A DNA stretch of 64,000 bases, from contig JAKLDQ010000003.1 in the NCBI GenBank assembly GCA_022703425.1, forward strand, positions 1,729 through 65,728, in the 5' to 3' direction. Below, piece by piece: positions 1 through 64,000 of the stretch (within the stretch, counting starts at the first letter, position 1; every line of letters begins with the position of its first letter). The notes beneath the pieces were generated by a model. That model worked only from the letters and a program-made list of their open reading frames with translations, was not told the DNA's origin and ran no database searches. The DNA is from Patescibacteria group bacterium (GTDB lineage Bacteria > Patescibacteriota > Minisyncoccia > Minisyncoccales > Staskawiczbacteraceae). The position numbers and the translations under genes are program-made.

Positions 1-677
1 AAAAGAATATAATAAAATATCTCGATAATGATGGCATTTTTGTCTTCGACAAAAAAAACAAAATACTGTCTGAATGGGCGGAGAAAACTGTCGGCAAAAG
101 TGTTGATCCTGCAGAACGCAATATTTTAAACGGTGTAAACGTGCCTTTAATCGGAGAACATAATTTAGATAATATACTGCTTGCGTGGTCTGTCGGCAGG
201 GAGCTGGGTATTGATGATGAGACGATCAAAAAAGCTGTGGAAAAATTTAAACCTTTGCCGCATCGTTTAGAGTTTGTTGGCGATTTCAAAGGAATTAAGT
301 TTTATGACGATGCGATATCAACTACCCCAGAATCGACAATTAAGGCAATCGAATCTCTCGAAAACATAAGCACAATTTTTCTGGGCGGGGAAGACAGGGG
401 TTTTGATTTTTCGGAGCTTGAAAAGGCGCTGCGGAACAACGGGATTAAAAACATTGTTTTATTTCCAAAATCCGGCAATCGAATCTTAAAATCCAGGAAG
501 GGTTTCAATATCTATCAAACAAAAAGCATGCAAAAGGCAGTGGAATTTGCTTTTAAATATTCCGAAAAGGGGAGTGTCTGTCTTTTATCTTGCGCATCCC
601 CGAGTTATTCGCTTTGGAAAAATTTTGAGGAAAAGGGGGACGAATTTAAAAAATTCGTTAAAAAAATCGGCAAATGA
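1..677 (+). CDS. murD: UDP-N-acetylmuramoylalanine--D-glutamate ligase, C-terminal part (5' end upstream of window)
   Basis: Frame is open from base 3. GEHNLDN...KPLPHRLEF...FYDDAISTTPEST matches Mur ligase middle/C-terminal domains. It is followed by ftsW-murG as in dcw clusters. Confidence 0.88.
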   Translation, partial: KNIIKYLDNDGIFVFDKKNKILSEWAEKTVGKSVDPAERNILNGVNVPLIGEHNLDNILLAWSVGRELGIDDETIKKAVEKFKPLPHRLEFVGDFKGIKFYDDAISTTPESTIKAIESLENISTIFLGGEDRGFDFSELEKALRNNGIKNIVLFPKSGNRILKSRKGFNIYQTKSMQKAVEFAFKYSEKGSVCLLSCASPSYSLWKNFEEKGDEFKKFVKKIGK

Positions 678-1795
678 AAAAACACCCAAATTATCATTTG
701 TTTCTAGCAATTTGCGGGCTTATCCTTTTTGGTATTCTTTTTTTGTCAACTTTGTCGGCAAATGAATCGTTGAAAATCTTCGGAAACACCAATTACTACC
801 TTTTTCACCAGCTTGCTGCTATTGGAATCGGTTTGGCTTTTGGTCTTATTGCATATAAAACTCCGGTTCCGGTGCTTAAAAAATTAGCGCCGTTTTTTCT
901 TCTGGTAAACCTCGTTTTGATTGTGCTTATCTTTTTGCCTTTTTTCGGAGTTAAGTTTTGGGGGGCAAAAAGATGGATAAATTTGGGTTTTACCACATTG
1001 CAGCCGTCTGAATTTTTGAAACTTACGTGCATACTGTATTTGTCTGCCTGGCTGTCGAGCCGAGTTTCCGAGAGCCATACAAAGGGCTGGATTTCCGGAA
1101 TGAAAAAAAGCTATTATAATTTGGCATATGTTTTGTTTCCATTTATAGTTGTTTTGGGAATAGTTGTTCTTTGTATGTATTTTCAGCGCGACATTACAAC
1201 TCTTGGAATAATGATTCTGACTCTTCTGATAATTTATTTTTGCGCCAAAACTCCATTGTGGCATACGATTTTGCTCGTTTCCGGAGCAGCGCTTTCATTG
1301 GCTGTTTTTATCGGGCTGGAACCCTACCGCCTAAGCCGGCTCTTAACCTTTCTAAATCCCGATCAGGATCCGATGGGAATGGGATACCAGGTAAAGCAAT
1401 CATTGATAGCCGTTGGGTCGGGTGGAATTTTTGGAAAAGGATGGGGAATGTCAAGCCAAAAATTTGGATTTCTTCCACAGGCAATGTCAGATTCAATCTT
1501 CGCTGTCTTAGGCGAGGAAACCGGCATTATTGGAGCATTTATTGTTCTTTCCCTATTTTTGGTATTTTTGTGGCTTGCCATATCGGTTGCAAGGAACTCA
1601 TCTGACCGCTTTGCGAAATTAACAGCCATTGGCATCGGTTCATGGATAACGATACAGGCATTTGTGAATATCGGCTCGTCTATCGGGCTTCTTCCTCTAG
1701 GCGGAGTCCCTTTGCCATTTTTCAGCTATGGCGGATCCCATGTAATGTCGGAAATTATTGCGATGGGAATTTTGCTGAATATTTCGAAATCATAG
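674..1795 (+). CDS. ftsW: SEDS-family lipid II flippase/peptidoglycan polymerase FtsW
   Basis: 373 aa polytopic membrane protein with SEDS motifs (GAKRWI, QPSEF.K, LPQAMSDSIFA, PFFSYGGS). ATGA overlap with murD; sits between murD and murG. Confidence 0.9.
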   Translation: MKKHPNYHLFLAICGLILFGILFLSTLSANESLKIFGNTNYYLFHQLAAIGIGLAFGLIAYKTPVPVLKKLAPFFLLVNLVLIVLIFLPFFGVKFWGAKRWINLGFTTLQPSEFLKLTCILYLSAWLSSRVSESHTKGWISGMKKSYYNLAYVLFPFIVVLGIVVLCMYFQRDITTLGIMILTLLIIYFCAKTPLWHTILLVSGAALSLAVFIGLEPYRLSRLLTFLNPDQDPMGMGYQVKQSLIAVGSGGIFGKGWGMSSQKFGFLPQAMSDSIFAVLGEETGIIGAFIVLSLFLVFLWLAISVARNSSDRFAKLTAIGIGSWITIQAFVNIGSSIGLLPLGGVPLPFFSYGGSHVMSEIIAMGILLNISKS

Positions 1796-1853
1796 GTGGA
1801 AGCTTTAAATTTCAGCAAACTTTGATATCATAAATGAAGTTATAAAAAGAATC

Positions 1854-2969
1854 ATGAAAATAGTTTTTACCGGCGGAGGCACCGGAGGGCACGTATTTCC
1901 GCTTGTTTCAATAATCAGAGAAATAAGGAGACTGTACCCAAAAAAAGATTTGGAGTGCTATTACTTTGGTCCCAAGGATGAGTTCGGGCTTATTTTACTT
2001 GCTCAGGAAGACATGATAATTAAAAAAATTGTTTCCGGAAAAATAAGAAGGTATTTTTCATTAGAAAACATTGTTGATGTTTTATTCAAAATTCCTTTTG
2101 GATTTATCCAGTCGCTTTTTTTGCTCGGTTTTATTAATCCGCAGCTTGTCTTCAGTAAAGGGGGATCGGGGTCAATAGCTGTTACGTATGCCGCGAGAGT
2201 TCTTGGTATTCCGGTCTTTTTGCACGAGTCGGACGTAGTGCCCGGCCTTTCAAACCAAATAACGTCAAAATGGGCAAAAAAAATCTTTACGTCGTTTGAG
2301 AAGACGGAATATTTTGACCTTAAAAAAGTTACTATTACGGGAAATCCAATCAGAAAAGAAATTTTGGAAGGGGACCTGGAAAAAGCAAAAAAAATATTTG
2401 ACCTTACGCTATCAAAACCTGTGATTTTATTTTCGGGCGGTTCACAAGGGGCACAGGCGATAAATGATTTCGTTTTACTTATTCTAAATGAACTTTTGAA
2501 GGAATTTGAAGTAATACACGTCTGCGGGAAGGATAATCTTGAGCAGGTCAGGAATGAGGCGCAGGTTGTGCTTGAAAAGGATCTTGAAAAATATTACCAT
2601 CCTGTGGGAATTTTGGACGAAGAAAAAATAAAGCACGCATATAAGGCAGCAGATTTCATAATATCCAGATCGGGAGCAGGATCTATATTTGAGATAGCTG
2701 CGGTTGGAAAACCCAGCATTCTTGTTCCTTTGCCTTCTGCTGCGGGAGACCATCAGGCGAAAAATGCGTATGTATACGCAAAAACCGGGGCCGCAGTCAT
2801 TCTTGAACAGGACAATCTCACGCCGCACTTTTTTTCTGAAAAATTTCACGGGCTGATTATGAAACCTGAAGTAATGGAAAAAATGTCCGAGGCTGCCCTG
2901 AGATTTTCAAAACCTTTTGCTGCCAAAGCAGTGGCGAGGGAAATACTTGAGTTTTTTTCTGTACAATAA
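1854..2969 (+). CDS. murG: UDP-GlcNAc:lipid I N-acetylglucosaminyltransferase MurG
   Basis: GGGTGGHVFP N-terminal motif, SRSGAGSIFE and DHQ..NA C-terminal motifs typical of MurG. Confidence 0.92.
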   Translation: MKIVFTGGGTGGHVFPLVSIIREIRRLYPKKDLECYYFGPKDEFGLILLAQEDMIIKKIVSGKIRRYFSLENIVDVLFKIPFGFIQSLFLLGFINPQLVFSKGGSGSIAVTYAARVLGIPVFLHESDVVPGLSNQITSKWAKKIFTSFEKTEYFDLKKVTITGNPIRKEILEGDLEKAKKIFDLTLSKPVILFSGGSQGAQAINDFVLLILNELLKEFEVIHVCGKDNLEQVRNEAQVVLEKDLEKYYHPVGILDEEKIKHAYKAADFIISRSGAGSIFEIAAVGKPSILVPLPSAAGDHQAKNAYVYAKTGAAVILEQDNLTPHFFSEKFHGLIMKPEVMEKMSEAALRFSKPFAAKAVAREILEFFSVQ

Positions 2970-2970
2970 A

Positions 2971-4482
2971 ATGAATATTTGGAAAAAAGAAAAAATAAGA
3001 GTTAGGATTGCACCGTCTCCGACGGGCGCTTTACATATTGGAACTGCGCGAAGCGCGCTTTTTAATTATTTGTTTGCAAAAAAGAACAAAGGATCATTTA
3101 TCCTCAGGATTGAAGATACCGACCTTGAAAGATCGGATTTGAAATGGACACAGGATATAATCGATGGTTTAAAATGGCTGGGAATTGAATGGGATGAGGG
3201 TCCTGATATCGGCGGTGCGTTCGGCCCCTATAAACAAACTCAGCGCATTGAGTCGTATACAAAATACCTCGAAAAACTTTTGGGCGAGGACAAAGCATAT
3301 TTCTGCTTTTGCTCTTCAAAAGATCTCGAAGAAAAAAGGCAGGAACAAATGACTAGGGGAGCGGCTCCAAAATATGACGGAACATGTGCTCATCTTTCAA
3401 AAGAAACCGTCAAAAAAAATATTTCGGAAGGGAGGCCGTCTGTCATCCGGTTTAGAATGCACGAGAAGAAAATAAAATTTAAGGACCTGATAAGGGGGGA
3501 AATCGAATTCGATACCGGACTGATGGGGGATATTGTTATTGCAAAAGACACAAAAACTCCGCTGTATAATTTTGCAGTGGTTGTTGATGATTATGAGATG
3601 CAAATTTCGCATGTAATCCGAGGCGAAGACCACATTGCAAATACGCCGAAACAAATGATGCTGCAGGATGCGCTTTCGTTTAAGCCGCCGGCATATGCCC
3701 ATATTCCTTTAATCCTTGCTCCTGATCGCTCAAAGATGAGTAAAAGGTATGGGTCTGTATCAATCTCAGATTATAAAAACATGGGTTATTTGCCCGAGGC
3801 AGTTATAAATTTTATGGCATTGCTTGGCTGGAATCCGGGAACTGAAAAAGAAATCTTTTCGCTGTCACAGCTTGAAAAAGAATTTTCGCTGGACAAGGTT
3901 CAAAAAGCGGGCGCCGTTTTTAACATTCAACGGCTGGATTTTATAAACGGATACTATATCCGCGAGAAATCGGATAAAAAGGTTGCTGAGCTTTGCTTGC
4001 CGTATCTGATGTCTGCCGGATTGATTGACGGGAACCGAAAAATCAAAGGAGGAGAAGAAGTTTCGGAAAAAAAGCTTGAAAAAATAATCCAGGCATACAA
4101 GGCGCGGCTGAAAAAACTTTCTGAAATTGTTGAACTTGCAGATTTCTTTTTCAAGGAAAAGCTGGAATACAACATGAATAAGTTAAAATGGGGGACTATG
4201 GATTATGCACAGACAATTGAATCGCTAAATTATTCAGAGAAAATATTGTCTGAAATTGATAATTGGGAGCAGAAGATTTTAGAAGAGAAGTTGATGGGTG
4301 CAGCAACAAAATTCAATTTGGAAAAAGGATATCCGGAGAAGAACAGGGGATACTTGCTTTGGCCGCTGCGAGTCGCCCTTTCTGCAAAGGAAGCGTCTGC
4401 CAGTCCGTTTGAGATTGCAGATATTTTGGGAAAGGAAAAAACGTTGCAGAGAATAAACGATGCAATAGAGGCGCTCGCCTAG
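2971..4482 (+). CDS. gltX: glutamate--tRNA ligase
   Basis: RIAPSPTGALHIGTAR (HIGH) and KMSKR (KMSKS) class I motifs. Start moved to ATG 2971 (MNIWKKEKIRVRIAPSPTG); the ORF-track start 2917 overlaps murG. Confidence 0.93.
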   Translation: MNIWKKEKIRVRIAPSPTGALHIGTARSALFNYLFAKKNKGSFILRIEDTDLERSDLKWTQDIIDGLKWLGIEWDEGPDIGGAFGPYKQTQRIESYTKYLEKLLGEDKAYFCFCSSKDLEEKRQEQMTRGAAPKYDGTCAHLSKETVKKNISEGRPSVIRFRMHEKKIKFKDLIRGEIEFDTGLMGDIVIAKDTKTPLYNFAVVVDDYEMQISHVIRGEDHIANTPKQMMLQDALSFKPPAYAHIPLILAPDRSKMSKRYGSVSISDYKNMGYLPEAVINFMALLGWNPGTEKEIFSLSQLEKEFSLDKVQKAGAVFNIQRLDFINGYYIREKSDKKVAELCLPYLMSAGLIDGNRKIKGGEEVSEKKLEKIIQAYKARLKKLSEIVELADFFFKEKLEYNMNKLKWGTMDYAQTIESLNYSEKILSEIDNWEQKILEEKLMGAATKFNLEKGYPEKNRGYLLWPLRVALSAKEASASPFEIADILGKEKTLQRINDAIEALA

Positions 4483-4493
4483 TTTTGCGGTTT

Positions 4494-4506
4494 TTATTGT
4501 GCGACA
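4494..4506 (+). repeat. 13-mer TTATTGTGCGACA, copy 1
   Basis: Exact copy, 11 nt after the gltX stop. GCGACA-17 nt-TAAAAT (4501-4529) could serve as promoter for the next gene. Confidence 0.9.
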
Positions 4507-4551
4507 AAATTGTTTATTTGTATTAAAATTTTATTTTATAAATAAGATAAA

Positions 4552-4944
4552 ATGCAAAGAAAAAACAGCGGATTTATAAAATATCTCGCATTAATAATTA
4601 TTGTTCTCGGTGTGGTTTTTGTGAGCCAGCAGCCGTATTTCAAAAAATATGGTGAAAATCTTGTTTCTGAGGGGGCAAGCATGGGCCAATCCTATATTGC
4701 GAGCGGTTCTGCATGGCTTAAGGATCATCTTTTGGAATCCCTATCGGGGGAAGTGGAAAAGAGGGGAGAGGCGGCAATGGACACCGTGGAAGAAACAAAG
4801 GAAAATATTTCCGATGGCGCTGCAACAAAAATAAAAGATTATTTTTCCGGAATAGTGGATGCAGTGATCCATCCGGGGAAAAGCGCGGTAACTGAACAGC
4901 CGGCAAATTGTCCGCCCGTTGCAAACCCTTATCCGACAAAATAG
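4552..4944 (+). CDS. hypothetical membrane-anchored protein
   Basis: 130 aa ORF with one N-terminal hydrophobic helix (YLALIIIVLGVVFV). No recognisable domain. Confidence 0.5.
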   Translation: MQRKNSGFIKYLALIIIVLGVVFVSQQPYFKKYGENLVSEGASMGQSYIASGSAWLKDHLLESLSGEVEKRGEAAMDTVEETKENISDGAATKIKDYFSGIVDAVIHPGKSAVTEQPANCPPVANPYPTK

Positions 4945-4965
4945 CCTTAGAGGCGTTTTTATGGT

Positions 4966-4994
4966 TTGACACGGCCTGGGGGACGGTTTAATAT
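4966..4994 (+). promoter_or_regulatory. sigma70-like promoter (TTGACA-17-TAATAT)
   Basis: TTGACA 4966-4971, 17-nt spacer, TAATAT 4989-4994, about 50 nt upstream of the ATG at 5045. Confidence 0.5.
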
Positions 4995-5044
4995 AGATAT
5001 AACAAAGTGAGTATAATATCTCTTACACTCAATTTATAAATATA

Positions 5045-6340
5045 ATGAATCAGAAATATTTAAGCAGAAAACCCATTATTGAACACATCGAACCCTTTCT
5101 ATTTTATTGTGCTCAGGAAGGGCTAAAGGAAAAAACAATCGTAAATTACAGTAGATTCCTAAATAAATTTTTGTTGTGGATTAAAGATAGGAATTTTGAT
5201 AGCCTACTCCCCCATCAATTAACATTAGACTATATAAATGACTACCGATTATACCTATCTAAAATTGAAAGTGCAAACCAAAAAGGTAAAAACCTTCATT
5301 TAATCACCCAGAACTACTATTTAATCGCTTTAAGGGCATTTTTAGGCTATTTTGTGGCCAAAGACGTACTTTCCCTACCCCCAGACAAAATAGCTCTTTC
5401 TAGGCCTGTTAATGGCTCCAAAGGCTACAAATATCCCACTAATAAAGAAATTGAGGCGCTTTTATCTGCACCTGATTTTAATAGTATTCTGGGTTTAAGA
5501 AATAAGGCTATATTATACACGATTGCTTTTACGGGCACTAAAGTTCAAAGGCTTGTTGCATTAAACAGAGATTCTTGTGACATTCTGCCCCAAACCATTT
5601 CAAATGTAGTAAAAAATTATTTGAGGTCAAGAAATGACTCAGAGGAAGCTTTGTTTATTAACTACAACGGCCGTAAAGATGCTTCACGCAGATTGACCCC
5701 GAGAATGATAGAAAGGATCGTAAAAAAATACGGAAACAAAGTTGGAATTTCTAATTTGACGCCCGAAAATCTTCGTTCAGCAAATATCATTTCTATGTGG
5801 AACAAAAAGGTTGACGTTGGTAATGTAAGCTGGAAGAAATTTGAAGGCCAGGTAGAAATTAATCATAATTTTTTAAAACAAAATATCTCTGTTTTGCCTG
5901 ATAGGTTTCGAAGCCAGGCTCCTTTAGCAAACCTAATAAGCTGCGATGATTGTGTATTTAGAAAAATTGCAATATTAATTTCTGCCAAAATTATAAGAGC
6001 TTACAGGGCCCGAATTTCAGATATATGGCCCGGCTTTTACTTTGATATGAGCGGGCAAAATTTCTCGCGCCACGGGAAGGAATGGCATCGTAAAATGATC
6101 GATGCGGTTGGGCAATATCATAAAAAAAACGGAGCGGAAATTTCAATTGAACCCGTTTTAGATTATGGGCGGGCAGACTTGGGTATTACAAACAAAAACA
6201 TTTATATTGAAATTGGCACTGTTTCGGTATTTAAGATTTGGTACAATTTAATGGTAATGCCAGAATGTACATTTATTCTTGTGCCAAGCGAAGACACTAT
6301 TATTAAGCTTGAAAAGCATGAAAATATTTTTACCACTTAA
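5045..6340 (+). CDS. degenerate tyrosine-recombinase-like protein fused to a C-terminal PD-(D/E)xK-like (putative nuclease-fold) domain
   Basis: The N-terminus resembles an integrase SAM-like core-binding domain. The catalytic-domain positions are substituted: TGTKVQRL instead of TGLRxSEL, PENLRSA instead of HxLRHS, and no LGHxxxxTTxxY. The C-terminal ~160 aa (HGKEWHRKMID...YGRADLGI...IYIEIGT) looks like a restriction-endonuclease fold. Confidence 0.6.
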   Translation: MNQKYLSRKPIIEHIEPFLFYCAQEGLKEKTIVNYSRFLNKFLLWIKDRNFDSLLPHQLTLDYINDYRLYLSKIESANQKGKNLHLITQNYYLIALRAFLGYFVAKDVLSLPPDKIALSRPVNGSKGYKYPTNKEIEALLSAPDFNSILGLRNKAILYTIAFTGTKVQRLVALNRDSCDILPQTISNVVKNYLRSRNDSEEALFINYNGRKDASRRLTPRMIERIVKKYGNKVGISNLTPENLRSANIISMWNKKVDVGNVSWKKFEGQVEINHNFLKQNISVLPDRFRSQAPLANLISCDDCVFRKIAILISAKIIRAYRARISDIWPGFYFDMSGQNFSRHGKEWHRKMIDAVGQYHKKNGAEISIEPVLDYGRADLGITNKNIYIEIGTVSVFKIWYNLMVMPECTFILVPSEDTIIKLEKHENIFTT

Positions 6341-7256
6341 AGAAGATTATTTGCTAAATCTAAAATCAAATAATTACTCCGACGAAACTGTCTATAATTA
6401 TGAGAGAGATATCGAGGTTTTTGAGAACTTTTTAAGGGATACCGGAGTAGCCTTTGATAAAATTGACAAAAAAACGATTTTAAATTATAAAGCTTATCTT
6501 ATCTCACGGGACCGGCAAACGCCCAAGGCTGGAAAAGGCCTTATAAAATTAAATGCCTTTTCCATTAACCGAATGCTATCTGCGTTGAGGTCATATTTGA
6601 AGTTCATTATTCAAATGGACTATATTTCTCCGATTTCGCCTACGAACATTGAATTAGTAAAAACAATAAAGAAACACCCGAGAGTTTCTGAGTTCGAGGA
6701 GGTCGTCAAAATAATTGAATCGCCTGATAAATTTGAGAAAGATGAGTTTGTTGCCAGAAGAAATCGGGCCATGCTTGAAATACTGTTCTCTACAGGTATG
6801 CGCATATCGGAATTATTAAATCTTAAAAAAGAGCAAATAGATAACACTGGTCGAATTTTCATTCGAGGCAAAGGCAAAAAAGAAAGGTTTGTCTATTTAA
6901 CGGAGCGCGCTCAAAAGCATATAAAAGATTATTTGGGTATAAGGGACTCCGATTCAGCGTATCTTTTTATTCCCCTTCGAGGGATGAATGCTCACAATAA
7001 AGACAAAAAAATCTCCGCGAATTATCTACAGGAGAGAGTGAAGAGATATAGAGAGCTCTTAGAAATTAACATTCCTCTGTCCTGCCACTCCATTAGGCAT
7101 GCGTTTGCAACCTATCTTGCAGAAAATGGCGCAAACCCTGCAGCAATTCAGATACTTCTCGGACACGAATCATTAGACACTACAACTAGATATGTCCATG
7201 CCTCGGATAGATATGCTGAAGATACGCATAAAAAATTTCATCCTTTAAAAAAATAG
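6318..7256 (+). CDS. site-specific tyrosine recombinase, XerC/XerD family
   Basis: ARRNRAMLEILFSTGMRISELLNL, GKGKKER, HSIRHAFATYL and LLGHESLDTTTRYVH together give the complete R-K-H-R-H-Y set. Its start overlaps the end of the previous gene. Confidence 0.88.
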   Translation: MKIFLPLKEDYLLNLKSNNYSDETVYNYERDIEVFENFLRDTGVAFDKIDKKTILNYKAYLISRDRQTPKAGKGLIKLNAFSINRMLSALRSYLKFIIQMDYISPISPTNIELVKTIKKHPRVSEFEEVVKIIESPDKFEKDEFVARRNRAMLEILFSTGMRISELLNLKKEQIDNTGRIFIRGKGKKERFVYLTERAQKHIKDYLGIRDSDSAYLFIPLRGMNAHNKDKKISANYLQERVKRYRELLEINIPLSCHSIRHAFATYLAENGANPAAIQILLGHESLDTTTRYVHASDRYAEDTHKKFHPLKK

Positions 7257-7294
7257 TTCCACAGCGGAAAAGACCTCAAGGAATAATGCCTGTT

Positions 7295-7307
7295 TGTCGC
7301 ACAATAA
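7295..7307 (-). repeat. 13-mer TTATTGTGCGACA, copy 2 (reads on minus strand)
   Basis: Exact copy 38 nt after the recombinase stop, in opposite polarity to that gene. On the plus strand TTGTCG(7294)-17-TAAAAT(7317-7322) forms a promoter-like element for the LAGLIDADG gene. Confidence 0.9.
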
Positions 7308-7344
7308 GATATTTGCTAAAATAAGGTTATTAAAACAAAACAAC

Positions 7345-7833
7345 ATGGAAAAAATCAACATTGCTGCGCTTGTAAATTCTGACGGATGCTTTGATTTGCA
7401 GTTCAGAAAAGACACAAGGCATGAAAGAACCAATGCGCCGACATACTACCGCTGGAAAATACAGTTTGTTGTGACCGGGCCGAAAGAAAGCGCCAAATTA
7501 ATGCAAAAAATAAAAAACGAACTTGAGTGTGGCGAGGTTCATATTACGCGAGACCAAGCGCGATTTTCCGTCCAGAAAATTGACGACATAACGTCTGTTG
7601 TAATTCCATATTTTACAAAAAACAAGTTGGCCGACAAAAAGAGGAAGGATTTTGAGTTGTGGCAAAAAGCAGTTGAAATAATTCATAAAAATAAAGGAAA
7701 ACGCCTGTCCGGCTGGAAAAAGAACGATCTCCACTCGTTGATTGAGATCCAAAAGTCGTGCTCAAAATACAAAAATAGGCCAAGGAGCTCAAAATGGCTG
7801 GAAATGGCTCAAACGCTCGCAAAAACGGTGTAA
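7345..7833 (+). CDS. LAGLIDADG-family homing endonuclease (single-motif type), free-standing
   Basis: IAALVNSDGCF (LAGLIDADG-like motif) and VVIPYFTKNKLADKKRKDFELWQKAVEII are typical of LAGLIDADG HEGs. Start set at ATG 7345. Confidence 0.8.
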   Translation: MEKINIAALVNSDGCFDLQFRKDTRHERTNAPTYYRWKIQFVVTGPKESAKLMQKIKNELECGEVHITRDQARFSVQKIDDITSVVIPYFTKNKLADKKRKDFELWQKAVEIIHKNKGKRLSGWKKNDLHSLIEIQKSCSKYKNRPRSSKWLEMAQTLAKTV

Positions 7834-7834
7834 G

Positions 7835-7868
7835 AAAAAACGGCTCAACGAGCGTTGAGCCGTTTTTT
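7835..7868. terminator. bidirectional intrinsic terminator, AACGGCTCA hairpin family
   Basis: A6-AACGGCTCAACG ag CGTTGAGCCGTT-T6. Confidence 0.75.
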
Positions 7869-7902
7869 AGTCCCCTACTTTATACTGGATTTGTAAGAAA
7901 AT

Positions 7903-7915
7903 TGTCGCACAATAA
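7903..7915 (-). repeat. 13-mer TTATTGTGCGACA, copy 3
   Basis: Exact copy 13 nt after the stop (7929-7931) of the minus-strand DUF3298-like gene, same polarity as that gene. Confidence 0.9.
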
Positions 7916-7928
7916 AACAGAGGGCAAT

Positions 7929-8744
7929 TTAATTCAATTTTGCAGAAAGCGGTCCGGCCGGATCAATGAAGTCTTTAAATTCGGGGTAAGGAATTGTTAC
8001 CTCCTGCGGGCCGGCGGCATATGCGGCAACCTGATATTGCTGGAACAAGATAATTATACCAAAATCATTAAAGCCGACATTGGTATTATAATTATCAGAT
8101 TTTGGCTCTGTCCCCTCTTTTACCCATTCCTCATTGGTCATGGCATTATCTCCCTTTGTAATGTTTGCAATCAAATAATCGCGTGAAAAATCAGATATTT
8201 TTTTTAAATACTCAGAATCGCTTTTAAACACACTATTCCACTCAACCGGCTTGCCGGTTGAAAGATTATAATTTAAATAAACATAATTGGTAGCACCGTG
8301 CGCGCCGCCGGTGAACCTGTAATATTCCATTCTGACAGATAAAATCCGATCAATCACATTGTATGCTTCCGGCAGCGCATAAAATTCACAGGTCCAGTCG
8401 GGGGCATTATCTCCCAGTTTTGAAAAATCGCAATTTTCTCTGGCATCGTTTTTAAACGATTCTGCAACCGCGAACACCGACGATTTGATATGAGCATTTA
8501 TATCTTCCTTTGCCTGACTGTCTCTGATGCCCGAGAACACGGGATAAGTCACTTCTGTTGTATAATTGTCGGCTTTATTTACCTCTTTTTCTGTAATGTT
8601 CTCTTTCGAAATTACAATCTGGTCTATCTGCCTGCTTGCAAGACTTCCGGCTATCGATTTTATTTGGTCCAAATATTCGATTGCTAAAAAAATTCCGGCT
8701 GCAAGTATGACTAATATTAATGCAATAGTAAATATTTTTCTCAT
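7929..8744 (-). CDS. DUF3298/DUF4163-like membrane-anchored protein
   Basis: N-terminal TM helix. YRFTGGAHGATNYVYLNYNLSTGK and FQQYQVAAYAAGPQEVTIPY match my recollection of the DUF4163/DUF3298 (RsiV/PdaC-like) pair. Confidence 0.7.
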   Translation of the reverse strand: MRKIFTIALILVILAAGIFLAIEYLDQIKSIAGSLASRQIDQIVISKENITEKEVNKADNYTTEVTYPVFSGIRDSQAKEDINAHIKSSVFAVAESFKNDARENCDFSKLGDNAPDWTCEFYALPEAYNVIDRILSVRMEYYRFTGGAHGATNYVYLNYNLSTGKPVEWNSVFKSDSEYLKKISDFSRDYLIANITKGDNAMTNEEWVKEGTEPKSDNYNTNVGFNDFGIIILFQQYQVAAYAAGPQEVTIPYPEFKDFIDPAGPLSAKLN

Positions 8745-8745
8745 T

Positions 8746-9432
8746 TTATTTGCCGAATCTTCTCTGGCGGCTGTCGAATTCCGCTAGTGCGGAATCAAAA
8801 TCCTTTTCCGAAAAATCAGGCCAGTATTTGGGAGAAAAATAAAGCTCGGAATAGGCCGCCTGCCAAAGCACGAAGTTTGACATGCGCTTTTCTCCGCCTG
8901 CCCTGATTACAAAGTCCGGACTTGGAAGGCCGGCAGTAGACAGATAATTTTCGAATAATTTTTCGTCGATTTTTTCTGCAGGAATTTTTTCATCGACAAT
9001 TTTTTTGATTGCCTGCAATATGTCCCATTTTCCGCCGTAGCTTATTGCCAGGTTCAAATGGAGATTTTTATTGTTCTTTGTTGCGTCCTCAGTAATTTTG
9101 ATTGCTTCCCGCAAAGGCGCCGGAAGCCTGTCTCTTTGTCCGATAACGCGCACCCTTACGCCGTCCTTGTTGTATTTTTCAATATTGTCCCGGAGGCATT
9201 TTTCAAGAAGTTTCATTAAATAGTCAACCTCTTCTTTTGACCGATTCCAATTTTCAGTTGAAAAACCGAACGCTGTGAGTGTTTTTACGCCCCTTTCTTT
9301 GCACCATTGCGAAAAATCCAGAAGATTGTTGTATCCCTGCTTGTGGCCTTCCAGCGTATGAAGGCCTTTCTCCCTTGCCCACCTCCGGTTGCCGTCAGGA
9401 AATAATACTATGTGTTGCGGTATATGCTCCAT
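8746..9432 (-). CDS. uppS: di-trans,poly-cis-undecaprenyl-diphosphate synthase
   Basis: HIVLFPDGNRRWA, TAFGFSTENWNR and IRAGGEKRMSNFVLWQAAYSELYF are hallmark UppS motifs. Confidence 0.93.
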   Translation of the reverse strand: MEHIPQHIVLFPDGNRRWAREKGLHTLEGHKQGYNNLLDFSQWCKERGVKTLTAFGFSTENWNRSKEEVDYLMKLLEKCLRDNIEKYNKDGVRVRVIGQRDRLPAPLREAIKITEDATKNNKNLHLNLAISYGGKWDILQAIKKIVDEKIPAEKIDEKLFENYLSTAGLPSPDFVIRAGGEKRMSNFVLWQAAYSELYFSPKYWPDFSEKDFDSALAEFDSRQRRFGK

Positions 9433-9545
9433 CTATTTGCAGCGGCTGTTTTTCCAGATACCTTGCGGCAATAAATCCGCAAGCGAACATTAACATGCCG
9501 ATTAAAATAATAATTAATGCCAGCAATATATCCGAATAATGCCCT

Positions 9546-9574
9546 TTGACAAATTCCGATATTTTTGCTAGCAT
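9546..9574 (+). promoter_or_regulatory. sigma70-like promoter (TTGACA-17-TAGCAT) upstream of rpmA
   Basis: TTGACA 9546-9551, 17-nt spacer, TAGCAT 9569-9574. Confidence 0.5.
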
Positions 9575-9603
9575 GAATAATCGTTAACATTAATATTATA
9601 CCT

Positions 9604-9879
9604 ATGTCGAAGACAAAACAAGGCGGTTCATCCAAGGCTCTCGGCAGAGATTCAGCGGCCCAAAGATTAGGGATAAAGGCTTATGCGGGAGAATCGGTAA
9701 AAACCGGAATGATAATTATAAGGCAAAGAGGAACAAAATTCATTGCTGGAAATAACGTGAAGAAAGGTTCTGATGATACTCTTTACGCTCTTAAAAACGG
9801 CGTGGTTTGCTTTACTACAAAAAAGAAAAAGCTTTTTAACGGGAAACAGAGATTGGCAAAGACTGTCAGTGTAAAATAA
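9604..9879 (+). CDS. rpmA: 50S ribosomal protein L27
   Basis: [26 protein letters not shown]...[10 protein letters not shown] is the canonical L27 sequence. Confidence 0.95.
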
Positions 9880-9919
9880 ATTGAAATTTAAAACCGCTGG
9901 GCTGCGCGCCGGGCGGTTT

Positions 9920-11536
9920 TTATTTTATCGCCGCTTTTATGAATTCTCTGAACAATGGGTGAGGATTTAGCGGCCTTGATTTAAATTCGGGATGAAATTG
10001 GCTTGCCACAAAAAACGGATGTCCTTTAACTTCAATTATTTCAACTAAATCCTTCTCAGGATTTAATCCCGCTATTAGCATTCCCTTTTTTTCAAGCGCC
10101 TCGCGATAATCATTATTAACTTCGTATCGGTGCCGGTGCCTTTCGGATATTTGTTTTTTTCCGTATGCCCTTGAACTGATTGTTCCTTCCGTCAGATTGC
10201 AATCGTAAGCGCCGAGGCGCATTGTCCCTCCATATTTTTTTTCTTTCAGCAAAACTTTTTGTTCGGGCATGACATCAATAATGATATTTTTTGATTTCTG
10301 TTTGAACTCGGCCGATGTTGCATCCTTATATCCGCACACATTTCTTGCAAACTCAATTACGGAAAGCTGAAGGCCGAGGCATAATCCCAAAAACGGTTTT
10401 TTGTTTTTTCTGCAATATTCGATAACTTTGATTTTGCCTTCAATGCCCCTGTTTCCAAATCCGCCGGGAACAATTATTCCGGCAAACGAGTCCAGCTCTT
10501 TTAACTCATCCGGATTCTTTTCATATTTTTCTGCCGAAAGCCATGTGATTTTTGCTTTTCTGTTGTGGGCGAAAGCGGCATGTTTTACAGCTTCAATTAC
10601 AGAAATGTATGAATCGAGCAGTGTAAAGCTGCCTGTCTCAAAATATTTTCCGACGATCCCGATCTCAACGGGTTTTGGCGAGTCATTTATCATTTTCACC
10701 AAGTCGTCCCATTCCTTTAGGTTGCTCTGTTTGGGTTTTAAACCGAATTTTTTTAAAATTCTGTTTCCTATATTTTCTTTTTCAAAATTTATTGGGACCT
10801 CATAAACAGATTTTACATCCGGGGCTGAAATTATATCTTCTTTTTCGACGTTGCAGAAATTCGAAACCTTCCTTTTTCTTGGCTCATCAAGAGGGAGAAC
10901 AGATCTTGCCAATATCATATCCGGCTGTATTCCCGCCGAATTTAGCGTTCTTACCGCATATTGCGTGGGCTTTGTCTTCATTTCGCCGATAATTGTTGGA
11001 ACGGGAAAGTAACTGACCAAAATAAAAAGCACGTCCTTTGGGTGCTGTAATTTGAGCATTCTGGCGGCCTCCAGGAAAAGCATGTTCTGATACTCTCCGA
11101 CGGTTCCGCCGATTTCTATTAAAACAAAATCTGCCTTAACTTTTTTTCCTGCTCTTTTGATTGTATCAATTACTTCGTTAGGAATATCGGGTACAACTTC
11201 AACACATCTGCCCTGATATTCAAGATTTCTTTCCCGGTTGATAACCGCCTGGTAAACCCGTCCGGTGGTCATGTAGTTGTCTGTATAAATATTTTCGTCT
11301 AGAAACCTTTCATAGTTTCCCACGTCCTGGTCGCACTCGATTCCGTCGTCGGTCACAAAAACCTCTCCGTGTTCCACCGGATTCATTGTTCCGGCATCGA
11401 CGTTTATGTAGGGGTCAATTTTAATGGCAGTTACTTTAAACCCTTTGCTTTTCAGTATTCTGCCGATTGATGCGGTAGCTATGCCTTTTCCGATTCCCGA
11501 CATAACTCCGCCTGCGACGAAAATATATTTTGCCAC
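9920..11536 (-). CDS. pyrG: CTP synthase
   Basis: KYIFVAGGVMSGIGKG N-terminus and a glutaminase domain (GLCLGLQ, HRHRYEVN). The ORF-track start 11572 adds 12 hydrophobic residues, so GTG at 11536 (giving MAKYIFV...) is more likely. Confidence 0.92.
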   Translation of the reverse strand: MAKYIFVAGGVMSGIGKGIATASIGRILKSKGFKVTAIKIDPYINVDAGTMNPVEHGEVFVTDDGIECDQDVGNYERFLDENIYTDNYMTTGRVYQAVINRERNLEYQGRCVEVVPDIPNEVIDTIKRAGKKVKADFVLIEIGGTVGEYQNMLFLEAARMLKLQHPKDVLFILVSYFPVPTIIGEMKTKPTQYAVRTLNSAGIQPDMILARSVLPLDEPRKRKVSNFCNVEKEDIISAPDVKSVYEVPINFEKENIGNRILKKFGLKPKQSNLKEWDDLVKMINDSPKPVEIGIVGKYFETGSFTLLDSYISVIEAVKHAAFAHNRKAKITWLSAEKYEKNPDELKELDSFAGIIVPGGFGNRGIEGKIKVIEYCRKNKKPFLGLCLGLQLSVIEFARNVCGYKDATSAEFKQKSKNIIIDVMPEQKVLLKEKKYGGTMRLGAYDCNLTEGTISSRAYGKKQISERHRHRYEVNNDYREALEKKGMLIAGLNPEKDLVEIIEVKGHPFFVASQFHPEFKSRPLNPHPLFREFIKAAIK

Positions 11537-11593
11537 AATATAAAACAAAAACCAAAATATATTGAATGACAATATATCAGGTTTTTATTGTGA

Positions 11594-12043
11594 TTACTGC
11601 TTTTCTTCCGAAACAAGCAATCTTATTTCGGCCTCTAAATTATGTTCTAAATTTATCTTGACCGGAAATTCTCCCAGCTCTTTAATTGGCTTTTCGAGTG
11701 TAATTTCGGATTTTTTGACTTCAAAACCCATTTCCTTCAGTTTCTCAGAAATTTTTTGTGTATTTACAGATTCAAAAAACTGGCCTTCCTCGCCGATTTT
11801 CATTGCAATATTTACCTCGAGGCCGTCCAGGTTTGAGGCCAGCTCCTGTGTTTTTTTCAGATCTTCTTCTGCTTCTTTTTCAATTACTTCCTTTTGGTCG
11901 TCAAGCCACTTTAAGGCCTGCTTTGTGGCCGGCTTTGCTAATCCGTTTGGAATTAAAAAATTTCTCGCATGGCCGTCCTTAACCTCTTTAACTTCGTACT
12001 TTTTTCCCAGATCTTCAACATCCGAGAGGAGAATTACTTTCAT
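11594..12043 (-). CDS. rplI: 50S ribosomal protein L9
   Basis: MKVILLSDVEDLGKKYEVKEVKDGHARNFLIPNGLA is the canonical L9 N-terminus. Confidence 0.92.
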   Translation of the reverse strand: MKVILLSDVEDLGKKYEVKEVKDGHARNFLIPNGLAKPATKQALKWLDDQKEVIEKEAEEDLKKTQELASNLDGLEVNIAMKIGEEGQFFESVNTQKISEKLKEMGFEVKKSEITLEKPIKELGEFPVKINLEHNLEAEIRLLVSEEKQ

Positions 12044-12076
12044 AGGTTTTGCTAAATTTTTTTATAATGCTTAATA

Positions 12077-13267
12077 CTACTTTATATTTTCCACAATTTC
12101 AAGTGCTTTAGAAAGCTGGGGATCTCTGTTCTGATTTTCATCTTCTTCGGTTATTTCAACCTTTACATCGGGGGTTAGTCCCACCTCTGAAATCGAGGCT
12201 CCTTTCGGTGTAAGCCATTTTGCGATTGTTATTTTAAGAAAAGAGCCGTCCTTCAGTTCCTGGACCTCTTGGACAGATCCCTTCCCGAAAGATTTTTCTC
12301 CAACCAGTTTTATATTTCTGTTGTCCCGCAAACAGCCCGCCAAAATTTCTGAAGCAGATGCAGATCCGCCGTTAATCAATACCACTAATGGATAATTTGC
12401 AAAAACTCCGCTTCCGCTTGTCTTGTATTCCTTTCTTTCTCCGCCTCCAAAATCCTCAATAGTGACAACTTTTCCTTTCTGTAAAAACCAGCCTGCAATC
12501 CATTGCGCCGTTTCCAGATATCCGCCCGGATTATCTCTTAAATCCAAAACAATTTTTTTTGCCGGACTTGCCAGTATTTCTTTGGCGGCATTTTGAAAAT
12601 CATTTTGAAGCGGATCATCAAATTGATAAATATGTATGTATGCAACGTTATCTTCTTTCAAGCTCCAGTCAATAGAGGGAATTTTTATTGTTCCACGGAT
12701 AATTTCGATGTCTTTGGAAGCAGAAAAACCGTCCCTGAAAATTGTCAGCGTTACGACAGTTCCCTTCTTTCCCCGTATAAGCGTGACGGCCTCTTCTGTT
12801 GTCATATCTGTTGTTTCCTTTTTGTCGATTTTTAAGATGGCATCTCCCGATTTTAACCCTGCTTTTTGCCCCGGAGTCTCAGGCAACGGCGCAATTACAG
12901 TCAGCTGTCCTTTTTTAATTCCAACTTCAACGCCAATTCCTTCAAACGAGCCGGACATATCCTGCCTGAATCTTTTTGCTTCTTCGGGGTCGAAAAATGT
13001 TGTGTAAGGATCACCGACGCTTTCGGCCATTCCTTCGATTGCGCCGTAAATAATTTTTTTAGCGCTTATCTTTGAAGGGTCGACAAAATCTTCCTGCAGC
13101 CGATTGTATGAATCCCAAAAAAGCGAAAAATCAAGCGAACCTGGCTGCGGAACATAATAATTGGAGCTTAATTTCCCAATTAAAAAACCGGCGCCAAAAA
13201 CCAATAGAACTCCGGAAATTACACCGGCAATTATAATAATTTTTTTATTTCCAAAATGAAACATCAT
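12077..13267 (-). CDS. ctpA: S41-family carboxyl-terminal processing peptidase
   Basis: N-terminal TM helix, PDZ region (GLKSGDAILKID) and S41 core (LINGGSASASEILAG, KSFGKGSVQ). ATG 13267 preferred over TTG 13285. Confidence 0.87.
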   Translation of the reverse strand: MMFHFGNKKIIIIAGVISGVLLVFGAGFLIGKLSSNYYVPQPGSLDFSLFWDSYNRLQEDFVDPSKISAKKIIYGAIEGMAESVGDPYTTFFDPEEAKRFRQDMSGSFEGIGVEVGIKKGQLTVIAPLPETPGQKAGLKSGDAILKIDKKETTDMTTEEAVTLIRGKKGTVVTLTIFRDGFSASKDIEIIRGTIKIPSIDWSLKEDNVAYIHIYQFDDPLQNDFQNAAKEILASPAKKIVLDLRDNPGGYLETAQWIAGWFLQKGKVVTIEDFGGGERKEYKTSGSGVFANYPLVVLINGGSASASEILAGCLRDNRNIKLVGEKSFGKGSVQEVQELKDGSFLKITIAKWLTPKGASISEVGLTPDVKVEITEEDENQNRDPQLSKALEIVENIK

Positions 13268-13307
13268 ATTACACAATAATACCAAAAAAAAATTTGCAAC
13301 GCAATTT

Positions 13308-13342
13308 AAAAAAAAGCGGCCCAGGGACAGAGTCTCCGGGCC
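13308..13342 (-). terminator. intrinsic terminator of candidate ncRNA B
   Basis: Minus strand reads GGCCCGG...CUGGGCC hairpin followed by GC-U8. On the plus strand the A8 run precedes the hairpin, so it is minus-specific. Confidence 0.7.
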
Positions 13343-13810
13343 TTAAAGCAGAAGAGATGTTGGAAGGCAGTCGTCACGACGGATCGGAAGTGGCTATTTT
13401 ATGCGCGTGTGTCAAAGTTCTTGCGTGGGTGTGTGTTGCTTTGCCGGTAATCGGCAGGCCAAGGGGAGGGTGGAGGTGTGTATAGGATCTCCCGCTTGGT
13501 AATTTAGTGCATAACACAGCGTCAGGCACAGCTTTGAAAACACGGACGCATATCCGTAAGGATTTGCGGGCGCCGCCAGTGGCGCCATCACAGGGGCAGG
13601 ATGAGATGTTGTGAACGTTGGGCGGCCAAAAGGGAATGCCGAGATGTCAGGCAGGCAAACTGCGGCCCGGCTAAACCTCCGCAATTTAATTGCGGAACGG
13701 GACAAATGTCCTGTGAAAACATAATCGACAGCATTAGCAATGCTGTTAAAAACAACAAACAGACGCCTATCATTGATTTCCTCCGTGTACTCTTCTGGAA
13801 GGTGCTGATT
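13310..13810 (-). ncRNA. candidate structured ncRNA B (~500 nt), class unknown
   Basis: G+C-rich with no credible ORF. Bounded by its own consensus promoter and terminator. 5' CCAGAAGAG..GGAGG pairs with 3' CCUUCC..CUCUUCUG, and there are many local GC helices. Confidence 0.45.
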
Positions 13811-13816
13811 CGATTG

Positions 13817-13845
13817 ATTGTATATTTTTTATAAAACCGTGTCAA
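13817..13845 (-). promoter_or_regulatory. sigma70-like promoter of ncRNA B (TTGACA-17-TACAAT)
   Basis: Minus strand: TTGACA 13845-13840, 17-nt spacer, TACAAT 13822-13817. Confidence 0.6.
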
Positions 13846-13873
13846 ATGGCAGCAACCCCCTTGGGGTGTGAAT

Positions 13874-13911
13874 AAAAAAAAGAGGCATATCCAACATTTG
13901 TTGGATATGCC
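13874..13911 (-). terminator. intrinsic terminator of candidate ncRNA A
   Basis: Minus strand reads GGCAUAUCCAAC-AAAU-GUUGGAUAUGCC (12-bp perfect stem) followed by UC-U8. Confidence 0.8.
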
Positions 13912-14503
13912 CTGCGCAGTGCCTGATGGTGCGTTCGGTTGCACCGGTCGGGTACAGACATCTGCGCCTGAGGCAAAACGCTGTTTGCGGATGCGATAGA
14001 AATCGCGGATGGGTGCGGCAAAGTTTTTGCGCCGGAACCCCGACGTCTCGCAAGACGCGTTTGCCTTATGGAAAACAGCTATTTTAGTTGTCGGTGCCTC
14101 TGTTTTCCTGACAGGCACCTATGTAAGGTCGCCCACTATTTATCTCCTGTGTTGGGCGTTTGGGCTTTTTCCGGTGCAGTACCCGGTCTTCGATTGTTGG
14201 GTGAACTGCGGCGGATGAAAGCCGTTCGAGGGGAACCGCCCTCGAGCAGTAATTTGTGTCATAGCGCTTTTACTGCAAATGCGCTCAAATAGTCGTCCAA
14301 TGCACACAATACTCCATTGCTAGGGCCAGGCAGTAAGGCTCGTTTGTTGCCTTTCATACCCCTGGCCGGTTTCCGCGGCCGTCGTCGGGGAGCCATTTAA
14401 TAAGCAAATCGATAGCTTTGTCTTAGCATAAGCCGTTCCTTTCTAGCCAGCTGTGTCCCATAGGTGAAGGGATTTCGCCAGCGGTAAAGTGTGCAACCTT
14501 CCT
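13876..14503 (-). ncRNA. candidate structured ncRNA A (~630 nt), class unknown
   Basis: G+C-rich and ORF-free, bounded by a consensus promoter and a strong terminator on the minus strand. Confidence 0.45.
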
Positions 14504-14510
14504 AGTATTA

Positions 14511-14539
14511 ATAATATCATATAAGCAAGGCCTTGTCAA
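14511..14539 (-). promoter_or_regulatory. sigma70-like promoter of ncRNA A (TTGACA-17-TATTAT)
   Basis: Minus strand: TTGACA 14539-14534, 17-nt spacer, TATTAT 14516-14511. Confidence 0.6.
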
Positions 14540-14589
14540 GTGGCATAAAAGCAATCAAAAACAGGGCTCTTTCGCCCCCGCTTTTTAAA

Positions 14590-14602
14590 TGTCGCACAAT
14601 AA
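14590..14602 (-). repeat. 13-mer TTATTGTGCGACA, copy 4
   Basis: Exact copy 1 nt after the stop (14604-14606) of the GT2 gene, same polarity. Confidence 0.9.
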
Positions 14603-14603
14603 A

Positions 14604-15317
14604 CTATTCTTTGTATCCGAACCTATACTTAAATATGTCAGATTTAATCGGTCCTTTTAAAATCATGTGTGCCTCGCATAAAACATATTTTGTTGCAATG
14701 TTCAGCCGGCCGTCTTTTTCAAACCTGCGCACCGAAACAAGTATCGGATACGATTCCAGAAAACCAAAGCTTCCATTTTTGCTTGCCCTGTCGGCATAAT
14801 CATGATCCTCAGCCAATTTTACTTCTTCATCAAATCCGCCGATTGATTCATGGAGTTCTTTCTTGATAAATATGCAAAATCCCGGCGCATGCGTTAAAAG
14901 TGGCTTCATTTTCTGGATATAAAAATTTGCCACCTGATGAAAAAGTTTGTCTATTGCATTTTCTGACAAAGGCACGATTGCGCATGTTGCCATGTCAAAT
15001 TTTTTTTCTCCAAATTCGGCAACGCATTTTTCTAGGAAATCGGGAGCAGGCAAAACAACGTCTGCATCCAAAAAAAGCAGTATCTCTCCCTTGGCCGCTT
15101 TTGCTCCGTTGTTTCGTGCTTTTGCGGGAAGGCCGCCCTCAACAACCTTTGCCCCGAAAGATTTTGCGATTTCGCGGGTTTTGTCTTCAGAATTATTGTC
15201 TGCGACAATTATTTCCAGATCAATGTTCTCCTGGTTTTTTATTGACTCCAAAAGATACGGCAAAAGTTTTTCCTCGTTCAGCGCGGGTATGATTACAGAA
15301 AGTTTCGGATTTTCCAT
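14604..15317 (-). CDS. family 2 glycosyltransferase
   Basis: LSVIIPALNEEK...NQ, ADNNSED, LFLDADVVL and KLAEDHD are typical GT-A/GT2 motifs. Confidence 0.85.
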   Translation of the reverse strand: MENPKLSVIIPALNEEKLLPYLLESIKNQENIDLEIIVADNNSEDKTREIAKSFGAKVVEGGLPAKARNNGAKAAKGEILLFLDADVVLPAPDFLEKCVAEFGEKKFDMATCAIVPLSENAIDKLFHQVANFYIQKMKPLLTHAPGFCIFIKKELHESIGGFDEEVKLAEDHDYADRASKNGSFGFLESYPILVSVRRFEKDGRLNIATKYVLCEAHMILKGPIKSDIFKYRFGYKE

Positions 15318-15386
15318 ATATTTAAATTATATGCCCTTTATCCAAAAAAAACAGCCCTCGCGTGCCTTTGCAGCGAGGGCATCCAG

Positions 15387-15956
15387 TCAGTATGTTCGCG
15401 CGGGTTTTTCTTTGTAGAAGTCCAGCAGGTTCACTGCGCCCAGGGCCGGATTCCCGGAAATACTGATCCCCGTTTGGTAGAGATGATAATCGCGTCCGCT
15501 TAGGTTTATTCTTTCGGGGAAATTTTTTGCGTTGTGCACTCTGAGCGCAACACCCACTTCCGGATGCGCAGATTTTGATACTTCAAATTCAACCGGGTCT
15601 GAGCAATCATCTCCCCAAAATATCCTGCAGATTTCTGTCTCATCTTCATCTGTCAGGTGCCAGTCATGTCCCATGGCATACCAGAGATAACTGGGTACTG
15701 TTCCCATGTAAAGCTTTTCAAAAAATTCTTTCTTTCCGGTCGGGTCTGTCCAGCTGTCTCCTCTCAGAAGGGGCCTGCAGATGGTTACCATATCTCTCCA
15801 GAGAGCCATGTTTTTAAGCATTCCGTTTTGTTTCTCCTCAAATGAATTTTCTGCATCAAGCAAACTCTTTTTTAAATTTCTGAATCTGTATGCCACGTAA
15901 ATTCCGACGCATACAGATATGACGCCAACCAAACCTAAGAGGCGGACTCCGTTCAT
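15387..15956 (-). CDS. hypothetical membrane-anchored protein
   Basis: ATG 15956 is preceded by AAAGGAGAACTCA. One N-terminal TM helix, G+C-richer than the surroundings, with its own GC-rich terminator (15335-15368). No recognisable domain. Confidence 0.5.
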   Translation of the reverse strand: MNGVRLLGLVGVISVCVGIYVAYRFRNLKKSLLDAENSFEEKQNGMLKNMALWRDMVTICRPLLRGDSWTDPTGKKEFFEKLYMGTVPSYLWYAMGHDWHLTDEDETEICRIFWGDDCSDPVEFEVSKSAHPEVGVALRVHNAKNFPERINLSGRDYHLYQTGISISGNPALGAVNLLDFYKEKPARTY

Positions 15957-16048
15957 TGAGTTCTCCTTTGCAAACAATTGTTAGGTGCTGATTAAATATT
16001 ACGCTTTTTAAAACAAAAAGCGCAGAACAATGTTCTGCGCCATACACA

Positions 16049-16699
16049 TCAGAGAAATCCGGCGCTTTCCCAAAGCCACTTTAGGTAAAACGCGGTTTCT
16101 GCGAACGTCGCAACGTCTCCCTTTGCCTGATAACTGCAGATTCTCTCCATTTCCTGCCTTGCCAGTTGCCATGCGTCCAGGTCTGTTTCTGTAATCTTGT
16201 TTGGAGAAACAGGCACAGGAACAGGGATAATCGGAATGAATCCGTACCTCGAATCCATTAGGCATTTAACCGTCGTGCAGAACACGCGCAGGACATGGAA
16301 TGGCGAAGTAAACACAGCCAGGCTTGATATTTTCTTTTTCATAACCTGGTCTATGACCCATTTTGCCTGCTCGAAAGTGTTTGGCGTTGAAAGAGTAAAC
16401 GTTACTCCTTCCAATCTCTTCAGGCAAAATGGGTCTTTCATCAGCATTTGAGCGCTGAGGTGCGTGTAGGGCAGATTTTCGTGATATTGCTCGGCAATAA
16501 GAAGAACTCTTGAGCACGAGCGGTGGCTGTGCCATACACGGATTGCTTCAACAATTCTTTCTGCTTCCCCCATTCCGCAGTAAACTGCAAGGGCTTCGCA
16601 GTCGAATTCGTATCTTGGCAAAGTTAATACCATTGTTGCCATCTGATACAACTCAGATTCTGTTATCGGCGGGCGCGAAGGCAACGTTAATTCGGGCAT
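16049..16699 (-). CDS. YdcF/DUF218-like protein
   Basis: SD AAGGAGT upstream. LSTPNTFEQAKW and LAVFTSPFHVLRVF resemble the DUF218 S-x-NT-x-ENA and VTS..H..RA motifs (from memory). Confidence 0.5.
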   Translation of the reverse strand: MPELTLPSRPPITESELYQMATMVLTLPRYEFDCEALAVYCGMGEAERIVEAIRVWHSHRSCSRVLLIAEQYHENLPYTHLSAQMLMKDPFCLKRLEGVTFTLSTPNTFEQAKWVIDQVMKKKISSLAVFTSPFHVLRVFCTTVKCLMDSRYGFIPIIPVPVPVSPNKITETDLDAWQLARQEMERICSYQAKGDVATFAETAFYLKWLWESAGFL

Positions 16700-16828
16700 T
16701 TTTTACTCCTTGTATTAAGGTTCTAAACCGTTTTTCTTTTACCATAAGTGTGCTCGAAAGTCAATGCAAGAAAAAGTCAATGCAAAAGAAAAGCGGGCAG
16801 TTTTCGTTCTGCCCGCGAATGGTTGTTC

Positions 16829-17380
16829 TCAGAAAAGTTCTTTGATCATATTGACGCGGTCGGCCGGCTGGCCGTTCCACATGCCCGCATCCCTGAGAAC
16901 TCCGCCGAGTTGCTCGAATCCGGCATCCTCATAAATCCTGATTGCGTGTTCGTTGGCGACGGTTGCCTGCAGAAATATGGTGCGAGGCTTCAGAATGGTT
17001 TTTGCCTGCTCAATTCCCTGCTCAAGCAACGTCCGGCCGATTCCCTTGCTTCGCCACGCCTGCGTCACCGAAACCATAAATACGGAGACTTCGCCAGATT
17101 CAAGCGGTTTTCCCGGTGGAAGTCCGATACCGATGTATCCGACAATATGGAAATCCACCTCTGCGACCAGAACGACAGAATGCCGCTGGTCAATCGGTTT
17201 TGACAACAGCTCCACCCAAAACTTTCTTGTCTCATCTGTGATTTCTTTTGGAGGCCTGTTGTTTGCTCTCCCCCGTTCTTCGTAGAGCGCTCGTACAATT
17301 GCGAGAATCCCAGTGAGATCCCGCCTGCACGCATGTCGGAAATCGACTCTGTGTCCCAACGCAATGAAGCTTTTAAGCAT
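16829..17380 (-). CDS. GNAT-family N-acetyltransferase
   Basis: VSVTQAWRSKGIGRTLLEQGIEQAK (acetyl-CoA motif A Q/RxxGxG/A) and NEHAIRIYEDAGFE. Confidence 0.85.
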   Translation of the reverse strand: MLKSFIALGHRVDFRHACRRDLTGILAIVRALYEERGRANNRPPKEITDETRKFWVELLSKPIDQRHSVVLVAEVDFHIVGYIGIGLPPGKPLESGEVSVFMVSVTQAWRSKGIGRTLLEQGIEQAKTILKPRTIFLQATVANEHAIRIYEDAGFEQLGGVLRDAGMWNGQPADRVNMIKELF

Positions 17381-17603
17381 TTGCTCTCCCTTCCTGTTAG
17401 AACAACTTGTAAACGTTCAATATTTGATTATAACATAATAATAGAATGATGTCAAATCATTTGCACAACAAAAAATCCGGTAACCCCGGATTTTTGTGTG
17501 CGCTGTTTTCCTGCACGGGAGGAAACATTTCCTCCCGACCCCTCCTTTGAGTTCGAGTCTCCTCATAATTTAAAATGCCCCCAGTTAAGGGCATTTTAAT
17601 TAG

Positions 17604-17676
17604 TGGACCCAAGGAGACTCGAACTCCTGACCCCTTCTATGCCATAGAAGTGCTCTACCAACTGAGCTATGGGCCC
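17604..17676 (-). tRNA. tRNA-Ala (anticodon GGC)
   Basis: Hand-folded cloverleaf: GGGCCCA/TGGGTCC acceptor with G3:U70, D arm GCTC-AGTTGGTA-GAGC, anticodon loop AUGGCAU, T arm AGGAG-TTCGAGT-CTCCT. CCA is not encoded. Confidence 0.9.
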
Positions 17677-17762
17677 AAGTTATATTTATATTACCCGCTA
17701 ATCCCCTATTTTTCAAGAAAAAAGCCATGACAGGGTCTGTGTCACGGCGAACGGCGATGGCG

Positions 17763-17900
17763 CTACAAATTGAACAATCTGCAAACTACCTCCGCCGTTC
17801 TAGCGGGAAAAATCGCGGCGATCGCGCTGGCAATAAAGATAGCCAGCACGAGCCATGGTATGCCCGCATCTCCTTCGAGGCCGAAAATGCGCTTTGTCAT
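17763..17900 (-). CDS. hypothetical 45-aa single-pass membrane peptide
   Basis: ATG 17900 has GGAG 9 nt upstream. MTKRIFGLEGDAGIPWLVLAIFIASAIAAIF... A GCACAAT-N5-ATTGTGC palindrome lies just upstream. Confidence 0.3.
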   Translation of the reverse strand: MTKRIFGLEGDAGIPWLVLAIFIASAIAAIFPARTAEVVCRLFNL

Positions 17901-18003
17901 TTTCGTTCTCCAAGAGTTCGCACAATAGTCCATTGTGCAGGAATATTGAGGAAATCCCAATATAATTAATTATAGCATGGTTATGGCTTAAAGTCAATAG
18001 ACG

Positions 18004-19104
18004 TTATTTCCTCAAAAATCTGCGCATTTTCTCGATTGTCTCATCATATGTAGATTTATCAACAAAGTATGGAGTGCCGTCCTTTCCGCCGTGCGCAAAA
18101 GAATATCTTGCAGGGTCTTCGTACGAGGGTTTTGCCCCGTAAATTACTTCTGCAACAAGCGCCAGCGCGCGGATTGTTTTTGGACCCACTCCTTCTGTTG
18201 CCAAAAGTTTTTCGTAGCTTTCCGGCTGTCTGTCGCACAGATGCCATAAAATTTTTTCGAGGTATTTGCTTTTTGCAAAATCTTCGTGGATGACAGGATG
18301 GTATTTAAATTCTTTATTTTCAAGATTAAGCAATGTGAGCTGTTCTTTTCCTTTTTTTACTTTTACCATCTGCGTGAGTGGAGTATAATATTTTCTCAAA
18401 AGTTTAATATCCTTCATCAAAGTCTGATAGCTCTGCGAAACCAATTCTGTGCTCACTTCCCTGCTCTTTCCGCTCAGGTTGGCCGTCATATCCAAAACAT
18501 TTTTTATTTTTACGGCGCTTGTGATTCCAGAATGCGGTTCTTCTATTAAATCGTTTAAGTCTTTTGAATACCAATGATATCGTCTCGCAGATTGCGCCTG
18601 CGTGTTCATTCCCTGCTGGACCACCGTCCACGCGCCGTTTTTTGAAAAGAAAAATGCGTGGTGATAAATCTGGAATCCGTCCTGCACGAGCGAGCTGTCT
18701 ACTTTGGCCGCCATTTTCGAGTTATAAACCAGAGCGTTGGCGTAAGATGGCGCCATCGAAATTCTTTCTGCCCAGCTCAAAATCTGTTCTGGAGTTTTGC
18801 GGGATGTTTTTCCTTTTCCTCCGCAAATAAAAACTCCAAGATCCCTTTCAGATCCTTTAATTGCCTCTTTTATAGCTGCTGTCAAAATTGTTGTCAGGCC
18901 GGAAGCATTCCAGTCGAAAGCCAGAACCGTTCCCAAAGATTGGAACCAAACCGGATCTGAAATGCGTTTTATAAATTCGTCCGGGCCTTCTTCTGCAATA
19001 ATCGCGTAAATCATTCTTTTGGACAGCAAAACCATCCGGTCGAATAACCATTTCGGACACTTACCAAAATCCAACGTAAAGGTGGCGATGCCTTTGTCTA
19101 CCAT
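18004..19104 (-). CDS. DUF763-family protein
   Basis: FGKCPKWLFDRM...EEGPDEF..RISDPVWFQSLG..LAFDWNASGLTT matches my recollection of DUF763. The ORF-track N-terminal extension runs through a terminator hairpin (19166-19189), so the start is set at ATG 19104. Confidence 0.65.
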   Translation of the reverse strand: MVDKGIATFTLDFGKCPKWLFDRMVLLSKRMIYAIIAEEGPDEFIKRISDPVWFQSLGTVLAFDWNASGLTTILTAAIKEAIKGSERDLGVFICGGKGKTSRKTPEQILSWAERISMAPSYANALVYNSKMAAKVDSSLVQDGFQIYHHAFFFSKNGAWTVVQQGMNTQAQSARRYHWYSKDLNDLIEEPHSGITSAVKIKNVLDMTANLSGKSREVSTELVSQSYQTLMKDIKLLRKYYTPLTQMVKVKKGKEQLTLLNLENKEFKYHPVIHEDFAKSKYLEKILWHLCDRQPESYEKLLATEGVGPKTIRALALVAEVIYGAKPSYEDPARYSFAHGGKDGTPYFVDKSTYDETIEKMRRFLRK

Positions 19105-19187
19105 AACAGCGTATTTTAACATTATTACGAGAATTAAAGAAACAACAGTAATCCACAGACTTAAATAAAAAAACAGCATTTCTGCTG

Positions 19188-19454
19188 TTATATCTTGTGA
19201 AGCTTTTTGCTTTTTCTTATTCTGCGCGTCCTCCGGTAAATTTTGACATCGCGGAAAAATCTGAAGTTGTGGAAGGAAAATAGCCACCAGCTGATAAACA
19301 AGATCCCAAGCCCGAGAATCATAAAGTAGATGCCCGAAAGCAGATTTTCTTCTCCAAAAAGGCGGATCATTGCCCCATAAACAAAAAATGCGAGCCCGAC
19401 GAAGAAGAAAATACTCAAAGCAAAAAATCCTTGTATCCGGTGCGAAATTCTCAT
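19188..19454 (-). CDS. hypothetical small membrane protein (2-3 TM)
   Basis: GGGAG SD before the ATG, hydrophobic helices and a basic C-terminal tail. Flanked by identical 24-nt terminator sequences. Confidence 0.45.
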   Translation of the reverse strand: MRISHRIQGFFALSIFFFVGLAFFVYGAMIRLFGEENLLSGIYFMILGLGILFISWWLFSFHNFRFFRDVKIYRRTRRIRKSKKLHKI

Positions 19455-19538
19455 AATTTTTCTCCCAAAAGAAAGTTGTTTAAGAGCTGATTTTATGCTA
19501 ACTCTTTTTTAATAAAAAAACAGCATTTCTGCTGTTGC

Positions 19539-19739
19539 CTAGCTTATTTGGTGCACTTTTATTGCCTTGCTCGCAACCTCAATCTCTCCGATTTGATCCT
19601 TGCTTCCGACTTCTGTCATAAAAAATCGCCTTCCATCTATGCCATTAAACATCAGATCAGGAAACCTTTCCTGCAAATCACCCAAAACTCTTGAAGGCAG
19701 ATAACCTTCCTTTACAGTAATCAGAAGCGATATGCCCAT
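19539..19739 (-). CDS. hypothetical small protein
   Basis: 66-aa ORF with AAAGGAAAAAAAC before the ATG and a terminator hairpin directly after the stop. Confidence 0.4.
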   Translation of the reverse strand: MGISLLITVKEGYLPSRVLGDLQERFPDLMFNGIDGRRFFMTEVGSKDQIGEIEVASKAIKVHQIS

Positions 19740-19903
19740 GTTTTTTTCCTTTCAGTTAAGTTTTGAAAAGAGCTATTCTTTCCTCCCGGCCCCTCCATTG
19801 CGTCCTCGTCGCAACTAATGACAGGGTATCCTCTGTGGTGCCACGTAATAAATTAAAATTTAAACGTGGCTACCACGTTAATTTTGCTCTGCAAAATTTT
19901 ACG

Positions 19904-19978
19904 TGGTGCCCCCGCCGCGACTCGAACGCGGAACCAATAGCTTAAAAGGCTACTGCTCTACCATTGAGCTACGAGGGC
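19904..19978 (-). tRNA. tRNA-Lys (anticodon UUU)
   Basis: Hand-folded: GCCCTCG/CGGGGGC acceptor, anticodon loop CUUUUAA, T arm CCGCG-TTCGAGT-CGCGG, 3' CCA encoded. Confidence 0.9.
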
Positions 19979-20039
19979 AAATATTAAAACTCCCTTTCTA
20001 AGGGAAATTTTAACATATAATTTCAGGATTGTAAATTGC

Positions 20040-21119
20040 CTACAACCCTTCCTTTTTTAATTTGTTTAGCAGGTCTTTCTGCTCTTTCGTGAGTTTTTTT
20101 GGCGTTCTGATTCTAAGTTCAACAAATAAATTTCCTCTGCCGTATCCGCCGAAATGCGGAATGCCTTTTCCAGAAATTCTTAAAATCTTGCCCGACTCTG
20201 TTCCCATCGGAACCTCAAGCGAAAGTTTTGTCTTGTCGAGAGTCTCGATTTCAACTTCGCTCCCTAATACTGCGTCGGAATAATTTATCATTAGTTCAAG
20301 ATACAGGTCGTCTCCCCTTCTCTCAAAAACGGGATGCTCTTTTATTAAGATTCTTGTGTATAAGTTTCCCGCTTTTCCACCCTTTTTACCTGCATCACCT
20401 TTTCCTTCAACTTTTATTACCTGGTTCATATCAACTCCGGCAGGGACAAAAATCTCGAATGTTTCATCGTTTTTGATTCGTCCCTGTCCTTTGCAGACAT
20501 TGCACGACTTTTCTGGAATTGTTCCTTCGCCCTGGCATTCGGGACAAACACCGACCGAAGTGTAAGATCCAAAAAAAGTTTTTTTGACCTGCTGAACCTG
20601 TCCTGTTCCTCTGCACGAAAAGCACTCCTTGATTTTTGCGCCTGGCTCGGCACCCTGTCCATGGCATCTCTGGCATACGGACATCTTGTTCAATGTGACT
20701 TTTTTTATGGTTTCCTTCAGTGTGTCTTCAAGATTCAGTTCTATGTCGATCTGAATATCTTTACCTTTTCTGAGGTCCTTTTTTGTTGCCTTCCTTCCGC
20801 CGAAACCAAAAAAATCCTCGAAGACGTCACTAATATCCTCAAAATCAAAATCCTGGTAATTTTTGTTGCCCCACGCCCAATTAAAATCAAATCCCTGTCC
20901 TCCGCCGGGCTGTCCGCCTTCAAAAACTCTTCCGAACTGGTCATATTGAGCTCTTTTTTGCTTATCCGAAAGCACCTGATAAGCTTCGTTTATCTCTTTA
21001 AACTTTTTTTCATCTCCGCCTTTGTCGGGATGATATTTGTGTGCCAGCTTGTGAAAAGCTTTTTTTATGTCTTCTTGGGAGGCGTTTTTTGACACCCCCA
21101 AAATTTCGTAATAGTCCAT
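20040..21119 (-). CDS. dnaJ: molecular chaperone DnaJ
   Basis: J domain (DYYEILGV...HPD) and four CxxCxGxG zinc-finger repeats. Confidence 0.95.
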
Positions 21120-21173
21120 TTTTAGTGTAAAAGCGTAAAAACATAATTCATACGCTTTGAACCTAATTTCATT

Positions 21174-23075
21174 TTACTTTTCAGTGTATTTTCCCTCTTC
21201 CGCGTTGTTTCCGTTATCATCTTTTTTGTCCTTATCATCAGGATTTTGTCCGGGCTGTTGTCCCGGCTCTGGTTTTGACTTATAGAGATCGGCGCCTGCT
21301 TTCTGGATTGTCTCTGAAAGCTCCTGAGTTTTAGACTTGATATCGTCAATGTTATCAGTTTCCTTCGCCTTTTTCAATGCCTGTATTTTCTCTTCAACAG
21401 AGCTTTTTACGTCTGTAGAAATTTTATCACCGGCGTCTTTTATTGCCTTTTCAGATGTATAAATCAGGTTGTCGGCAATGTTTCTTGCTTCGATAATAAG
21501 CTGCTTTTTCTTGTCTTCCTCTGCGTGCAGTTCAGCCTCCTTTTTCATTTTTTCAACTTCCTCTTTAGAAATTCCTGCAGATCCCTCAATCTTGATTGAT
21601 TGGGATTTGCCTGTTGCCTTGTCTTTTGCGGACACATTCAAAATTCCGTTTGCATCAATATCAAACGAAACCTCAATCTGCGGAATGCCTCTCGGAGCCG
21701 GCGGAATTCCGTCTAAAATGAATCTTCCGAGTGTTTTGTTGTCTTGTGCCATTGGCCTTTCGCCCTGCAGAACATGGATTTCAACCTGTGTCTGGCTGTC
21801 GGCTGCAGTTGAGAATATCTGGGTTTTTGCCGTGGGAACGGTTGTGTTTTTTGCAATTAAAATCGTGTCCACGCCTCCGAATGTTTCAATTCCCAAAGAA
21901 AGCGGTGTTACGTCCAAAAGTAAAACGTCTCTAACCTCGCCCTGCATTATTCCGCCCTGCACGGCAGCTCCGATTGCAACAACTTCATCCGGGTTAACGC
22001 CTTTGTTCGGCTCTTTTCCGAATAATTTTTTCACCTCTTCCTGCATTCTTGGCATTCTTGTCTGTCCGCCCACCAAAACCACCTCATCGATATCTTTTGC
22101 CGACAAACCGGCTTCTTTCAAGGTGTTTCTTACAAGGTCGATTGATTTATCAAGATAATCCTGAACCAGGCTCTCAAACTGCGCTCTGGATAATTTGTAA
22201 AGCAGATGCCTTGGTCCGGACTGGTCTGATGTTATAAACGGCAGGTTTATTTCTGTTTCCATGCTCGAAGACAATTCTATCTTGGCTTTTTCCGCAGCTT
22301 CTTTGATTCTCTGCAGTGCAAGATTGTCTTTTGACAGATCAATTCCGTTTTCTTTTTTAAATTCGTTTACAACCCAGTCCATTATTCTCTGGTCAAAATC
22401 ATCTCCGCCCAAATGTGTGTCTCCGCCTGTTGCCTTCACCTCAACTGTATCTGCGCCGACATCCAATATCGAAATATCAAAAGTTCCACCGCCAAAATCA
22501 TAAACAACGATTTTCTCGTCTTTCTTTTTTGTAAGCCCATAAGCCAGAGCTGCGGCCGTCGGTTCGTTGATTACTCTTTTTACATTAAACCCTGCAATCT
22601 CACCTGCGATTTTTGTTGCTTTTCTCTGCGAGTCGTCAAAATATGCCGGGCATGTAATGATAGCCTCTGTGATTGTCTCTCCAAGCTTTGCTTCTGCATC
22701 TGCCTTTAATTTCTGCAAAATCATTGCAGAAATTTCGGCGGGATTTAACCATTTGTCTCCCATCTTAACTTCCACTCCCCCGTCTGCAGACTCTCTTATT
22801 TCATAAGGCAAAAGTTTTTTGTCTCTTTGCACTTCTGCATCCGAAAATTTTCTGCCGATCAATCTTTTTACAGAAAAAATCGTGTTCTGCGGATTTGTCA
22901 CTGCCTGTCTTTTTGCCAAAACGCCCACAACCCTTTCTCCAGATTTTGTTAACGCAACAATCGACGGAGTTGTTCTTGCTCCTTCTTTGTTTTCGATGAT
23001 TTTCGGCTCGCCCGATTCAACGACGGCCATTGCTGAAAATGTTGTTCCTAAGTCGATACCTAATATTTTTGCCAT
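21174..23075 (-). CDS. dnaK: molecular chaperone DnaK (Hsp70)
   Basis: GIDLGTT.S, DLGGGTFD and [10 protein letters not shown] signatures over the full length. Confidence 0.97.
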
Positions 23076-23163
23076 ATTTTTATATTTATTATTTGTTGAC
23101 TTTTAATTATATTCGTTATATAATATAGACTAGTTCTGTAACAATCTTTCTACGAGGTGATTT

Positions 23164-23394
23164 ATGCAGTGCAAGAATGAAGTTGCGTGCGATGGAACAG
23201 TTGACACCGGAAATTCTATTCCTCTTCGGACAAGCTGTTCATCATTTCGGGCAGCACATCCTTGTCAAAAGTGTGGTCGTTTGCATTGGGAAAATGGCAA
23301 GCCGGTATTCAATCGGCAGGACCATCGTGCCTTTTTCGAAGGTGGCACTATTGTCCATCGCGACAATGACAATGTCGAAACGTGCAGGTTTTGA
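23164..23394 (+). CDS. hypothetical small Cys-rich protein, antisense-oriented between dnaK and grpE
   Basis: Strong SD GAGGTGA 5 nt before the ATG and an intrinsic terminator GCCGCTATC-TCTG-ATAGCGG-T6 at ~23414-23440. 76 aa with 6 Cys including CQKC. No family recognised. Confidence 0.4.
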   Translation: MQCKNEVACDGTVDTGNSIPLRTSCSSFRAAHPCQKCGRLHWENGKPVFNRQDHRAFFEGGTIVHRDNDNVETCRF

Positions 23395-23472
23395 TTGCCC
23401 TGGCTAACCATTTTGCCGCTATCTCTGATAGCGGTTTTTTATTTTTATCCTCCGGCAAGCTCAGAATGAAAA

Positions 23473-23910
23473 TTACTTCGTAATTTTCACTTTGGCGGGG
23501 CGGATTACTTTTCCGTGCATTGTGTACCCGCGCTGGATTTCTTCTGAAACTTTCTCGCCTTCACCGTCTACTGCCTCCATTGTGTTAGGATTAAATGGCT
23601 TGCCAATGGTCTCGATTGCTTCAATCCCCTCTTTTTTCAAAAAATCTTCGAGCTGTTTCTTAATCTGTTCAATTCCTGGATCTTTGACGTGACTTGCGGC
23701 AAGACATAAATTATCCAGTATCGGCAGAATTTCCAGAATGAGGCCTTCGTTTGCATACTTAATCAGATGGCTCATTCTTTCTGCCTCGTCCTTTTTATAA
23801 TTCAGGAAATCAGCCCTCTCTCTTTTCCACCCGTTCAGATATTCGTCGCATTTATTTTTAGCCTCCTCAAGTTCGCTAATTTTTTTTTCGTTGTTTTTTT
23901 CTTCGGCCAT
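23473..23910 (-). CDS. grpE: nucleotide exchange factor GrpE
   Basis: RERADFLNYKKD, LPILDNL and a C-terminal beta domain (GYTMHGKVIRPAKV). Confidence 0.93.
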   Translation of the reverse strand: MAEEKNNEKKISELEEAKNKCDEYLNGWKRERADFLNYKKDEAERMSHLIKYANEGLILEILPILDNLCLAASHVKDPGIEQIKKQLEDFLKKEGIEAIETIGKPFNPNTMEAVDGEGEKVSEEIQRGYTMHGKVIRPAKVKITK

Positions 23911-23912
23911 AT

Positions 23913-24407
23913 TTATAGTTTTTTAAGTTCCTCAATTAAGGAATTTATCAAATTTATATTTTTATCGTGCACAGTTTTTGATGAGCCGATAATTATCATA
24001 ATGTCATACAGTTCATCTTTTTCGGGTAAACTCCTTTTTTCCAGAGTTGATGACATTTCCAGAAGCGACTGCATTAATTTTTCGGCAAGGTGCATTTCCT
24101 CGTGAATTTTTTGTCTGGCGTATTCTATCTCCCTGTTTATAAAATCTGCAAGCATTCCTTGTTCCCTCTCCAATATTTCGTGCGCAAAAAACCTGTATGC
24201 CTTGTTTGTCGGCACTCTTCCCGCGGAGGTATGAGGTTGGATAATCAATCCCATCTCGGTCAGTTCCTGAAGCTCATTTCTTATTGTTGCCTCGCATACA
24301 TCCAAACCGGCGCTCTTTTTCAACAGCTTTGAACTTACCGGCTCGGCTGTTTCAAGATATTCTTTTACAAGCGCGTTTAAGATTTTTTGCTGCCTTTCTG
24401 TAATCAT
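23913..24407 (-). CDS. hrcA: HrcA-like heat-shock repressor, short form (164 aa)
   Basis: MITERQQKILNALVKEYLETAEPVSSKLL winged-helix N-terminus, first gene of hrcA-grpE-dnaK-dnaJ. It is only about half the usual HrcA length. Confidence 0.75.
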   Translation of the reverse strand: MITERQQKILNALVKEYLETAEPVSSKLLKKSAGLDVCEATIRNELQELTEMGLIIQPHTSAGRVPTNKAYRFFAHEILEREQGMLADFINREIEYARQKIHEEMHLAEKLMQSLLEMSSTLEKRSLPEKDELYDIMIIIGSSKTVHDKNINLINSLIEELKKL

Positions 24408-24416
24408 ATATATTGT

Positions 24417-24445
24417 ATCTTATATTTATCACTCATGCTTGTCAA
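24417..24445 (-). promoter_or_regulatory. hrcA promoter (TTGACA-17-TAAGAT), near-leaderless
   Basis: Minus strand: TTGACA 24445-24440, TAAGAT 24422-24417, with only 9 nt to the ATG at 24407. The -35 box lies inside the CIRCE-like spacer. Confidence 0.55.
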
Positions 24446-24452
24446 GTGATAA
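24426..24452. promoter_or_regulatory. CIRCE-like inverted repeat (HrcA operator variant)
   Basis: TTATCACTC-N9-AAGTGATAA compared with canonical TTAGCACTC-N9-GAGTGCTAA, overlapping the hrcA promoter. Confidence 0.6.
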
Positions 24453-24502
24453 AAACAACAAAAAAGCCCGATTTAAAAATCAGGCCCCTGTGATGGTGGT
24501 TT

Positions 24503-24823
24503 TCAGACGGTGCAAAGAGCCCCTTGGGGACTCATCATTTCGAGAAGCTGTGCTTTTAGGGCGTTAAATTCGGTAAGAAGTTTGTTGATGCGTCTTGTTT
24601 TGTCGCACTTTCTTATGTTGCGGAAATCCACTTCATCCATTTGACCCAAACACCGGATCATCTTATCAATTGCTTTTTCGGCCTCAATGCTCAGGCCGGA
24701 GCTGCTTCTTACGCGCTCAACGATAAGATATCGTGTCTGGGCGATTGCCCCCGGTTCGTCAATTGCAAAGTTTACAGCCAGCCGCTGAATGAGTTCGTCG
24801 TTAGTTCCTACTAGGATCGACAT
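24503..24823 (-). CDS. hypothetical protein
   Basis: GGAGG SD 6 nt before ATG 24823, G+C-richer than the surroundings, terminator after the stop. No family recognised. Confidence 0.45.
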   Translation of the reverse strand: MSILVGTNDELIQRLAVNFAIDEPGAIAQTRYLIVERVRSSSGLSIEAEKAIDKMIRCLGQMDEVDFRNIRKCDKTRRINKLLTEFNALKAQLLEMMSPQGALCTV

Positions 24824-25061
24824 AGCCAACCTCCTCGGCAGAAATGAATACGTCGGGCCAACCTCCGTTTGCCTCTTCCCTCATCCTTCGTATCATTTCG
24901 TCTGCGATCTCGTCGGTAAATTCCGGGAATCTTGAGTCCTTTCTGCACCTGTTAATGTTGCTGATTGCCTTTTCCATTGATTCTCTTGTATAGAAAATCT
25001 TAAAAAGACGACCTGTTTCGTGCGAAATAAAGGCGACCATGTTCACATATTCTTCTTCCAT
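24801..25061 (-). CDS. hypothetical protein
   Basis: ATG 25061 (MEEEYVNMVAF...) with AAGGA upstream. The ORF-track N-terminal extension overlaps the tRNA-like gene and is rejected. Confidence 0.4.
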   Translation of the reverse strand: MEEEYVNMVAFISHETGRLFKIFYTRESMEKAISNINRCRKDSRFPEFTDEIADEMIRRMREEANGGWPDVFISAEEVGYVDPSRN

Positions 25062-25114
25062 GATTACACCATCCTTAATTGGTGAAAAGAGCAAAAAGCC
25101 CCGATTGGGTTGAA

Positions 25115-25274
25115 TGGAGTCGGCAGGACTCGAACCTGAAACCTCTTGCTTATTTCCATCGGCCTCAGATGATTTCCCGGGAGCCCAATTCCATTGGGCA
25201 TTGCGATTACATCTGAGAAGCTGGTACAAGCCGTGGAAATTTTGCAAGCGCTCTCCCAATTGAGCTACGACCCC
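25115..25274 (-). tRNA. tRNA-Ala-like gene with a 94-nt structured segment in place of the 7-nt anticodon loop
   Basis: GGGGTCG/CGACTCC acceptor (G3:U70), D arm GCTC-AATTGGGA-GAGC, anticodon stem CTTGC/GCAAG, variable AGGTT, T arm TCAGG-TTCGAGT-CCTGC. 94 nt lie between the anticodon-stem strands and fold into nested helices. Confidence 0.6.
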
Positions 25275-25346
25275 GATAACTTACTCTATGGTATAAAATA
25301 TTAAGTTTTTCGTCAACAAAAAATCGCGCCCTTTCGCGGTTGCAAA

Positions 25347-25904
25347 TTAACCCTTTTTAAAGCTCACCTCGACGGCATCGTGGTCAAAATCAAAATTCTG
25401 GCTCTCATATTTGTCGTTTTCGCGCACATATTCCAGATAGTCCCTTACCTCATTTTCAAATAGTTTAACATTGTCAGCAACGACGATCGCCCTGCTATCC
25501 AACTTATTTTCTGCCAGAAGCAGATAACTGTAATACTCCTCTTTTTCAGCATCCAAAAAGACCATGTCAAATTTTTCATCGAGTTTTGGAATAACCTTCA
25601 TTGCATCGCCGTTTAAAACCTGTACCGATTTTTCAACACCGGCCTTTTTTAGATTTTCTCTTGCAATGGGAATTACCTTTTCTTTGATTTCTATTGTTGT
25701 TATTTTTCCTCCTTTTGGAAGGTGTTGTCCCATTAATATTGCCGAGTAGCCAACCAAAGAACCCACCTCAAGAATATTTTTGGGCTTGTATGTTTTTACA
25801 ATTTTCTCCAATAACTTGCCTTTTTCAGGTCCTATAATAGACCATGATGCGGCTTCCGCCTCTTTTTCAATCTTTTTTAGGACTTGTTTTGATGCAGTAC
25901 TCAT
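25347..25904 (-). CDS. class I SAM-dependent O-methyltransferase (family 3-like)
   Basis: ILEVGSLVGYSAI (motif I), FDMVFLDAEKEEY and IVVADNV are typical of the caffeoyl-CoA OMT-like family. Confidence 0.85.
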   Translation of the reverse strand: MSTASKQVLKKIEKEAEAASWSIIGPEKGKLLEKIVKTYKPKNILEVGSLVGYSAILMGQHLPKGGKITTIEIKEKVIPIARENLKKAGVEKSVQVLNGDAMKVIPKLDEKFDMVFLDAEKEEYYSYLLLAENKLDSRAIVVADNVKLFENEVRDYLEYVRENDKYESQNFDFDHDAVEVSFKKG

Positions 25905-25979
25905 TTAAATGCAAGGATGCTTATTTTCCTAATACGCAAAAAGGCATCAATTCCATGATGCCCTTGTTCTGCGTTTAAA

Positions 25980-26405
25980 TTACCGCTTGATTGTCATTAA
26001 TATAGCCCCCGCCGTAATTAAGAGCGCGCCGGCTGCGGTAAACAAAGTAAGCTTCTCGCCCAAAAACAAAATAGAAAAAACTACAACGAAAACCACGCTC
26101 AGTCTGTCGAGCGCAGCAACTCCCGAAGCAACGCCCGTTTTAAGTGCAAAGAAATAAAATAGCCAAGACAGCGCCCCCGAAATTCCAGACAATATTATAA
26201 AAAACAGAACCTTGTTTTTTATTGTGTTTAAATATCCGAACTTTCCCAGCGAGAGCGATACGAAAAGCAGAAAAAGAGCCATTACAAATGCTCTTATTGT
26301 TGTCGCCAGCGTAGAATCGATGTTTTGCAGGCCTATTTTGCCAAAAATCGCAACAAGCGCAGCAAAAACGGCTGAAAGCAATGCGTAGATAATCCAAAGC
26401 TCCAT
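25980..26405 (-). CDS. EamA/DMT-superfamily small transporter
   Basis: 141 aa with 4-5 TM helices and an EamA-like pattern (YALLSAVFAALVAIFGKIGL...). Confidence 0.7.
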   Translation of the reverse strand: MELWIIYALLSAVFAALVAIFGKIGLQNIDSTLATTIRAFVMALFLLFVSLSLGKFGYLNTIKNKVLFFIILSGISGALSWLFYFFALKTGVASGVAALDRLSVVFVVVFSILFLGEKLTLFTAAGALLITAGAILMTIKR

Positions 26406-26444
26406 ATCTGTATTATATCAAACTGCCGGCTTAATAAACAATTA

Positions 26445-26470
26445 AACGGCTCACTCCGGAGTGAGCCGTT
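26445..26470. terminator. 26-nt perfect palindrome AACGGCTCACTCCGGAGTGAGCCGTT (hairpin family)
   Basis: Identical to 58039-58064 and located after the stop of the 26485-26790 gene. Confidence 0.7.
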
Positions 26471-26484
26471 TCTGATAAAGGGTT

Positions 26485-26790
26485 TTAGCCGTTTTCAGCA
26501 AAGTCTGACCAAAGCTTATTTGTTTTTTTCATCAGCTGATCTACGCTCTCTTCTTTTAAATTATTCATTTTGCAAAACTGCTGGGCTGCCTTTTCCATCA
26601 TACCCTTATACATTCCCTCCTCCATTTTGATCTTTGGGGCAATATAATCGTATACCCCCATCGCCATGTCTTTTGCCTTCTTTTGTGTCTGCTTGCCTGC
26701 TTCAGTCTCTAAAAACTTTTTTACGGCAATAGTTGTACCGATTCCCAGGGCCATTCCGCCTAAGAACTTCGCCATTTCTCTATTCATCAT
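26485..26790 (-). CDS. YtxH-like small protein
   Basis: 101 aa with a glycine-zipper-like N-terminal helix (FLGGMALGIGTTIAV) followed by a charged helical region. Confidence 0.45.
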   Translation of the reverse strand: MMNREMAKFLGGMALGIGTTIAVKKFLETEAGKQTQKKAKDMAMGVYDYIAPKIKMEEGMYKGMMEKAAQQFCKMNNLKEESVDQLMKKTNKLWSDFAENG

Positions 26791-26828
26791 AATATTTAAA
26801 AATTAATAATTTTTTACGACCTTTAGGG

Positions 26829-27062
26829 TTAAGTTCGCCTGAACCTGTTAATTATACGGCCAAAAAGTTTTGTAAAATTTAAGCTGTCAGCGATATTTTC
26901 AAAGGTTTTCTCTGCCCGCTTAAGGTTTTCAACCAGCACGGAAGTAATTTTTATTAATGCAAAAATCAATACAACAATCAGCGCCAGCAAAACCAGAAAA
27001 GCTGCGGATGCAGAGTAGAAAAAAACAATCTGTGATATTGCTAAAGCAGTTTGGATATCCAT
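26829..27062 (-). CDS. small membrane protein (DUF948-like)
   Basis: 77 aa with an N-terminal TM helix and a short helical tail. Adjacent to the YtxH-like gene, as in ytxG/ytxH pairs. Confidence 0.4.
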   Translation of the reverse strand: MDIQTALAISQIVFFYSASAAFLVLLALIVVLIFALIKITSVLVENLKRAEKTFENIADSLNFTKLFGRIINRFRRT

Positions 27063-27146
27063 ACATAAATAATCACAGGTTCTGAATTAAAAAAAGGTTA
27101 ACTAAAAAACCGCACTATTAATACGGCTTTTTATAAAATTGATTTT

Positions 27147-27587
27147 TTAATTTATTCCCATCAGCTCAACATCGAATATCAATGTCGAATTTGGCGGGAT
27201 TACCGGAGGATAACCGCCTGCTCCGTATCCAAGCTCAGAAGGAATTGTAAGCTTTCTCTTCTCACCCACTTTCATTCCTGCAACTCCCAGATCCCAGCCT
27301 TTAATTACCTGGCCGGTGCCGAGCTGAAATGAAAACGGCTGTCCCCTGTCGATGCTTGAATCAAATTTCGTTCCGTTTTCAAGAGTGCCTGTATAGTGCA
27401 CGCTTACTGTGTCGCCTGCCTTTGCTTCTTTGCCTGCCCCCTCATTTAATATTTCTATTTTCATTCCCTGTATGTTAATTATATTTTGTTTGTTTTGTCC
27501 GGAATTTGCGGGTTTCTGCAGAAAAAACAAAATCCCTGCAATTACCGCTAAAACTGTCAATATTAAAACTATGGTTATTTTTTTCAT
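27147..27587 (-). CDS. FKBP-type peptidyl-prolyl cis-trans isomerase, membrane/secreted
   Basis: [35 protein letters not shown]...LIFDVEL is the canonical FKBP domain, preceded by a signal/anchor helix. Confidence 0.92.
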
Positions 27588-27593
27588 GCCCTT

Positions 27594-27938
27594 TTATTTA
27601 ATAATATTTCCCGGAGGAATCTCTCTGTCCGGGTGCAAAAGCGCCGGTTTGCCGTCGGCATCGGACGGACAGAGGATCATTCCCTGGCTTTCGAGCCCTT
27701 TTAATGACTTTGGCTCAAGATTATATGCAAAGGGACATTGCTTGCCTACAAGCGACTCGGGTTCATAAACCTTTCCTATCCCTGCAATTATCTGCCTGAT
27801 TATTCTGCCTTCGTTTTCCTCACCGAAACTCACTTCCATTTTTAAAAGCTTGTCTGAACCTTCTACTCGCTCAGCCTTCTCAATTCTTCCGATTCGTATT
27901 TCCAATTTTTTAAAATCGTCAAAATTTATTGTTTCCAT
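27594..27938 (-). CDS. tRNA-binding domain protein (CsaA/EMAP-II-like)
   Basis: F.KLEIRIGRI..AERVEGSDKLLKMEVSFGEE...GMIL matches the OB-fold tRNA-binding domain. Confidence 0.85.
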   Translation of the reverse strand: METINFDDFKKLEIRIGRIEKAERVEGSDKLLKMEVSFGEENEGRIIRQIIAGIGKVYEPESLVGKQCPFAYNLEPKSLKGLESQGMILCPSDADGKPALLHPDREIPPGNIIK

Positions 27939-28001
27939 GTTATATGAATTAATAATCTCATTTTTTTAGGAAAATAAAAAGGGCGGGGAAAGCCCTTACT
28001 T

Positions 28002-28310
28002 CTATGCAAAAAAGAAAAACCAAAAAATCAGAATTGGTGCAACGAGTGCGGCGCTTGACCAAAAACAGCTTATTGTCTTCAGTTTTTCCCGGCGCCGGAA
28101 AATTTTTTTGCATTTACAGTAAAGCAGATAGAAATACAGCAGCACGTAAAGAATAACGCAGGCGCAGGCAGTTTTTTTGAGGTCCCAGAAATCTTCGCAA
28201 TCATATGTTTTCAGGCTGAAGAGAGTCAGCCAGAGAAAAACAGAAAAAATGACGCTGTATAAGAAGTTGTAAATTGCTTCTTCGATGATGATCCGCGTTG
28301 CAAGTCTCAT
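28002..28310 (-). CDS. hypothetical membrane protein
   Basis: ATG 28310 preceded by AAAGGAGCAACC. Three hydrophobic helices. Confidence 0.45.
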   Translation of the reverse strand: MRLATRIIIEEAIYNFLYSVIFSVFLWLTLFSLKTYDCEDFWDLKKTACACVILYVLLYFYLLYCKCKKIFRRREKLKTISCFWSSAALVAPILIFWFFFFA

Positions 28311-28409
28311 GGTTGCTCCTTTTTGCGGAGAAAATATATAAAGTGCTTTTTTACAAATAACATTTTTTATGATTTCAGTCAACAAAAAAGCCCGTTACCG
28401 GGCTTTTAG

Positions 28410-29345
28410 TTAGCTTGCAAAAAGACGATTTTTAAAGCGGGTTTTCAGATAGTCTGCAAATCCTGCAATGCTTCCCGAGAAATATAAATATATAAGCAGA
28501 ATTAAAATGAAAAGCGGAATTATAAAATAATCTGTAAAAATATTATTGCTGATGCCTGTATCTATTTCTGTCGGACCGACAAAATACGCTGCCTGGTCGG
28601 GCGGTAGAAACATATCTTCCCCCGCCTCAAACGTTCCTCCAAAGTCAATTCCAGCGGTAAAAAATTCGACATCCCGGCCATAAATAATATTTCCTGCGCT
28701 GTCCTGTCCAACCGCGCGATAGTGGTATTCTGTTCCCGGGAGCAGGCCAAAAACATGCTCATTAAAAAATCCTTCATCGTTCATCGGCGCCCGGAGAGTC
28801 GAAAAATTATAATTAATCGGATCTGTTCCCCACTCAAACCAAACAAGATTTTCATCCGGTCCGAGCTCTAAAACGCTTCCGTTAAGTATGGCGTCTATTG
28901 CAGAAACTTCGCTGGCAGGAAGTGATTCGACACGCAAATATCCGGAATCCTCCTGCGCCATTGCCAGATAGTCGGAGCTTTCGGATATTGTTGTAAAAAC
29001 CTGGTCCTGGCCGTAAAAGATTCCGTTATCTGTCTCAACAACGGCCCTGTAATGATAATCTTTGCCCGGCTGGAGCCCGATGGTATTTTCGTATTGCGCG
29101 CAGGGCCCGGAAATGGTTTCTTCAAGCGATGAATTTCCGTACTGGCTGGTCGGTCCCCATTCAAACCAAAACATTGCCTGGTCATTATCTCCCATATCTG
29201 AAACGAAACCATTCAATATTGCCGAGCCGTCGGTAATGTCTGAAGCTTCACCCGTGAATAAAACAACCTCGGACGCAAGAATCACTGCAACCGGCAGAAA
29301 TAAAAATCCGAGCAACGCCGCAAAAAATAACTTTCTTCTCTTCAT
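28410..29345 (-). CDS. secreted repeat protein (two FN3-like modules) with C-terminal sorting-like module
   Basis: Signal peptide from MKRRKLFFAALLGFLFL. Two modules end in Y-H-Y-R-A-V...YG.D..F.T. The C-terminus TEIDTGISNNIFTDYFIIPLFILILL... resembles that of the giant protein at 44 kb. Confidence 0.65.
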   Translation of the reverse strand: MKRRKLFFAALLGFLFLPVAVILASEVVLFTGEASDITDGSAILNGFVSDMGDNDQAMFWFEWGPTSQYGNSSLEETISGPCAQYENTIGLQPGKDYHYRAVVETDNGIFYGQDQVFTTISESSDYLAMAQEDSGYLRVESLPASEVSAIDAILNGSVLELGPDENLVWFEWGTDPINYNFSTLRAPMNDEGFFNEHVFGLLPGTEYHYRAVGQDSAGNIIYGRDVEFFTAGIDFGGTFEAGEDMFLPPDQAAYFVGPTEIDTGISNNIFTDYFIIPLFILILLIYLYFSGSIAGFADYLKTRFKNRLFAS

Positions 29346-29497
29346 AGTTTTGATTCCATTGGGAATCTGTTTAAGAATTATCCGGCGATAAAAAAACGCC
29401 TGTGATTTCAGACGTAACAGGAATTCAATTAAAATAACATTAAGCCGTAAATTCTGCAATCACGGCGCGGATTTCCCAGCGCCGTGATTTGAATTGC

Positions 29498-30289
29498 CTA
29501 ATTTTGCGGAGCGGTGCTTTGGCCGTTCCCCTGTGGCTGGACCTTGATTTCACTTCTGGCCTTTAGCGCTTTCAAGATTTCTCCGGCTGCATTTCTTGCA
29601 GAGCGCAGGTCTGCGTCTGCTTCCTTAATTTTTGCCCGTGCACTTTTTAAAGCGGCATTATTGGCCTTAAGAATCGTTTGGTTTCCTCCGTCGGGCTTTA
29701 ATCCTATTATTATTTCAACTGCGCTTTGCGCTTTTGTTTTTGCATCGGAAATCTTTGTGTCAAAAATCGTAAGATTTTCCTGGGCGGAGGATTTTATTTC
29801 ATCATCTGTTATGGCGTTGATTCTCGTATAAAGCTTTTCGGAAATTTTTTCCATCGCTTCAGCAATCGAAAGCGCTCTGTCAGAAAACGAAATAATTGCC
29901 GCCTGGGGCATTATGAGCAAATAAATTCTCGAAGATTTTGGTATTTCAAGCGCGTCCTTTTTTAGCGTGGCAAGATCGGTATCGGCAATGATTTTTGTCC
30001 TTAAGGCATCAAGCGTGCCGGCCAGTGACTGGAGCTCCTGCTGTATGGCTCCCTTTTGCGCACCGGATATCTTTTTAAGCAAATTTATCCTAACCAAAAA
30101 CTCGTTTATTTTGTTTAATTTCTGGGCGATTTCAGTTTCTGATTTCTGCTTTAATATTTCGAGTGCGGAGGTTTGCGGATTCTGGCTTGTTACAGGCGTG
30201 TCACCCACATTCGTCTGCGCAATGGCGGCAGCAGCGGATGCCAAAATTGCAAAAACCAGAAAAAGAGAAAAAATATTTTTTACATTCAT
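29498..30289 (-). CDS. secreted coiled-coil protein, hypothetical
   Basis: Signal peptide (LFLVFAILASAAAAIA) followed by Ala/Lys/Glu/Ile-rich helical sequence. Confidence 0.55.
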   Translation of the reverse strand: MNVKNIFSLFLVFAILASAAAAIAQTNVGDTPVTSQNPQTSALEILKQKSETEIAQKLNKINEFLVRINLLKKISGAQKGAIQQELQSLAGTLDALRTKIIADTDLATLKKDALEIPKSSRIYLLIMPQAAIISFSDRALSIAEAMEKISEKLYTRINAITDDEIKSSAQENLTIFDTKISDAKTKAQSAVEIIIGLKPDGGNQTILKANNAALKSARAKIKEADADLRSARNAAGEILKALKARSEIKVQPQGNGQSTAPQN

Positions 30290-30304
30290 AAATTTGCAAT
30301 TAGA

Positions 30305-30598
30305 TTATTGGGCCGACATCTGTTGGTCTATGCTGTCAGAGTCTTTTTTTAGTTCAGAAAGCTCCCTGTCCAGAATCGACACATCTGTTTCCAATGCACC
30401 GTCGGTATTATCGCTGTCGTCAGTTGTCAAAAGCAAAGTTGTGCTTTTTGGCAAAGGCGGCTGTTCCTGTTGTTGTGATGCCGTATCCACCTCGACGGGC
30501 ATTTCTGTAGTTGAGGCATACTGCCACCACATTGCCCCGCCGGTAACAACGGCAACAACGGCTATTAATGTTCCGACAACTATTAAACTTTTTGGCAT
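30305..30598 (-). CDS. small membrane-anchored acidic protein, hypothetical
   Basis: 97 aa with an N-terminal TM helix and an acidic Ser/Asp-rich tail. Confidence 0.45.
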   Translation of the reverse strand: MPKSLIVVGTLIAVVAVVTGGAMWWQYASTTEMPVEVDTASQQQEQPPLPKSTTLLLTTDDSDNTDGALETDVSILDRELSELKKDSDSIDQQMSAQ

Positions 30599-31048
30599 AT
30601 CTTTAAAAATTTTTAACGCGACCTTTTGTTTATATAAAATTCCAGCTTCCGTCGTTTATTAAATTTTCTCCGTTCTTTTGCTTTTTAAAATCCTTTTTTG
30701 TACTATACTTTGTCACAGTCAGTCCATTTCTCGGAATCGCAAAATCAAGGTGTTGTTCGGATTCATTTTCTCCGCGGGTTTTTTTAGGTTTAAAAAATCA
30801 AGCATCATTTTTTCTGCGTTTCTCCCGCGAATTTCGTTTTTTTCCTGCTCTGAATTTTGAATTGTTTCTTCGGACGCTGAGTTACCGCCCGAAAAACTTT
30901 CGGGGTTGTGCATGGCTTTAAAAATATGTGTTATGTTTATCTATTTTGCCAATTTAAATTTTAAATTGCAAATATTTTTTTCCCAATCAAAAAACCGTCC
31001 TGCAAAAGGAGGTTTTTTGAAAAGGTTTTACAAATATCTTTTTTGTAT

Positions 31049-31819
31049 TTACGTCGGCCTTCTTTTTGAAAGCCAGCTTATGAGGTAAATTACCAAACCG
31101 ATGATTATAATCCAGATAATTAAGCCCCATGCAATGCTTCCTGTTCCCCATGTCAGCCATCCTGGCGCTGCGGGAGCTCCGCCGTCTCCGCCATTTACTG
31201 TAACTGTATACGTATCGGATGTGCCGTCTTCAGCTGTGACCGTATATTCAACGGGTGTGCTGAAATCCTGCGGTTCTCCGGATGCGGGCACAACAGTTGA
31301 TCCTTGGGTAGTTTCTATCGTTGGTGTAAGATTTGTGACGTCTGTGCCGGCGGGAACGTCAACGGTTATTCGTTTTCCGGTCTGGTCAATATTTCCCTGA
31401 GAGGGCGGGTTTGTTTGGTCGAATGTGAATGAGGTTATATTTTTTTCGCTTGACCCTGTTTTGATCGTTGCCGTATATCTTTGAGTTGAACCGTCCTGCG
31501 CGCGGACCGTATATGTAACCGGATTTGTAAAATCCTGAGCAACTTCAGAGGCCGGAGTTACCGTTGCGCCCTCCGAGACTGAAATTGTAGGAGTTAAATT
31601 TGTTAAATCTGTTCCAGTGGGGACAAAAGCGGTAATTGTTTTGCTTGTCTCGTCTATTGTTGCATTAACGGGCGGACTCAACTCATCAAGAGTGAACGAA
31701 GTTATGGTTTTTTCATTGGAATTCTGCGTTTGCCCAGAAACTGTTGAAACGTTTGCGATTGCCAAAATCATCAGTCCTGCAACTGCCAAATAAAGAGAAT
31801 TTTTTATAAATTTTTTCAT
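31049..31819 (-). CDS. cell-surface protein with two Ig-like repeats and a C-terminal TM anchor
   Basis: Signal peptide. Two ~95-aa repeats (ITSFT.D...GTD.TNLTPTI...QDF..PV.YTV.A.DG....YT.T.). C-terminal WGLIIWIIIIGLVIYLISWL-KRR. Confidence 0.6.
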   Translation of the reverse strand: MKKFIKNSLYLAVAGLMILAIANVSTVSGQTQNSNEKTITSFTLDELSPPVNATIDETSKTITAFVPTGTDLTNLTPTISVSEGATVTPASEVAQDFTNPVTYTVRAQDGSTQRYTATIKTGSSEKNITSFTFDQTNPPSQGNIDQTGKRITVDVPAGTDVTNLTPTIETTQGSTVVPASGEPQDFSTPVEYTVTAEDGTSDTYTVTVNGGDGGAPAAPGWLTWGTGSIAWGLIIWIIIIGLVIYLISWLSKRRPT

Positions 31820-31918
31820 AAATTTGCTCTAAATTACTCGCAATCGACCTTTCAACATAAATATTACGACCCGAAATATTAAAATTATGTGAAATCCCAG
31901 CGTTCAACGGCAAATTCT

Positions 31919-31944
31919 AAACGGCTCAACGGCGGTTGAGCCGT
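31919..31944. terminator. hairpin AACGGCTCAAC-GGCG-GTTGAGCCGTT (hairpin family)
   Basis: Shares outer arms with the hairpins at 7839, 26445 and 58039. Lies downstream of rnhA, 13-mer copy 5 and a first terminator (CCGGTACGGACAGCCGG-T6, ~31960-31985). Confidence 0.6.
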
Positions 31945-31989
31945 TTAATTTAAAGCAAAAAACCGGCTGTCCGTACCGGTTTGGCATTT

Positions 31990-32002
31990 TGTCGCACAAT
32001 AA
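31990..32002 (-). repeat. 13-mer TTATTGTGCGACA, copy 5
   Basis: Exact copy 3 nt after the rnhA stop (32006-32008), same polarity, followed by a terminator hairpin. Confidence 0.9.
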
Positions 32003-32005
32003 AGA

Positions 32006-32608
32006 TTATCTGTGAAATCCCAGATCGGCAGGATTCTGTCCTCCCGAAATCAATTCAACTTTTCCTCCCTCAATTTCGAATTTTTTGCGCAGATCCTTGA
32101 CTTTCATTGATAAACTTACTGTCTCAGACGGCAGATTTTCCTTCTTAATATATCCTTTTGACCAAAAATCAATCACCAGCTTGCTGTCGCCAAAAATATT
32201 TTTAATCCCCTCACCCATCGCAATTTCCAGGGCGTACTTGCATGCAAGTAATTCGCCATAGTTATTGGTGTTCTCCCGTCCCAAAAGATGAAAACCGCGC
32301 GCGTTTATATCGTTTTTGTCCAGCACTTTATGAAGAAGGCTTTTCCCATCCTCATCTGTTACGCTGATTTCGACGCCTTCGCCTGCCCCCGTACCCGCGT
32401 CAAAATAGATGCCCTTTTCAAGCGCGACATGTTTTACCTTATAATCCGCTCCTTTTTCGAGCCATTCCTTCGCCTCTTTTTCACTCTCAAAGCCCTTATA
32501 GCGGGCTCCAGGCACGCCAGAAACGGCTTTTTCGCACTCAGCCCAGCTTGTGGCGATTCCCTGTCCTTTTTGCGTGGAATAGGCGTAAAATTTCTGTTTT
32601 TTTGCCAT
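32006..32608 (-). CDS. rnhA: ribonuclease HI with N-terminal hybrid-binding (RNase H1 N-terminal) domain
   Basis: KFYAY..G...GI..SWAECEKAV.G..GARYKGF.S..EA..W N-terminal domain. The RNase H core has DAG / GELLA / GDSKLV / NPAD acidic residues. Confidence 0.82.
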   Translation of the reverse strand: MAKKQKFYAYSTQKGQGIATSWAECEKAVSGVPGARYKGFESEKEAKEWLEKGADYKVKHVALEKGIYFDAGTGAGEGVEISVTDEDGKSLLHKVLDKNDINARGFHLLGRENTNNYGELLACKYALEIAMGEGIKNIFGDSKLVIDFWSKGYIKKENLPSETVSLSMKVKDLRKKFEIEGGKVELISGGQNPADLGFHR

Positions 32609-32746
32609 ATCAAAAAAGCCCTTCCGGGCGATTTGAACGAAATTTATCTTCTTTTTTGTACTACGCGAGACTTTCTTTTCTTTCTGAGTTTTCTCGCTGC
32701 TCTTTTTCTATTTGCCCAAGTCATTGATTTTATTTTTAATAATATG

Positions 32747-32817
32747 TTCCGGGACTTGGATTCGAACCAAGATACTGGCCTCCAAAGGGCCATGTCCTAC
32801 CATTAGACGATCCCGGA
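32747..32817 (-). tRNA. tRNA-Gln (anticodon UUG)
   Basis: Hand-folded: U1:A72 acceptor TCCGGGA/TCCCGGA, anticodon stem TGGCC/GGCCA with loop CUUUGGA, T arm CTTGG-TTCGAAT-CCAAG. Confidence 0.88.
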
Positions 32818-32890
32818 ATTTACCTGATTATACAATTTTACAGCGATTTTTTCAATACAAAACCGGCCCCCTGTATGGCCGGTTTTTTTG

Positions 32891-34741
32891 TTATTTACAA
32901 ACGGTATACGTATTAATGCATTTTGTGACACCTGTTCCGTTCTTGCCTGCGCACATATATGTGCCGTCGGGAAGCTGGGTTGAAACGCAGAAGTTTTGCA
33001 CTCCTGCAAAACATGCCGGCTTGCCTCCTCCGCTGCTGATAATATCTGAATTAAATGCCAGCAGCGAATTTCCGTGATTTTCGAGATATCCGTTCAGCAG
33101 ACCTCGGTTGCACAGTTTGGAATAGCTTTTATTTGCATCGTACGTGTCGCCTGCCACTGAAGCGATCTGCCAAAGGCTTTTTCTTATTTTTTCTTTTTGT
33201 AAAATCGGCAGAATAACAAATTCGATTTTTTGAGAATCAATCGGTTCCTCGATTATAACTGGAGTATTAAAGTTAGAATTGTCCGCTTTTATATAAACAG
33301 ACACTTCTTTTTCAGGAATTCCGATGGCGAAGACTTTTTCAAACCTCAGACTGTAAAGCATATTGTCTTTTTTACCTATCCAAACATCAAAATTTAAGTC
33401 TCCCATTTGCTCCAAAATGCCGTTTATGATCTCTGATGCAAAAGACGCTGCCATCGCGTTTTCCTGTGCGGCCATGCTGTCGGAAATAAATTTTTTAACA
33501 TTATCTTTGTCGACTTTCAAAATATAATGATAAGCGTCGACGTTATTGATTTTTTCATCGGGCAGCTTTTTGTCAAATACCAAAAACGGTCTTAGAAACT
33601 GCAGATTTCCCGCCTTGTTAATCTGTTCTGAAGCGGGCAAACTAATATTTTCTGCCTCTGAAAGAAATCTTGCGGATTCCTCGTCAATTTTTAGCCACCT
33701 GCCCTGAATCCCGGATAGATCAGAAAATATTTCCGGCGCATTGGGCACAAAAAGATTATTTATCTTAGCGTAAAAATTTTTGTTTGCTGTTATTAGATTT
33801 ATATTGGCGATTGCTGTATTTTGCGGTACTCCCGACATAGAAGACTCAGCCAAGAGATCAAATGTGATATTTGCTTTGGGGTTGTTTTTATCAGTTGTGC
33901 CGTTTTGACTGTCAATTGCAATAGAGGCTGTGCCCTCGGGAGCTGAGAAAGACATATTCAGTTTTGTGCTGTACGATGCAGCTGACATTTTCTCAAACAT
34001 CGTATCAATTACCGCCTCGGGGGATTTGCCGAAAAAATCCCATGCTAAAATTGCATTCAAATCAAAAGTATTTGTGACAACCAGAACTCCGGCGGCTCCC
34101 AAGAAAATCACAAAAATCAGGGATATAATAACAATTGCGGCAAAAAACCCGCCCTTTTTTCTTGCGCGTGGCTGGAAATAATCTTTTTGCATTATCGATT
34201 CGGTTTTTGGAGCAGATTGGATATTTGGCGAAAAAGAGGGTTTCTCAAATGGTTTTTGAGGTTCTGCATCGGCGGATCTTTTTATTTCAACCCGTTGCTG
34301 CTGAAAATTCGGCTGAGCTGGTCCTTGTTGCGCGGGCCTCCGTTCAGCTTGCTGAAACGGCTGCTTTTCAAAATTTGGCCTTGGCTGTTGTTGCGAAGGC
34401 TGTTGAGAAAACTGCCTTTCAGGTTGAAACTGCTTTTCAAATGCCGGTTTTGTATTTTGCTGAAGGTTTTGTTTCTGGACCTGTTCGTGCGTATTTAAAT
34501 TTGTTTCCAATGGACGGCTTTGCTGTGACGATTGCGGTTTTGGGGAAAATTCCTGCGGTTTTGCCGAGCTATCTTGAACGGGCGGAACTGATTGCGGAGC
34601 CTTGCCTGAAACTGCGTCAAAATTTTCCTGGACTTCTTTCTCCGTCCACCCCGCATCAAGCAAAACTTTTCTTATTTGTTCGTCTGTCTGGCCAAGCGAA
34701 CGGACCTTTTTTATAAATTCGATTGCTTTTGGATCAGCCAT
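32891..34741 (-). CDS. hypothetical membrane protein with Gln/Pro-rich low-complexity linker
   Basis: Small N-terminal helical domain, about 150 aa of Q/P-rich repeats, one TM helix, a large extracytoplasmic domain and a Cys-containing C-terminus. Start set at MADPKAIEF. Confidence 0.6.
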   Translation of the reverse strand: MADPKAIEFIKKVRSLGQTDEQIRKVLLDAGWTEKEVQENFDAVSGKAPQSVPPVQDSSAKPQEFSPKPQSSQQSRPLETNLNTHEQVQKQNLQQNTKPAFEKQFQPERQFSQQPSQQQPRPNFEKQPFQQAERRPAQQGPAQPNFQQQRVEIKRSADAEPQKPFEKPSFSPNIQSAPKTESIMQKDYFQPRARKKGGFFAAIVIISLIFVIFLGAAGVLVVTNTFDLNAILAWDFFGKSPEAVIDTMFEKMSAASYSTKLNMSFSAPEGTASIAIDSQNGTTDKNNPKANITFDLLAESSMSGVPQNTAIANINLITANKNFYAKINNLFVPNAPEIFSDLSGIQGRWLKIDEESARFLSEAENISLPASEQINKAGNLQFLRPFLVFDKKLPDEKINNVDAYHYILKVDKDNVKKFISDSMAAQENAMAASFASEIINGILEQMGDLNFDVWIGKKDNMLYSLRFEKVFAIGIPEKEVSVYIKADNSNFNTPVIIEEPIDSQKIEFVILPILQKEKIRKSLWQIASVAGDTYDANKSYSKLCNRGLLNGYLENHGNSLLAFNSDIISSGGGKPACFAGVQNFCVSTQLPDGTYMCAGKNGTGVTKCINTYTVCK

Positions 34742-34906
34742 AATAACAACCAAGCGTAATGAAACAATTTACTTTTGTATAAATATTTCATAGGCGAGGC
34801 AAAAAATTGTGAGTATTATTAATTATACCACTTTTTAAATTGCAACAGGAAATGTCAAGGTGTGAAAATCTTTTGCATTAAAAAGCCGCCCTTCCGGGCG
34901 GTTTTT

Positions 34907-36034
34907 TTAGGATTGCTGATATGTTATGTTGACAACCGCAAGCTCAAGCGGAAGCTGGCTTATTGTGGCATATTTTATCCTGTTCTCTGCATCAATAAAC
35001 ATTTCAATCAATTTGTGAATATCCACCTCTGAAAATCCAGCCGTTTGAGCCTTCATTTTATCAATTTCATCCCGCGAAAACCCCGAGTTTTGCAGATTTA
35101 AATACACAGGATTAATCTTCAGAAGCAGCGATTGCCTCAGATAAAAAACCAAAGTTTTTGTGAATTCCTGCAGATCGACGCCGGAATCTACAAGCGTACC
35201 TATAAAGGTTATGGCGTCTTTTGTATTTTTTTGCACAAGATAATCCACAAATTGGGCCACCTGCCCTACTTCAACGATTCCAAGCAACTCTTTAATGCTT
35301 TCGGTTTTTATCGTGCCAATATTTCCAGAAAAACTTATGCATTCGTCAAGCAAAGATTCTGCATCGCGGAAAGATCCGCGCGAATTTAATGCGATTAAAG
35401 ACAATGCTGATGGCTCAAACTGGATTTTTTCTTTTTTGGAAATGTATTCAAGCTTTTTTACGATTTCTGGCACTTGCAACTTCTTAAAATCAAATCTCTG
35501 GCACCTTGATGTGATTGTTGCAATCATTTTGTGAGCTTCGGTTGTCGCCAGAAGAAAAATTGCATGAGCCGGCGGTTCTTCAAGCGTTTTTAGCAACGCG
35601 TTTGCTGCGGACTTTGAAAGCTGGTGGCATTCATCAATTATAAAAACCTTATATTTTGATTTTACCGGAGCAAACTTGATTCCCTCTATCAATTCTCTTA
35701 CATTATCAACTCCCGTATTTGAGGCCGCATCGATTTCTATTATATCCATTGACCTTGACTGCATTATTTCTGTGCATGAGGAGCATTTGTTGCAGGGCTC
35801 GAAACTTGTCACTGTTTGCTGGTTACCAGTTGCTGGTTTTTCACAGTTAATTGCTTTTGCAAAAAGCCGGGCAATCGTCGTTTTTCCCGATCCCCTTGGA
35901 CCGGAAAACAAATATGCATGCGAAATTGAATTGTGTGCGATTGAGTTTACAAGCGTTTTTACCACATGCTCCTGCCCCACTACCTCGCCAAATGTTTGTG
36001 GCCGATATTTTCTATATAAAACTAAATTAGACAT
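34907..36034 (-). CDS. dnaX: DNA polymerase III subunit gamma/tau (short form)
   Basis: YRPQTF.EVVGQEHV, GPRGSGKTT (Walker A), zinc module C..C..C, IIDECHQLS and SRCQRF. Confidence 0.92.
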   Translation of the reverse strand: MSNLVLYRKYRPQTFGEVVGQEHVVKTLVNSIAHNSISHAYLFSGPRGSGKTTIARLFAKAINCEKPATGNQQTVTSFEPCNKCSSCTEIMQSRSMDIIEIDAASNTGVDNVRELIEGIKFAPVKSKYKVFIIDECHQLSKSAANALLKTLEEPPAHAIFLLATTEAHKMIATITSRCQRFDFKKLQVPEIVKKLEYISKKEKIQFEPSALSLIALNSRGSFRDAESLLDECISFSGNIGTIKTESIKELLGIVEVGQVAQFVDYLVQKNTKDAITFIGTLVDSGVDLQEFTKTLVFYLRQSLLLKINPVYLNLQNSGFSRDEIDKMKAQTAGFSEVDIHKLIEMFIDAENRIKYATISQLPLELAVVNITYQQS

Positions 36035-36037
36035 ACG

Positions 36038-36050
36038 TGTCGCACAATAA
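36038..36050 (-). repeat. 13-mer TTATTGTGCGACA, copy 6
   Basis: Exact copy 1 nt after the gtrA-like stop (36052-36054) and 3 nt before the dnaX ATG (36034). Confidence 0.9.
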
Positions 36051-36051
36051 G

Positions 36052-36648
36052 TTATTTTTTGAAAACGAAAAATTTATATCCTGCAAAGTTCCAGACGGCG
36101 GCAGCAAGAGCGGCAAAGATTATGCTTAAATCCCTCCAGACAACAACAGGAATATTATACTGCGGTCCCAAAATGGCGGTGAAATAGTAAAAAGCGGACA
36201 AATCGATGGCCAGTCCGACCAGCGTCACGGCAAAAAATTGGATAATTTCTCTTATGATTCCGTCTGTTTCCAATTTTAGAAACGCCCAATGCTTATTCCC
36301 CCAATATTTTACCAAAGTTGCCATTAAAAAGGAAATCGTTTTTGCAATCAGCGGCAGAGTAAGCGCAAATATTCCAAAAATTAATGTCGAAAGCTGAAAA
36401 ATCTTAATATCAACAACAGCAGAAAATGCGCCAATCAAAAAATATTTTCCGGCCTGGAATATAAAAATAAACTTTTTACCGAGCAGATAAGTTATCCACA
36501 ACCCAAAAAGCGCTGTTATCGGCAGAATCCAATGAATGAACCATATCCACCACCCTATTTCCAGCTCCATGCCTCTCAAAATATCTCCTGCGATCCACGC
36601 CACCGCCCATCCGCAAATTAACGCAAAAATTACGTCTACAATTTTCAT
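36052..36648 (-). CDS. GtrA-family membrane protein
   Basis: KYFLIGAFSAVVD...KYWGNKHWAF...VWNFAGYKFFVFK matches the GtrA-like domain, with two extra N-terminal TM helices. Confidence 0.8.
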   Translation of the reverse strand: MKIVDVIFALICGWAVAWIAGDILRGMELEIGWWIWFIHWILPITALFGLWITYLLGKKFIFIFQAGKYFLIGAFSAVVDIKIFQLSTLIFGIFALTLPLIAKTISFLMATLVKYWGNKHWAFLKLETDGIIREIIQFFAVTLVGLAIDLSAFYYFTAILGPQYNIPVVVWRDLSIIFAALAAAVWNFAGYKFFVFKK

Positions 36649-36738
36649 GTAAATTACCTTAACATATCACAAAGGATGCAAATTTTAAAGTGTGGACTAA
36701 AACGAAAAAAAAACTTAGAATGGAATAATTTAAATCTT

Positions 36739-38523
36739 ATGAAAAACATAAAAAGATTTGCAGTTTTTTGCATCATTGGACTTTTTTTGTCTTTGCCGGT
36801 TCTTGCATTCGAGCGGGATTCTTCAGAAATTACAGATTGGTATATTAGGGATTTTGAAAGCGAGATAATTGTAAATAAGGACTCATCTCTTCTAATTACA
36901 GAAAGGATTACAGCTGACTGCGGAGATCTGCCCGGCAAACACGGGATTTTTCGCGTTCTGCCCACAAGAGTAAAAGCAGGATCCCAAATCTTTCGCATGC
37001 CTGTAGAACTTGTCAGTATTGCAGACTTTTATGGTAATCCGTACAAGTTTCAGATATTAAAAAACGGAAACGCAGGAACAATAACATGGAAAATCGGAGA
37101 TCCCGACATTACCGTAAAAGGTAAAAATCAATATAAGATAATTTATAAAGTGAGGAATGCCGTTCGCACGGAAAAGCAAAATTATGACGAGTTCTACACG
37201 AATTTAATCCGAAACTTCTGGGATCTGGAAAATAATAATTTGCGCGTGACAATTAAATTTCCTGAAGAGATAAACAGCCAGAATACCGACATCTCATATT
37301 ATTCGGGCGTTTTGGGATCAAAAGGCACGAGTTTGGCAATTTACAGCTGGACATCCACCAATACACTTGAGTTTACTTCGACCGGAAAACTCAAAAAGAA
37401 TGAAGGAATAACTGCATCTGTGACCATGCCGAAAGGAATTTTTGCCCCATACCAAAAAACATTCTTTGAAAAATACAACGAAATATTCGGGAATTTATTC
37501 TTTTTTCTGCCCTTAATCTCGCTTATTTTTATGTATCTTTTGTGGAGAAAATTCGGCAGGGACCCAAAGATAAAAAGCCCGGTTCCGCCAGAGTTCGGAA
37601 TCCCGCAGAATATTTCGCCCGTTCAAATGGCAACAGTCATAAAATCGGGCTCCTGGAGAGACAGCTCGATAACGGCTGCAATAATAAATTTTGCTGTCAA
37701 AAAAATTCTGGTTATTAAAGAGCTTAACGAAAAAATTCTTTTCTTTAAATATAAAGACTTAAAATTAAGGCTTATTGCAGATTATAAAAATGTGGGGCTT
37801 ACAGAAACTGAAATTTTGATTTTGGACACATTGTTTCCAGACGGAAAAAATGAAATAAAACTTTCTGAAATAAAAAAAGACAGGGTTGTCGCAGAAAACA
37901 TTTCTGAAATCAAAAGATCTGCTTTTAATGATTCGGTTAAAAATGGCTGGCTGGCAGGATCGTCCGTATATATGCCGGCGCTCCTCGTAGGCCTTGCAGC
38001 GGGCGTTGTTTTCATTCTTGTTCTGCTATCGGTGATTTTTCTTGGCATTACTGACGGCGATTATCTGACATTTTTCGTTAAAATGGATGCAAACCTGGCA
38101 GCATGTGCTGTAATCATCATATTATTTGCTCTTTTAATGCCCAGACGAACGCAAAAAGGAGCCGATCTGATGTTTCAGATTCTGGGATTTGAAAGATATA
38201 TGAAGCAGGCAGAGGACTACCGCCAGCAGTTCTACGAGAAGGAAAATATCTTCGATAAATTTTTGCCATATGCGATTGTTTTTGGTATAACCAGCTTATG
38301 GATAAGGAAAATGGAGGATATTTACGGCAAGGATTTTTATAAAAACTATCATCCTGCCTGGTATGCCGGAGCCATATCCTCGACTTTTGACGCAGACAGC
38401 TTTACGTCCCAGATAAACTCCATCGCTCACAACATTTCATCGAGTACTTCGTCTTCCAGCGGAGCCGGAGGCGCAGGCGGTGCCGGCGGAGGAGGAGGCG
38501 GCGGTGGAGGCGGAGGATGGTAA
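36739..38523 (+). CDS. DUF2207-family membrane protein
   Basis: Signal peptide, large extracellular domain, three TM helices and a terminal Ser/Gly tail (SSSGAGGAGGAGGGGGGGGGGGW) typical of DUF2207. Start at ATG 36739. Confidence 0.78.
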   Translation: MKNIKRFAVFCIIGLFLSLPVLAFERDSSEITDWYIRDFESEIIVNKDSSLLITERITADCGDLPGKHGIFRVLPTRVKAGSQIFRMPVELVSIADFYGNPYKFQILKNGNAGTITWKIGDPDITVKGKNQYKIIYKVRNAVRTEKQNYDEFYTNLIRNFWDLENNNLRVTIKFPEEINSQNTDISYYSGVLGSKGTSLAIYSWTSTNTLEFTSTGKLKKNEGITASVTMPKGIFAPYQKTFFEKYNEIFGNLFFFLPLISLIFMYLLWRKFGRDPKIKSPVPPEFGIPQNISPVQMATVIKSGSWRDSSITAAIINFAVKKILVIKELNEKILFFKYKDLKLRLIADYKNVGLTETEILILDTLFPDGKNEIKLSEIKKDRVVAENISEIKRSAFNDSVKNGWLAGSSVYMPALLVGLAAGVVFILVLLSVIFLGITDGDYLTFFVKMDANLAACAVIIILFALLMPRRTQKGADLMFQILGFERYMKQAEDYRQQFYEKENIFDKFLPYAIVFGITSLWIRKMEDIYGKDFYKNYHPAWYAGAISSTFDADSFTSQINSIAHNISSSTSSSSGAGGAGGAGGGGGGGGGGGW

Positions 38524-38527
38524 AACG

Positions 38528-39145
38528 ATGAAAAAGAAACTCGCAAAATTTCAAAAATTTCTTGAAAATGTCGACAGTTACCGGGACAGGGTGCTTTTTG
38601 TTTTTATAAAACCTTATTGGCCAAGGGCAATAACTCCAAACCATATTACGTATATCAGGGTTGTCATAGGGGTTTTGCTTTTTGTTTTGCTTTTTTATTT
38701 TAAGATTGAAAACAAGACGCTTATCCTTTCGTTGTTTACTTTCGGAGTTCTGACTGATTTGATTGACGGGCCTGTCGCACGTGGAACAAAAAGAGTTACC
38801 GAGTTTGGCGCAACGCTGGATTCAACTGCCGACAGGATTATTTTAGCTCCGATAGCAATCTACAGCCTTTTTCTTCACGGACATCAATGGCTTCTGCTTA
38901 TTCTTGTTTCTATGGAGCTGATAAACGGAATTTTTGCCATATATTACAGAACGAAGGAAATTTATTTGGAGTCCAATATTTTCGGAAAAACCAAAATGGT
39001 ATTGCTTTCTGTCCCTTTTATTGCGATGCTGTTTTATTGGCCGAATTTTCCTCATCCGTTTTTTTTGTGGATGCTTTGGGTAACAATCCCCTTCTCCATT
39101 CTAAGTATTTTATCGAAAGTATTAGATTTGAAACAACATGCCTAA
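38528..39145 (+). CDS. CDP-alcohol phosphatidyltransferase family protein
   Basis: DLIDGPVARGTKRVTEFGATLDSTADR fits D-G-x2-A-R-x8-G-x3-D-x3-D. Start at ATG 38528. Confidence 0.85.
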   Translation: MKKKLAKFQKFLENVDSYRDRVLFVFIKPYWPRAITPNHITYIRVVIGVLLFVLLFYFKIENKTLILSLFTFGVLTDLIDGPVARGTKRVTEFGATLDSTADRIILAPIAIYSLFLHGHQWLLLILVSMELINGIFAIYYRTKEIYLESNIFGKTKMVLLSVPFIAMLFYWPNFPHPFFLWMLWVTIPFSILSILSKVLDLKQHA

Positions 39146-40562
39146 AATAAATCACAAAATAAAAATTTTTAATACGCTTACGCAGGAAAAGGATTTGATA
39201 AAACCGATAAAAGGAAAAAAAATCAATCTCTTTGTATGTGGTCCCACGGTGTATGATTATTCGCATCTGGGACATGCCCGCAACTATGTGATTTTCGATG
39301 CATTTGTAAAATATCTGCGTTTCTGCGGCTTTAAGGTGACCTATTTACAGAACATAACGGATGTTGACGATAAAATAATAGCCCGGGCCCGCGAAAAAGG
39401 AGTGAGCTCTAAAGACCTTGCTGTTGCGTTTGAAAAAGAATATCTTGCCGACATGAAAAGCATAGGCATTACCAGCGTTTCAAAGTATGCCCGCGCAACT
39501 GCACATGTAAAGGAGATCATAAACCAGGTTGAAAGACTTATCAAAAAAGGATTTGCCTATGAGCTTAAAGATGACGGAATTTATTTTGATATCGGCAGAT
39601 TTCCAGATTACGGAAAACTATCGGGAAGGACTGCAATCGAGGCCGAAGATGCAGTGTCGAGAATAGATTACAGCAGGAATAAAAAAAACAGAGGTGATTT
39701 CTGCCTATGGAAAATCTCGAGCAATGAAAATGAGCCGTCATGGGATTCACCTTTCGGCAAGGGAAGGCCGGGATGGCACGTCGAAGACACAGCAATTACA
39801 GAAAAGTTTTTTGGACCGCAATATGACATTCACGGAGCCGGCAGAGATTTGATATTTCCCCACCACGAGGCGGAAATATCCCAAATGGAGGCCGTTTCGG
39901 GAAAATCCCCCATGGCAAAATACTGGATGCATGTCGGCTTTTTAACAATCAATGGCCAAAAAATGTCCAAATCACTGAAAAATTTTATCACATTGAAGGA
40001 TTTTTTAAGGAGGTATTCTGAGAAATATTTAAGGTATTTCATTATAAGAAATTTGTGGCGCTCTCCGGTTGATTATTCGGAGTCAACAATGATTGAGGTG
40101 AAGTCATCACTTTCAAGAATCGAAGAGTTCTTAAGGCGTGTGAATGAGATTAAAAAGCGCGCAAAAACGGTAAAAAGCACGGGCGCACTCAAATTGGTTC
40201 AAAAAGCCAAAGCAGATTTTTACAGCGAGCTGGATGATGATTTTAATACCCCAAAGGCGTTTGCAGTTCTGTTTGACCTCATTAAGGACATCAATAAATT
40301 TATTGATGAAAATAATCTTTCTAAGAAGGAAGCAGCCGAGGTTTTTAAGCTTTTTCAGGAAATTGATAAGATATTCAGCATGATAGATTTTAAGATCATC
40401 CAAAAAAGCATTCCGGCCTCCGTAAAAAAACTTGTTCAGCTGAGGGAAAAATACAGAAAGGAACAAAGCTGGAAAAAATCTGACGAAGTACGCCTTCAAA
40501 TAGAAAAGCACGGCTATGTTGTTGACGACACGAAAGACGGCCCCGTAATCAGAGTTATGTAA
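39138..40562 (+). CDS. cysS: cysteine--tRNA ligase
   Basis: CGPTVYDYSHLGHAR (HIGH), WHVEDT and KMSKSLKN (KMSKS). Confidence 0.95.
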   Translation: MPKINHKIKIFNTLTQEKDLIKPIKGKKINLFVCGPTVYDYSHLGHARNYVIFDAFVKYLRFCGFKVTYLQNITDVDDKIIARAREKGVSSKDLAVAFEKEYLADMKSIGITSVSKYARATAHVKEIINQVERLIKKGFAYELKDDGIYFDIGRFPDYGKLSGRTAIEAEDAVSRIDYSRNKKNRGDFCLWKISSNENEPSWDSPFGKGRPGWHVEDTAITEKFFGPQYDIHGAGRDLIFPHHEAEISQMEAVSGKSPMAKYWMHVGFLTINGQKMSKSLKNFITLKDFLRRYSEKYLRYFIIRNLWRSPVDYSESTMIEVKSSLSRIEEFLRRVNEIKKRAKTVKSTGALKLVQKAKADFYSELDDDFNTPKAFAVLFDLIKDINKFIDENNLSKKEAAEVFKLFQEIDKIFSMIDFKIIQKSIPASVKKLVQLREKYRKEQSWKKSDEVRLQIEKHGYVVDDTKDGPVIRVM

Positions 40563-40611
40563 AAAAGAAAAACCACTGGGAGCAGTGGTTTTATTTTGCA
40601 TGAATGTTCTT

Positions 40612-40905
40612 TTATTTTCTCTTCTCTTTGATGAATTTACGGATTTTTGATTCTTCCTCCTGAAGATTTTGGATCTCGTGGAGCATCCTGGTCCGATGCG
40701 CCGGGTTTTTGGTTTTTTTAAGCTTACTGTTTAGTATTTTTATTCTGGAAATCCGGTTATCCAGTGCCGACTTCGGATCTCTGCGGACTTCGTCGATAAA
40801 TGATGTTGGAGTTGCTTTGGTCAGATTTCCTGCGCTAACTATCACTATTTCTCCGTCGATAATTTCAACTGATTCGGGGTCGATAATATCCAAGTCGTCT
40901 GACAT
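40612..40905 (-). CDS. hypothetical small protein
   Basis: 97 aa from ATG 40905 (MSDDLDIIDPESVEI...) with a basic helical C-terminus. Bidirectional terminator at ~40568-40596. Confidence 0.4.
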   Translation of the reverse strand: MSDDLDIIDPESVEIIDGEIVIVSAGNLTKATPTSFIDEVRRDPKSALDNRISRIKILNSKLKKTKNPAHRTRMLHEIQNLQEEESKIRKFIKEKRK

Positions 40906-41029
40906 AGAGAATGCCTTCCATGCAAAAGGTGAGAAAGTGTTGGGAATGTTCTGGAATCTTTTATAACATAAAAAATAGACACTTGCAACCATTGCGTCCA
41001 TCCGTTGATTTGTAATATACTAGTGTATT

Positions 41030-42397
41030 ATGGCCAACAATCAGCAGCTTCCCGATAAGCTTCCTCCGCAAAATGTTGAGGCAGAGCAATGCCTGCTCGG
41101 CTGTTTGATGTTGGACAAAGACGCTATTATAAAAGTCGTTGACTTCATTAGGTCTGAGGATTTTTATAAGGATATCCACCAGAACGTGTATCAGGCGATG
41201 GTTGACCTCTATTCCAGGGCAGATCCGATTGATATTCTGTCTGTTTCGGCCAGACTTAAAGAAAAGAATCAGCTTGATGATCTTGGCGGTTCCGCATACC
41301 TGACCGCGCTGATAAATACTGTTCCGACAGCCACCCACGTCTCAAATTACGCAAAGATCGTGAGGCACAAGAAAATTCTAAGAGACCTTATTTCTGCATC
41401 ACACGAAATCGGACTTTCAGCCTTTGACGAAGCAGAAGATGTGGACAGTCTCCTCGACAAGGCGGAAAAAACTGTTTTTAGTATTGGACAGCGCGCACTG
41501 ACACAGAGCTTTACTGCAATCAAGGATATATTGCCCGAAACATTCGAGCGTCTCGATGCGCTTTCAAAGAACCAGGGCGACCTTCGGGGAATTCCTACGG
41601 GCTTTAAAGGGTTAGACAATATACTTGCGGGACTTCAAAGATCTGATTTGGTTATTCTTGCTGCCAGGCCGTCTATGGGAAAATCATCATTGGCAATGGA
41701 TATTGCAAGGCAGGTCGCAGTATTTCAAAATATTCCTGTGGGAATTTTCAGCCTTGAAATGTCAAAAGATCAGTTGGCTGACAGAATGATTGCCAGTGTT
41801 GCGAATATCGATTCATGGCACCTGCGGACAGGCAGATTGCAGGACGATGATTACCAGAGGATTCAGCATGCAATGGGCACGCTTTCAGAAGCCCCGATAT
41901 ATATAGATGATGCCGGATCTGTTAATATTCTGCAGATGAGAGCTATGGCCCGAAGATTGCAGGCAAACAAAGGACTGGGACTCCTTATCGTTGATTACCT
42001 GCAATTAATGGAGCCGTTGAACAAATTTGCATCACCCGTTCAGCAGGTTTCAGAGAGTTCGAGGGCGTTAAAAATTTTGGCGAAGGAATTGAATGTTCCA
42101 ATATTGGTTCTGTCTCAGTTATCCCGTGCTGTCGAGCAAAGAGTGCCTCAGATCCCCCGCCTTGCCGACTTGAGGGAGTCCGGAGCTATCGAGCAGGACG
42201 CAGATGTTGTTTTGTTTATTTATAGAGAAGACAGGTACAACGAAAACAGCCTAAAAAAGAATATTGCTGAAATAATAATTGCAAAACATAGAAACGGTCC
42301 GCTTGGAACAGTTGAGTTATACTTTGATGAAAAGCGCGTGAGCTTTAGAAATCTCGATAAAAACGAATACGCAGAATTTGCATCAGAAGGAATTTAA
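41030..42397 (+). CDS. dnaB: replicative DNA helicase DnaB
   Basis: PPQNVEAEQCLLGCLM, ILAARPSMGKSS (Walker A), LLIVDYLQLM, SQLSR and the arginine-finger region. Confidence 0.95.
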   Translation: MANNQQLPDKLPPQNVEAEQCLLGCLMLDKDAIIKVVDFIRSEDFYKDIHQNVYQAMVDLYSRADPIDILSVSARLKEKNQLDDLGGSAYLTALINTVPTATHVSNYAKIVRHKKILRDLISASHEIGLSAFDEAEDVDSLLDKAEKTVFSIGQRALTQSFTAIKDILPETFERLDALSKNQGDLRGIPTGFKGLDNILAGLQRSDLVILAARPSMGKSSLAMDIARQVAVFQNIPVGIFSLEMSKDQLADRMIASVANIDSWHLRTGRLQDDDYQRIQHAMGTLSEAPIYIDDAGSVNILQMRAMARRLQANKGLGLLIVDYLQLMEPLNKFASPVQQVSESSRALKILAKELNVPILVLSQLSRAVEQRVPQIPRLADLRESGAIEQDADVVLFIYREDRYNENSLKKNIAEIIIAKHRNGPLGTVELYFDEKRVSFRNLDKNEYAEFASEGI

Positions 42398-42401
42398 AAA
42401 A

Positions 42402-43037
42402 ATGGATTCAATAGAAAAACTTGCAAATATATTCAAAAAATTTCCGACGGTCGGCCCGAGGACGGCCAGCCGTTTTGTTTTTTACCTGATGAAACAGCCG
42501 AAGGAAAAAATTGAGGAATTCGCACAGGCAATTGTCGAGCTTAAAAATCAGATTAAATTTTGCCGATTTTGTTTTAATCCGTTCCAGCCGGACAGCACTA
42601 CGCCCGGGGAATTGTGCCATATCTGCCAAAATGCATCGCGGGAAAGAAAAATTTTGTGTGTTGTTGAAAAGGAAACAGATTTGGTTTCCATTGAAAAAGC
42701 AAAAAAATTCAAAGGAATTTATTTTGTTCTCGGCGGGTTGCTGGCTTCATATAAAAAAGAGGACATGGATAAAATCAGAATTGAGGAGTTGAAAGAAAGA
42801 ATAAAAGAATCATACAGATTCGGCATGCCAAAAGTTGATTTTGAAGAAGTTATAATTGCGATCAATCCAACTCCCGAGGGAAATGCAACGTCAATGTATG
42901 TTGAACGCGAATTGAAACAAATAACATCTCCCACCCCGTTTAAAATCACTCATCTTGCAAAAGGAATTCCTGTCGGAGGCGAACTCGAATATGCCGACGA
43001 CGAAACATTGGAATCTGCCTTTGAAGGAAGGAAATAA
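42402..43037 (+). CDS. recR: recombination protein RecR
   Basis: FPTVGPRTASRFVFYL (HhH), C4 zinc finger (C..C...C..C) and a Toprim domain. Start at ATG 42402. Confidence 0.93.
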   Translation: MDSIEKLANIFKKFPTVGPRTASRFVFYLMKQPKEKIEEFAQAIVELKNQIKFCRFCFNPFQPDSTTPGELCHICQNASRERKILCVVEKETDLVSIEKAKKFKGIYFVLGGLLASYKKEDMDKIRIEELKERIKESYRFGMPKVDFEEVIIAINPTPEGNATSMYVERELKQITSPTPFKITHLAKGIPVGGELEYADDETLESAFEGRK

Positions 43038-43124
43038 CCTTAGGAGTAAAACCGTTCGAAAAATTTCGGGCTTTGTTTTTTTGTATCTTTTTGAATTGAT
43101 GATACATGAATGTAGAAGAAAAAA

Positions 43125-43566
43125 TGCAATAAAAGAGCGCCGAGTCGCTCCTTTGGACGGGGGTGAAATATCCAAAGGTTTGCGAAACGGCGCATTACAC
43201 GGCTTCTTGTGCTTCTTAGTTATGGTTCAAAGCGCGAGCCAAAAGCTTGGTCTGGGCTCATACAAGAAGCCGAATATTTGATGAGGAGGGGCCTCCGGAA
43301 AGGTGGTTCCGGTGCGAACGGGTTCCCGCTCCTCATCCGAGAGCTACAGCAGCTCTCGACTTATATTATAAGCTGACGGACGTCCGAGGATCTCGGGATA
43401 ATCGGAAGAGGGCATTTCTGCATATGCAGAGGGTTCAGAGTGGAAACTCGCGGGCCCGAGAAAATTGCGAGCACTATCTAAACCTGCCATACGGCCGTAC
43501 GGCAATGCGCTAAGCAGGCGCCCTTTCTTCGGGGTCCTGCTTTCCGTCAGCTAAAAGAGCAATGTT
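43125..43566 (-). ncRNA. candidate structured ncRNA C (~440 nt), class unknown
   Basis: G+C-rich, ORF-free block between recR and a convergent gene, with a minus-strand promoter and terminator. A 9-bp helix AGCUGACGG/CCGUCAGCU closes a ~200-nt 5' domain, and an 11-bp helix CGGCUUCUUGU/ACAAGAAGCCG lies in the 3' half. Confidence 0.42.
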
Positions 43567-43572
43567 TGCTCG

Positions 43573-43601
43573 TATAATAGCATAATAAAAAACAGGCGTC
43601 A
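43573..43601 (-). promoter_or_regulatory. sigma70-like promoter of ncRNA C (TTGACG-17-TATTAT)
   Basis: Minus strand: TTGACG 43601-43596 (inside the upstream terminator loop), 17-nt spacer, TATTAT 43578-43573. Confidence 0.5.
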
Positions 43602-43615
43602 ACCCGCCTGTTTTT
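43586..43615. terminator. bidirectional intrinsic terminator
   Basis: A6-CAGGCG-TCAACC-CGCCTG-T6, overlapping the last codons of the 43599-43982 gene. Confidence 0.75.
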
Positions 43616-43982
43616 TACGTCTTTGTTTTTCAGCACTCCTCACTTGGTGCTCGTCCATTCCGAAATGATGCGCTATTTCATGCCATACTGTATCTTTAAT
43701 GGCTTTTCTAATTGCATCGGGCGTCACGAATGCCTGCTCGATTGGATTTTTGAAAATTGTAATTTTATCTGGCAGAACCTGTCCGTATTGTTCTCTTTTT
43801 GTTAATGGAATGCCTTCGTATAATCCAAAAAGAAGCGCTCCTCTAAGCCTTAATTTATGTATCTGCTCAGGCGAGGGATTGTCTTCGATAACAATATCGA
43901 CGTTTTTCAATCTCTGCAGAAATTTTTCGTCAATCGCTTCAATTCCCTCTTTCACCAGATTCTCGAATTCTTCGTATGTCAT
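43599..43982 (-). CDS. minimal zinc metallopeptidase-like protein (DUF1025/zincin-like)
   Basis: HEIAHHFG (HExxH) near the C-terminus and IVIEDNPSPEQ...LFGLYEGIPLT, typical of this small family. Start at MTYEEFENL (43982). Confidence 0.72.
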   Translation of the reverse strand: MTYEEFENLVKEGIEAIDEKFLQRLKNVDIVIEDNPSPEQIHKLRLRGALLFGLYEGIPLTKREQYGQVLPDKITIFKNPIEQAFVTPDAIRKAIKDTVWHEIAHHFGMDEHQVRSAEKQRRKKQAG

Positions 43983-44038
43983 ATCAGCATTATACAAGCA
44001 AAAAAGCGTTTTTTCAACGCTTTTTTGCAATCATTTAA

Positions 44039-47000
44039 TTATAATGTCGGCCAGGGTTCGCTGGATTTAATTTTTGCGATTCTGGCTTTAAGTTCTTTAT
44101 TTGCCTTGAAGTCCTCGTTTTTTGCTTTTTGTGAATCAAGCCAAGCATTAAATCCCAAAGCTCCCGACTTGTACATCCAAATTCCGAAAAGTCCGAGAAG
44201 CAGCGGGATAAAGAACGAGTCAAACAGTAAATTGTTTGTCAGACCAGTATTAATGTCTGTTACCCCCAATACTCCGGTTCTGGTTACAACGATATTTGCA
44301 TTGCCGGTTATCGGATTTGAACTTTCGGCTGTAACCGTGACGCTGTTTGTAAGAGTTGTTGTGCCGTATGAAAAGTTTGCGGCCGAAGCAACCTGTGCGG
44401 AATATGTTATTGTCACCATCTGGCCGGCAGGAATTGAGTTTATCAAGACTCCGTATACGATATCATTTCCGCTGTAGTTATAATTTGCTCCGCTTACAAC
44501 CACGCTGTTATTCTGCAAAATCAATCTTGATGGCAAAAGGTCCTTTACAACAACATTTCTCACCTCCTGAGAGCTGTTTGCCTGGATTGTAATTGTAAAG
44601 TTCAGGATATCTGATGGCGAAGCTGCTGCGCTTGTTGACCAGTTGAAGTTGCCCGATGAAAGGTTTCTGACAGTTTTGTTTACCGTCAAAAGATTTCCAA
44701 CATTGCCTGTTGAAAATGTCATGTCCTGCCCGTAAATCGGTCCGCCTGCACCCTGCGCGACGGCTCTGAAGTGATAATAAGTGTTTGCTGATAATCCTGT
44801 AATGTTCTGGCTGAATGTGTTGTTATAATTCATCTGCTGGTGCTGAGTTTCATACCCGTATGAAGTTGTTGTTCCCCACTGGAACCAGACATAAACATTA
44901 TTGTAGTATCCGCTGTTGTATCCGTTATATCCGGACAGATATCCGTTTAATGTTGCCTGATTTGTAGATATGTTTGTCGCCGAATTTGTCTGGACTGAAA
45001 GTGTTTGCTGGATGCAGGATGAGTTTTGGCATCCGTACTGGCAGTATTCAATCAGTTCGTCCTGGTTTCCGCAGGAATCAAACCAATATAATGAATTACC
45101 AACGCAGCTTCTATAGTTATGGTCTGTGCAGGTTGTCTGGCAGCTTCCATTTGAACATTGCTGGTTGGAAGAACATTCTGTTGTCAGCCTGTCTTCTGTC
45201 GAGCTTGAGCAATTTGAATTGACTGTACCGGCATTATTGCAGATATAGGTTCTGTATGTTTTATAAACATCTCCATTCTTACAGAAAGGATTTCCGATAT
45301 ATCCGTTTGTTCCGCAATCTGCATTGCTATCGCAGGCGATATCAACATCCTCGCATTGGCCGTTTGAACAGGTCTGTGTTGAAGAACAGTTTGTTGCCAA
45401 TCTGTTTTCTGTGTTGGTCGAACAGCTTGAGCTTGGAGTGCCGGGATTGTTACAGACATATGTTCTGTATGTTCTGTAAACGTCGCCGTTCTGGCAGAAT
45501 GGATTTCCTATGAATCCGTTGGTTCCGCAGTCAGCGTTGCACGAGCAGGCAATATCAACATCTTCACATTGTCCGTTTGAACAGGTTTGCGAAGAAGAGC
45601 AATTAGTCTGAAGCCTGTCTTCTGTCGTATTTGAGCAAGAAGACGAAGGAGTTCCCGGATTTGTACAAATGTATGTTCTAAATGTCTTATAAACATCTCC
45701 GTCTCTGCAGAAAGGATTTCCGATGTAGCCATTGGTTCCGCATTCAGCATTTGAACTGCATGCAATTTCAAGATCAATACAGCTTCCTCCGCTACAGGTC
45801 TGATTTGACGTGCAATTTGTTAAAAGCCGGTTTTCATTATCTGTTGAGCAAGATGAATTTGGCGTTCCGGGATTGTTGCAGACGTATGATCTGTAAGTCT
45901 TGTAAACATCACCGTCATAACAAAATGGATTTCCGATGTAGCCATTGGTTCCGCATTCAGCATTTGTAGAACACTCTATATGCAAATCCTGGCACTGCCC
46001 GTTAGAGCACGTCTGGTTTGCTGTGCAATTTGTCATGAGTCGGTCTTCCTGAGAAGAAGAACATGAAGATGCAATTGTACCAGGGTTGTTGCAGGTGTAA
46101 ATTTTGAACGTTTTATAAACATCTCCGTTCCTGCAAAAAGGAGAGCCGATATATCCGTCTGTTCCGCAATCTGAATTTGAATCGCATGCGACGTTTGCGC
46201 ATTGTCCGTTAGAACAGGTTTGTCCTGATGCGCACGTTGTGATTAATCTGTCTTCAGTTGTATTAGTACAGGATGAAGCGGGAGTCCCCGGGTTTGCACA
46301 AATATATGTTTTATATGCTCTGTAGACATCTCCGTCTCTGCAGAACGGGTTTCCGATGTAGCCGTTTGTTCCGCAATCTGAATTGCATCTGCAGGCAACG
46401 GGCAAGTCCTGGCACTGTCCGTTAGAACATGTCTGGCTGGTTGTGCACTGGGTAACTAAAGTTGGCACAGTTGCATTTGAACAAACTGATGCAGGTGTTC
46501 CGGGATTTGAACATGTATATGTTTTTATATTTTGATATACTCCATTGCCTTGGCAGAAAGGGCCGCCAACTGGACCGTCTGCTCCGCAGTCAGAGTTTCT
46601 ATAGCAGGCAATATTTACACACTGTCCGTTAGAGCATGTTTGGCTCGATGTGCAATTTGTCATCAGCCTGTTTTCTGTTGAATTCGTGCAGGCAGATGCC
46701 GGTGTTCCGGGATTTGAACATGTGTATGTCTTGTAGGCTTTATAAACATCTCCGCTCTGGCAGAAAGGATTTCCAATATATCCGTCTGTTCCGCAGTCGG
46801 AGTTTCTATAACAGGTTACATTTGAACACTGTCCGTTTGAACAAACCTGATTTGTTAAACAGGATGTTACCAGTCTGCTCTCCGTTGAGTATGTGCAATT
46901 TGAAGCAGTTGTTCCCGGATTTACACAATCATATGTTTTATATGCTTTGTAGACATCTCCGCTCTGGCAGAAAGGATTTCCAATATATCCGTCTGTTCCG

Positions 47001-47596
47001 CAATCTGAATCGGTGCGGCAAACAATGTTTACACACTGAGCATTTTGGCACACCTGATTCGATGCACATGTTGTATAGATTTCTTCGCGATGTCCGCACG
47101 AATCGTACCAGTAAATCGCATTTCCGACGCACTGTTTGCTGGCATGAGAATTACAATTATGTCCGCACCTGAGCGTGCTTAACCATCTGTTGCCATATGT
47201 GCATGCGCTTCCAATCACGAAGTTATTTTGTGATGTACTCCATTTGCCAAGCACATTGTCACAGCATGAGCTCCATCCGCATCTTCCGCCATCAAAATAG
47301 CTGACGCAATCCATGTGCTCAACCTTGTCAAAACCTGCCAGCTGACAAACCTTCAATGCGGTTGTGCTGTCTAGGTTTAAAGCTCCCTGTCCGTGGTATT
47401 CGGAAGGAATTCTTCTATACCCGTACTGGGAAGCCAGGCTGTTTACGAAATCTCGGATTCCCATGGGATCCTTGTACCAATCCCCGATTGTGCTTGCCTG
47501 AACCGCCGAGCTGAAAGAGAAAAACAGCACAAAAATGGCAAGAGTGGCAAACCCCGCCTTTAATATTAAACCGAAAACATTTTTTTCTGCTTTCAT
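44039..47596 (-). CDS. giant secreted Cys-rich repeat surface protein with FN3-like and DUF11-like domains and a C-terminal sorting-like module
   Basis: Signal peptide and nine ~73-aa tandem repeats (C...[DE]CG[TA][DN]G.[IV]G.PFC..G.VY...[KR].Y.C.N.GT..S.C......RL.T.C...Q.CS.G.C). Then a Y-H-F-R-A-V FN3-like module and a DUF11-like repeat, ending ...TDINTGLTNNLLFDSFFIPLLLGLFGIWMYKSG. Confidence 0.85.
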   Translation of the reverse strand: MKAEKNVFGLILKAGFATLAIFVLFFSFSSAVQASTIGDWYKDPMGIRDFVNSLASQYGYRRIPSEYHGQGALNLDSTTALKVCQLAGFDKVEHMDCVSYFDGGRCGWSSCCDNVLGKWSTSQNNFVIGSACTYGNRWLSTLRCGHNCNSHASKQCVGNAIYWYDSCGHREEIYTTCASNQVCQNAQCVNIVCRTDSDCGTDGYIGNPFCQSGDVYKAYKTYDCVNPGTTASNCTYSTESRLVTSCLTNQVCSNGQCSNVTCYRNSDCGTDGYIGNPFCQSGDVYKAYKTYTCSNPGTPASACTNSTENRLMTNCTSSQTCSNGQCVNIACYRNSDCGADGPVGGPFCQGNGVYQNIKTYTCSNPGTPASVCSNATVPTLVTQCTTSQTCSNGQCQDLPVACRCNSDCGTNGYIGNPFCRDGDVYRAYKTYICANPGTPASSCTNTTEDRLITTCASGQTCSNGQCANVACDSNSDCGTDGYIGSPFCRNGDVYKTFKIYTCNNPGTIASSCSSSQEDRLMTNCTANQTCSNGQCQDLHIECSTNAECGTNGYIGNPFCYDGDVYKTYRSYVCNNPGTPNSSCSTDNENRLLTNCTSNQTCSGGSCIDLEIACSSNAECGTNGYIGNPFCRDGDVYKTFRTYICTNPGTPSSSCSNTTEDRLQTNCSSSQTCSNGQCEDVDIACSCNADCGTNGFIGNPFCQNGDVYRTYRTYVCNNPGTPSSSCSTNTENRLATNCSSTQTCSNGQCEDVDIACDSNADCGTNGYIGNPFCKNGDVYKTYRTYICNNAGTVNSNCSSSTEDRLTTECSSNQQCSNGSCQTTCTDHNYRSCVGNSLYWFDSCGNQDELIEYCQYGCQNSSCIQQTLSVQTNSATNISTNQATLNGYLSGYNGYNSGYYNNVYVWFQWGTTTSYGYETQHQQMNYNNTFSQNITGLSANTYYHFRAVAQGAGGPIYGQDMTFSTGNVGNLLTVNKTVRNLSSGNFNWSTSAAASPSDILNFTITIQANSSQEVRNVVVKDLLPSRLILQNNSVVVSGANYNYSGNDIVYGVLINSIPAGQMVTITYSAQVASAANFSYGTTTLTNSVTVTAESSNPITGNANIVVTRTGVLGVTDINTGLTNNLLFDSFFIPLLLGLFGIWMYKSGALGFNAWLDSQKAKNEDFKANKELKARIAKIKSSEPWPTL
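45130..47025 (-). repeat. tandem ~220-bp coding repeats (9 units) inside the giant surface-protein gene
   Basis: Repeated nucleotide blocks such as ggatttcc[ga]at[ag]ta[gt]cc[ag]t[ct][tg]gttccgca[ag]tc recur about every 220 bp. The borders are approximate. Confidence 0.75.
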
Positions 47597-47652
47597 GTAT
47601 TTTGCCCCAATCAAAGCAAAAAGCCGAATTATGGGCAGTTAATTATAGTAGT

Positions 47653-48327
47653 TTATATATCAAGTTTTGCTTCCACGGCAATCCTTTGCAGGTTTTTGCC
47701 CGGAGGCCAACAACTCACTAACACTAGCATACTGTCAGAATTTGTCAATCCTGACGGTGAGATTTCACTCCCTTTTGCTATTATCGATTTCCTAGTGACA
47801 GTATACGAAAATTGCTTGTGATTTACAACCAGGTGAACCTTGCTTCCCTCTGTTAGGTCATTTAGGTCGGAAAAAACCCAGTCATGTTTTATCATGGGCC
47901 AATTTTCTGGAGCTGAATGTCCCAGTATGATTGTTTGTCCGTTCTCACCAGGATCGGCAGATCCAGGATATACAATTACACCTTTGTCGAGCGCAGCAGA
48001 AAGTGTGCCGAGGTCAGCTGATTGAGGAAATGAAACGGGAACATCAATATTTATTTCTGGAATGCGGATGCTATTTTCTCTCTCAGAATAAACGAAAATC
48101 TCTTTTTTAATTTCCGCATTTTCCTGTGAGCTCTTTTGGTAAACAACATTGGGATTCTGCGAGTCAGCATTTGCGTTTTGGTATGGATAAATAAAATCAT
48201 TAAAAATTGCAGATATTGCACGATAATTAAAAATCCACGAAACATCAGCCCAGTTTATAATCAAAAAGCTTAGGACGTATACTATTCCAAAAACAAGAAA
48301 TAATTTTTTTGCCTGTTTTTTTGTCAT
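47653..48327 (-). CDS. sortase-family transpeptidase
   Basis: N-terminal TM anchor, IRIPEINIDVPV, QTIILGHS (catalytic His), LVLVSCWPPG (TLxTC-type Cys) and QRIAVEAKL (Arg). Confidence 0.8.
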   Translation of the reverse strand: MTKKQAKKLFLVFGIVYVLSFLIINWADVSWIFNYRAISAIFNDFIYPYQNANADSQNPNVVYQKSSQENAEIKKEIFVYSERENSIRIPEINIDVPVSFPQSADLGTLSAALDKGVIVYPGSADPGENGQTIILGHSAPENWPMIKHDWVFSDLNDLTEGSKVHLVVNHKQFSYTVTRKSIIAKGSEISPSGLTNSDSMLVLVSCWPPGKNLQRIAVEAKLDI

Positions 48328-49382
48328 TAAATTGAAACCTCGTGAGGGATAAATGTTGCAATTGAAGCCCTGTCAAGCATCGCTGTCGCAATGAGAATTG
48401 CGATTATCAATGCAGATCTGGCGAGCATGATTCTGTCGTTTATTCCCATGTTCACAAATATGTTAAGCAAGAAAGCAGAAATTACAATAGATAAAACAGA
48501 AAATACAATAACTTCAAGCAATTCGTCATATCTGTAAAGCGCGAAATTAAAAAACTTTAAATATAAATTATCTGATTCGCCCATCGGCATTCTGAAAGCG
48601 TCGCTTTCGGACAGGACTATTCCGCTTTCCTGATTTTCTGTTAAATTTTTCTCAGCAACTTGTGACGATACCTCTGCTATTTGCCCTGAACCCGTTTCGC
48701 TTTCTTCCTCAACAGGCGTTTCGGTTATTTTTTCTTCGTTATTGATGATATTTTTTTCGTTGTTAACATTTAGTGAAACAGCAGTTTCTCTCGGCGTTCC
48801 CAGAAGCTGAACCACAACAGTGGCATTGTTATCGCCAAATCCTTTCAAAACTGCAATCCCGATTTCGTGGAAATTGGGATTTAAAATATTTTCTCTGTGA
48901 GAAAGCGAATTTATCCAGGCGTCATAAACCTCCTTTGATTCCAGGAATCCGATGGCGAGGTTCTCACCGGCGTACTTGTATGAATATCCGGTTTTTAAAA
49001 ACCAAAACCACGGAGTTTTTCCCGTAGGGCTGTTATGACTGAAATATCCGTTTTCTACCATATCCTGCGCCTTAAGCTTTGCTGCTTCATCCAATTTCAT
49101 GCTTTCCTTAAGAATTGGAAGGCCAGCCTGCGATCGGGTATCATTTGTGAGGTTAATTATTGCATTTCTTGTAATGTCAGCAAAAAGCAGGTTAGATGGA
49201 AAATTAAATGACAATATTAGCAGCAGAAACTTTACTGCAAACAAAAATACCGCAAAATAAAACAAAGTGTTGCTTTGCAAAAATTTTGGTTTGAAATCAT
49301 TTCCTTTATTCGGGACAAAGGAATGCCTGAATTTCAACGCCAAATAGTCGAACAAATCTTCGTTTTTGAACGAATAGTCCAT
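48327..49382 (-). CDS. CAP/SCP (PR-1-like) domain protein with membrane anchors
   Basis: AQDMVENGYFSHNSPTGKTPW......YAGENLA....S..EVYDAWINSLSHRENILNPNFHEIGIAV is the CAP-domain signature. TM helices near both ends. TATAAT lies 7 nt upstream of ATG 49382. Confidence 0.75.
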   Translation of the reverse strand: MDYSFKNEDLFDYLALKFRHSFVPNKGNDFKPKFLQSNTLFYFAVFLFAVKFLLLILSFNFPSNLLFADITRNAIINLTNDTRSQAGLPILKESMKLDEAAKLKAQDMVENGYFSHNSPTGKTPWFWFLKTGYSYKYAGENLAIGFLESKEVYDAWINSLSHRENILNPNFHEIGIAVLKGFGDNNATVVVQLLGTPRETAVSLNVNNEKNIINNEEKITETPVEEESETGSGQIAEVSSQVAEKNLTENQESGIVLSESDAFRMPMGESDNLYLKFFNFALYRYDELLEVIVFSVLSIVISAFLLNIFVNMGINDRIMLARSALIIAILIATAMLDRASIATFIPHEVSI

Positions 49383-49529
49383 ATCTTTAATTATACACCA
49401 AACAAAAAGAAATGTCAAGTACATTTCCTTTCCTTATGTATTTGTTTAAATTACCCTATTTTGCCAATTTTTACCCCTTTTTGCAACAAAAAACCGCATT
49501 TTGCGGTCAATTGATTTCCAATATTTATA

Positions 49530-50366
49530 CTACTTATAATACGCTCTGTCTTTAAAGCGCAGATCGATATATTGCAACCCCCTCCTCTGCTCCGGGGCGA
49601 TCTCGTCATTCAGCAGCGAATTCATTCGAGTAATCTGCGCAGACGCATCCGCTTCGAGATTAAAATAAATCTGCCAATCTTCTGATGTTTGTATGTTTAA
49701 CCGTAAAGGATTTGTCACAAGCGCATCCATCACATCAATATCGAAATTACTTTTCAGATTTTTATCTATCTCTGAAATAAAGGCGATGACTTTTGAATTA
49801 ACAACATTTTCGCCCGTGGAAATGTCTGACTTTGAAAGGTCTTGTCGCACAATAGCCATGTCGGCCGGAATATCATAAATCTCCTCGTAAATAATCCCAC
49901 TTGCGTCCATTAAAAAGCATTTTTCACCCGAAATCTCGCTTAAAAAGGCGCAAAAAACAGCGGTCGGCGTACGCTCCTTAACTAAAACCGAAATTGTTTC
50001 CGGCCAGCTTTTTTTAACTTGTGCGCTTCCAATCTTCGGATATTCTGCCAGAATGTGCTGGCTGATGGCACCCGTATTCACAAGCAGCATGCTTTTGGTT
50101 GAAACCTTCCAGCCAAAGAGATCGATTAGCCTTATTTCTGAATCTAGATTTACAAGTTTTTTTATATCGTTTGTCGCAATCTGCACATTCCCGGCAATAT
50201 TAATATTGTTGACCTGAATTTTTTTAAAAAACAAAGTAAAATAAATTGCGCTGATTAAAAGCACGACAGCCAAGGCAAGATACCAAAAAAACGCCATTAA
50301 ATAAAACGGAGTTTTTGGCTTTATCTTTTGGATTTTTCTCTTTATATGCCCTTTTCTATATGACAT
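49530..50366 (-). CDS. ftsQ: cell division protein FtsQ (POTRA domain)
   Basis: Basic N-terminus, single TM helix and POTRA-like segment (VNNINIAGNVQIATNDIKKLV), in a murF-proximal context. Confidence 0.78.
   Translation of the reverse strand: MSYRKGHIKRKIQKIKPKTPFYLMAFFWYLALAVVLLISAIYFTLFFKKIQVNNINIAGNVQIATNDIKKLVNLDSEIRLIDLFGWKVSTKSMLLVNTGAISQHILAEYPKIGSAQVKKSWPETISVLVKERTPTAVFCAFLSEISGEKCFLMDASGIIYEEIYDIPADMAIVRQDLSKSDISTGENVVNSKVIAFISEIDKNLKSNFDIDVMDALVTNPLRLNIQTSEDWQIYFNLEADASAQITRMNSLLNDEIAPEQRRGLQYIDLRFKDRAYYK
49843..49854 (-). repeat. 13-mer family, 12/13 copy (TATTGTGCGACA) inside ftsQ
   Basis: In the sense orientation of ftsQ, encoding ..AIVRQ.. Confidence 0.6.
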
Positions 50367-50381
50367 CCGAGAAAATAAAAA

Positions 50382-51419
50382 TTATAGCCCGCGTTTAATC
50401 TTGCGTAATAGTTCTATTATATAATTAATCCAGTATTTTTGCGAAATCACGTAATCCTGCGTTTTTATGTATTCCTTTTTAAACCCGCCGTATCCCATTT
50501 TAAAGAGAGTCGGTCCTGCCCAGGGGTGATTCGGATTTTCCTTCGGATCAACAAATCCCCAAAAATCATACAGCTCGCATCCCCTGCTCTTTGCTTCCTT
50601 TATTGCTTCCCATTGCAATAAGTAAGGAATTGAATGCTTTGAAAACTCCTCCAACGAAGCCGCCTGATGATAAAAGCCGATGCCAGACCAGAAAATTACC
50701 AAAGCGCCCGCCGCAACCTCTCCTTTATATTTGCCCAGCAACAAAAGTGCCTGTCCGTCCTTGTTAAACGCATCAAACTCGTCATTTATAAATTTATCTG
50801 AAAAAGGAACGAATTTCTGGCGCTCAGAAACTTTTTTATTCAGTTGTTGATAGATTGCAATGTCAGACGGATTTTTGCTTTTTTCAATCGAGATATCCCG
50901 GCTGTCAGATGTTTTTTTGATCAGATAGCGCGTGGTCTTTCGCATATTCTTTAACAAAACATCTTCTGACTGGTTTATTTTCAGCTTCCATGTCGCTTCG
51001 TAGGCGGAAGCGTGCATCAGCGACTTCCTGAATTTTAAACCAGAAAAAATCTTTTCGTTCTCTGCGCTGTTTTCGAGCAAAGGCGCAATGCGGGCAAAGC
51101 TGGCATTCTCTTTTTTTGCATTTGACCTGAGCCATCCAACGAGCGTTTGTAAAATTTCCTTTTTTTCGTTTGCTGGCAGGTCTTCTGACATTACCGGACC
51201 ATGTGGAATTAAAAAGAAAGTCCCGCGTTTTGCAGAAATTTTAACAACCAAAGCTACGGCAAACGGCGCGCCGTCTGAATATATTCCGATTCTCCAGATT
51301 TTGTTTTTCTGTAATTTCTGGAATTCACCCCAATTCCATGACTGCAAAAACGTCTTTTCCTCGTGCAAAGACAAAAAATCCTCCCATTCCTGTTTGTTTT
51401 GTATTTCCTTAATCTGCAT
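50382..51419 (-). CDS. FemAB-family peptidoglycan interpeptide-bridge peptidyltransferase
   Basis: FLQSWNWGEFQK start and full-length similarity pattern to FemX/FemAB (..FYHQAAS.., YDFWG..). Confidence 0.82.
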   Translation of the reverse strand: MQIKEIQNKQEWEDFLSLHEEKTFLQSWNWGEFQKLQKNKIWRIGIYSDGAPFAVALVVKISAKRGTFFLIPHGPVMSEDLPANEKKEILQTLVGWLRSNAKKENASFARIAPLLENSAENEKIFSGLKFRKSLMHASAYEATWKLKINQSEDVLLKNMRKTTRYLIKKTSDSRDISIEKSKNPSDIAIYQQLNKKVSERQKFVPFSDKFINDEFDAFNKDGQALLLLGKYKGEVAAGALVIFWSGIGFYHQAASLEEFSKHSIPYLLQWEAIKEAKSRGCELYDFWGFVDPKENPNHPWAGPTLFKMGYGGFKKEYIKTQDYVISQKYWINYIIELLRKIKRGL

Positions 51420-52662
51420 TAGCTAAAAATTTTACTATTCTTTCTGCGTCTTTTTGGGTTATGTTAATGTGTGTCGGCAGATTTAATGTGACATCTGACA
51501 GGTATTCGGCGTTTTTGCACGAACCCTTTTTATAATCCATTTCAGACAGTTTTGTATCAAAAGGCGCAATTACCGTCGTATACCAGTCTCCAAGCAAAAT
51601 GTTCTGTTTGTGCCAGGCTTCATAAATGATATCGTGAGCCTTCGGATGTTTTACTGTGAACCGCAAGTAGCTTTGCTTTCCGTTTTGGAAGTTTTCAGGA
51701 AGATCAAATGACGTCTTTTTCAATTCATCTGCATAGTATTCGAAAATTTTTCTTCTGTGGGCGTGGAATTTATCAATTTTGTGCAACTGGTGCAATGCGA
51801 GTACAGCCAAAGCTCCGGGAAGAGCCTTGGGAAAATAATCAGGCCTTTGTCCCCTTTTTTCCTTCCAGTGAACCGCTTTAGATAAAATATACGCCCATTG
51901 GGAAAATACGAGCAAAATCTTTCCTGCATTGAAAAAATTATAAATCGGTAAAATCATAAAGTGCAGAAGTATCGGGTGTAGTAACTGCTGGAAAATCCAG
52001 AATATTCCCGGCTGGCCGAATTCTTTTTGTGCCTGCCTTAAATTTTTTGCAAGTTCGTCATCATTTGTTACAGCCATTCCGCCATAAACAGACGAGATAA
52101 CTTTATCGCGCGAAAAGCTGAAAAATCCCGCCTTCCCGAATGTTCCCATCTTTTGCCCCTTCCACTCTGCACCCAAAGCATGCGCGCAATCCTCGATTAA
52201 AATTAAATTGTTTTTCGCTGTAACCTGCAAAATCTCATCCATATTTACTGGCAAGCCGAAAGTATTTTGTGTTAGTAAAACCTTTGTTTTTTCGCCTATC
52301 CTGCTTTTTATGCTGTTAATATCGATGTTAAAATTTTCCTTATTGCAATCTGCGTAAACGGGCTGCAGTCCGAGCCATAAGATAGGATTTGAGGCGGCAT
52401 TGCAGGTGAATGCCTGCAAAATAACCTCGCTTTTGCTCTCCAAATTAAGCGATTTTAAAATAGCCAAAAGAGAACTTCTTCCGCTGTTAAATGAGATTGC
52501 ATGCTTTACTTTCAGATATTTTTTGAATTCATCTTCCAGCTCCGAAATTCCCGCGGTTCTGTTCCAAAGCCATGGCCGTATAATCAAATTCAGGGCGAGT
52601 TTTACATCGTCCTTTTCAACATTCGGCGACAATGATATCGATATTGGCTTAAATCTGTTCAT
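51409..52662 (-). CDS. DegT/DnrJ/EryC1/StrS-family PLP-dependent aminotransferase
   Basis: IEDCAHALGA and FSFSRDKVISS (PLP-lysine region) are typical of the DegT family. Confidence 0.83.
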   Translation of the reverse strand: MNRFKPISISLSPNVEKDDVKLALNLIIRPWLWNRTAGISELEDEFKKYLKVKHAISFNSGRSSLLAILKSLNLESKSEVILQAFTCNAASNPILWLGLQPVYADCNKENFNIDINSIKSRIGEKTKVLLTQNTFGLPVNMDEILQVTAKNNLILIEDCAHALGAEWKGQKMGTFGKAGFFSFSRDKVISSVYGGMAVTNDDELAKNLRQAQKEFGQPGIFWIFQQLLHPILLHFMILPIYNFFNAGKILLVFSQWAYILSKAVHWKEKRGQRPDYFPKALPGALAVLALHQLHKIDKFHAHRRKIFEYYADELKKTSFDLPENFQNGKQSYLRFTVKHPKAHDIIYEAWHKQNILLGDWYTTVIAPFDTKLSEMDYKKGSCKNAEYLSDVTLNLPTHINITQKDAERIVKFLANAD

Positions 52663-54297
52663 TTAATTTTTTGTGAGCAGTTTTATCAATTTTTCGGGTA
52701 CCCTGCCCTCGAGCAGGACAGTGTCATCCTTTTTGCACAAAAGCGTTATGGTCTGGTAAATATCCTTTGAATCCTCGCAGTATATAATATTTCTCTCTTT
52801 CATTCCAGTCTCCATAGCTCCTCTTTTGATGTCATTAAATCTTTCCTTTGTTGTAATTATGCACATATCACATATTTCCCCGATTTTTTTTCCAAGCTTA
52901 TAATGAACTTCGGCGGATTTTTTTCCCAATTCAATAAGACAAGGCATTACAACAACTTTCTTTTGGGAGAAAATATTTAAATAATCGAGATCTGCCAAAG
53001 CGCCATCCGGGTTCGATGAATAAGATGAATCAATCACATTAATCCCGTGCACACCGGTTTTCTTTATCATTCCCGCCATTTCCTCCTTTATTTCTGAACA
53101 GGCCTCGGAAATTTGAGTCAAACTCATTGAAAGCTCCCTGGCAGTCAGAATTGCACCAAGCAAGTTCTCGACGTTTTGTCCGCCCAAGACATTTACCTTA
53201 AAATGGCCTATTTCTCTTCGCTTGTTTATCGTAACAAATGAAATTTGATTTTCAGTGATAGAGATGTCCTCTGTCCAGATGTCCAGATCAACGATTCCCT
53301 TCTCTCTTCCATAAATCCTCCGGTTTCCGACAGGAGGCAGGTCTGCGCGCTTATATAAATCAAGACAATATCTGTTATCTCCGTTTAAAAATAAAATCCC
53401 GTTTTTGCCGAGAGCGTTTGCTAATTCTCCTCCGCCTTCTGCCGACAACAGATTTTCCATTGTGCCGAACAATGACAGGTGCTGTTCGTTGACTCCGGTA
53501 ACAATTCCGAAGTCCGGCTTTACTATGTCGCACAATAAACTTATTCCTCCTTTGTTATATGATCCCATTTCCACAATAAAAATTTCGTGTTCTTTTTTTA
53601 AGTCGTTCAAAATACAATTCGCAATTCCAATCTCCGAATTCTGGTGCTCTTTTGTGCAAAGCACATTGTATTTTTTTGAAAGAATGGCAGTTAAAAATTC
53701 CTTTGTTGATGTTTTTCCGTAGGATCCTGTAATTGCAATTACCTTCGGTTTTCCGTAAACCGTTTTGAAATTTGCCATCTTTATTGAAGCTTTTTTCAGG
53801 ATTATGCTTCTCAGCAAAACAAAAAACGGCTGAAACGCCAGAACGATTGCAGAGACTACAAAAACAAAAAAGATATCGAAAACCAGTATATATAAAAGCG
53901 CCTGAGCATCATTTGTTATAAATACAGAGACCCATGTGATAAACAGAAAAACAATAATTAATGAAGCAAGCGACAGCAAGAGCGTTTTGGATGTTTTCTT
54001 CGGCTTTAAAACTGATTTTCGGTATATCGCGCGAAAAAATGATGCCGATTCAAAAACGTAAATTAAGAACAGCGCAGAAAAAAGATAAGAAATCAGCCAT
54101 GGAGAAAAAATAAGCAAAAAAGCGATTAAAATTTTTGAGTAAAACCAAAAATTAAAAATCAGCTTTCTGCCTTTGCTTGTTCTAAAGTGGTCAACAAATC
54201 GGCCGACGTGATAATCCTTCAGCTGCCAAAGAAAAAGCCAAAAAAGGACAAATTTTACAGTCCTAAAAAGCCAAACTGTGTTTAGAAGCAAAAACAT
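52663..54297 (-). CDS. murF: UDP-MurNAc-tripeptide--D-alanyl-D-alanine ligase (MurF-type Mur ligase) with polytopic membrane N-terminus
   Basis: AITGSYGKTSTKE P-loop at residues ~188-200, with Mur ligase middle and C-terminal domains. The first ~170 aa are 5-6 hydrophobic helices. Confidence 0.85.
   Translation of the reverse strand: MFLLLNTVWLFRTVKFVLFWLFLWQLKDYHVGRFVDHFRTSKGRKLIFNFWFYSKILIAFLLIFSPWLISYLFSALFLIYVFESASFFRAIYRKSVLKPKKTSKTLLLSLASLIIVFLFITWVSVFITNDAQALLYILVFDIFFVFVVSAIVLAFQPFFVLLRSIILKKASIKMANFKTVYGKPKVIAITGSYGKTSTKEFLTAILSKKYNVLCTKEHQNSEIGIANCILNDLKKEHEIFIVEMGSYNKGGISLLCDIVKPDFGIVTGVNEQHLSLFGTMENLLSAEGGGELANALGKNGILFLNGDNRYCLDLYKRADLPPVGNRRIYGREKGIVDLDIWTEDISITENQISFVTINKRREIGHFKVNVLGGQNVENLLGAILTARELSMSLTQISEACSEIKEEMAGMIKKTGVHGINVIDSSYSSNPDGALADLDYLNIFSQKKVVVMPCLIELGKKSAEVHYKLGKKIGEICDMCIITTKERFNDIKRGAMETGMKERNIIYCEDSKDIYQTITLLCKKDDTVLLEGRVPEKLIKLLTKN
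53526..53538 (-). repeat. 13-mer TTATTGTGCGACA, copy 7 (inside murF)
   Basis: Exact copy in the sense orientation of murF, encoding ..SLLCDI.. Confidence 0.9.
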
Positions 54298-54300
54298 GAA

Positions 54301-55050
54301 TTAAATAATGTTTTCTAAAACTTTTTCGGCGACAATCTCAGGCTGTTTTCTGTTTAAGTCGTGCCCGGCGCCGGGAATTACGATTAATCTAGAATTCTTG
54401 ATGTTTTTATTTATCAGATGCGCGTCTTCAAGCGGAGTCGAATCATCTTTGTCGCCCCAAATTATGATTGTCGGCACTTTAATGAATGACAGGTGAAAAG
54501 ACAAGTTCTCGGAAATTATATTCAAATATGTCTGTTTCATAATTCCGCTGACGTGGGTGTAATCCGATTTTCTAATGATAAATTTGTAAACTGCTTTTCT
54601 GAAAAAATTGTAAAAAGGCAAAAAGTAAAAAATCTTTACGATCTTAGCTATTGAAGCAAGAAAACTTTTTTTGCCAGTCCTCCTTCTTATGCAGGCTGCC
54701 GACACCAGGAAAAGCTGCTTTACATCCTGAGGGTGCTTTACTGCAATTTTTGACGCCAGAGCTCCGCCAAATGAGTGCCCCAGCAGATAATACTCGTTTA
54801 AATTTAGCGTTTTGGTAAAACCCTCAAGCCATGTAACATACTTATTTGTATTCCACGGCACAGGAATAGGTTCTGAGGTGCCAAATCCGGGCAAGTCAAC
54901 GATGAAAACACGATATCCTTTTTCGGCAATCTTTTCTGCCACCTCAGTCCACCTTTCGATATTAGATCCCCATCCATGCAAAATTAAAAAGGGATGACCA
55001 TCCCCGATTACCTCGTAATTTGTTTTTACGTTATCAATTACAATTTCCAT
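54301..55050 (-). CDS. alpha/beta-fold hydrolase
   Basis: HGWGSN, nucleophile elbow GHSFGG and C-terminal GAGHD. Confidence 0.85.
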   Translation of the reverse strand: MEIVIDNVKTNYEVIGDGHPFLILHGWGSNIERWTEVAEKIAEKGYRVFIVDLPGFGTSEPIPVPWNTNKYVTWLEGFTKTLNLNEYYLLGHSFGGALASKIAVKHPQDVKQLFLVSAACIRRRTGKKSFLASIAKIVKIFYFLPFYNFFRKAVYKFIIRKSDYTHVSGIMKQTYLNIISENLSFHLSFIKVPTIIIWGDKDDSTPLEDAHLINKNIKNSRLIVIPGAGHDLNRKQPEIVAEKVLENII

Positions 55051-55063
55051 TGCGGTTTCAGAA

Positions 55064-56299
55064 TTATTTTATAACTTTCAATCCTGTATATTTTTGCAGA
55101 ACCTTAGGCACTTTTATGCTTCCGTCCTTCTGCTGGTAATTTTCCATTATCATTATTAAGATTCTGCCTATCGCAAAAGCGGTTCCGTTAAGCGTATGCA
55201 CAAACTGCACCTTTCCTGCCTTATCGCGGTATCTGATATTAAGCCTTCTTGCCTGAAAATCTGTGCAGTTTGATGTTGAATGAGTTTCTCTGTATCTTTT
55301 TTCTGAAGGCAGCCATGTTTCGATGTCGTATTTTGCCGCCGCGGGCCTTCCTAAATCTGCCGTGCAGATATTAATCACCTGATAAGGCAATTCGAGCGCC
55401 TTCATCAGTTTTTCTTCAATAGACAAAAGCAATTGGTGTTCTTTTTTTGAGTCTTCAGGCTTTGAAAAAATAACCATTTCCATTTTATCAAACTGGTGCA
55501 CGCGCAAAATTCCTCTTGTATCTTTTCCATAAGATCCGGCCTCTCTGCGGAAGCATGTCGAGAATGCCACATATCTCAATGGCAGGTCTTTTTCGTTCAA
55601 AACTTCGTCTGAATGCATTGCAACCAGTGGCTGTTCTGATGTTCCCGCCAGATACATATCATCCTGTGGCAGATAATAAGCTTCCTGTTCGTCGGCTGCC
55701 TCAAAATATCCTGTTCCACGCGCCATTTTGTTTTTAAGCATTACGGGCGGAATTACTGGAATAAATTTCTCCTTTCTTACGGTGTCGAAGACCAGATGAA
55801 CGAGTGCAAATTCAAGCAACGGAAGTTCATTTTTTAAATAACCGAACCTCGAGCCGGCAACTTTTCCTGCGCGCTCTGTGTCAATCAAATCCAAACTTTC
55901 GCCCAATTGCATGTAATCCTTATTTGCTGAAACCGTTTTTCCCACTTTCCTTAAAACAACATTTTCTGAATCGTCTTTTCCGACAGGTACGTCATCAAAC
56001 GGAATGTTGGGAAGCTCAAGAAGCAAAAGATTAAGCTCTTCGTCAATTTTTTTGAGCTCGGGCTCCAATTCCTTAATTTTTTCCTTCAGTTCCTTTGCCT
56101 GAGAAATTAAAACATTGTTGTCTTTTCCTCCGCGCGAGATTTTATTCTGTTCGGATTTTAGAGCCTCAATTTCTGTCAGCAGTCCCCTCTTCTTTTTATC
56201 CAAGCTCAAAACTTTATCCACATCAACATGCGCCTGCTTTTTCTCGCAGGCTTCTTTTACCTTTTGCGGATTTTCCCGGATAAAATTTATATCAAGCAT
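55064..56299 (-). CDS. serS: serine--tRNA ligase
   Basis: N-terminal coiled-coil arm and class II motifs (FRRE.GS.G.DTRG..RVHQF, TLNGTA.A.GR). Confidence 0.95.
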   Translation of the reverse strand: MLDINFIRENPQKVKEACEKKQAHVDVDKVLSLDKKKRGLLTEIEALKSEQNKISRGGKDNNVLISQAKELKEKIKELEPELKKIDEELNLLLLELPNIPFDDVPVGKDDSENVVLRKVGKTVSANKDYMQLGESLDLIDTERAGKVAGSRFGYLKNELPLLEFALVHLVFDTVRKEKFIPVIPPVMLKNKMARGTGYFEAADEQEAYYLPQDDMYLAGTSEQPLVAMHSDEVLNEKDLPLRYVAFSTCFRREAGSYGKDTRGILRVHQFDKMEMVIFSKPEDSKKEHQLLLSIEEKLMKALELPYQVINICTADLGRPAAAKYDIETWLPSEKRYRETHSTSNCTDFQARRLNIRYRDKAGKVQFVHTLNGTAFAIGRILIMIMENYQQKDGSIKVPKVLQKYTGLKVIK

Positions 56300-56326
56300 G
56301 AAATGAGTGTTTATTTTGTAATAATA

Positions 56327-57787
56327 TCATTTCGGACGCATTAATGGAAAAATCTGGCACTCGCGGGCAGGTTTATCCATTAAGAATGCAAACAATCTTT
56401 CAGAAACACCGAACCCGCACGTCGGGGGCATTCCGTGTTCTAATGCCTCGATAAAATCTTTGTCGTATCTCTGGGCTTCTTCGTCTCCGAGTTCTCGAAG
56501 CTCCTGCTGTTTTGCAAATCTTTCTGCCTGGTCAATTGGATCGTTCAGTTCAGAATAGCCTTTCCCGTTTTCTGATCCCGCCAAAATAACTTGAAATCTT
56601 TGAACCAATTTCGGATTTTTTTCCATTTTCTTTGCCAATGGCTCCATAATTATCGGCACATTAATCAAAAAACCGGGTCCTGCAATGTTTTTTCTGCAAT
56701 ATTTCCAGAGATTATCAATAGCGCGGGTTATATTAAATCCTTCTTTATCGTATTTTATTCCAATTTTTTTTAATGCTTTCTCAATTTCGGGTAATCCGGC
56801 TTCGGCAATATTCACACCGGTGTATTTTGCAATTGTAGATTGATAATCGTATTTCTCCCACTTTTTATCCAAATCAATATCAAATCCCTTTATCTTGAAT
56901 TTAAGCGTTCCGAATGTTTTTTTGATTACGTATTTGTACATTTCCTCGACGAATTTCATTCCCTGCTCGTAATCGGCATACGCCCAATAAAACTCCATTT
57001 GCGTATAATCCTGCAAATGTTCTGCATCCATTCCCTCGTTTCTGAACTGTCTTCCGATTTCAAAAACCTTTTCAAATCCCGCAACCATTAATCTTTTTTG
57101 CCAAAGCTCGCCCATTGAAATGCGCATGTATAAATCCATATCCATTGCATTGTGGCGGGTGGTAAATGGTCTTGCATCTGCTCCTCCGGGAGTTGTTTCC
57201 AGAACGGGCGTTTCAACCTCCAAAAATCCTTTACTTGCCAGAAATTCGCGCATAGAATTCCAAAAAACAGACCTTTTTACAATCATATCCTTTACTTCAG
57301 GGTTAAAAACCACATCAAGATATCTTTTTCTTAAACGTTCTTCCACATCCTGAAGTCCGTGCCATTTTTCGGGCAATGGTAATAATGATTTTGCCAGCAT
57401 TTTATAATCCTCGGCTTCAATTGTCTTCTCTCCCCTTTTTGTTTTAAATAAATTTCCCTTTATTTCAATAAAATCTCCGATGTCAAAAACATCCTTAAAA
57501 AATTCAAAACCTTTCGGCCCCAATTTATCCTCCTTCAGCAGAACCTGAATTTTTCCTGTTCCGTCCTGAATATTCAAAAAAATCATTTTACCATGCTCGC
57601 GGATTGCCATAACTCTTCCTGCTAAAACGGCGTTTTTAAGTTTCCCGAAAACTTTGTCAAAACTTTTCAGCGCTTCATCAATCGAGTTTGTTTTTTTTGT
57701 TTTGGCCGGATACGCCAAAATGCCGGCTGCTTCCAGTTTTTTTAATTTTTCTATCCTTGTTTGCCGTAATTCTTCTATTGATGGCAC
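56327..57787 (-). CDS. lysS: lysine--tRNA ligase, class II
   Basis: OB anticodon-binding domain and class II motifs (FLEVETP, FRNEG, GFGVSERL). GTG start. Confidence 0.95.
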   Translation of the reverse strand: MPSIEELRQTRIEKLKKLEAAGILAYPAKTKKTNSIDEALKSFDKVFGKLKNAVLAGRVMAIREHGKMIFLNIQDGTGKIQVLLKEDKLGPKGFEFFKDVFDIGDFIEIKGNLFKTKRGEKTIEAEDYKMLAKSLLPLPEKWHGLQDVEERLRKRYLDVVFNPEVKDMIVKRSVFWNSMREFLASKGFLEVETPVLETTPGGADARPFTTRHNAMDMDLYMRISMGELWQKRLMVAGFEKVFEIGRQFRNEGMDAEHLQDYTQMEFYWAYADYEQGMKFVEEMYKYVIKKTFGTLKFKIKGFDIDLDKKWEKYDYQSTIAKYTGVNIAEAGLPEIEKALKKIGIKYDKEGFNITRAIDNLWKYCRKNIAGPGFLINVPIIMEPLAKKMEKNPKLVQRFQVILAGSENGKGYSELNDPIDQAERFAKQQELRELGDEEAQRYDKDFIEALEHGMPPTCGFGVSERLFAFLMDKPARECQIFPLMRPK

Positions 57788-57907
57788 TTTATAATAGCTT
57801 TCAGTTTTTGGCTGTCAGCTGGTTAGAAATATTGTATAATTGTAGCAAAATTAAAAACAGCGGTAAAGATTGTTGACATTACACGGAGAAAATGATATAT
57901 AAATTCA

Positions 57908-58029
57908 GAAAGCGGAAACTGCCTTTAGGGTTCATATTACAATTACAAGGAAATGCCTCCCAGGCAAGGCGCCGTCATGCACTTGTGTTCACCCGACACT
58001 CCCACAAGAGCATACGGCGCTCTTTTTTT
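57908..58029 (+). ncRNA. candidate ~120-nt sRNA, antisense to the lysS upstream region
   Basis: TTGACA(57873)-17-TATATA(57896) promoter and a terminator ending ...CGGCGCUCU-U7 at 58007-58029. The 3' ~65 nt are homologous to the 3' module of ncRNA C. Confidence 0.35.
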
Positions 58030-58038
58030 GCATGGCTG

Positions 58039-58064
58039 AACGGCTCACTCCGGAGTGAGCCGTT
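58039..58064. terminator. 26-nt perfect palindrome AACGGCTCACTCCGGAGTGAGCCGTT (hairpin family)
   Basis: Identical to 26445-26470. Lies just after the mrdA stop. Confidence 0.7.
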
Positions 58065-58075
58065 TGCGAATCTGC

Positions 58076-60004
58076 CTATCTTGAGAAATACCAATTTAAT
58101 ACATCATGGGCAACAGGCAGTGTTGCAGAGCGAAGCCCCGAAACACGCTCGATTGTCACAGTTATGACAATTTCCGGGTCATCATACGGCGCAAATGCCG
58201 AAGTCCAGGTGTTATAATGCCCCTCAACGCCGATTTCAGCCGTTCCTGTTTTGGATGCAACAGAAACCGGCAGCGAACTTAAATAATGAGCCGAACCGTC
58301 GGCTTTTGTCACCGCCATACGCATTCCCTCGCGAACAATCTGAAGATTTTCGTCGTCAATAAAATTACTTCTAATAACTTCGGGCTTGAACTCCTTCAAA
58401 ATTGACGGAGAGCCGGACGATGTATCTATTACCTTTTGAACAATTTGCGGACGATAAAGCGTTCCGTTGTTTGCAATTGCGCAATAAGCTGCCGCAACCT
58501 GCAAGGGCGTCACCATCAGATCTGACTGTCCGATAGATAAGTTATAAGTATCGCCGTTCCACCACGGCTCTTTTTTTGTTTGTTTTTTCCATTCAGGAGT
58601 CGGAATAAAACCCGAAAACTCTCCGGGCATGTCAACGCCTGTTTTTTCTCCCCAGCCGAAAAGCTCAAGATATTTTTTAATTCTTGCCGGTCCTAATCCC
58701 TGCTGATCTCCATATCCGCCTCCGACTGTGTAAAAATAAATGTTTGATGACACGGCGATTGCCTCTCTCATATCAACCATTCCGTGCGGAGTAACCCCGC
58801 CGAACCGATAAGACACGCTAGGGTCATTTTGACTGTAAACGACAATATACCCAGGGTCATTTATCTTTTTTAATGGAGAAATAAGTTTCTCCTGCAAGGC
58901 GCCCGATGCCTCAAACGGTTTTATCGTTGAACCCGTTGGATATTGGGCGGCAATTGCCCGGTTAAAAAGCGGCCGGTCGGGATCGTTTTGAATTTTGTTG
59001 TAATCGTTTAATGAAATTCCTTTTGAAAATAGATTGTTGTCATATGAAGGATAGGAAACCATTGCCAAAACAGCGCCCGTGCGCGGATCCATTGCAACTG
59101 CCGCACCTTTTTTTGAGCCGATGCTTTTTATGCTTTTTTCAAGCGAGTTGTATAGCTGGGTTTGAAGATCTGCGTCTATGTTTAAAACAATATTGTTTCC
59201 TGAAACCGGCTCTTTAACGATGTCGTTGCTGACCTCCTGGCCCAGAGCTGTTCTGTTTGCTTTTAATTCGCCCGGCTTTCCCCTTAAATAGCTTTCATAA
59301 GATTTTTCTATGCCTGTTTTTCCGAGATAGTCATTGAGCGCATATCCGCTTACCTGTCCGAGTTCTTTCTCGTTAATTCTTCCGGTATAACCCAAAACGG
59401 GAGACATAATTTCTGCCAGCGGATATTCCCGCGAGGTGTTTTTGTCTATCCGACAAGCAGTAAGCCGGTTCATTTTTGTTTCCAAAACCAGAAGATTTTC
59501 CTGCGGAATATTTTCAGCCACAAGAACCTGCGGAGATATGGATACATCAAATAGAGCGGAAATTTCCGTTGTCGGCTTGCCGAGAGAAATAGCTAATTCG
59601 TTAAAATAATCAAAAGCGCTGCTTTGAGATTCGATTTTTCTTTTATCACAAATCAGGTCGTATGCGGGCGAGTTAAAAACCAGCTTCTTTGAGTTCCGGT
59701 CATAAATAATCCCGCGCTCAGGCCTAATAAACGCAATTGCGCCCTTGTTGTTCTCTGAAATGTTCAGATACGCCGCTCCTTGGATCGCCTGAAGAAAAAA
59801 AGTTTTGGAAAATAATATTCCGGCGAACACAAAAAAAATAAAAAAGAGGGAATATGCAATTTTCTCCTGCAACGGAACTTCGAGTTTCTTTTCAGAAATT
59901 CCCATTTCGATCTGGCTTGTGTGCGCCATTTTATCCAAAAAAACTTCATGCGGTTCAATGCTTCCGTAGGAACTGTGAATTTTGTAATTTTTTTTGAAAA
60001 ACAT
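58076..60004 (-). CDS. mrdA: penicillin-binding protein 2 (class B transpeptidase)
   Basis: N-terminal anchor, PBP dimerisation domain, STIKPF (SxxK), SSN and KTGTA. Follows mreC-mreD. Confidence 0.92.
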   Translation of the reverse strand: MFFKKNYKIHSSYGSIEPHEVFLDKMAHTSQIEMGISEKKLEVPLQEKIAYSLFFIFFVFAGILFSKTFFLQAIQGAAYLNISENNKGAIAFIRPERGIIYDRNSKKLVFNSPAYDLICDKRKIESQSSAFDYFNELAISLGKPTTEISALFDVSISPQVLVAENIPQENLLVLETKMNRLTACRIDKNTSREYPLAEIMSPVLGYTGRINEKELGQVSGYALNDYLGKTGIEKSYESYLRGKPGELKANRTALGQEVSNDIVKEPVSGNNIVLNIDADLQTQLYNSLEKSIKSIGSKKGAAVAMDPRTGAVLAMVSYPSYDNNLFSKGISLNDYNKIQNDPDRPLFNRAIAAQYPTGSTIKPFEASGALQEKLISPLKKINDPGYIVVYSQNDPSVSYRFGGVTPHGMVDMREAIAVSSNIYFYTVGGGYGDQQGLGPARIKKYLELFGWGEKTGVDMPGEFSGFIPTPEWKKQTKKEPWWNGDTYNLSIGQSDLMVTPLQVAAAYCAIANNGTLYRPQIVQKVIDTSSGSPSILKEFKPEVIRSNFIDDENLQIVREGMRMAVTKADGSAHYLSSLPVSVASKTGTAEIGVEGHYNTWTSAFAPYDDPEIVITVTIERVSGLRSATLPVAHDVLNWYFSR

Positions 60005-60005
60005 A

Positions 60006-60533
60006 TTAAAACAGCCTCAGTTGCGGTTTTTCTCGGCGGTAGAATTTCTTAAACAAATTAAAAAACGCAAACGCGATCAGCAGATTTAGGAAAAGCTCAG
60101 CCACAGATTTCCAGTCGAATCCGATAAAAACATCGGACAAACCGAGCAGTTTCAATACTACATTAAGCGACAGCGCATAGGCAATAAAACAGACCGTAAA
60201 CATCGGCAGAAAATACTCCAGAGGATGGCGCTCGTCAGTCTCCCGGAGTCCCAGAAGAATTTTTTTAATCAAAACACCCAGAAAAACCAGCAATATTATT
60301 GATACGCCAAAATACGCATTTGAGAGCAAATCTAAAAAAAATCCTGCTATCAGCGCAGAAAAAAAACCCTGGTCAAAATTTTCATATTCCTCGAAGAAGA
60401 CAAATAAAAAGAAAAAAATAAACAACAGATTTGGAATAATTCCTAAAAACGCAAACTGAAAAAAAAAGCTTGTTTGAAGCAAAGAAATAATATAAAACGA
60501 TGCAAGAATAGCCAAATATTTTACCCAACTCAT
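60006..60533 (-). CDS. mreD: rod shape-determining protein MreD
   Basis: 175-aa polytopic membrane protein between mreC and mrdA. Confidence 0.72.
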   Translation of the reverse strand: MSWVKYLAILASFYIISLLQTSFFFQFAFLGIIPNLLFIFFFLFVFFEEYENFDQGFFSALIAGFFLDLLSNAYFGVSIILLVFLGVLIKKILLGLRETDERHPLEYFLPMFTVCFIAYALSLNVVLKLLGLSDVFIGFDWKSVAELFLNLLIAFAFFNLFKKFYRREKPQLRLF

Positions 60534-60534
60534 A

Positions 60535-61365
60535 CTATTCTTTTTTATAGTCCAAAATTACGAAGAGCTTGTTTGCGGTTTTTGCGTCAAAAAACGGCTG
60601 AACTTTTGCCTGCTGAAAAGGCTTCTGATCATCCTTAAAACATGCTGTAATTCTGCCGACAAGCAATCCCTTTGGGAAAATTCCTTCAAGCGCGGATGTC
60701 ACGAGAGTATCGTTTTCATTAATTTCGCAGTTAAACGGGATTAAATCCAGAAACAAGCCTAATTTTCCATCACCTTTAATGACGCCATAAACGGGAGGGG
60801 CCATTGGATCCTCGTTTAAAATTTTTACATCTACAACACTGTTTTTATCGGAAATAAGTACAATTTTTGAAAAATTTTTATAAACCTCCGAGACTTTTCC
60901 AAAGAGAACCTTTTCGGCATTTATGACTGCCATATTTTCTGATACTCCGTCCAGCGCGCCTTTATTAATCAGAAGTGAATTCTGATAGGTATCAAAACCG
61001 ATGGCTTCAACAGCCAGCAAATCAAAATTTCTTTCGGGATCGGATAAAATCATGCCTCTGATTGCCTCTGTAAGCTGTTGTTGTTCCTGTAAGTTGGAAA
61101 CTTTTGCCAGAAGCGCCTGATTTTCCTCGCGGAGTTTGAAATTTTCGGCAGAAATTTTCCCCGCGTTTAAAAAAGAAGCAATAAATCCCGAGGCACTCTC
61201 CCCTGCCCTCCAAAATTTCTGTTGCAAGGGCGAGGACGATGAATAAAAAATGTTCCTTAGGTTTTGCGCAAAAAGATTTAGCCCGGCGACAAGGATAAGC
61301 AAAAATACAATTCCAATCAAAAACTTCGGTAACGCTATTCTTTTTTTATTTAGAAAAACATCCAT
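60535..61365 (-). CDS. mreC: rod shape-determining protein MreC
   Basis: TM anchor, coiled coil (ENQALLAKVSNLQEQQQL) and beta-barrel region (VVDVKIL...GVIKG, GIFPKGLLVGRI). Confidence 0.88.
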   Translation of the reverse strand: MDVFLNKKRIALPKFLIGIVFLLILVAGLNLFAQNLRNIFYSSSSPLQQKFWRAGESASGFIASFLNAGKISAENFKLREENQALLAKVSNLQEQQQLTEAIRGMILSDPERNFDLLAVEAIGFDTYQNSLLINKGALDGVSENMAVINAEKVLFGKVSEVYKNFSKIVLISDKNSVVDVKILNEDPMAPPVYGVIKGDGKLGLFLDLIPFNCEINENDTLVTSALEGIFPKGLLVGRITACFKDDQKPFQQAKVQPFFDAKTANKLFVILDYKKE

Positions 61366-61489
61366 GCCGTTTTTTTTGGCTTTAATCTTTTGTCATTTTA
61401 TACTGCGTATTTTATTTATGCAAATTATTTATGCACACAGCACTAATTAAATATTAATTAACGCAAAAAAAATCCGCATTTCTGCGGTT

Positions 61490-61711
61490 TTATGTTTGCG
61501 AGATTGCGAAGGTTATTATTCTGAAAGCCTCGGCATAAGATATGCCCGGCACAAATGCACCGAAAAGTTTTCGATGTTTTGCCTCAGGTGTTTTTGGGGG
61601 GTCCCGAAGAATCTCTCTAAGCTTTGCTATCGCCTTGCCGTGTTCGTGAGTCCTGTGTGGAATGGCTTCCGTTGCCATTATTACTTTTTGAATGAGGTAC
61701 GGATAGTTCAT
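61490..61711 (-). CDS. hypothetical small protein
   Basis: ATG 61711 preceded by AAAGGAAACTCC, giving 73 aa. It overlaps the tail of the upstream ORF in another frame. Confidence 0.3.
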   Translation of the reverse strand: MNYPYLIQKVIMATEAIPHRTHEHGKAIAKLREILRDPPKTPEAKHRKLFGAFVPGISYAEAFRIITFAISQT

Positions 61712-61940
61712 GGAGTTTCCTTTTTCTGATGAAGGACTTGAGAATTTCGTGGCATACAATAACAGCGATTGCCAAAGAACATACGGCGAAAAATGCGCCC
61801 GTAATGCCGAGAAAAGCATCGCCCGAATCCAAAAATTCGCTTAGATGCTTGCATCCGAATGCAAGCAACACTGCGCACATTGACACCGCGAGAAAAAGAA
61901 AGCCTCTTTCACTTTCCCTTTTCTTTAATCCGGTAACCAT
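61617..61940 (-). CDS. hypothetical 2-TM membrane protein
   Basis: GTGAGGTAGGATT precedes the ATG. Two hydrophobic helices. The low-complexity tail may be an over-extension. Confidence 0.35.
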   Translation of the reverse strand: MVTGLKKRESERGFLFLAVSMCAVLLAFGCKHLSEFLDSGDAFLGITGAFFAVCSLAIAVIVCHEILKSFIRKRKLHELSVPHSKSNNGNGSHSTQDSRTRQGDSKA

Positions 61941-62082
61941 AATCCTACCTCACTTCCCTGCAAAAACTATTCCTGGGGGGGGTAAATTGTCAAAAGAACC
62001 GTTGATTTAGACACTAGCATAAATTCCAAAAAATGCAATCTGGTGAAAATCTGCAAATAAAAAAATGCCCGGAATTGAGCAT

Positions 62083-62277
62083 TTAAAAAATAGTTCTTTT
62101 TATATAAATGATGTTCCAAATATATGTGGCTGAGAGCGTTCCAAAAATGCAAACCAAGAAAATACTGGGGAAATTCTGTACCTTCAATGCCGAAATCAGA
62201 CAATAAATAAATAGAAAAAAACTGATGGCAAACAAAATAAGGTTGATCAAAATATAATCACGGATGATTTTTCGCAT
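62083..62277 (-). CDS. hypothetical small 2-TM membrane protein
   Basis: ATG 62277 preceded by AGGAG 8 nt upstream. The ORF-track extension would overlap the 5S rRNA. Confidence 0.35.
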   Translation of the reverse strand: MRKIIRDYILINLILFAISFFLFIYCLISALKVQNFPSIFLVCIFGTLSATYIWNIIYIKRTIF

Positions 62278-62320
62278 TCTAGAACTCCTGCCTAAATCAA
62301 GGTACAAAAAAATTGAGCAC

Positions 62321-62433
62321 TTTAGTGGCAACTACCTACTTTCGCGAAAACACTATCATCGGCCTTGGAGTATTTCACTTCTGAGTTCGAAATGGGATCA
62401 GGTGGGACAACTCCAGTATAGTCGCCACTAAAA
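62321..62433 (-). rRNA. rrf: 5S ribosomal RNA
   Basis: The reverse complement contains CCCACCUGAUCCCAUUUCGAACUCAGAAGUGAAA, and helix I pairs UUUAGUGGCGAC.../...GUUGCCACUAAA. Confidence 0.9.
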
Positions 62434-62544
62434 CGCTCAATTAATACGCTTTTTTTCAAAAATACACAAAATCTGTATCTATCTTCCGCAAAGTGCGGAG
62501 AAACCTACATGTGAAATATGCATTTAATATGCTCATCCTGAGTT

Positions 62545-64000
<1,456 letters not shown>

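Follow-up and report, generated by a model that had tools for sequence, protein, structure and literature searches.

A candidate structured noncoding RNA antisense to recR in a Patescibacteria genome, with relatives at the same locus in other Parcubacteria

What occupies the G+C-rich gap that separates recR from its convergent neighbor in a genome of the CPR/Patescibacteria, a group with tiny genomes that is almost entirely uncultured and in which few non-coding RNAs have been described? The window, by which we mean the whole 64,000-nucleotide stretch of DNA that was analyzed, carries recR at 42399-43037 on the plus strand and a Zincin_1 gene at 43599-44030 on the minus strand. The 560-nt gap between them is overlapped only by short junk ORFs, and its G+C content is 52% compared with 41% across the window, in agreement with the initial annotation, which had described a G+C-rich unit with junk ORFs only between recR and a convergent gene. 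Judged by its RecR protein, the host belongs to the Parcubacteria, near Ca. Staskawiczbacteria: its best matches in GTDB share 56-60% identity, and the closest RecR protein, at 67% identity, is from “Parcubacteria bacterium Licking1014_1”. A small-ORF or type I toxin reading of the unit was rejected; the minus-strand ORFs have no Shine-Dalgarno sites and, by eye, are not conserved.

A consensus scan identified a sigma-70-type promoter on the minus strand at 43574-43602, comprising TTGACG (43602-43597), a 17-nt spacer and TATTAT (43579-43574) with a TG extension. The initial annotation had placed such a promoter inside the terminator of the upstream gene, and its -35 hexamer indeed overlaps both loop and arm of the hairpin that terminates Zincin_1, a bidirectional 13-bp element flanked on either side by A and T tracts (43586-43617; inverted-repeat and terminator scans) that bounds the RNA unit. 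At the other end, the terminator scan recovered the GAGCG-ACUCGG-CGCUC terminator at which the unit had been said to stop, on the minus strand at 43154-43131, followed by UUUUAUUGCAUUUUUU. Two hairpins can be drawn here: a long terminal one (GCGCCG..UCGC..CCUUUGGAU / GUCCAAAGG..GCGA..CGGCGC; 43119-43193, minus strand, from folding and the terminator scan), and an alternative short one, GAGCG-ACUCGG-CGCUC itself, at 43150-43135 with its tail at 43134-43119. From the position of the -10 hexamer, transcription would start ~7 nt past TATTAT, near 43567, and would end at the intrinsic terminator, at ~43135-43119. These signals predict an independent minus-strand RNA gene, antisense to recR, with a non-coding transcript of ~450 nt; we infer that this RNA is made separately and stops at its terminator. 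No promoter for the unit was found on the plus strand.

The minus strand of the unit is predicted to fold strongly, with a minimum free energy of -211.7 kcal/mol against -146 +/- 5.8 for dinucleotide shuffles (z = -11.4). The 5’ domain, or core, taken alone gives a z of -5.3, and the 3’ half alone -7.3. In the predicted fold the first ~185 nt (43552-43371) form a multi-helix junction closed by a helix that we call P1. Ahead of it lies a short 5’ leader hairpin, GAGCAAACAUUGCUC (43557-43571, minus strand; folding and signal scan), which the transcript start predicted near 43567 may clip. P1 is an exact inverted repeat, AGCTGACGGA/TCCGTCAGCT, at 43371-43380 and 43543-43552, 162 nt apart; the exact repeat claimed to close the 5’ domain is therefore present, but at 10 bp and not the 9 bp first given. 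Its 5’ strand in the RNA is AGCUGACGGA (43543-43552; family motif ARYUGRCAGG) and its 3’ strand UCCGUCAGCU (43371-43380; family motif CCUGUCARYU), each recovered as an inverted repeat, in a block alignment and in the match to a covariance model, R1 (both described below).

Inside P1, in order along the minus strand, come the H2 hairpin, AAGCAGG..CCC-GAAGAAA-GGG..CCUGCUU (43512-43542; inverted repeat, R1 match, fold and model-made alignment); the P3 helix, GCAUU (43508-43504) paired with AAUGC (43416-43412), which spans 43412-43508 and is drawn from the alignments, the R1 match and the fold; three hairpins enclosed by P3 (43486-43503, 43432-43484 and 43417-43430; fold); and a last hairpin, UCCGA-UU-AUC-CCGA-GAU-CC-UCGGA (43383-43406; R1 match and fold). 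The ~200-nt 5’ domain of the initial annotation thus stands, with five hairpins (H2, three in P3 and the last) where four had been counted.

Downstream of P1, a linker, UAUAAUAUAAGU, leads into a hairpin, CGAGAGCU-GCUGU-AGCUCUCG (43338-43370 together, minus strand; signal scan, fold and by-eye comparison with the related locus L024). This hairpin (43338-43358) takes the place of the terminator hairpin of other members of the family described below, but without a U tract. The window RNA then runs on for ~220 nt, with three more elements, to its terminator. On the minus strand these are a long irregular hairpin, GAUGAGGAG...CUCCUCAUC (43280-43337; inverted repeat and fold); a three-way junction (43200-43272; inverted repeat and fold) closed by the 11-bp helix CGGCUUCUUGU/ACAAGAAGCCG; and the long terminal hairpin. 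The first two are part of an extension specific to the window. Both helices that had been assigned to the 3’ half proved to be exact inverted repeats, namely the 11-bp CGGCTTCTTGT/ACAAGAAGCCG at 43200-43210 and 43262-43272, and GATGAGGAG.../...CTCCTCATC at 43280-43291 and 43326-43337.

The window helices are almost all perfect Watson-Crick, and the two strands fold about equally (-184.9 vs -183.8 kcal/mol); the window sequence alone therefore cannot fix the strand. These properties also favor a quite different explanation, that the gap is a spacer rich in hairpins but without function, or what is left of an inserted element, with palindromes that exist at the DNA level and were not selected as RNA. 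The flanks of the unit, which hold short direct repeats (43064-43080 / 43614-43630) and A/T-rich inverted repeats, point the same way. Against a relic, a second copy of the unit was found neither in the window nor by blastn against phages, and the unit has no tandem repeats. A MITE or other repeat element was rejected on the same grounds, namely no second copy in the window and no tandem repeats. Two pattern scans of viral contigs returned chance matches only, none confirmed by R1. Direct repeats were limited to two short two-copy ones, so that, with no tandem or interspaced repeats, the unit does not have the make-up of a TIGR/CRISPR-type guide array.

Comparison with related recR loci bears on both the strand and the spacer question. 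At the same place, antisense to recR, an RNA-like gene occurs in five other distinct loci (L002, L024, L026, L084 and L108), giving with the window a family of six distinct sequences among ~110 recR loci drawn from species-representative genomes, JGI metagenomes and assemblies. All six lie directly downstream of recR; L108 is one of L108-111, which carry the RNA-like gene at this locus, and in L024 recR and a convergent Zincin_1 gene enclose a gap of 774 nt. Each of the five loci has a TTGACA-type promoter, and minus-strand promoters of the form TTGACA-16/17-TAnnAT stand at the gap end far from recR in L084, L026, L024 and L002, while in the relatives’ loci the terminator adjoins the recR stop codon. 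The P1-core RNA family is small (six distinct sequences) and patchy. In many close relatives recR directly abuts a Zincin_1 or sortase gene with no RNA at the locus, L101-107 and L112-118 are without the RNA, and the content of the gap varies, L097 having another RNA there and L106 an 89-aa ORF. Such patchiness and turnover would also suit a spacer or relic. The organism is present in ERZ761563, ERZ27257456 and SRR4244739. Contigs of the same species from three samples (L021-23) are identical to the window across the unit and so supply no variation; these were the only matches when the unit was compared by nhmmer with all fetched loci and the window.

All six sequences, the window included, contain a domain of 118-235 nt closed by P1 (5’ ARYUGRCAGG, 3’ CCUGUCARYU). 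Its elements keep one order: P1, H2, a UUAR junction, P3 enclosing one to three hairpins, a junction, the last hairpin and the P1 3’ strand. Sequence is kept in P1 (UGRCAGG/CCUGUCA) and in the UUAR before P3. P3 itself reads AUGUU/AACAU in L084 and L108, GUGUU/AACAU in L026 and GCAUU/AAUGC in the window. L026, with a core of only ~120 nt, is the minimal member. The window copy departs from the family in two features: it lacks the terminator after P1, and the junction after P3, GAA in L024, L026 and L084/L108, is CCUCU. We treat it as a variant form that these differences do not exclude from the family; by eye, its linker is comparable to L024’s UUCUAAUAUAAAA, which a terminator follows there. 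Members also differ in what is added to the core. L002, L024 and L026 have 5’ extensions of 160-250 nt, unlike the 3’ extension of the window, and a circular permutation, in which the window’s 3’ extension would correspond to the 5’ extension of L024 or L002, was rejected when no similarity was seen.

MAFFT applied to the full cores aligned the P1 ends only, and equal-length helix blocks and a model-made alignment were used instead. The block alignment is gap-free and covers the P1 and P3 strands of all six sequences; fitted by hand to the structure, and thus leaning towards it, it has standard pairs in 97.8% of cells, with both sides changed in 8 of the 15 pairs. Not one of 500 shuffles scored as high, and registers slid by 1-3 columns paired at 30-48%. 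The model-made alignment (window, L026 and L108) is 96.9% paired and contains 18 double-change pairs, having been fitted by the model and leaning likewise towards the structure.

An additional line of evidence comes from R1, which was trained on L084 and L108 only and run with filters off against both strands of the window, L002, L024 and L026 (88 kb). The top match was the window at 43370-43553 on the minus strand, covered end to end at 18.6 bits, with P1, H2, P3, the last enclosed hairpin and the last hairpin all in register; its E-value in the 88 kb searched was ~0.003, such E-values being rough, and the reverse strand of L084, a true member, scores a nearby 17.3 bits. The second match was L026, also on the minus strand (14.9 bits), and nothing in 98 kb of other recR loci scored above 12.4 bits. 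L024 was not found by R1, and with default filters only the model’s own training sequences matched. Taken together, these comparisons show the 5’ domain of the unit to be a member of a previously uncatalogued candidate RNA family. The other members share its locus and come from at least five further Parcubacteria genomes or metagenome contigs, and the family’s predicted helices have been kept through compensatory changes. The conservation and covariation looked for in relatives are therefore found for the 5’ ~185 nt, in which P1 and P3 covary, but not for the 3’ half (43115-43369, ~240 nt), which is strongly structured and for which nhmmer detected no relative in the fetched loci.

The relatives also supply the strand. 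G.U pairs occur in P1 of L024, L026 and L108, with five more in H2 of L084/L108, and favor the minus strand because each becomes an A.C mismatch on the other. An alternative in which the plus strand is the functional one, giving recR a structured 3’ UTR or forming part of its read-through product, draws on the strong fold of the whole region on that strand (z = -8.2 vs dinucleotide shuffles), on the positive G>C skew there, on the Zincin_1 terminator, which would end a plus-strand transcript, and on L002, which R1 scores better on the plus strand. The R1 search at E<=10 nevertheless listed the window on the minus strand only, recR is followed at 43054-43081, before the unit is reached, by a terminator-like hairpin and T run of its own, and, beside the missing plus-strand promoter, the minus-strand promoter is conserved in all members. 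We regard a functional plus strand as very unlikely. The relatives’ G.U pairs, the conserved promoter and the strand-specific R1 match place the predicted RNA on the minus strand, and, with the promoter in the window itself, they lend support to the stand-alone minus-strand noncoding RNA of the initial annotation.

The rate at which the core changes argues in the same direction. Between L084 and L108 the nucleotide identity of the RNA core is 91.6%, compared with 83.8% for recR, 83.6% for dnaB and 80.3% for the sortase gene; the linker and terminator are 80.2% identical and the leader and promoter region 67.9%. By this measure the core is more constrained than its protein-coding neighbors and is under purifying selection. 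Conservation above that of the flanking genes, compensatory changes and strand-specific G.U pairs in the relatives, and a promoter kept in all members are difficult to reconcile with DNA-level palindromes, and we consider a non-functional spacer or relic improbable. A core better conserved than its protein-coding neighbors, folded into a covarying multi-helix junction, probably does something that its hosts need.

A P1-closed domain followed by a terminator is the layout of transcription-terminating riboswitches, and in five of the six family members a terminator does follow P1. In L002, L024, L084 and L108 this is a sequence-conserved intrinsic terminator, AAGCCGAUUGAAA...UCAAUCGGCUU plus a U tract, ~12-15 nt past the P1 3’ strand; L026 has one extra small hairpin between the two. 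We therefore weighed a riboswitch-like cis element, in which a P1-closed aptamer would control the next terminator and gate antisense read-through into recR-dnaB. Like the lysine, FMN and SAM-I riboswitches, the family has a P1 that closes a four- to six-way junction; these members also keep the sequence of the terminator stem, GCCGAUUGAAA, and read-through would run antisense to recR. It differs from them in that its strand carries no downstream ORF, that no antiterminator pairing is conserved (by eye, a candidate seen in L084 is missing from L024) and that no Rfam riboswitch model matches, and it has long structured extensions, 5’ in L002, L024 and L026 and 3’ in the window. The same terminator also follows the 89-aa ORF of L106, which is without the core, and for that reason it is probably the bidirectional terminator of recR and not a part of the RNA family. 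As the window copy, in addition, has no U tract after its hairpin, riboswitch-like control seems to us an outside candidate. Membership in a known riboswitch class was rejected: no model matches, the terminator faces the 3’ end of recR and no ORF follows on the RNA strand.

Searches against catalogued RNAs were negative throughout, including the search for a known RNA family on which the noncoding-RNA claim could have foundered. Rfam 15 at gathering thresholds found no family in the whole window or in seven related loci, and at E<=10 only chance-level matches were returned for 42900-43800 of the window and 3140-3460 of L084. Models for RNase P, 6S, SRP, tmRNA and riboswitches had no match to the unit or to L084 at E<=10, and ARAGORN found no tRNA or tmRNA in the unit. 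For a tmRNA, which would combine a tRNA-like domain (T arm, CCA-proximal acceptor) with a tag reading frame, it was also negative across the window and the seven related loci.

The possibility nevertheless deserves consideration that the unit is a housekeeping RNA (RNase P RNA, 6S, SRP RNA or tmRNA) too highly diverged for Rfam to recognize. In Bacillus the SRP RNA gene is located in the dnaX-recR neighborhood, which counts in favor of this, and the window P1 (AGCUGACGG) is similar to that of E. coli M1 RNA. The window RNA also contains GGAAAG and CUGAACCC, the latter ~65 nt from the P1 3’ strand. Moreover, RNase P RNAs of CPR bacteria often fall below Rfam thresholds: in 10 of 35 complete CPR genomes the thresholds had to be lowered for their detection, with RF00010 matches accepted down to 5 bits (Lui et al. 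2021, PMC8172020), compared with E<=10 in the present search. At ~450 nt, with a predicted promoter and terminator of its own, the window transcript would also have the size and setting of a class A RNase P RNA. It is unlike one, however, in having no CR-I/P4, CR-V or S-domain. CR-I (GAGGAAAGUCCGG; the J3/4-P4 5’ strand) had no match with <=3 mismatches on either strand of 43115-43620, CR-V (ACAGAANCCGGCUUA; the P4 3’ strand next to P2/P1) had none with <=3 mismatches in the unit, and the P4-like strand pairs locally. These results, together with the lack of an Rfam RNase P match, bear out the initial annotation’s dismissal of RNase P RNA. Neither GGAAAG nor CUGAACCC is conserved in L084, L108 and L026; the core shrinks to ~120 nt in L026; the gene is missing from the locus in many close relatives; and the predicted, conserved fold is a branched junction, in contrast to the rod shape of 6S RNA, with its central bubble, or of SRP (4.5S) RNA, with helix 8, its GNAR loop and conserved internal loops. 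A diverged housekeeping RNA is accordingly, in our estimation, extremely improbable.

Among other structured RNAs, the four-way junction of L026 recalls tRNA-like or cloverleaf RNAs such as YrlA, with a closing helix, a 5’ hairpin, a long central arm, a short 3’ hairpin and short junctions; unlike those, it has no T-loop or D-loop consensus and no YrlA or tRNA model match, and ARAGORN was negative. The closest likeness in kind is to the orphan structured ncRNAs of bacteria, and although it belongs to no catalogued family the recR-adjacent RNA joins them. As with the raiA motif RNA, OLE, ROOL and GOLLD, it appears to stand alone as a gene, with a promoter and a terminator to itself (both predicted here), G+C-rich in an A+T-rich genome and lineage-restricted; it has multi-helix junctions with conserved junction nucleotides, and those RNAs too had no known biochemical function when first described. 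In contrast to them, the recR family matches none of their Rfam models, has a smaller core (120-240 nt) and is so far seen only beside recR, in six sequences from a Parcubacteria subclade.

Weighing this evidence, we consider it rather probable that the unit encodes a real structured noncoding RNA of a new family, transcribed from the minus strand. As to its role, our best guess, held with much less confidence than the existence of the RNA, is that it acts in trans and binds a protein or ligand through its junction. Together, P1 and the conserved junction could present a surface to which a protein or small ligand binds specifically, and action in trans is suggested by the fact that no ORF follows the RNA on its strand. 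In the window copy the U tract after the post-P1 hairpin may have been lost; such a loss would allow read-through of ~220 nt of lineage-specific structure to a new terminator. A bolder proposal, which we offer tentatively, is that the P1-core domain is a new functional RNA class specific to CPR/Parcubacteria, with the window RNA as its expanded two-domain version. The domain could then be a ligand-sensing aptamer that gates antisense transcription entering recR-dnaB, or its junction could bind a protein or be catalytic.

The R1 model and the six seed sequences offer a concrete start for a wider search, and the present locus indicates that G+C-rich, ORF-free gaps in A+T-rich CPR genomes hold real candidate RNA genes. 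The window holds two further G+C-rich, ORF-free units (A and B) with promoters and terminators; if the new-class proposal were true, they would suggest that these reduced genomes are unusually well stocked with long structured RNAs.

Different contents were found downstream of recR in several of the related loci that we fetched. In L097-L099, a different RNA-like unit lay 3' of recR and on the same strand (~2640-3010, plus strand). Its promoter was TTGACA-17-TAAGAT, and it also contained a tRNA-like element, which included the T-arm-like hairpin GGCCGGUUCGACUCCGGC, and a terminator; this unit had no match in Rfam or ARAGORN. A similar sequence, CAUGGGGGGUCGGUUCA, occurred in the 5' extension of the RNA of locus L024, whose gene is antisense to recR and occupies the same place as unit C, the putative minus-strand structured ncRNA between recR and the Zincin_1 gene. 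The gap in L106 and L107 (2434-3033, minus strand) was occupied by an ORF of 89 aa that has a strong Shine-Dalgarno site. Preceding this ORF was a ~190-nt structured leader whose closing helix, GGUUACAGCUU/AAGCUGUAACC, was similar to one that the L024 RNA carries in its 5' extension (UACAGCUU/AAGCUGUA). Three other loci (L007, L039 and L077) had an ORF-free gap, ~370 nt after recR, with several G+C-rich hairpins on the plus strand capped by UUCG or UUGC loops, and apparently closed by an ACCUAU/AUAGGU helix; this may be one more small structured RNA at the recR locus.

Unit C itself was bracketed by a 17-nt direct repeat (TTTCGGGCTTTGTTTTT at 43064-43080 and TTTACGTCTTTGTTTTT at 43614-43630; 82% identical), and A/T-rich inverted repeats were located at 43074-86 and 43582-94. 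These repeats could mark an insertion, but they are more likely a chance product of terminator tails.

The motif TGTCGCACAATAAA recurred eight times in the window (4493, 7295, 7903, 14590, 31990, 36038, 49843 and 53526), five copies being exact and three having one or two mismatches, and some copies contained the inverted repeat ATTGT-N3-ACAAT. L024 carried six copies, all exact, and three of these lay in the interval that separates the Zincin_1 gene from the promoter of the RNA. Those copies that we inspected were positioned at the 3' ends of genes, and the motif probably has a regulatory role or is associated with terminators.

Two further ORF-free, G+C-rich units on the minus strand (13290-13850 and 13860-14545) are presumably units A and B of the initial annotation. 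Each had a TTGACA-17-TAnnAT promoter and an intrinsic terminator, with folding z-scores of -4.1 and -3.3, respectively. Neither matched Rfam at E<=5, and neither was found using as queries the unit-C sequence or R1, a covariance model built from the L084 and L108 cores of the recR-adjacent RNA.

A minus-strand segment at 25115-25274 matched the Rfam tRNA model end-to-end over 160 nt (45 bits), yet ARAGORN called no tRNA there. This segment looks like a tRNA gene split by an insertion of ~90 nt; Lui et al. 2021 (PMC8172020) refer to group I introns within the tRNAs of CPR bacteria.

Adjoining Zincin_1, as in several relatives, was a 1191-aa ORF (44039-47614, minus strand) that consists of many ~45-aa Cys-rich repeats (CxxxxDCGTDGYIGNPFC...), with a predicted membrane anchor at its end, features suggestive of a giant surface protein.

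What the first reader, a model, noticed from the sequence alone, without database searches (positions are those of the whole stretch)
44039..48327. Sortase adjacent to a 1,185-aa surface protein; two proteins share a non-LPXTG C-terminal module
The sortase-family gene (47653-48327) has conserved His, Cys and Arg motifs and lies immediately upstream of the giant protein. That protein ends TDINTGLTNNLLFDSFFIPLLLGLFGIWMYKSGALGFNAWL. The unrelated FN3-like protein at 28410-29345 ends TEIDTGISNNIFTDYFIIPLFILILLIYLYFSGSIAGFADYL. The shared pattern T-[DE]-I-[ND]-T-G-[LI]-[TS]-N-N-x(1,2)-F-x-D-x-F-x-I-P-L-(TM)-SG-x2-GF-x2-[WY]-L is much longer than a classical LPXTG signal and extends past the TM helix. 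It may be a variant sorting signal ([DE]I[ND]TG in place of LPXTG) or a dedicated anchoring domain for this lineage.
Basis: partly seen in the sequence, partly recalled or inferred. Interest (0 to 1): 0.6.

Follow-up and report, generated by a model that had tools for sequence, protein, structure and literature searches.

The report
Proline-free sortase sorting signal in Parcubacteria
An uncultured ultra-small (CPR/Parcubacteria) bacterium keeps a sortase that fits none of the known classes next to a big adhesin-like protein. That protein's tail carries a strongly conserved, previously undescribed "TGLTNN...DSFFLPL" C-terminal module instead of LPXTG, and this is most likely this lineage's own cell-wall sorting signal.

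Summary
A real sortase (H137/C206/R215) lies 56 nt upstream of a 1,185-aa adhesin-like protein. That protein and a 311-aa FN3-like protein 19 kb away share a C-terminal module.

Two details are wrong. Both proteins continue past "...WL" (32 and 11 more residues). They are also not unrelated, because they share an FN3-like domain.

The module is a recurrent domain. A two-sequence profile found 217 cluster representatives, all with the match near the C-terminus. The invariant core is T-G-L-T-N-N-x3-D-S-F-x2-P-L-x7-W. Pfam and NCBIfam have no model for it, and I found no paper describing it.

It occurs in Ca. Staskawiczbacteria and related Parcubacteria, on CLIPPER, PKD, FN3 and lectin ectodomains. 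An orthologous sortase sits directly upstream in 32 of about 51 testable genome loci. In the reverse test, 27 of 31 sortase loci carry the module downstream.

The sortase falls below every NCBIfam class A-F cut-off. Its fold is closest to class C.

Best reading (0.6): a lineage-specific, proline-free sortase sorting signal.

Caveats:
- Cleavage is unproven.
- The scissile bond is ambiguous (T|G or T|N).
- The whole cell-wall/division gene block is syntenic, so adjacency alone is not decisive.

The parts
49390..49418 (-). Promoter-like site TTGACA-17-TATAAT (12/12 consensus). It lies 7 nt upstream of the ATG of the 351-aa form of the CAP gene and is the likely start of the CAP-sortase-substrate transcription unit.
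   Evidence: This is a consensus match only, and a leaderless start is inferred.
48327..49382 (-). CAP/YkwD-like membrane protein (351 aa; 365 aa if started at 49424). Its stop overlaps the sortase ATG (TAATG). A homologue lies upstream on the same strand (median start offset -982 nt) in 90 of 112 related sortase loci.
   Evidence: PF00188 E=1.1e-17, TIGR02909 2.7e-32 but below cut-off. Synteny, junction. Its role in the system is unknown.
47653..48327 (-). Sortase, 224 aa. It has an N-terminal TM helix (3-24), conserved interface helices (NW.DVSWIFNY, DFFxPY), a disordered linker (47-74) and a sortase beta-barrel (86-222). Catalytic codons: H137 at 47917-47919, C206 at 47710-47712, R215 at 47683-47685.
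44039..47596 (-). 1,185-aa adhesin-like predicted substrate. It has a signal peptide, an N-terminal domain, nine 69-71-aa Cys-rich repeats (93 Cys), one FN3-like domain, one CLIPPER/DUF11 isopeptide-type domain, and the long-form C-terminal module.
44042..44272 (-). Long-form module (77 aa): VLGVTDINTGLTNNLLFDSFFIPLLLGLFGIWMYKSGALGFNAWLDSQKAKNEDFKANKELKARIAKIKSSEPWPTL. It consists of an exposed linker with the motif, a short TM helix, an SG break, and a basic amphipathic cytoplasmic helix.
44231..44248 (-). Invariant hexapeptide T-G-L-T-N-N (T0 at 44246-44248). It contains both candidate scissile bonds, T0|G1 and T3|N4.
   Evidence: Conservation 127-149 of 150 per position. Coordinates. The cleavage site is inferred, not shown.
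28410..29345 (-). 311-aa protein with a signal peptide, two FN3-like domains and the short-form module. It is a second predicted substrate, in its own conserved locus.
28413..28583 (-). Short-form module (57 aa): FVGPTEIDTGISNNIFTDYFIIPLFILILLIYLYFSGSIAGFADYLKTRFKNRLFAS (T0 at 28557-28559).
49530..51419 (-). FtsQ-like (POTRA_1, 49530-50366) and FemAB-family (50382-51419) genes immediately upstream. They form the conserved cell-wall/division context, and FemAB is a possible source of the cross-bridge nucleophile.
   Evidence: The link to the sortase reaction is inferred.
43590..44030 (-). Zincin_1 metallopeptidase-like gene (43599-44030) followed by a terminator-like hairpin (43590-43609). This is the probable end of the transcription unit. 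The zincin gene is only weakly conserved at this position (18 of 112 loci).

Best explanation
The roughly 45-75-residue C-terminal module is the cell-wall sorting signal of a Parcubacteria-specific sortase system.

Proposed mechanism:
- Substrates are exported by Sec through an N-terminal signal peptide.
- They are held in the membrane by the module's short TM helix and basic cytoplasmic tail.
- They present the invariant T-G-L-T-N-N hexapeptide in a flexible linker about 6-11 residues above the membrane.
- The membrane-anchored sortase (Cys206/His137/Arg215) is encoded directly upstream, apparently in one operon with a CAP-domain protein and inside a Mur/FemAB/FtsQ cell-wall cluster. It cleaves within this hexapeptide, after T0 (xVST|G) or after T3 (TGLT|N).
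- It then transfers the ectodomain to a peptidoglycan precursor amine.
- The unusually conserved membrane-proximal part of the signal (NN-ff-x-DSFFLPL...W) probably docks on the equally conserved interface helix of the sortase (INWxDVSWIFNY). This would replace the Leu-Pro recognition of classical sortases.

Each genome has a sortase-adjacent 'long-form' substrate and at least one distal 'short-form' substrate.

Shown:
- The domain family, its C-terminal position and its tripartite layout.
- Its lineage range.
- Its linkage to the sortase clade.
- The intact catalytic triad and sortase fold.

Inferred:
- Cleavage.
- The scissile bond.
- The acceptor.
- TM-TM recognition.
For: Module family
- 217 representatives, with the match near the C-terminus in all 150 listed.
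- Position-specific conservation, n=150: T0 149, G1 148, L2 127, T3 147, N4 135, N5 139, D9 147, S10 140, F11 142, P14 147, L15 135, W23 135.
- It is portable across ectodomains. Of 104 proteins, CLIPPER/DUF11 occurs in 51, PKD in 22, and bMG10, Big_9, fn3, Laminin_G and cupredoxin in fewer.
- 106 of 139 M-starting proteins have an N-terminal hydrophobic stretch.

Layout
- In the AF2 model of the last 222 aa (pLDDT 87.7), the folded CLIPPER domain ends at residue 143.
- The motif lies in an extended, lower-confidence linker (144-165).
- A TM helix (166-180) and a cytoplasmic helix (186-216) follow.

Linkage to the sortase
- In 72 GTDB genome loci found through the module, an orthologous sortase (E 1e-50 to 1e-79) is directly upstream on the same strand in 33. 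That is 32 of about 51 loci with upstream sequence available.
- In 80 metagenome loci found through the sortase alone, 27 of 31 with at least 3 kb downstream carry the module, nearly always in the next gene.
- 34 of 59 assemblies with the module have the sortase confirmed.
- 59 of 60 adjacent copies are long-form, while short-form copies are never adjacent.

No competing substrates
- No LPXTG-type signal was found in 1.3 million residues of ORFs from these loci, against 104 module ORFs.

Sortase
- Invariant H/C/R, sortase barrel, Foldseek E about 1e-11 to class C sortases.
- The N-terminal interface helix is invariant at N25, W26, W31, F33 and Y35, which is unusual for a sortase anchor.

Operon and context
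- Overlapping CAP stop and sortase start, 56-nt gap to the substrate, consensus promoter and terminator-like site.
- FemAB, Mur ligase, FtsQ and FtsW/MurG context.

Substrate fold
- The membrane-proximal domain resembles sortase-assembled Gram-positive pilins and CLIPPER.
Against: - There is no biochemical or proteomic evidence of cleavage.
- The motif has no Pro or Ala at the position where experimentally confirmed sortase motifs (LPXTG, LAXTG, NPQTN, (S/P)PXTG) have one. The only proline-free precedent I checked, NVQTG of C. difficile CbpA, was not cleaved in vitro (PMC4155245).
- The TM segment and the cytoplasmic tail are conserved in sequence (W23, S27-G28, EKWLD, KEL..RI..I). That is unexpected for a part that would be discarded, and it fits a permanent anchor with its own function.
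- The whole block serS...FtsQ-CAP-sortase-substrate-recR is syntenic in this lineage. Upstream genes are present in 25 of 27 loci and recR in 12 of 17, against the module in 14 of 17. Adjacency may therefore be inherited rather than selected.
- In some genomes the gene after the sortase carries a different tail (SGFWxFLKxWYxWI-TM-FKRxSSE) with no TGLTNN.
- Two sortase loci have no substrate next door (L091/L096).
- For 25 of 59 assemblies, sortase presence could not be checked.
Confidence: 0.6

Rival explanations
1. The module is a permanent, uncleaved C-terminal membrane anchor. It would be a dedicated anchoring domain whose conserved juxtamembrane motif, TM helix and cytoplasmic helix have their own function, for example localisation to the division or cell-wall machinery or binding a cytoplasmic partner. 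On this view the sortase lies next to it only because the whole cell-wall/division gene block is syntenic.
For: - Sequence-level conservation of the TM helix and of a 31-residue cytoplasmic amphipathic helix.
- Block-wide synteny.
- Location inside a dcw-like cluster between FtsQ and MurD/FtsW/MurG in one 738-kb contig.
- No Pro/Ala-containing sortase pentapeptide.
- Other simple TM tails occur on related CLIPPER proteins, including one directly after the sortase.
Against: - A conserved, catalytically intact sortase in genomes of about 1 Mb needs substrates, and none of the classical type is seen near it.
- The most conserved stretch of the module is the extracellular T-G-L-T-N-N in a flexible linker, exactly where a sortase site sits.
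- The module is portable across unrelated ectodomains, as sorting signals are.
- The substrate gene varies from 383 to 2,218 aa yet keeps the tail.
Confidence: 0.22
2. The sortase is a class C-like polymerase. It would use the module to link substrates into covalent fibres (sortase-assembled pili or adhesin chains) rather than, or before, anchoring single proteins to peptidoglycan.
For: - The best sequence and fold matches of the sortase are pilus-specific class C enzymes.
- A nearly invariant D-F-F-x-P-Y motif lies between the TM helix and the barrel, where class C sortases carry their DP[FWY] lid.
- The membrane-proximal domain of the substrate matches shaft and basal pilins (PilA/PilB, BcpA, SpaD, LrpA) and has isopeptide-type K/D/N residues.
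Against: - Scores are far below the class C cut-off (51.7 against 160 bits).
- There is no C-terminal TM anchor on the sortase.
- There is only one sortase and usually one adjacent substrate, not a pilin cluster.
- Substrates are large and heterogeneous.
- No pilin-motif lysine was identified. The lid region has pLDDT below 50.
Confidence: 0.12
3. The module is a sorting signal for a different, unidentified processing enzyme. That enzyme could be exosortase-, archaeosortase- or rhombosortase-like, or the neighbouring zincin-like or CAP-domain protein. The sortase would then act on something else.
For: The tripartite layout (motif, TM, basic tail) is shared by all these systems. CAP is even more tightly linked to the sortase (overlapping genes; 90 of 112 loci). 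A zincin-like peptidase follows the substrate in the window.
Against: - No exosortase- or rhomboid-type polytopic protein is among the window's membrane proteins, although only 64 kb was examined.
- The zincin gene is present in only 18 of 112 loci.
- CAP domains are not known peptidases for such signals.
- Short-form loci share no candidate enzyme.
Confidence: 0.06

Closest known systems
LPXTG-type cell wall sorting signal with housekeeping sortase (class A in Firmicutes, class E LAXTG in Actinobacteria)
   Same: A C-terminal tripartite signal (short motif in an exposed linker, hydrophobic helix, basic tail) on Sec-exported adhesin-like proteins. A membrane-anchored Cys/His/Arg sortase with the catalytic domain outside. 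A peptidoglycan-synthesis context with FemAB.
   Different: - There is no Leu-Pro or Leu-Ala. The invariant core is T-G-L-T-N-N.
- Sequence conservation continues through the TM helix (D-S-F-x2-P-L...W) and, in the long form, through a helical cytoplasmic tail of about 30 residues.
- The sortase scores 27-68 bits against class models with cut-offs of 140-166.
- The sortase anchor region itself is strongly conserved.
- Neither TIGR01167 nor any other NCBIfam or Pfam model matches the tail.
Class C (pilus-assembly) sortases and their pilin substrates
   Same: The closest solved structures and the best class-model score are class C. The substrate's last folded domain is pilin/CnaA-like with isopeptide-type residues. 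The sortase and substrate genes are adjacent.
   Different: - No C-terminal TM on the enzyme.
- The lid is not demonstrable.
- There is a single enzyme and a single adjacent substrate.
- The substrate lacks LPXTG and a recognisable pilin motif.
- Identity to class C enzymes is only 20-25%.
Class B sortase / NPQTN and C. difficile SrtB (S/P)PXTG
   Same: These are examples of non-LPXTG sortase motifs. Read as T-G-x-T|N, the module has the same spacing of conserved and variable positions (P4, P3 conserved; P2 variable; P1 Thr; P1' Asn) as N-P-Q-T|N.
   Different: All of those motifs keep Pro at P3. No NCBIfam class B match was found at E<=0.01. The system here is not linked to haem uptake or to any class B context.
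Haft-type C-terminal sorting domains (PEP-CTERM/exosortase, PGF-CTERM/archaeosortase, GlyGly-CTERM/rhombosortase, MYXO-CTERM)
   Same: It is a lineage-restricted, HMM-detectable C-terminal domain made of motif, TM and basic cluster. It is found on many otherwise unrelated surface proteins and was discovered by its association with a processing enzyme.
   Different: The associated enzyme here is a sortase-fold transpeptidase, not a polytopic membrane protease. The domain is longer and is conserved on both sides of the membrane.

Membership tests
Sortase superfamily (PF04203 / TIGR01076) | Profile match above the curated cut-off | tested here: met
   PF04203 70.2 bits (cut-off 26.6). TIGR01076 49.5 bits (cut-off 39.35)..
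Sortase superfamily (PF04203 / TIGR01076) | Catalytic His, Cys (TLxTC-like strand) and Arg | tested here: met
   H137 (ILGHS), C206 (LVSCWPPGK) and R215 (QRIAV) are invariant in 120 homologues and align with the catalytic residues of 7d6p/6ixz/8gmx.
Sortase superfamily (PF04203 / TIGR01076) | Eight-stranded sortase beta-barrel with an N-terminal membrane anchor | tested here: met
   AF2 model: pLDDT about 90 over residues 86-222, helix 3-24. Foldseek top 50 hits are all sortases, E down to 1.2e-11.
Sortase classes A-F and GN (NCBIfam NF033745-8, NF058671, TIGR03784) | Score at or above the curated class cut-off | tested here: not met
   Window enzyme: C 51.7/160, SrtD 48.8/140, D 40.9/165, E 31.4/160, F 30/166, GN 21.6/158. 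No class A or B match at E<=0.01. Four relatives behave the same way, including three that NCBI records label 'class E sortase'.
Class C sortase | Lid with a DP[FWY] motif occluding the active site | tested here: inconclusive
   A nearly invariant D44-F45-F46-x-P48-Y49 lies between the TM helix and the barrel. However, the region has pLDDT below 50 in the model.
Class C sortase | C-terminal TM anchor and a cluster of pilin genes | tested here: not met
   The protein ends 2 residues after the last barrel strand (E214-222 of 224). Usually a single adjacent substrate gene is present.
LPXTG cell wall sorting signal (TIGR01167-type) | LPXTG or an accepted variant pentapeptide (Pro/Ala at P3) | tested here: not met
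   The tails read VTDINTGLTNN and PTEIDTGISNN. The family consensus is [TS]x[VI][SP]TGLTNN. No NCBIfam or Pfam model matches at E<=10, apart from one chance Pfam hit at E=0.12.
LPXTG cell wall sorting signal (TIGR01167-type) | Motif followed by a hydrophobic segment and a positively charged tail at the extreme C-terminus, on a protein with an N-terminal signal peptide | tested here: met
   Positional profile and tail lengths. AF2 layout. N-terminal hydrophobic stretch in 106 of 139 proteins. The signal peptides of both window proteins were read directly.
LPXTG cell wall sorting signal (TIGR01167-type) | Cleavage by sortase and amide linkage to a peptidoglycan cross-bridge | not testable with these tools
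   This needs biochemistry or proteomics.
Exosortase / archaeosortase / rhombosortase sorting systems | Cognate polytopic membrane processing enzyme in the genome | tested here: inconclusive
   None is among the window's multi-TM proteins, which are FtsW/RodA, EamA, GtrA, DUF2207, CDP-OH transferase and MreD. Only 64 kb of the genome is available.
CLIPPER/DUF11 isopeptide stalk domain (PF01345) | Profile match above the cut-off and a CnaA-like beta-sandwich with K/D/N isopeptide-type residues | tested here: met
   PF01345 34.9 bits (cut-off 24.6) at residues 996-1105. TIGR01451 28.4 bits (cut-off 24).. The AF2 sandwich matches 9ifr and pilins. Isopeptide formation itself was not tested.

The most novel reading that the evidence does not exclude
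This is a sortase system whose specificity does not rest on a Leu-Pro/Ala pentapeptide. Instead it would rest on a proline-free T-G-x-T-N-N motif plus sequence-specific contacts within or at the membrane, between the substrate's D-S-F-F-L-P-L...W helix and the enzyme's own conserved N-W-x-D-V-S-W-I-F-N-Y interface helix. It is embedded in the division/cell-wall gene cluster of Parcubacteria. The enzyme would therefore install host-contact adhesins (or fibres) at sites of new wall synthesis in these episymbionts. It would amount to a seventh functional sortase class with an orthogonal recognition mode.
Probability: 0.25. Interest if true: 0.8.

Novelty: new variant of a known kind. Interest (0 to 1): 0.6.

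Why it matters
Sortases occur in more than half of CPR genomes (PMC6744442). I found no description of what they recognise there, and the surface proteins of these uncultivated episymbionts are mostly unannotated.

- **Annotation.** A validated signal would give a simple sequence handle for listing the wall-anchored surface proteome of Staskawiczbacteria and related Parcubacteria. That proteome consists of adhesin-like CLIPPER, PKD, FN3 and lectin proteins that probably mediate host contact.
- **Enzymology.** It would extend known sortase specificity to a proline-free motif with a membrane-embedded recognition element.
- **Tools.** It could supply an orthogonal enzyme/tag pair for sortase-mediated ligation.
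- **Databases.** It corrects a database label. The 'class E sortase' name on relatives is not supported by the class E model.

Tried and rejected
1. Word-indexed homologue search with the 85-aa tail found nothing, because no candidate shared three 5-mers. The exhaustive profile search was needed instead.
2. Pfam and NCBIfam scans of the isolated tails at E<=10 gave no family, only a chance Hantavirus Gc hit at E=0.12.
3. Full-length search with the FN3-like protein returned only four distant FN3 proteins. Two have a different tail (FFPKSxxGWL + TM) and none has the module.
4. Cluster look-ups gave no organism or product names. The lineage was therefore inferred from the titles of related genome records.
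5. Literature searches for the motif string and for sortase with CPR, Parcubacteria or Patescibacteria found general statements only and no description of this signal. Subscription-only papers are not covered.
The scissile bond therefore stays undecided.
7. I considered NVQTG of C. difficile as a proline-free precedent. I rejected it as support, because it was not cleaved in vitro.
8. I considered the upstream V-T-R-T-G as a hidden LPXTG-like site. I rejected it because it is the last beta-strand of the CLIPPER fold and is absent from short-form proteins.
9. An Rfam search of the ORF-free gap 43038-43598 found nothing meaningful.

Full report
**What is in the window**

The region 43.6-49.4 kb on the minus strand holds four co-directional genes.
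- A CAP/YkwD-like membrane protein lies at 48327-49382.
- A 224-aa sortase lies at 47653-48327.
- A 1,185-aa protein lies at 44039-47596.
- A small zincin-like gene lies at 43599-44030.

The CAP stop overlaps the sortase ATG (TAATG), and 56 nt separate the sortase from the large gene. A perfect TTGACA-17-TATAAT match lies 7 nt before the CAP ATG, and a terminator-like hairpin follows the zincin gene. These are consensus matches, so the operon is inferred.

Upstream come FtsQ, FemAB, DegT, a Mur ligase, a hydrolase and serS. The window also carries 23S and 5S rRNA, a tRNA whose Rfam match spans 160 nt, FtsW/RodA and MreD. Related sequences come from Ca. Staskawiczbacteria and other Parcubacteria, so the organism is a CPR/Patescibacteria bacterium that makes peptidoglycan.

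**Checking the observation**

The sortase call is sound.
- PF04203 scores 70 bits.
- H137, C206 and R215 are invariant in 120 homologues.
- They align with the catalytic residues of solved sortases.

Both quoted tails exist, and they are the only two copies in the window.

Two details are wrong. Both proteins continue beyond '...WL', by 32 and 11 residues. They are also not unrelated, because the large protein has an FN3-like domain homologous to both domains of the small one (7e-15).

The large protein reads as a fibrillar-adhesin type. It has a signal peptide, nine 69-71-aa Cys-rich repeats, an FN3-like domain and a CLIPPER/DUF11 domain. CLIPPER is the isopeptide stalk domain described in bioRxiv 10.1101/2025.04.25.650565.

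**The module is a real, recurrent C-terminal domain**

A profile of only the two window tails, run against 1.84 billion representatives, gave 217 hits at E<=1e-3. In every one of the 150 hits listed, the match lies at or near the C-terminus.

Anchored on the invariant Thr (T0), the conservation among 150 tails is as follows.

| Position | Residue (count of 150) |
|---|---|
| -8 | V (88) |
| -6 | G (102) |
| -5 | A (117) |
| -4 | T/S (145) |
| -3 | variable |
| -2 | V/I (145) |
| -1 | S (102) or P (21) |
| 0 | T (149) |
| +1 | G (148) |
| +2 | L (127) |
| +3 | T (147) |
| +4 | N (135) |
| +5 | N (139) |
| +9 | D (147) |
| +10 | S (140) |
| +11 | F (142) |
| +14 | P (147) |
| +15 | L (135) |
| +23 | W (135) |
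| +26 to +28 | [KR]-S-G |

The window's own tails (DINTG, EIDTG) are divergent members.

There are two tail forms.
- The short form ends about 42-48 residues after T0, as ...YFSGxxYxFADWLKxK.
- The long form is about 64-72 residues, with EKWLDxKKK followed by a KEL..RI..I helix. Some long-form tails end in WPTL.

Neither Pfam nor NCBIfam (June 2026) has a model that touches the module. No paper in the searchable library contains the motif in this sense.

**Where the module occurs and on what**

A scan of GTDB species genomes with the module alignment gave 72 loci in 59 assemblies. Most are Ca. Staskawiczbacteria, with some Nealsonbacteria, Minisyncoccales and generic Parcubacteria/Patescibacteria records. 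Two hits in a 'Nanoarchaeota' bin and a 'Bipolaricaulis' bin sit on 2-kb contigs. My guess, not checked, is that these are binning errors.

Of 104 module proteins scanned against Pfam, 51 carry CLIPPER and 22 carry PKD. Others carry bMG10, Big_9, fn3, Laminin_G or cupredoxin domains. All of these are extracellular domain types, so the module is portable in the way sorting signals are.

**Link to the sortase**

In the module-selected genome loci, an orthologue of the window sortase (phmmer E 1e-50 to 1e-79) lies directly upstream on the same strand in 33 of 72 loci. That is 32 of about 51 loci where upstream sequence exists. Most of the rest are truncated contigs or second copies in genomes whose other copy is sortase-adjacent.

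The reverse test is independent of the module. Among 80 metagenome loci selected by the sortase alone, 27 of 31 with at least 3 kb downstream have a module-bearing ORF, almost always the next gene.

- Adjacent copies are long-form in 59 of 60 cases.
- Short-form copies are never adjacent. They occupy their own conserved locus, next to a tRNA-binding-domain protein and an FKBP.
- The window shows exactly this arrangement.
- No LPXTG-type signal occurs in 1.3 million residues of ORFs from these loci.

**An important caveat on synteny**

The whole block is conserved in this lineage. In sortase-selected loci with at least 6 kb of flank, FtsQ, FemAB, DegT and Mur ligase are present in 25 of 27. The module is present in 14 of 17, recR in 12 of 17, and zincin in 6 of 17.

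In one 738-kb contig the pair sits between FtsQ/CAP and MurD-FtsW-MurG. Conserved adjacency is therefore partly inherited gene order and is not decisive on its own.

In that same contig, and in L090, the gene after the sortase carries a different tail (SGFWxFLKxWYxWI-TM-FKRxSSE). A TGLTNN protein lies elsewhere on the 738-kb contig.

**The enzyme**

The AF2 model (pLDDT 79.6) shows four parts.
- A TM helix (residues 3-24).
- Two short helices (26-46) carrying the nearly invariant N25-W26...S30-W31-x-F33-N34-Y35 and D44-F45-F46-x-P48-Y49.
- A disordered linker (47-74).
- A confident sortase barrel (86-222).

The best structural matches are class C pilus sortases (E about 1e-11, 20-25% identity), followed by class E and class A.

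Every NCBIfam class model scores far below its cut-off. This holds for the window enzyme and for four relatives, including three that GenBank records label 'class E sortase'. It is thus an unclassified clade, with at least 1,226 clusters at E<=1e-5.

**The substrate tail in three dimensions**

The AF2 model of the last 222 residues (pLDDT 87.7) has this layout.
- The CLIPPER sandwich ends at residue 143.
- V-L-G-V-T-D-I-N-T-G-L-T-N-N-L-L-F-D-S lies in an extended, lower-confidence linker (144-165).
- A 15-residue helix (166-180) forms the hydrophobic core.
- A break follows at S-G-A-L-G.
- A 31-residue amphipathic basic helix (186-216) comes last.

The sandwich matches sortase-assembled pilins (S. 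sanguinis PilA/PilB, BcpA, SpaD, LrpA) and the CLIPPER crystal structure 9ifr.

Topology is consistent. The Lys-rich N-terminus of the sortase and the Lys-rich substrate tail would both face the cytoplasm. The barrel and the motif would both be outside.

**Most likely mechanism (confidence about 0.6)**

The module is this lineage's cell-wall sorting signal and the adjacent enzyme is its sortase. Cleavage would occur within T-G-L-T-N-N, followed by transfer to a peptidoglycan amine.

Two scissile bonds are possible.
- T0|G1 gives [polar]-[VI]-[SP]-T|G.
- T3|N4 gives T-G-x-T|N. This has the same pattern of conserved (P4, P3, P1, P1') and variable (P2) positions as LPXTG and NPQTN.

The co-conservation of the substrate's membrane-proximal segment and the enzyme's interface helix suggests recognition at the membrane surface. 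This is inference only.

**Rivals**

- An uncleaved dedicated anchor (0.22) is favoured by the conserved TM and cytoplasmic helix and by block synteny.
- Class C-like fibre polymerisation (0.12) is favoured by the enzyme's nearest relatives and the pilin-like domain.
- A different processing enzyme (0.06).

**Novelty and interest**

Sortases in CPR bacteria are known (PMC6744442). I found no description, database model or annotation for this signal or this sortase clade. It is a new variant of a known kind of system, not a new kind. Interest is moderate to high (0.6). The signal is strikingly conserved, proline-free and extends across the membrane. It would open the surface proteome of a large uncultivated group to annotation, but function remains unproven.

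Noticed in passing
window 47740-47790 (sortase residues about 180-196); also L029, L041, L064, L066, L073, L036, L038, L059: The loop just before the catalytic-Cys strand of the sortase itself reads ...PSGLTNSDS... in the window. In about ten relatives it reads LTNN, GLTND or GLTNY, which echoes the substrate's G-L-T-N-N. This could be chance, a pseudo-substrate, or a pairing element.
   Followed up: no
window 48180-48200 (sortase residues 44-49): A nearly invariant D-F-F-x-P-Y motif lies between the TM helix and the barrel, where class C sortases have their DP[FWY] lid. The AF2 confidence there is below 50, so docking on the active site could not be judged.
   Followed up: partly
window 49382-49418: A perfect sigma-70 consensus (TTGACA-17-TATAAT) ends only 7 nt before the ATG of the CAP gene. 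This suggests a leaderless CAP-sortase-substrate transcript. It also argues for the 351-aa rather than the 365-aa start.
   Followed up: partly
window 48327-49382: A homologue of the CAP/YkwD-like membrane protein lies upstream of the sortase on the same strand in 90 of 112 related sortase loci. In the window its stop overlaps the sortase start. The function of this pairing is unknown. There is a weak sub-threshold match to the divisome-associated lipoprotein DalA.
   Followed up: partly
L090 6282-9203; L156 10773-11918; L157; L154 2211-3290; also P0004 and P0005: Other C-terminal tails occur on related CLIPPER or FN3 proteins. One is SGFWxFLKxWYxWI-TM-FKRxSSE, sometimes in the gene directly after the sortase. 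Another is GxxFFPKSxxGWL-TM-basic. These may be further lineage-specific anchors or decayed versions of the module.
   Followed up: partly
window 44042-44056; P0014, P0067, P0076, P0100, L029: A sub-clade of long-form tails, including the window's, ends in a conserved W-P-[TKV]-L at the extreme C-terminus.
   Followed up: no
window 52663-54297: The Mur ligase ORF (544 aa; 539 aa in a relative) has about 180 N-terminal residues with five predicted TM segments ahead of the Mur_ligase_M domain. That is unusual for a normally cytoplasmic enzyme. One JGI gene call starts later (438 aa).
   Followed up: no
window 43038-43598: A 560-bp stretch between recR and the zincin gene has no convincing ORF and no Rfam match (best E=0.42). 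It contains a strong bidirectional hairpin at 43586-43617.
   Followed up: partly
window 25115-25274: An Rfam tRNA match spans 160 nt, so the gene apparently contains an intron or insertion.
   Followed up: no
window 44700-47050 (giant protein residues about 190-830): There are nine tandem 69-71-aa Cys-rich repeats (motif [DN][SA][DE]CG[TA][DN]G...; 93 Cys in the protein) with no Pfam family. The same repeat occurs in separate genes next to the sortase in L141.
   Followed up: partly
P0167, P0173, P0184, P0185, P0193 (relatives of the window sortase): GenBank records name these 'class E sortase'. For the three rescanned here (P0167, P0173, P0193), the NCBIfam class E model gives 33-44 bits against a cut-off of 160, and the class D and C models score higher. 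The label looks unsupported.
   Followed up: yes
L066 6914-7549: A degraded second sortase copy (...LDLTNNKNMLLLISCWPSDKDLRRIAIEATMVK, preceded by low-complexity sequence) lies between the intact sortase and the module gene. In several lineages, Pro-rich secreted proteins are inserted at this position.
   Followed up: no

Follow-up and report, generated by a model that had tools for sequence, protein, structure and literature searches.

A 52-nt hairpin ends a predicted small RNA (sRNA) in the gap between the lysS and mrdA genes of a Patescibacteria group bacterium, and homologous hairpins end a second noncoding RNA, ncRNA C, in the same 64,000-nt stretch of DNA (the window) as well as further RNAs in related Patescibacteria. 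The comparison directly establishes the homology of these modules, the family that they define, its synteny and the combination of a conserved base with a covarying interior. Judged from sequence, the hairpin identifies an RNA family that is new, absent from Rfam 15 and restricted to a Staskawiczbacteria/Gribaldobacteria-like sub-clade of Patescibacteria; the predicted sRNA is its minimal member, consisting of a promoter, an unstructured 5′ segment of ~60 nt and the module. The sRNA gene is probably transcribed independently, with the terminal hairpin acting as the family's intrinsic terminator and as a 3′-protective stem-loop. The genomes of bacteria of the candidate phyla radiation are tiny, and hardly any regulatory RNA has been characterised in them; here, a multi-copy structured ncRNA family lies beside essential genes (lysS, mrdA and recR) and is recognisable by one terminal hairpin, which offers both a search key for the family across MAGs and a natural bait for a protein partner.

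The small RNA unit

The sRNA sits in a 288-bp gap, divergent from lysS and convergent on mrdA (the PBP2 gene), whose stop codon lies downstream at 58076. The elements of the unit are as follows.

57873..57901, plus strand: sRNA promoter, with −35 TTGACA at 57873–57878 and −10 TATATA at 57896–57901, from the sequence and a regex scan
57908..58029, plus strand: predicted sRNA of ~122–126 nt, its start set ~7 nt past the −10 and its end within U7
57908..57968, plus strand: A/U-rich 5′ stretch of the sRNA that lacks significant structure and any homologue that could be detected
57969..58020, plus strand: 3′ module hairpin of 52 nt in three segments, MFE fold −25.5 kcal/mol
57988..57994, plus strand: apical-loop sequence UUCACCC, which matches the U-C-R-C-C motif of type-1 modules
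58006..58024, plus strand: alternative short stem-loop AAGAGC-AUACGGC-GCUCUU from the terminator scan, abutting the U-run and overlapping the 3′ arm of the base helix
58021..58033, plus strand: tail UC-U7-GCAU, with the U-tract at 58023–58029

The sequence-only reading had proposed a perfect TTGACA-17-TATATA promoter followed by a unit of ~120 nt. The promoter is borne out, and a TG at 57893–57894, read from the sequence within the 17-nt spacer, adds that it is of the extended −10 type; a consensus promoter scanner misses it solely by demanding T as the last −10 base. The unit length now comes to ~125 nt. Its 3′ end had been written correctly as CGGCGC-UC-U7-GCAU (58015–58033), although the accompanying shorthand, CUCU-U7, held one U too many. 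Transcription of the sRNA, with its start and its end, is deduced from the promoter and the terminator.

The 5′ segment (~60–68 nt) appears unstructured (folding z = +0.24). In a local comparison the first 66 nt of the sRNA do not align significantly with the ncRNA C body, and among 90+ related loci the segment has no match bar L157, which is the same organism; its best duplexes with trans targets within 64 kb fall inside the shuffled-query range. The whole sRNA folds with z = −2.4 to −2.7, a signal that stems from the module. There, GCGCCGU (57969–57975) pairs with ACGGCGC (58014–58020) to form a 7-bp base, above which a middle helix (AUGC/GCAU) and an inner helix (CUUGUG/CACAAG) lead to an apical loop of 15 nt; the interior alone folds with z = −3.0. 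An alternative small terminator stem had been noticed in both copies of the module, and the terminator scan does pick it up at 58006–58024 and, in ncRNA C, at 43154–43131. When the sequences are inspected by eye, the corresponding GAGCR...CGCUC pairing is possible in 5/16 modules.

A paralogous module in ncRNA C

The second copy of the module ends a larger RNA on the opposite strand, convergent on recR, the end of which lies at 43037.

43128..43602, minus strand: ncRNA C including the promoter at 43602–43574 (TTGACG-17-TATTAT, with TG)
43124..43193, minus strand: module of ncRNA C, 49.3 bits with the R1 covariance model

The ncRNA C fold has z = −8.9. Its helix P1 joins CUGACGGA (43550–43543) to UCCGUCAG (43380–43373) and its helix P2 joins AGCAGG (43541–43536) to CCUGCU (43518–43513), after which comes UUAGCG; this P1/P2 layout shows compensatory changes relative to nine relatives, and ncRNA C has no Rfam match at E <= 10. 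The module reads GCGCCG-UU-UCGC-AAA-CCUUUGGAU up to its loop (AUUUCACCCCC) and GUCCAAAGG-A-GCGA-CU-CGGCGC after it, with the tail UCUUUUAUUGCAU. The earlier account had rightly found this copy on the minus strand, with coordinates one base off; they are now 43193–43124.

Each copy folds into three helices, an outer, a middle and an inner one. The middle helix of the sRNA is replaced by UCGC/GCGA in ncRNA C and the inner helix by CCUUUGGAU/GUCCAAAGG; the sequence differs and the pairing is kept in each case. The folds uphold the proposal that the two RNAs have homologous 3′ modules with compensatory stem changes, and the similarity between them is limited to this 3′ module.

That two terminators of separate origin resemble each other by chance, or that the copies are a REP- or attC-like dispersed repeat or mobile element, has next to no credibility. 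G+C-rich stems and U-runs are common to terminators and the same pattern randomly matches unrelated high-GC contigs, but the two copies have an exact 7 + 19-nt frame in common. The 19-nt tail CGGCGCTCTTTTWTTGCAT is found at just two sites in the window even at three mismatches (0.11 expected; 0/100 shuffles reach two sites), and the pattern GCGCCG-N25–55-CGGCGC gives two matches, where 0.07 are expected. These exact-pattern statistics are the independent evidence, because the sRNA and ncRNA C, with other members, seeded the R1 model that scores them at 45.9 bits (E = 1e-9) and 49.3 bits, respectively, the next match in the window being at 15; with filters off, the model finds no further module copies in the 64 kb. 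A repeat is also hard to reconcile with two copies in 64 kb and none outside ncRNA 3′ ends in 92 related loci, and a mobile element with syntenic placement and with the lack of a recombinase, of arrays and of family matches in viral contigs. A phage or mobile origin was rejected on the IMG/VR results, in which the module pattern and a core 15-mer match only unrelated, mostly high-GC or coding sequence.

A module-bearing family in related Patescibacteria

The idea that the module recurs across a family of transcripts, which was to be given up if relatives had no further copies, is borne out by conservation: related Patescibacteria contain 14 further instances, making 16 in all, and the 14 score 46–63 bits with R1. 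Each relative's instance stands before a U-run at the 3′ end of an ORF-free noncoding unit of 123–720 nt driven by a sigma-70-type promoter. The family promoter layout, TTGACN-N17 ending TGn-TAnnAT, is found in the sRNA and ncRNA C too. Module RNAs occupy the lysS–mrdA gap in the same orientation at L001, L002, L003, L006, L008, L015, L020, L132, L135 and L142, so that much larger ncRNAs of relatives are syntenic with the sRNA site; those adjacent to recR are ncRNA C and the RNAs of L153 and L160. No module in reverse orientation was seen at a comparable score in the relatives.

All 16 modules fold as a single long hairpin (−23 to −40 kcal/mol) followed by U(C)U5–8. The base GCGCCGU/ACGGCGC is invariant in 14/16 instances; five of its seven pairs are invariant and the other two show compensatory changes, and 98% of cells are paired, compared with 16–71% when the partner is slid. 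The interiors (40–67 nt) are sequence-variable, always folded and more stable than shuffles, with a mean z of −3.3. Across 748 kb of related DNA, the stems of 164 hairpin-plus-T-run candidates are diverse in sequence; GCGCCG is the commonest arm of long hairpins there and is confined to these ncRNA ends. One interior, which we denote type 2 (UCAAAAGCCCC...GCCAACUG), is common to four RNAs with divergent cores, and its conservation equals that of the P1/P2 core across divergent RNAs. Paralogues of one genome share a module subtype, as in the sRNA and ncRNA C and in L003a and L003b (GUGUCRCC..ACAAC).

The parent family, comprising ncRNA C and the lysS–mrdA RNAs of relatives, consists of modular RNAs of 290–720 nt with several paralogues per genome. 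Its core is made up of a long-range P1 (CUGACAGG/CCUGUCAG), P2 (AGUUGGU/ACCAACU) and a UUAGCG junction, and it is present in ncRNA C and absent from the sRNA (57908–58029), L003a, L132 and L142. The last of these is the only other short form found, with a promoter, ~55 nt and a module in 123 nt, and its module most resembles the one in the long L132 RNA. The distant L158 has the same ncRNA core and an equivalent long hairpin with UCU8, in which the base has a different sequence; the structural role of the hairpin is thus older than the particular base sequence.

Membership of ncRNA C in the family rests on the P1/P2/UUAGCG arrangement, and a family-core sequence profile (nhmmer) run on the window returned its own seeds only. 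Rfam 15 (4227 models) gave no match at gathering score in the window and six related loci, and at E <= 10 it gave only spurious microRNA and snoRNA matches in both window regions and L008. A full-text literature search found no such RNA family described for Patescibacteria.

Proposed function of the terminal hairpin

We propose that the 7-bp G+C-rich base, the folded interior and the immediate U(C)U5–8 together form a predicted factor-independent terminator. The hairpin would stop transcription ahead of a convergent essential gene, mrdA for the sRNA and recR for ncRNA C, and the stable stem-loop left at the 3′ end would protect the RNA. On this account the sRNA would keep a strong promoter and the terminal hairpin, with ~60 unstructured nt replacing the large P1/P2 core of its relatives. 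We infer termination at the U-tract, as we would any function of the 5′ segment.

Intrinsic terminators typically have a stem of 5–14 bp and a small loop. The module agrees with them in that a G+C-rich stem-loop lies 0–2 nt before a U-run, the base being followed by UC-U7, and in that it ends the transcription unit, with convergent mrdA or recR downstream here and the same in relatives. The anatomy departs from a compact hairpin with a 5–14-bp stem and a 3–8-nt loop: the modules span 52–80 nt and comprise three helices, internal loops and an apical loop of 11–15 nt. The interrupted long hairpin, with 1–2 nt between stem and U-run, is atypical for an intrinsic terminator, and a simple terminator scanner detects the alternative short stem alone. 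The convergent genes each bear a terminator-like hairpin of their own, and back-to-back terminators are expected if the module terminates the ncRNA. Among the roles suggested earlier for the module, a composite terminator best fits this anatomy. For termination a base rich in G+C suffices, whatever its exact sequence; the invariance of the base and the conserved interior subtypes, on bodies that are unalignable, are more than termination requires.

It is highly unlikely that the hairpin acts on the minus strand instead, as terminator or 3′ UTR of mrdA or as leader or attenuator of lysS. Owing to its palindromic base the hairpin also folds in minus-strand RNA, and mreD, mrdA, lysS and serS all lie on that strand, where there is a weak terminator-like site at 57970–57955. 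The U-run, however, is on the promoter-defined strand in 16/16 modules, with no upstream A-run; the covariance model scores the opposite strand at 8.8 bits compared with 45.9, and the fold there is no better than that of shuffles (z = −1.2). Rfam contributes no T-box or other leader match, and the recR-adjacent copies lack the lysS/mrdA context. Translation, whether of the plus-strand ORF at 57892–58167 (91 aa) or of a 28-codon ORF from 57954, strikes us as extremely improbable, even though GGAG precedes the ATG at 57892 by 4 nt, a weaker promoter-like site upstream (57812–57840) could include the ORF and several relatives have small ORFs in the gap. That ATG falls between the −35 and −10 hexamers of the strong promoter. 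The 91-aa ORF crosses the hairpin and U7 and then overlaps the end of mrdA in antisense for 92 nt; it has no Pfam match and no similarity to an 88-aa ORF at the same site in L081 (E = 32). The stop codon of the 28-codon ORF comes past the U-tract.

The unit could also have arisen by deletion from a large family ncRNA and now be decaying, with only promoter and terminator left and no function of its own, a reading that we consider unlikely while taking it seriously. The sRNA has neither the P1/P2 core nor any other family domain, no trans target stands out in the 64 kb, and the lysS–mrdA gap turns over quickly, with relatives holding large RNAs, small ORFs or nothing. In the closest relative compared (LysS 83% identical), the site holds a small ORF and no RNA; together with a 5′ segment that is unconserved and unstructured, this suggests that the sRNA gene may be a recent derivative or a relic. 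Neutral decay, however, should have eroded both the near-consensus extended −10 promoter and the three helices, which have been kept by compensatory changes, and their intactness counts against it. A short form of the same size exists in L142, and base-pairing sRNAs, too, normally consist of an unstructured 5′ region with a terminator hairpin behind it.

Besides terminating, the invariant base and tail, perhaps with the subtype interior or loop, might serve as a putative site of sequence-specific binding or processing, a possibility that we put forward tentatively. A dedicated protein or RNA would recognise it, and the hairpin would tag unrelated ncRNA bodies for stabilisation, assembly, localisation or trimming. 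In favour of such a role, the base is invariant in 14/16 modules despite unalignable bodies, where other terminators have diverse stems; the subtype is common to the paralogues within a genome; the type-2 interior is conserved like the P1/P2 core; and U-C-R-C-C occurs in 6/16 apical regions against 1.6 expected from shuffles (P ~0.002 for a motif chosen post hoc). On the other side, L158 retains the core yet has another hairpin base, the loop motif is missing from 10/16 modules, start-codon regions are not preferred for pairing, GGGUGAA is not enriched, and the conservation could reflect shared descent within a small clade in which terminator strength is strongly selected. In a more doubtful extension of the idea, the base-UCU(n) hairpin and its subtype interior would be a 3′ 'address' by which a single protein or RNP machinery captures modular ncRNAs, whose interchangeable domains may be the P1/P2 pseudoknotted core, a GGCGUCAGAG domain, a GGGGUACAG domain or, as in the sRNA, almost nothing. 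If true, the sRNA would amount to the tag plus a free arm of 60 nt and might act as a competitor, decoy or guide, and the family would be an unrecognised RNA–protein system specific to the candidate phyla radiation.

The UUCACCC loop, which had been described as conserved and as a possible pairing site, does not hold up across the family. UC[AG]CC occurs in 6/16 modules and TTCACC in 4/16 family RNAs; in the window, neither TTCACC (25 against 29 expected) nor TTCACCC (6 against 7) is over-represented. A UUCACC hairpin loop is indeed present in ncRNA A (UCCC-UUCACCUAU-GGGA at 14456–14472), but its occurrences are compatible with chance, and the terminator of ncRNA A is a different one. The complementary GGGUGAA is not enriched in the window, and no target signal emerged. 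In an anti-Shine-Dalgarno mode of action like that of RsaE/RoxS, an exposed C-rich loop would pair by preference with ribosome-binding sites. Pairing of the loop sequences UCACCC/CUCCC with 56 crude start regions in the 64 kb averages −5.7 kcal/mol, compared with −6.9 kcal/mol at random positions, and the duplexes with these crudely called regions are also no better than those of shuffled loops. A tRNA, tmRNA or T-loop identity was considered for UUCACCC and for GGGUUCAAAUCCCC of L001, for which ARAGORN finds nothing.

Relation to known RNAs

In enterobacterial sRNAs, the intrinsic terminator hairpin and its U-tail form the 3′ stem-loop that is bound by Hfq or by ProQ/FinO-domain proteins. The units described here resemble these sRNAs in being short, promoter-driven and noncoding, with a G+C-rich helix directly before the U-tract, an unstructured 5′ region and a terminal hairpin that is better conserved than the rest of the RNA. 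In contrast to the enterobacterial terminators, the module is 52–80 nt long and interrupted, and it keeps one fixed 7-bp base across paralogues and orthologues.

OLE, GOLLD, ROOL, HEARO and raiA are large, lineage-restricted structured ncRNAs with functions that are unknown or recently emerging, and all are in Rfam. The parent family is like them in having its own promoter and terminator, long-range covarying helices and a distribution in one lineage; it differs in that its domains are modular and variable and several paralogues occur per genome, and the sRNA lacks the core domains. A further likeness is to integron attC sites and REP elements, in which a conserved palindromic base also encloses a variable folded interior, and the lysS–mrdA gap holds differing small 'cassettes'. 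Unlike these elements, the module has a fixed polarity and a U-run, is always the 3′ end of an RNA and occurs in one copy per site; its sites have no integrase or arrays, and other terminators close the small-ORF cassettes that occupy this site.

The lysS–mrdA gap

Even if the hairpin is a mere terminator, it defines the ends of ncRNA genes where annotation pipelines see nothing, and the comparison shows that the 'islet' between lysS and mrdA turns over rapidly. The neighbourhood is different in the relative P0004. Between the U-tract of the sRNA and the mrdA stop codon lies one further element.

58039..58064, no strand assigned: palindromic hairpin AACGGCUCACU-CCGG-AGUGAGCCGUU, a perfect 11 bp

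This hairpin lacks a U-run on both strands. L001 likewise has a separate hairpin between its module and mrdA.

A 3′ module shared by the sRNA and ncRNA C

The predicted sRNA (~122–126 nt, plus strand, 57908–58029) is encoded in a gap within the gene string mreD-mrdA-lysS-serS, divergent from lysS and convergent with mrdA; the window's LysS is most similar to MAG proteins labelled Gribaldobacteria, Staskawiczbacteria or Parcubacteria. The elements that the sequence-only reading had described, namely the promoter, the end of the unit, its 3′ hairpin and a counterpart in ncRNA C (one of two larger noncoding units named in that reading), are all present in the sequence. The promoter spacer ends in TG, and the promoter is thus of the extended −10 type.

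Features of the window
13880–14540, minus strand: ncRNA A, an ORF-poor unit of ~620 nt
43128–43602, minus strand: ncRNA C with its promoter
43193–43124, minus strand: module at the ncRNA C 3′ end
56327–57787, minus strand: lysS (lysyl-tRNA synthetase)
57788–58075: lysS–mrdA gap, 288 bp, flanked by two minus-strand genes
57873–57878 and 57896–57901, plus strand: sRNA promoter (−35 TTGACA, 17-nt spacer ending TG, −10 TATATA)
58015–58033: sRNA 3′ end, CGGCGC-UC-U7-GCAU, ~125 nt beyond the promoter
58076–60004, minus strand: mrdA (PBP2 gene)

The 3′ 65 nt of the sRNA form a single hairpin of three helices, GCGCCGU/ACGGCGC (the base), AUGC/GCAU and CUUGUG/CACAAG, with UUCACCC in a 15-nt loop. In ncRNA C the base is the same, the middle helix is UCGC/GCGA, the inner helix is CCUUUGGAU/GUCCAAAGG, the loop contains UUCACCCCC and the tail reads UCUUUUAUUGCAU. 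This common frame is far above chance: within the window, the 19-nt tail has only two sites at up to three mismatches (expected, 0.11), and GCGCCG-N25–55-CGGCGC has the same two only (expected, 0.07). A covariance model of the module (R1) scores the two copies at 49 and 46 bits and the next match in the window at 15 bits, and a terminator scanner detected in both the alternative short stem proposed beside the U-run. Upstream of the module, the sRNA and ncRNA C share no similarity. Neither ncRNA C nor any related locus compared contains a homologue of the 5′ 68 nt of the sRNA, which are no more structured than shuffles (z = +0.24, where z is fold stability relative to shuffled sequences) and yielded no outlier in a search for a trans target across the 64 kb.

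The loop sequence UUCACC(C), previously suggested to recur, shows no enrichment in the window and occurs in only 4 of the 16 family RNAs. Against 56 crudely called start-codon regions of the 64 kb, the C-rich loop paired no better than with random sequence. The link drawn from UUCACC to ncRNA A is likewise unsupported. ncRNA A, which starts at a TTGACA-N17(TGa)-TATTAT promoter, ends in a different, classic terminator, GGCAUAUCCAAC-AAAU-GUUGGAUAUGCC-U8; it lacks the module and matches no Rfam model.

A 91-aa ORF at 57892 was rejected as a candidate: it starts within the promoter spacer and runs through the terminator, then antisense into mrdA. Pfam gave no match to it, and it does not resemble the small ORF that L081, a related locus, has at the equivalent site. 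Beyond the U-tract of the sRNA, and before the stop codon of mrdA is reached, the window has a perfect 11-bp palindromic hairpin, AACGGCUCACU-CCGG-AGUGAGCCGUU (58039–58064), with a U-run on neither strand.

A modular ncRNA family

The proposal of a homologous 3′ module common to a family of transcripts stands: at least 16 RNAs from about a dozen organisms carry it, 14 instances being additional to the two in the window. In relatives, the unit in the lysS–mrdA gap is usually a large ncRNA (290–720 nt). Its promoter is conserved, domains on the 5′ side are optional, and the long-range helix P1 (CUGACAGG/CCUGUCAG) closes its core. It also has a second helix, P2 (AGUUGGU/ACCAACU), with UUAGCG after it, as well as an H-type pseudoknot and the terminal module.

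Family members in related loci (locus coordinates, all minus strand)
L001, 3319–3900
L003, 7093–7530
L008, 3552–3930
L015, 3293–3830

P2 has compensatory variants (AUCUGGU/ACCAGAU, AGCUGGU/ACCAGCU and AGUUGGC/GCCAACU), and the pseudoknot, GGAG-UCCGC-CUCC-UUAAUAA-GCGG, covaries as UUCGC/GCGA in L015 and CCGAA/UUCGG in L003b, one of two family members at separate sites in L003. Among the optional domains are GGCGUCAGAG..CUCUGACGCC and one on the 5′ side that contains GGGGUACAG. ncRNA C matches this arrangement, with P1 CUGACGGA/UCCGUCAG and P2 AGCAGG/CCUGCU then UUAGCG; its promoter is equivalent and it folds very strongly (z = −8.9). Like the module-ended RNAs of L153 and L160, it adjoins recR. 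The P1/P2 core is absent from the module-bearing RNAs of L003a, L132 and L142; the family is thus modular, with the promoter and terminal hairpin as its constant parts. Family RNAs matched no Rfam 15, tRNA or tmRNA model, and we found no description of them in the literature. By its arrangement, ncRNA C is a member of a structured, modular Patescibacteria ncRNA family absent from Rfam 15, and this family, marked by the module, is the more interesting outcome.

The module in relatives

Among 80 lysS loci, from contigs representing one genome per species, seven (L001, L002, L003, L006, L008, L015 and L020) have a module-ended unit in the gap upstream of lysS, on the opposite strand, ending GCGCCG...CGGCGC-U(C)U5–8 or, in L008, GCGCUG...CAGCGC. 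Five low-GC instances (L132, L135, L142, L147 and L153) came from scanning metagenome contigs for the exact pattern, where the remaining matches were high-GC chance hits; L160 comes from the recR locus of a relative whose LysS is 83% identical. R1 found no extra copies in 92 related loci, and viral contigs matched the module and core by chance only.

In the alignment of 16 distinct instances, including both window copies, five of the seven base pairs are invariant and the other two vary in a compensatory way (C-G to U-A in L008; U-A to C-G in L001 and L002); 98% of base cells are paired, against 16–71% when the partner is slid. The interiors (40–67 nt) are mostly unalignable to one another, and every one folds as an extension of its hairpin (−23 to −40 kcal/mol; mean z = −3.3, more stable than shuffles). 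Type 1 interiors, including both window and both L003 copies, have an apical U-C-R-C-C (6 of 16 modules; expected, 1.6) plus a 3′ GAGCR; type 2, UCAAAAGCCCC-hairpin-GCCAACUG, is kept across RNAs with divergent cores; type 3 comprises L132 and L142. Related DNA totalling 748 kb gave 164 hairpin-plus-T-run candidates with diverse stem sequences; GCGCCG is the commonest arm of the long hairpins and occurs at these RNA ends only.

Eight metagenome contigs of an unrelated higher-GC organism (L133, L136, L137, L144, L148, L149, L154 and L155; GC 0.55–0.61) contain many copies of a ~60-nt hairpin, GUGA-GCGCCGUUGGG...CCCGACGGCGC-UCU6-GAAC, with base and tail identical to those of the module. Possibly this is a terminator that arose by convergence, or else a separate repeat family.

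Possible roles of the module

The module is probably the family's terminator and 3′-stability hairpin. A G+C-rich helix and U-tract closing an ORF-free, promoter-driven unit have the anatomy of an intrinsic terminator, which would leave a protective 3′ stem-loop on the RNA. The module faces an essential gene that converges on it and whose 3′ end has a terminator-like hairpin of its own. The more distant L158 shares the core and ends in an equivalent long hairpin and UCU8 with a different base sequence. This speaks for a structural role that comes first and a particular sequence that is clade-specific. Read on the minus strand, the module makes a weak candidate (R1, 8.8 bits; z = −1.2).

The conservation of the module nevertheless exceeds, on our alignment, what termination explains: one 7-bp sequence is retained among paralogues whose bodies have diverged past alignment, and the interior subtypes are conserved as well. 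Because neither is needed for termination alone, a sequence-specific partner is a live rival or addition to the terminator, although we found no trace of one.

A variable islet upstream of lysS

What the lysS–mrdA gap contains depends on the genome: a large ncRNA, a short RNA, a small ORF or two that have a promoter and terminator of their own (in L081, the ORF is of 88 aa), or nothing. The extended −10 lysS promoter beside it (TGGTATTAT) is conserved. Judged from these comparisons (window 57788–58075; L081 2526–3000; and upstream of lysS in L005, L009, L011, L012, L013, L016 and L142), the site is a fast-evolving islet. The sRNA has the syntenic position, a strong promoter and the terminal module, with none of the family's internal domains. 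The only other short form, in L142, is 123 nt long, with a promoter, a ~55-nt 5′ hairpin and a module that most resembles the one on the long RNA of L132. The predicted sRNA is best described as a minimal family member, possibly a young one; it may be a working sRNA or else a recent deletion derivative.

A 14-nt identity, ATTACACGGAGAAA, links the sRNA promoter spacer (57878–57891) to L081 2578–2591 (E = 0.24 in a small database). L081 is the closest relative compared, and these positions hold the final codons of its 88-aa ORF in the syntenic gap. The match may be left over from common ancestry or may be due to chance.

Other RNA-like features

In the recR-adjacent gap of a further relative, L159 (2128–2523), a T-arm-like GGUUCGACUCCGGC lies on the recR strand within a ~300-nt structured region, in which ARAGORN called no tRNA or tmRNA. 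A tRNA-like gene at 25115–25274 (minus strand) scores 45 bits with the Rfam tRNA model, is not called by ARAGORN and has an ~88-nt insertion in its anticodon loop, between CUUGC and GCAAG. Group I introns are not known to be as short as this insertion. Such introns have been reported from Patescibacteria tRNA genes (PMC13011429). Two more promoters, at 17997 and 47748 (both minus strand), have the extended −10 layout TTGAC-N12–13-ATGCTA(TAAT); the position of the former, ~280 nt upstream of tRNA-Ala (17603–17676) in a 623-bp ORF-free gap, suggests that it drives another non-coding leader or RNA.
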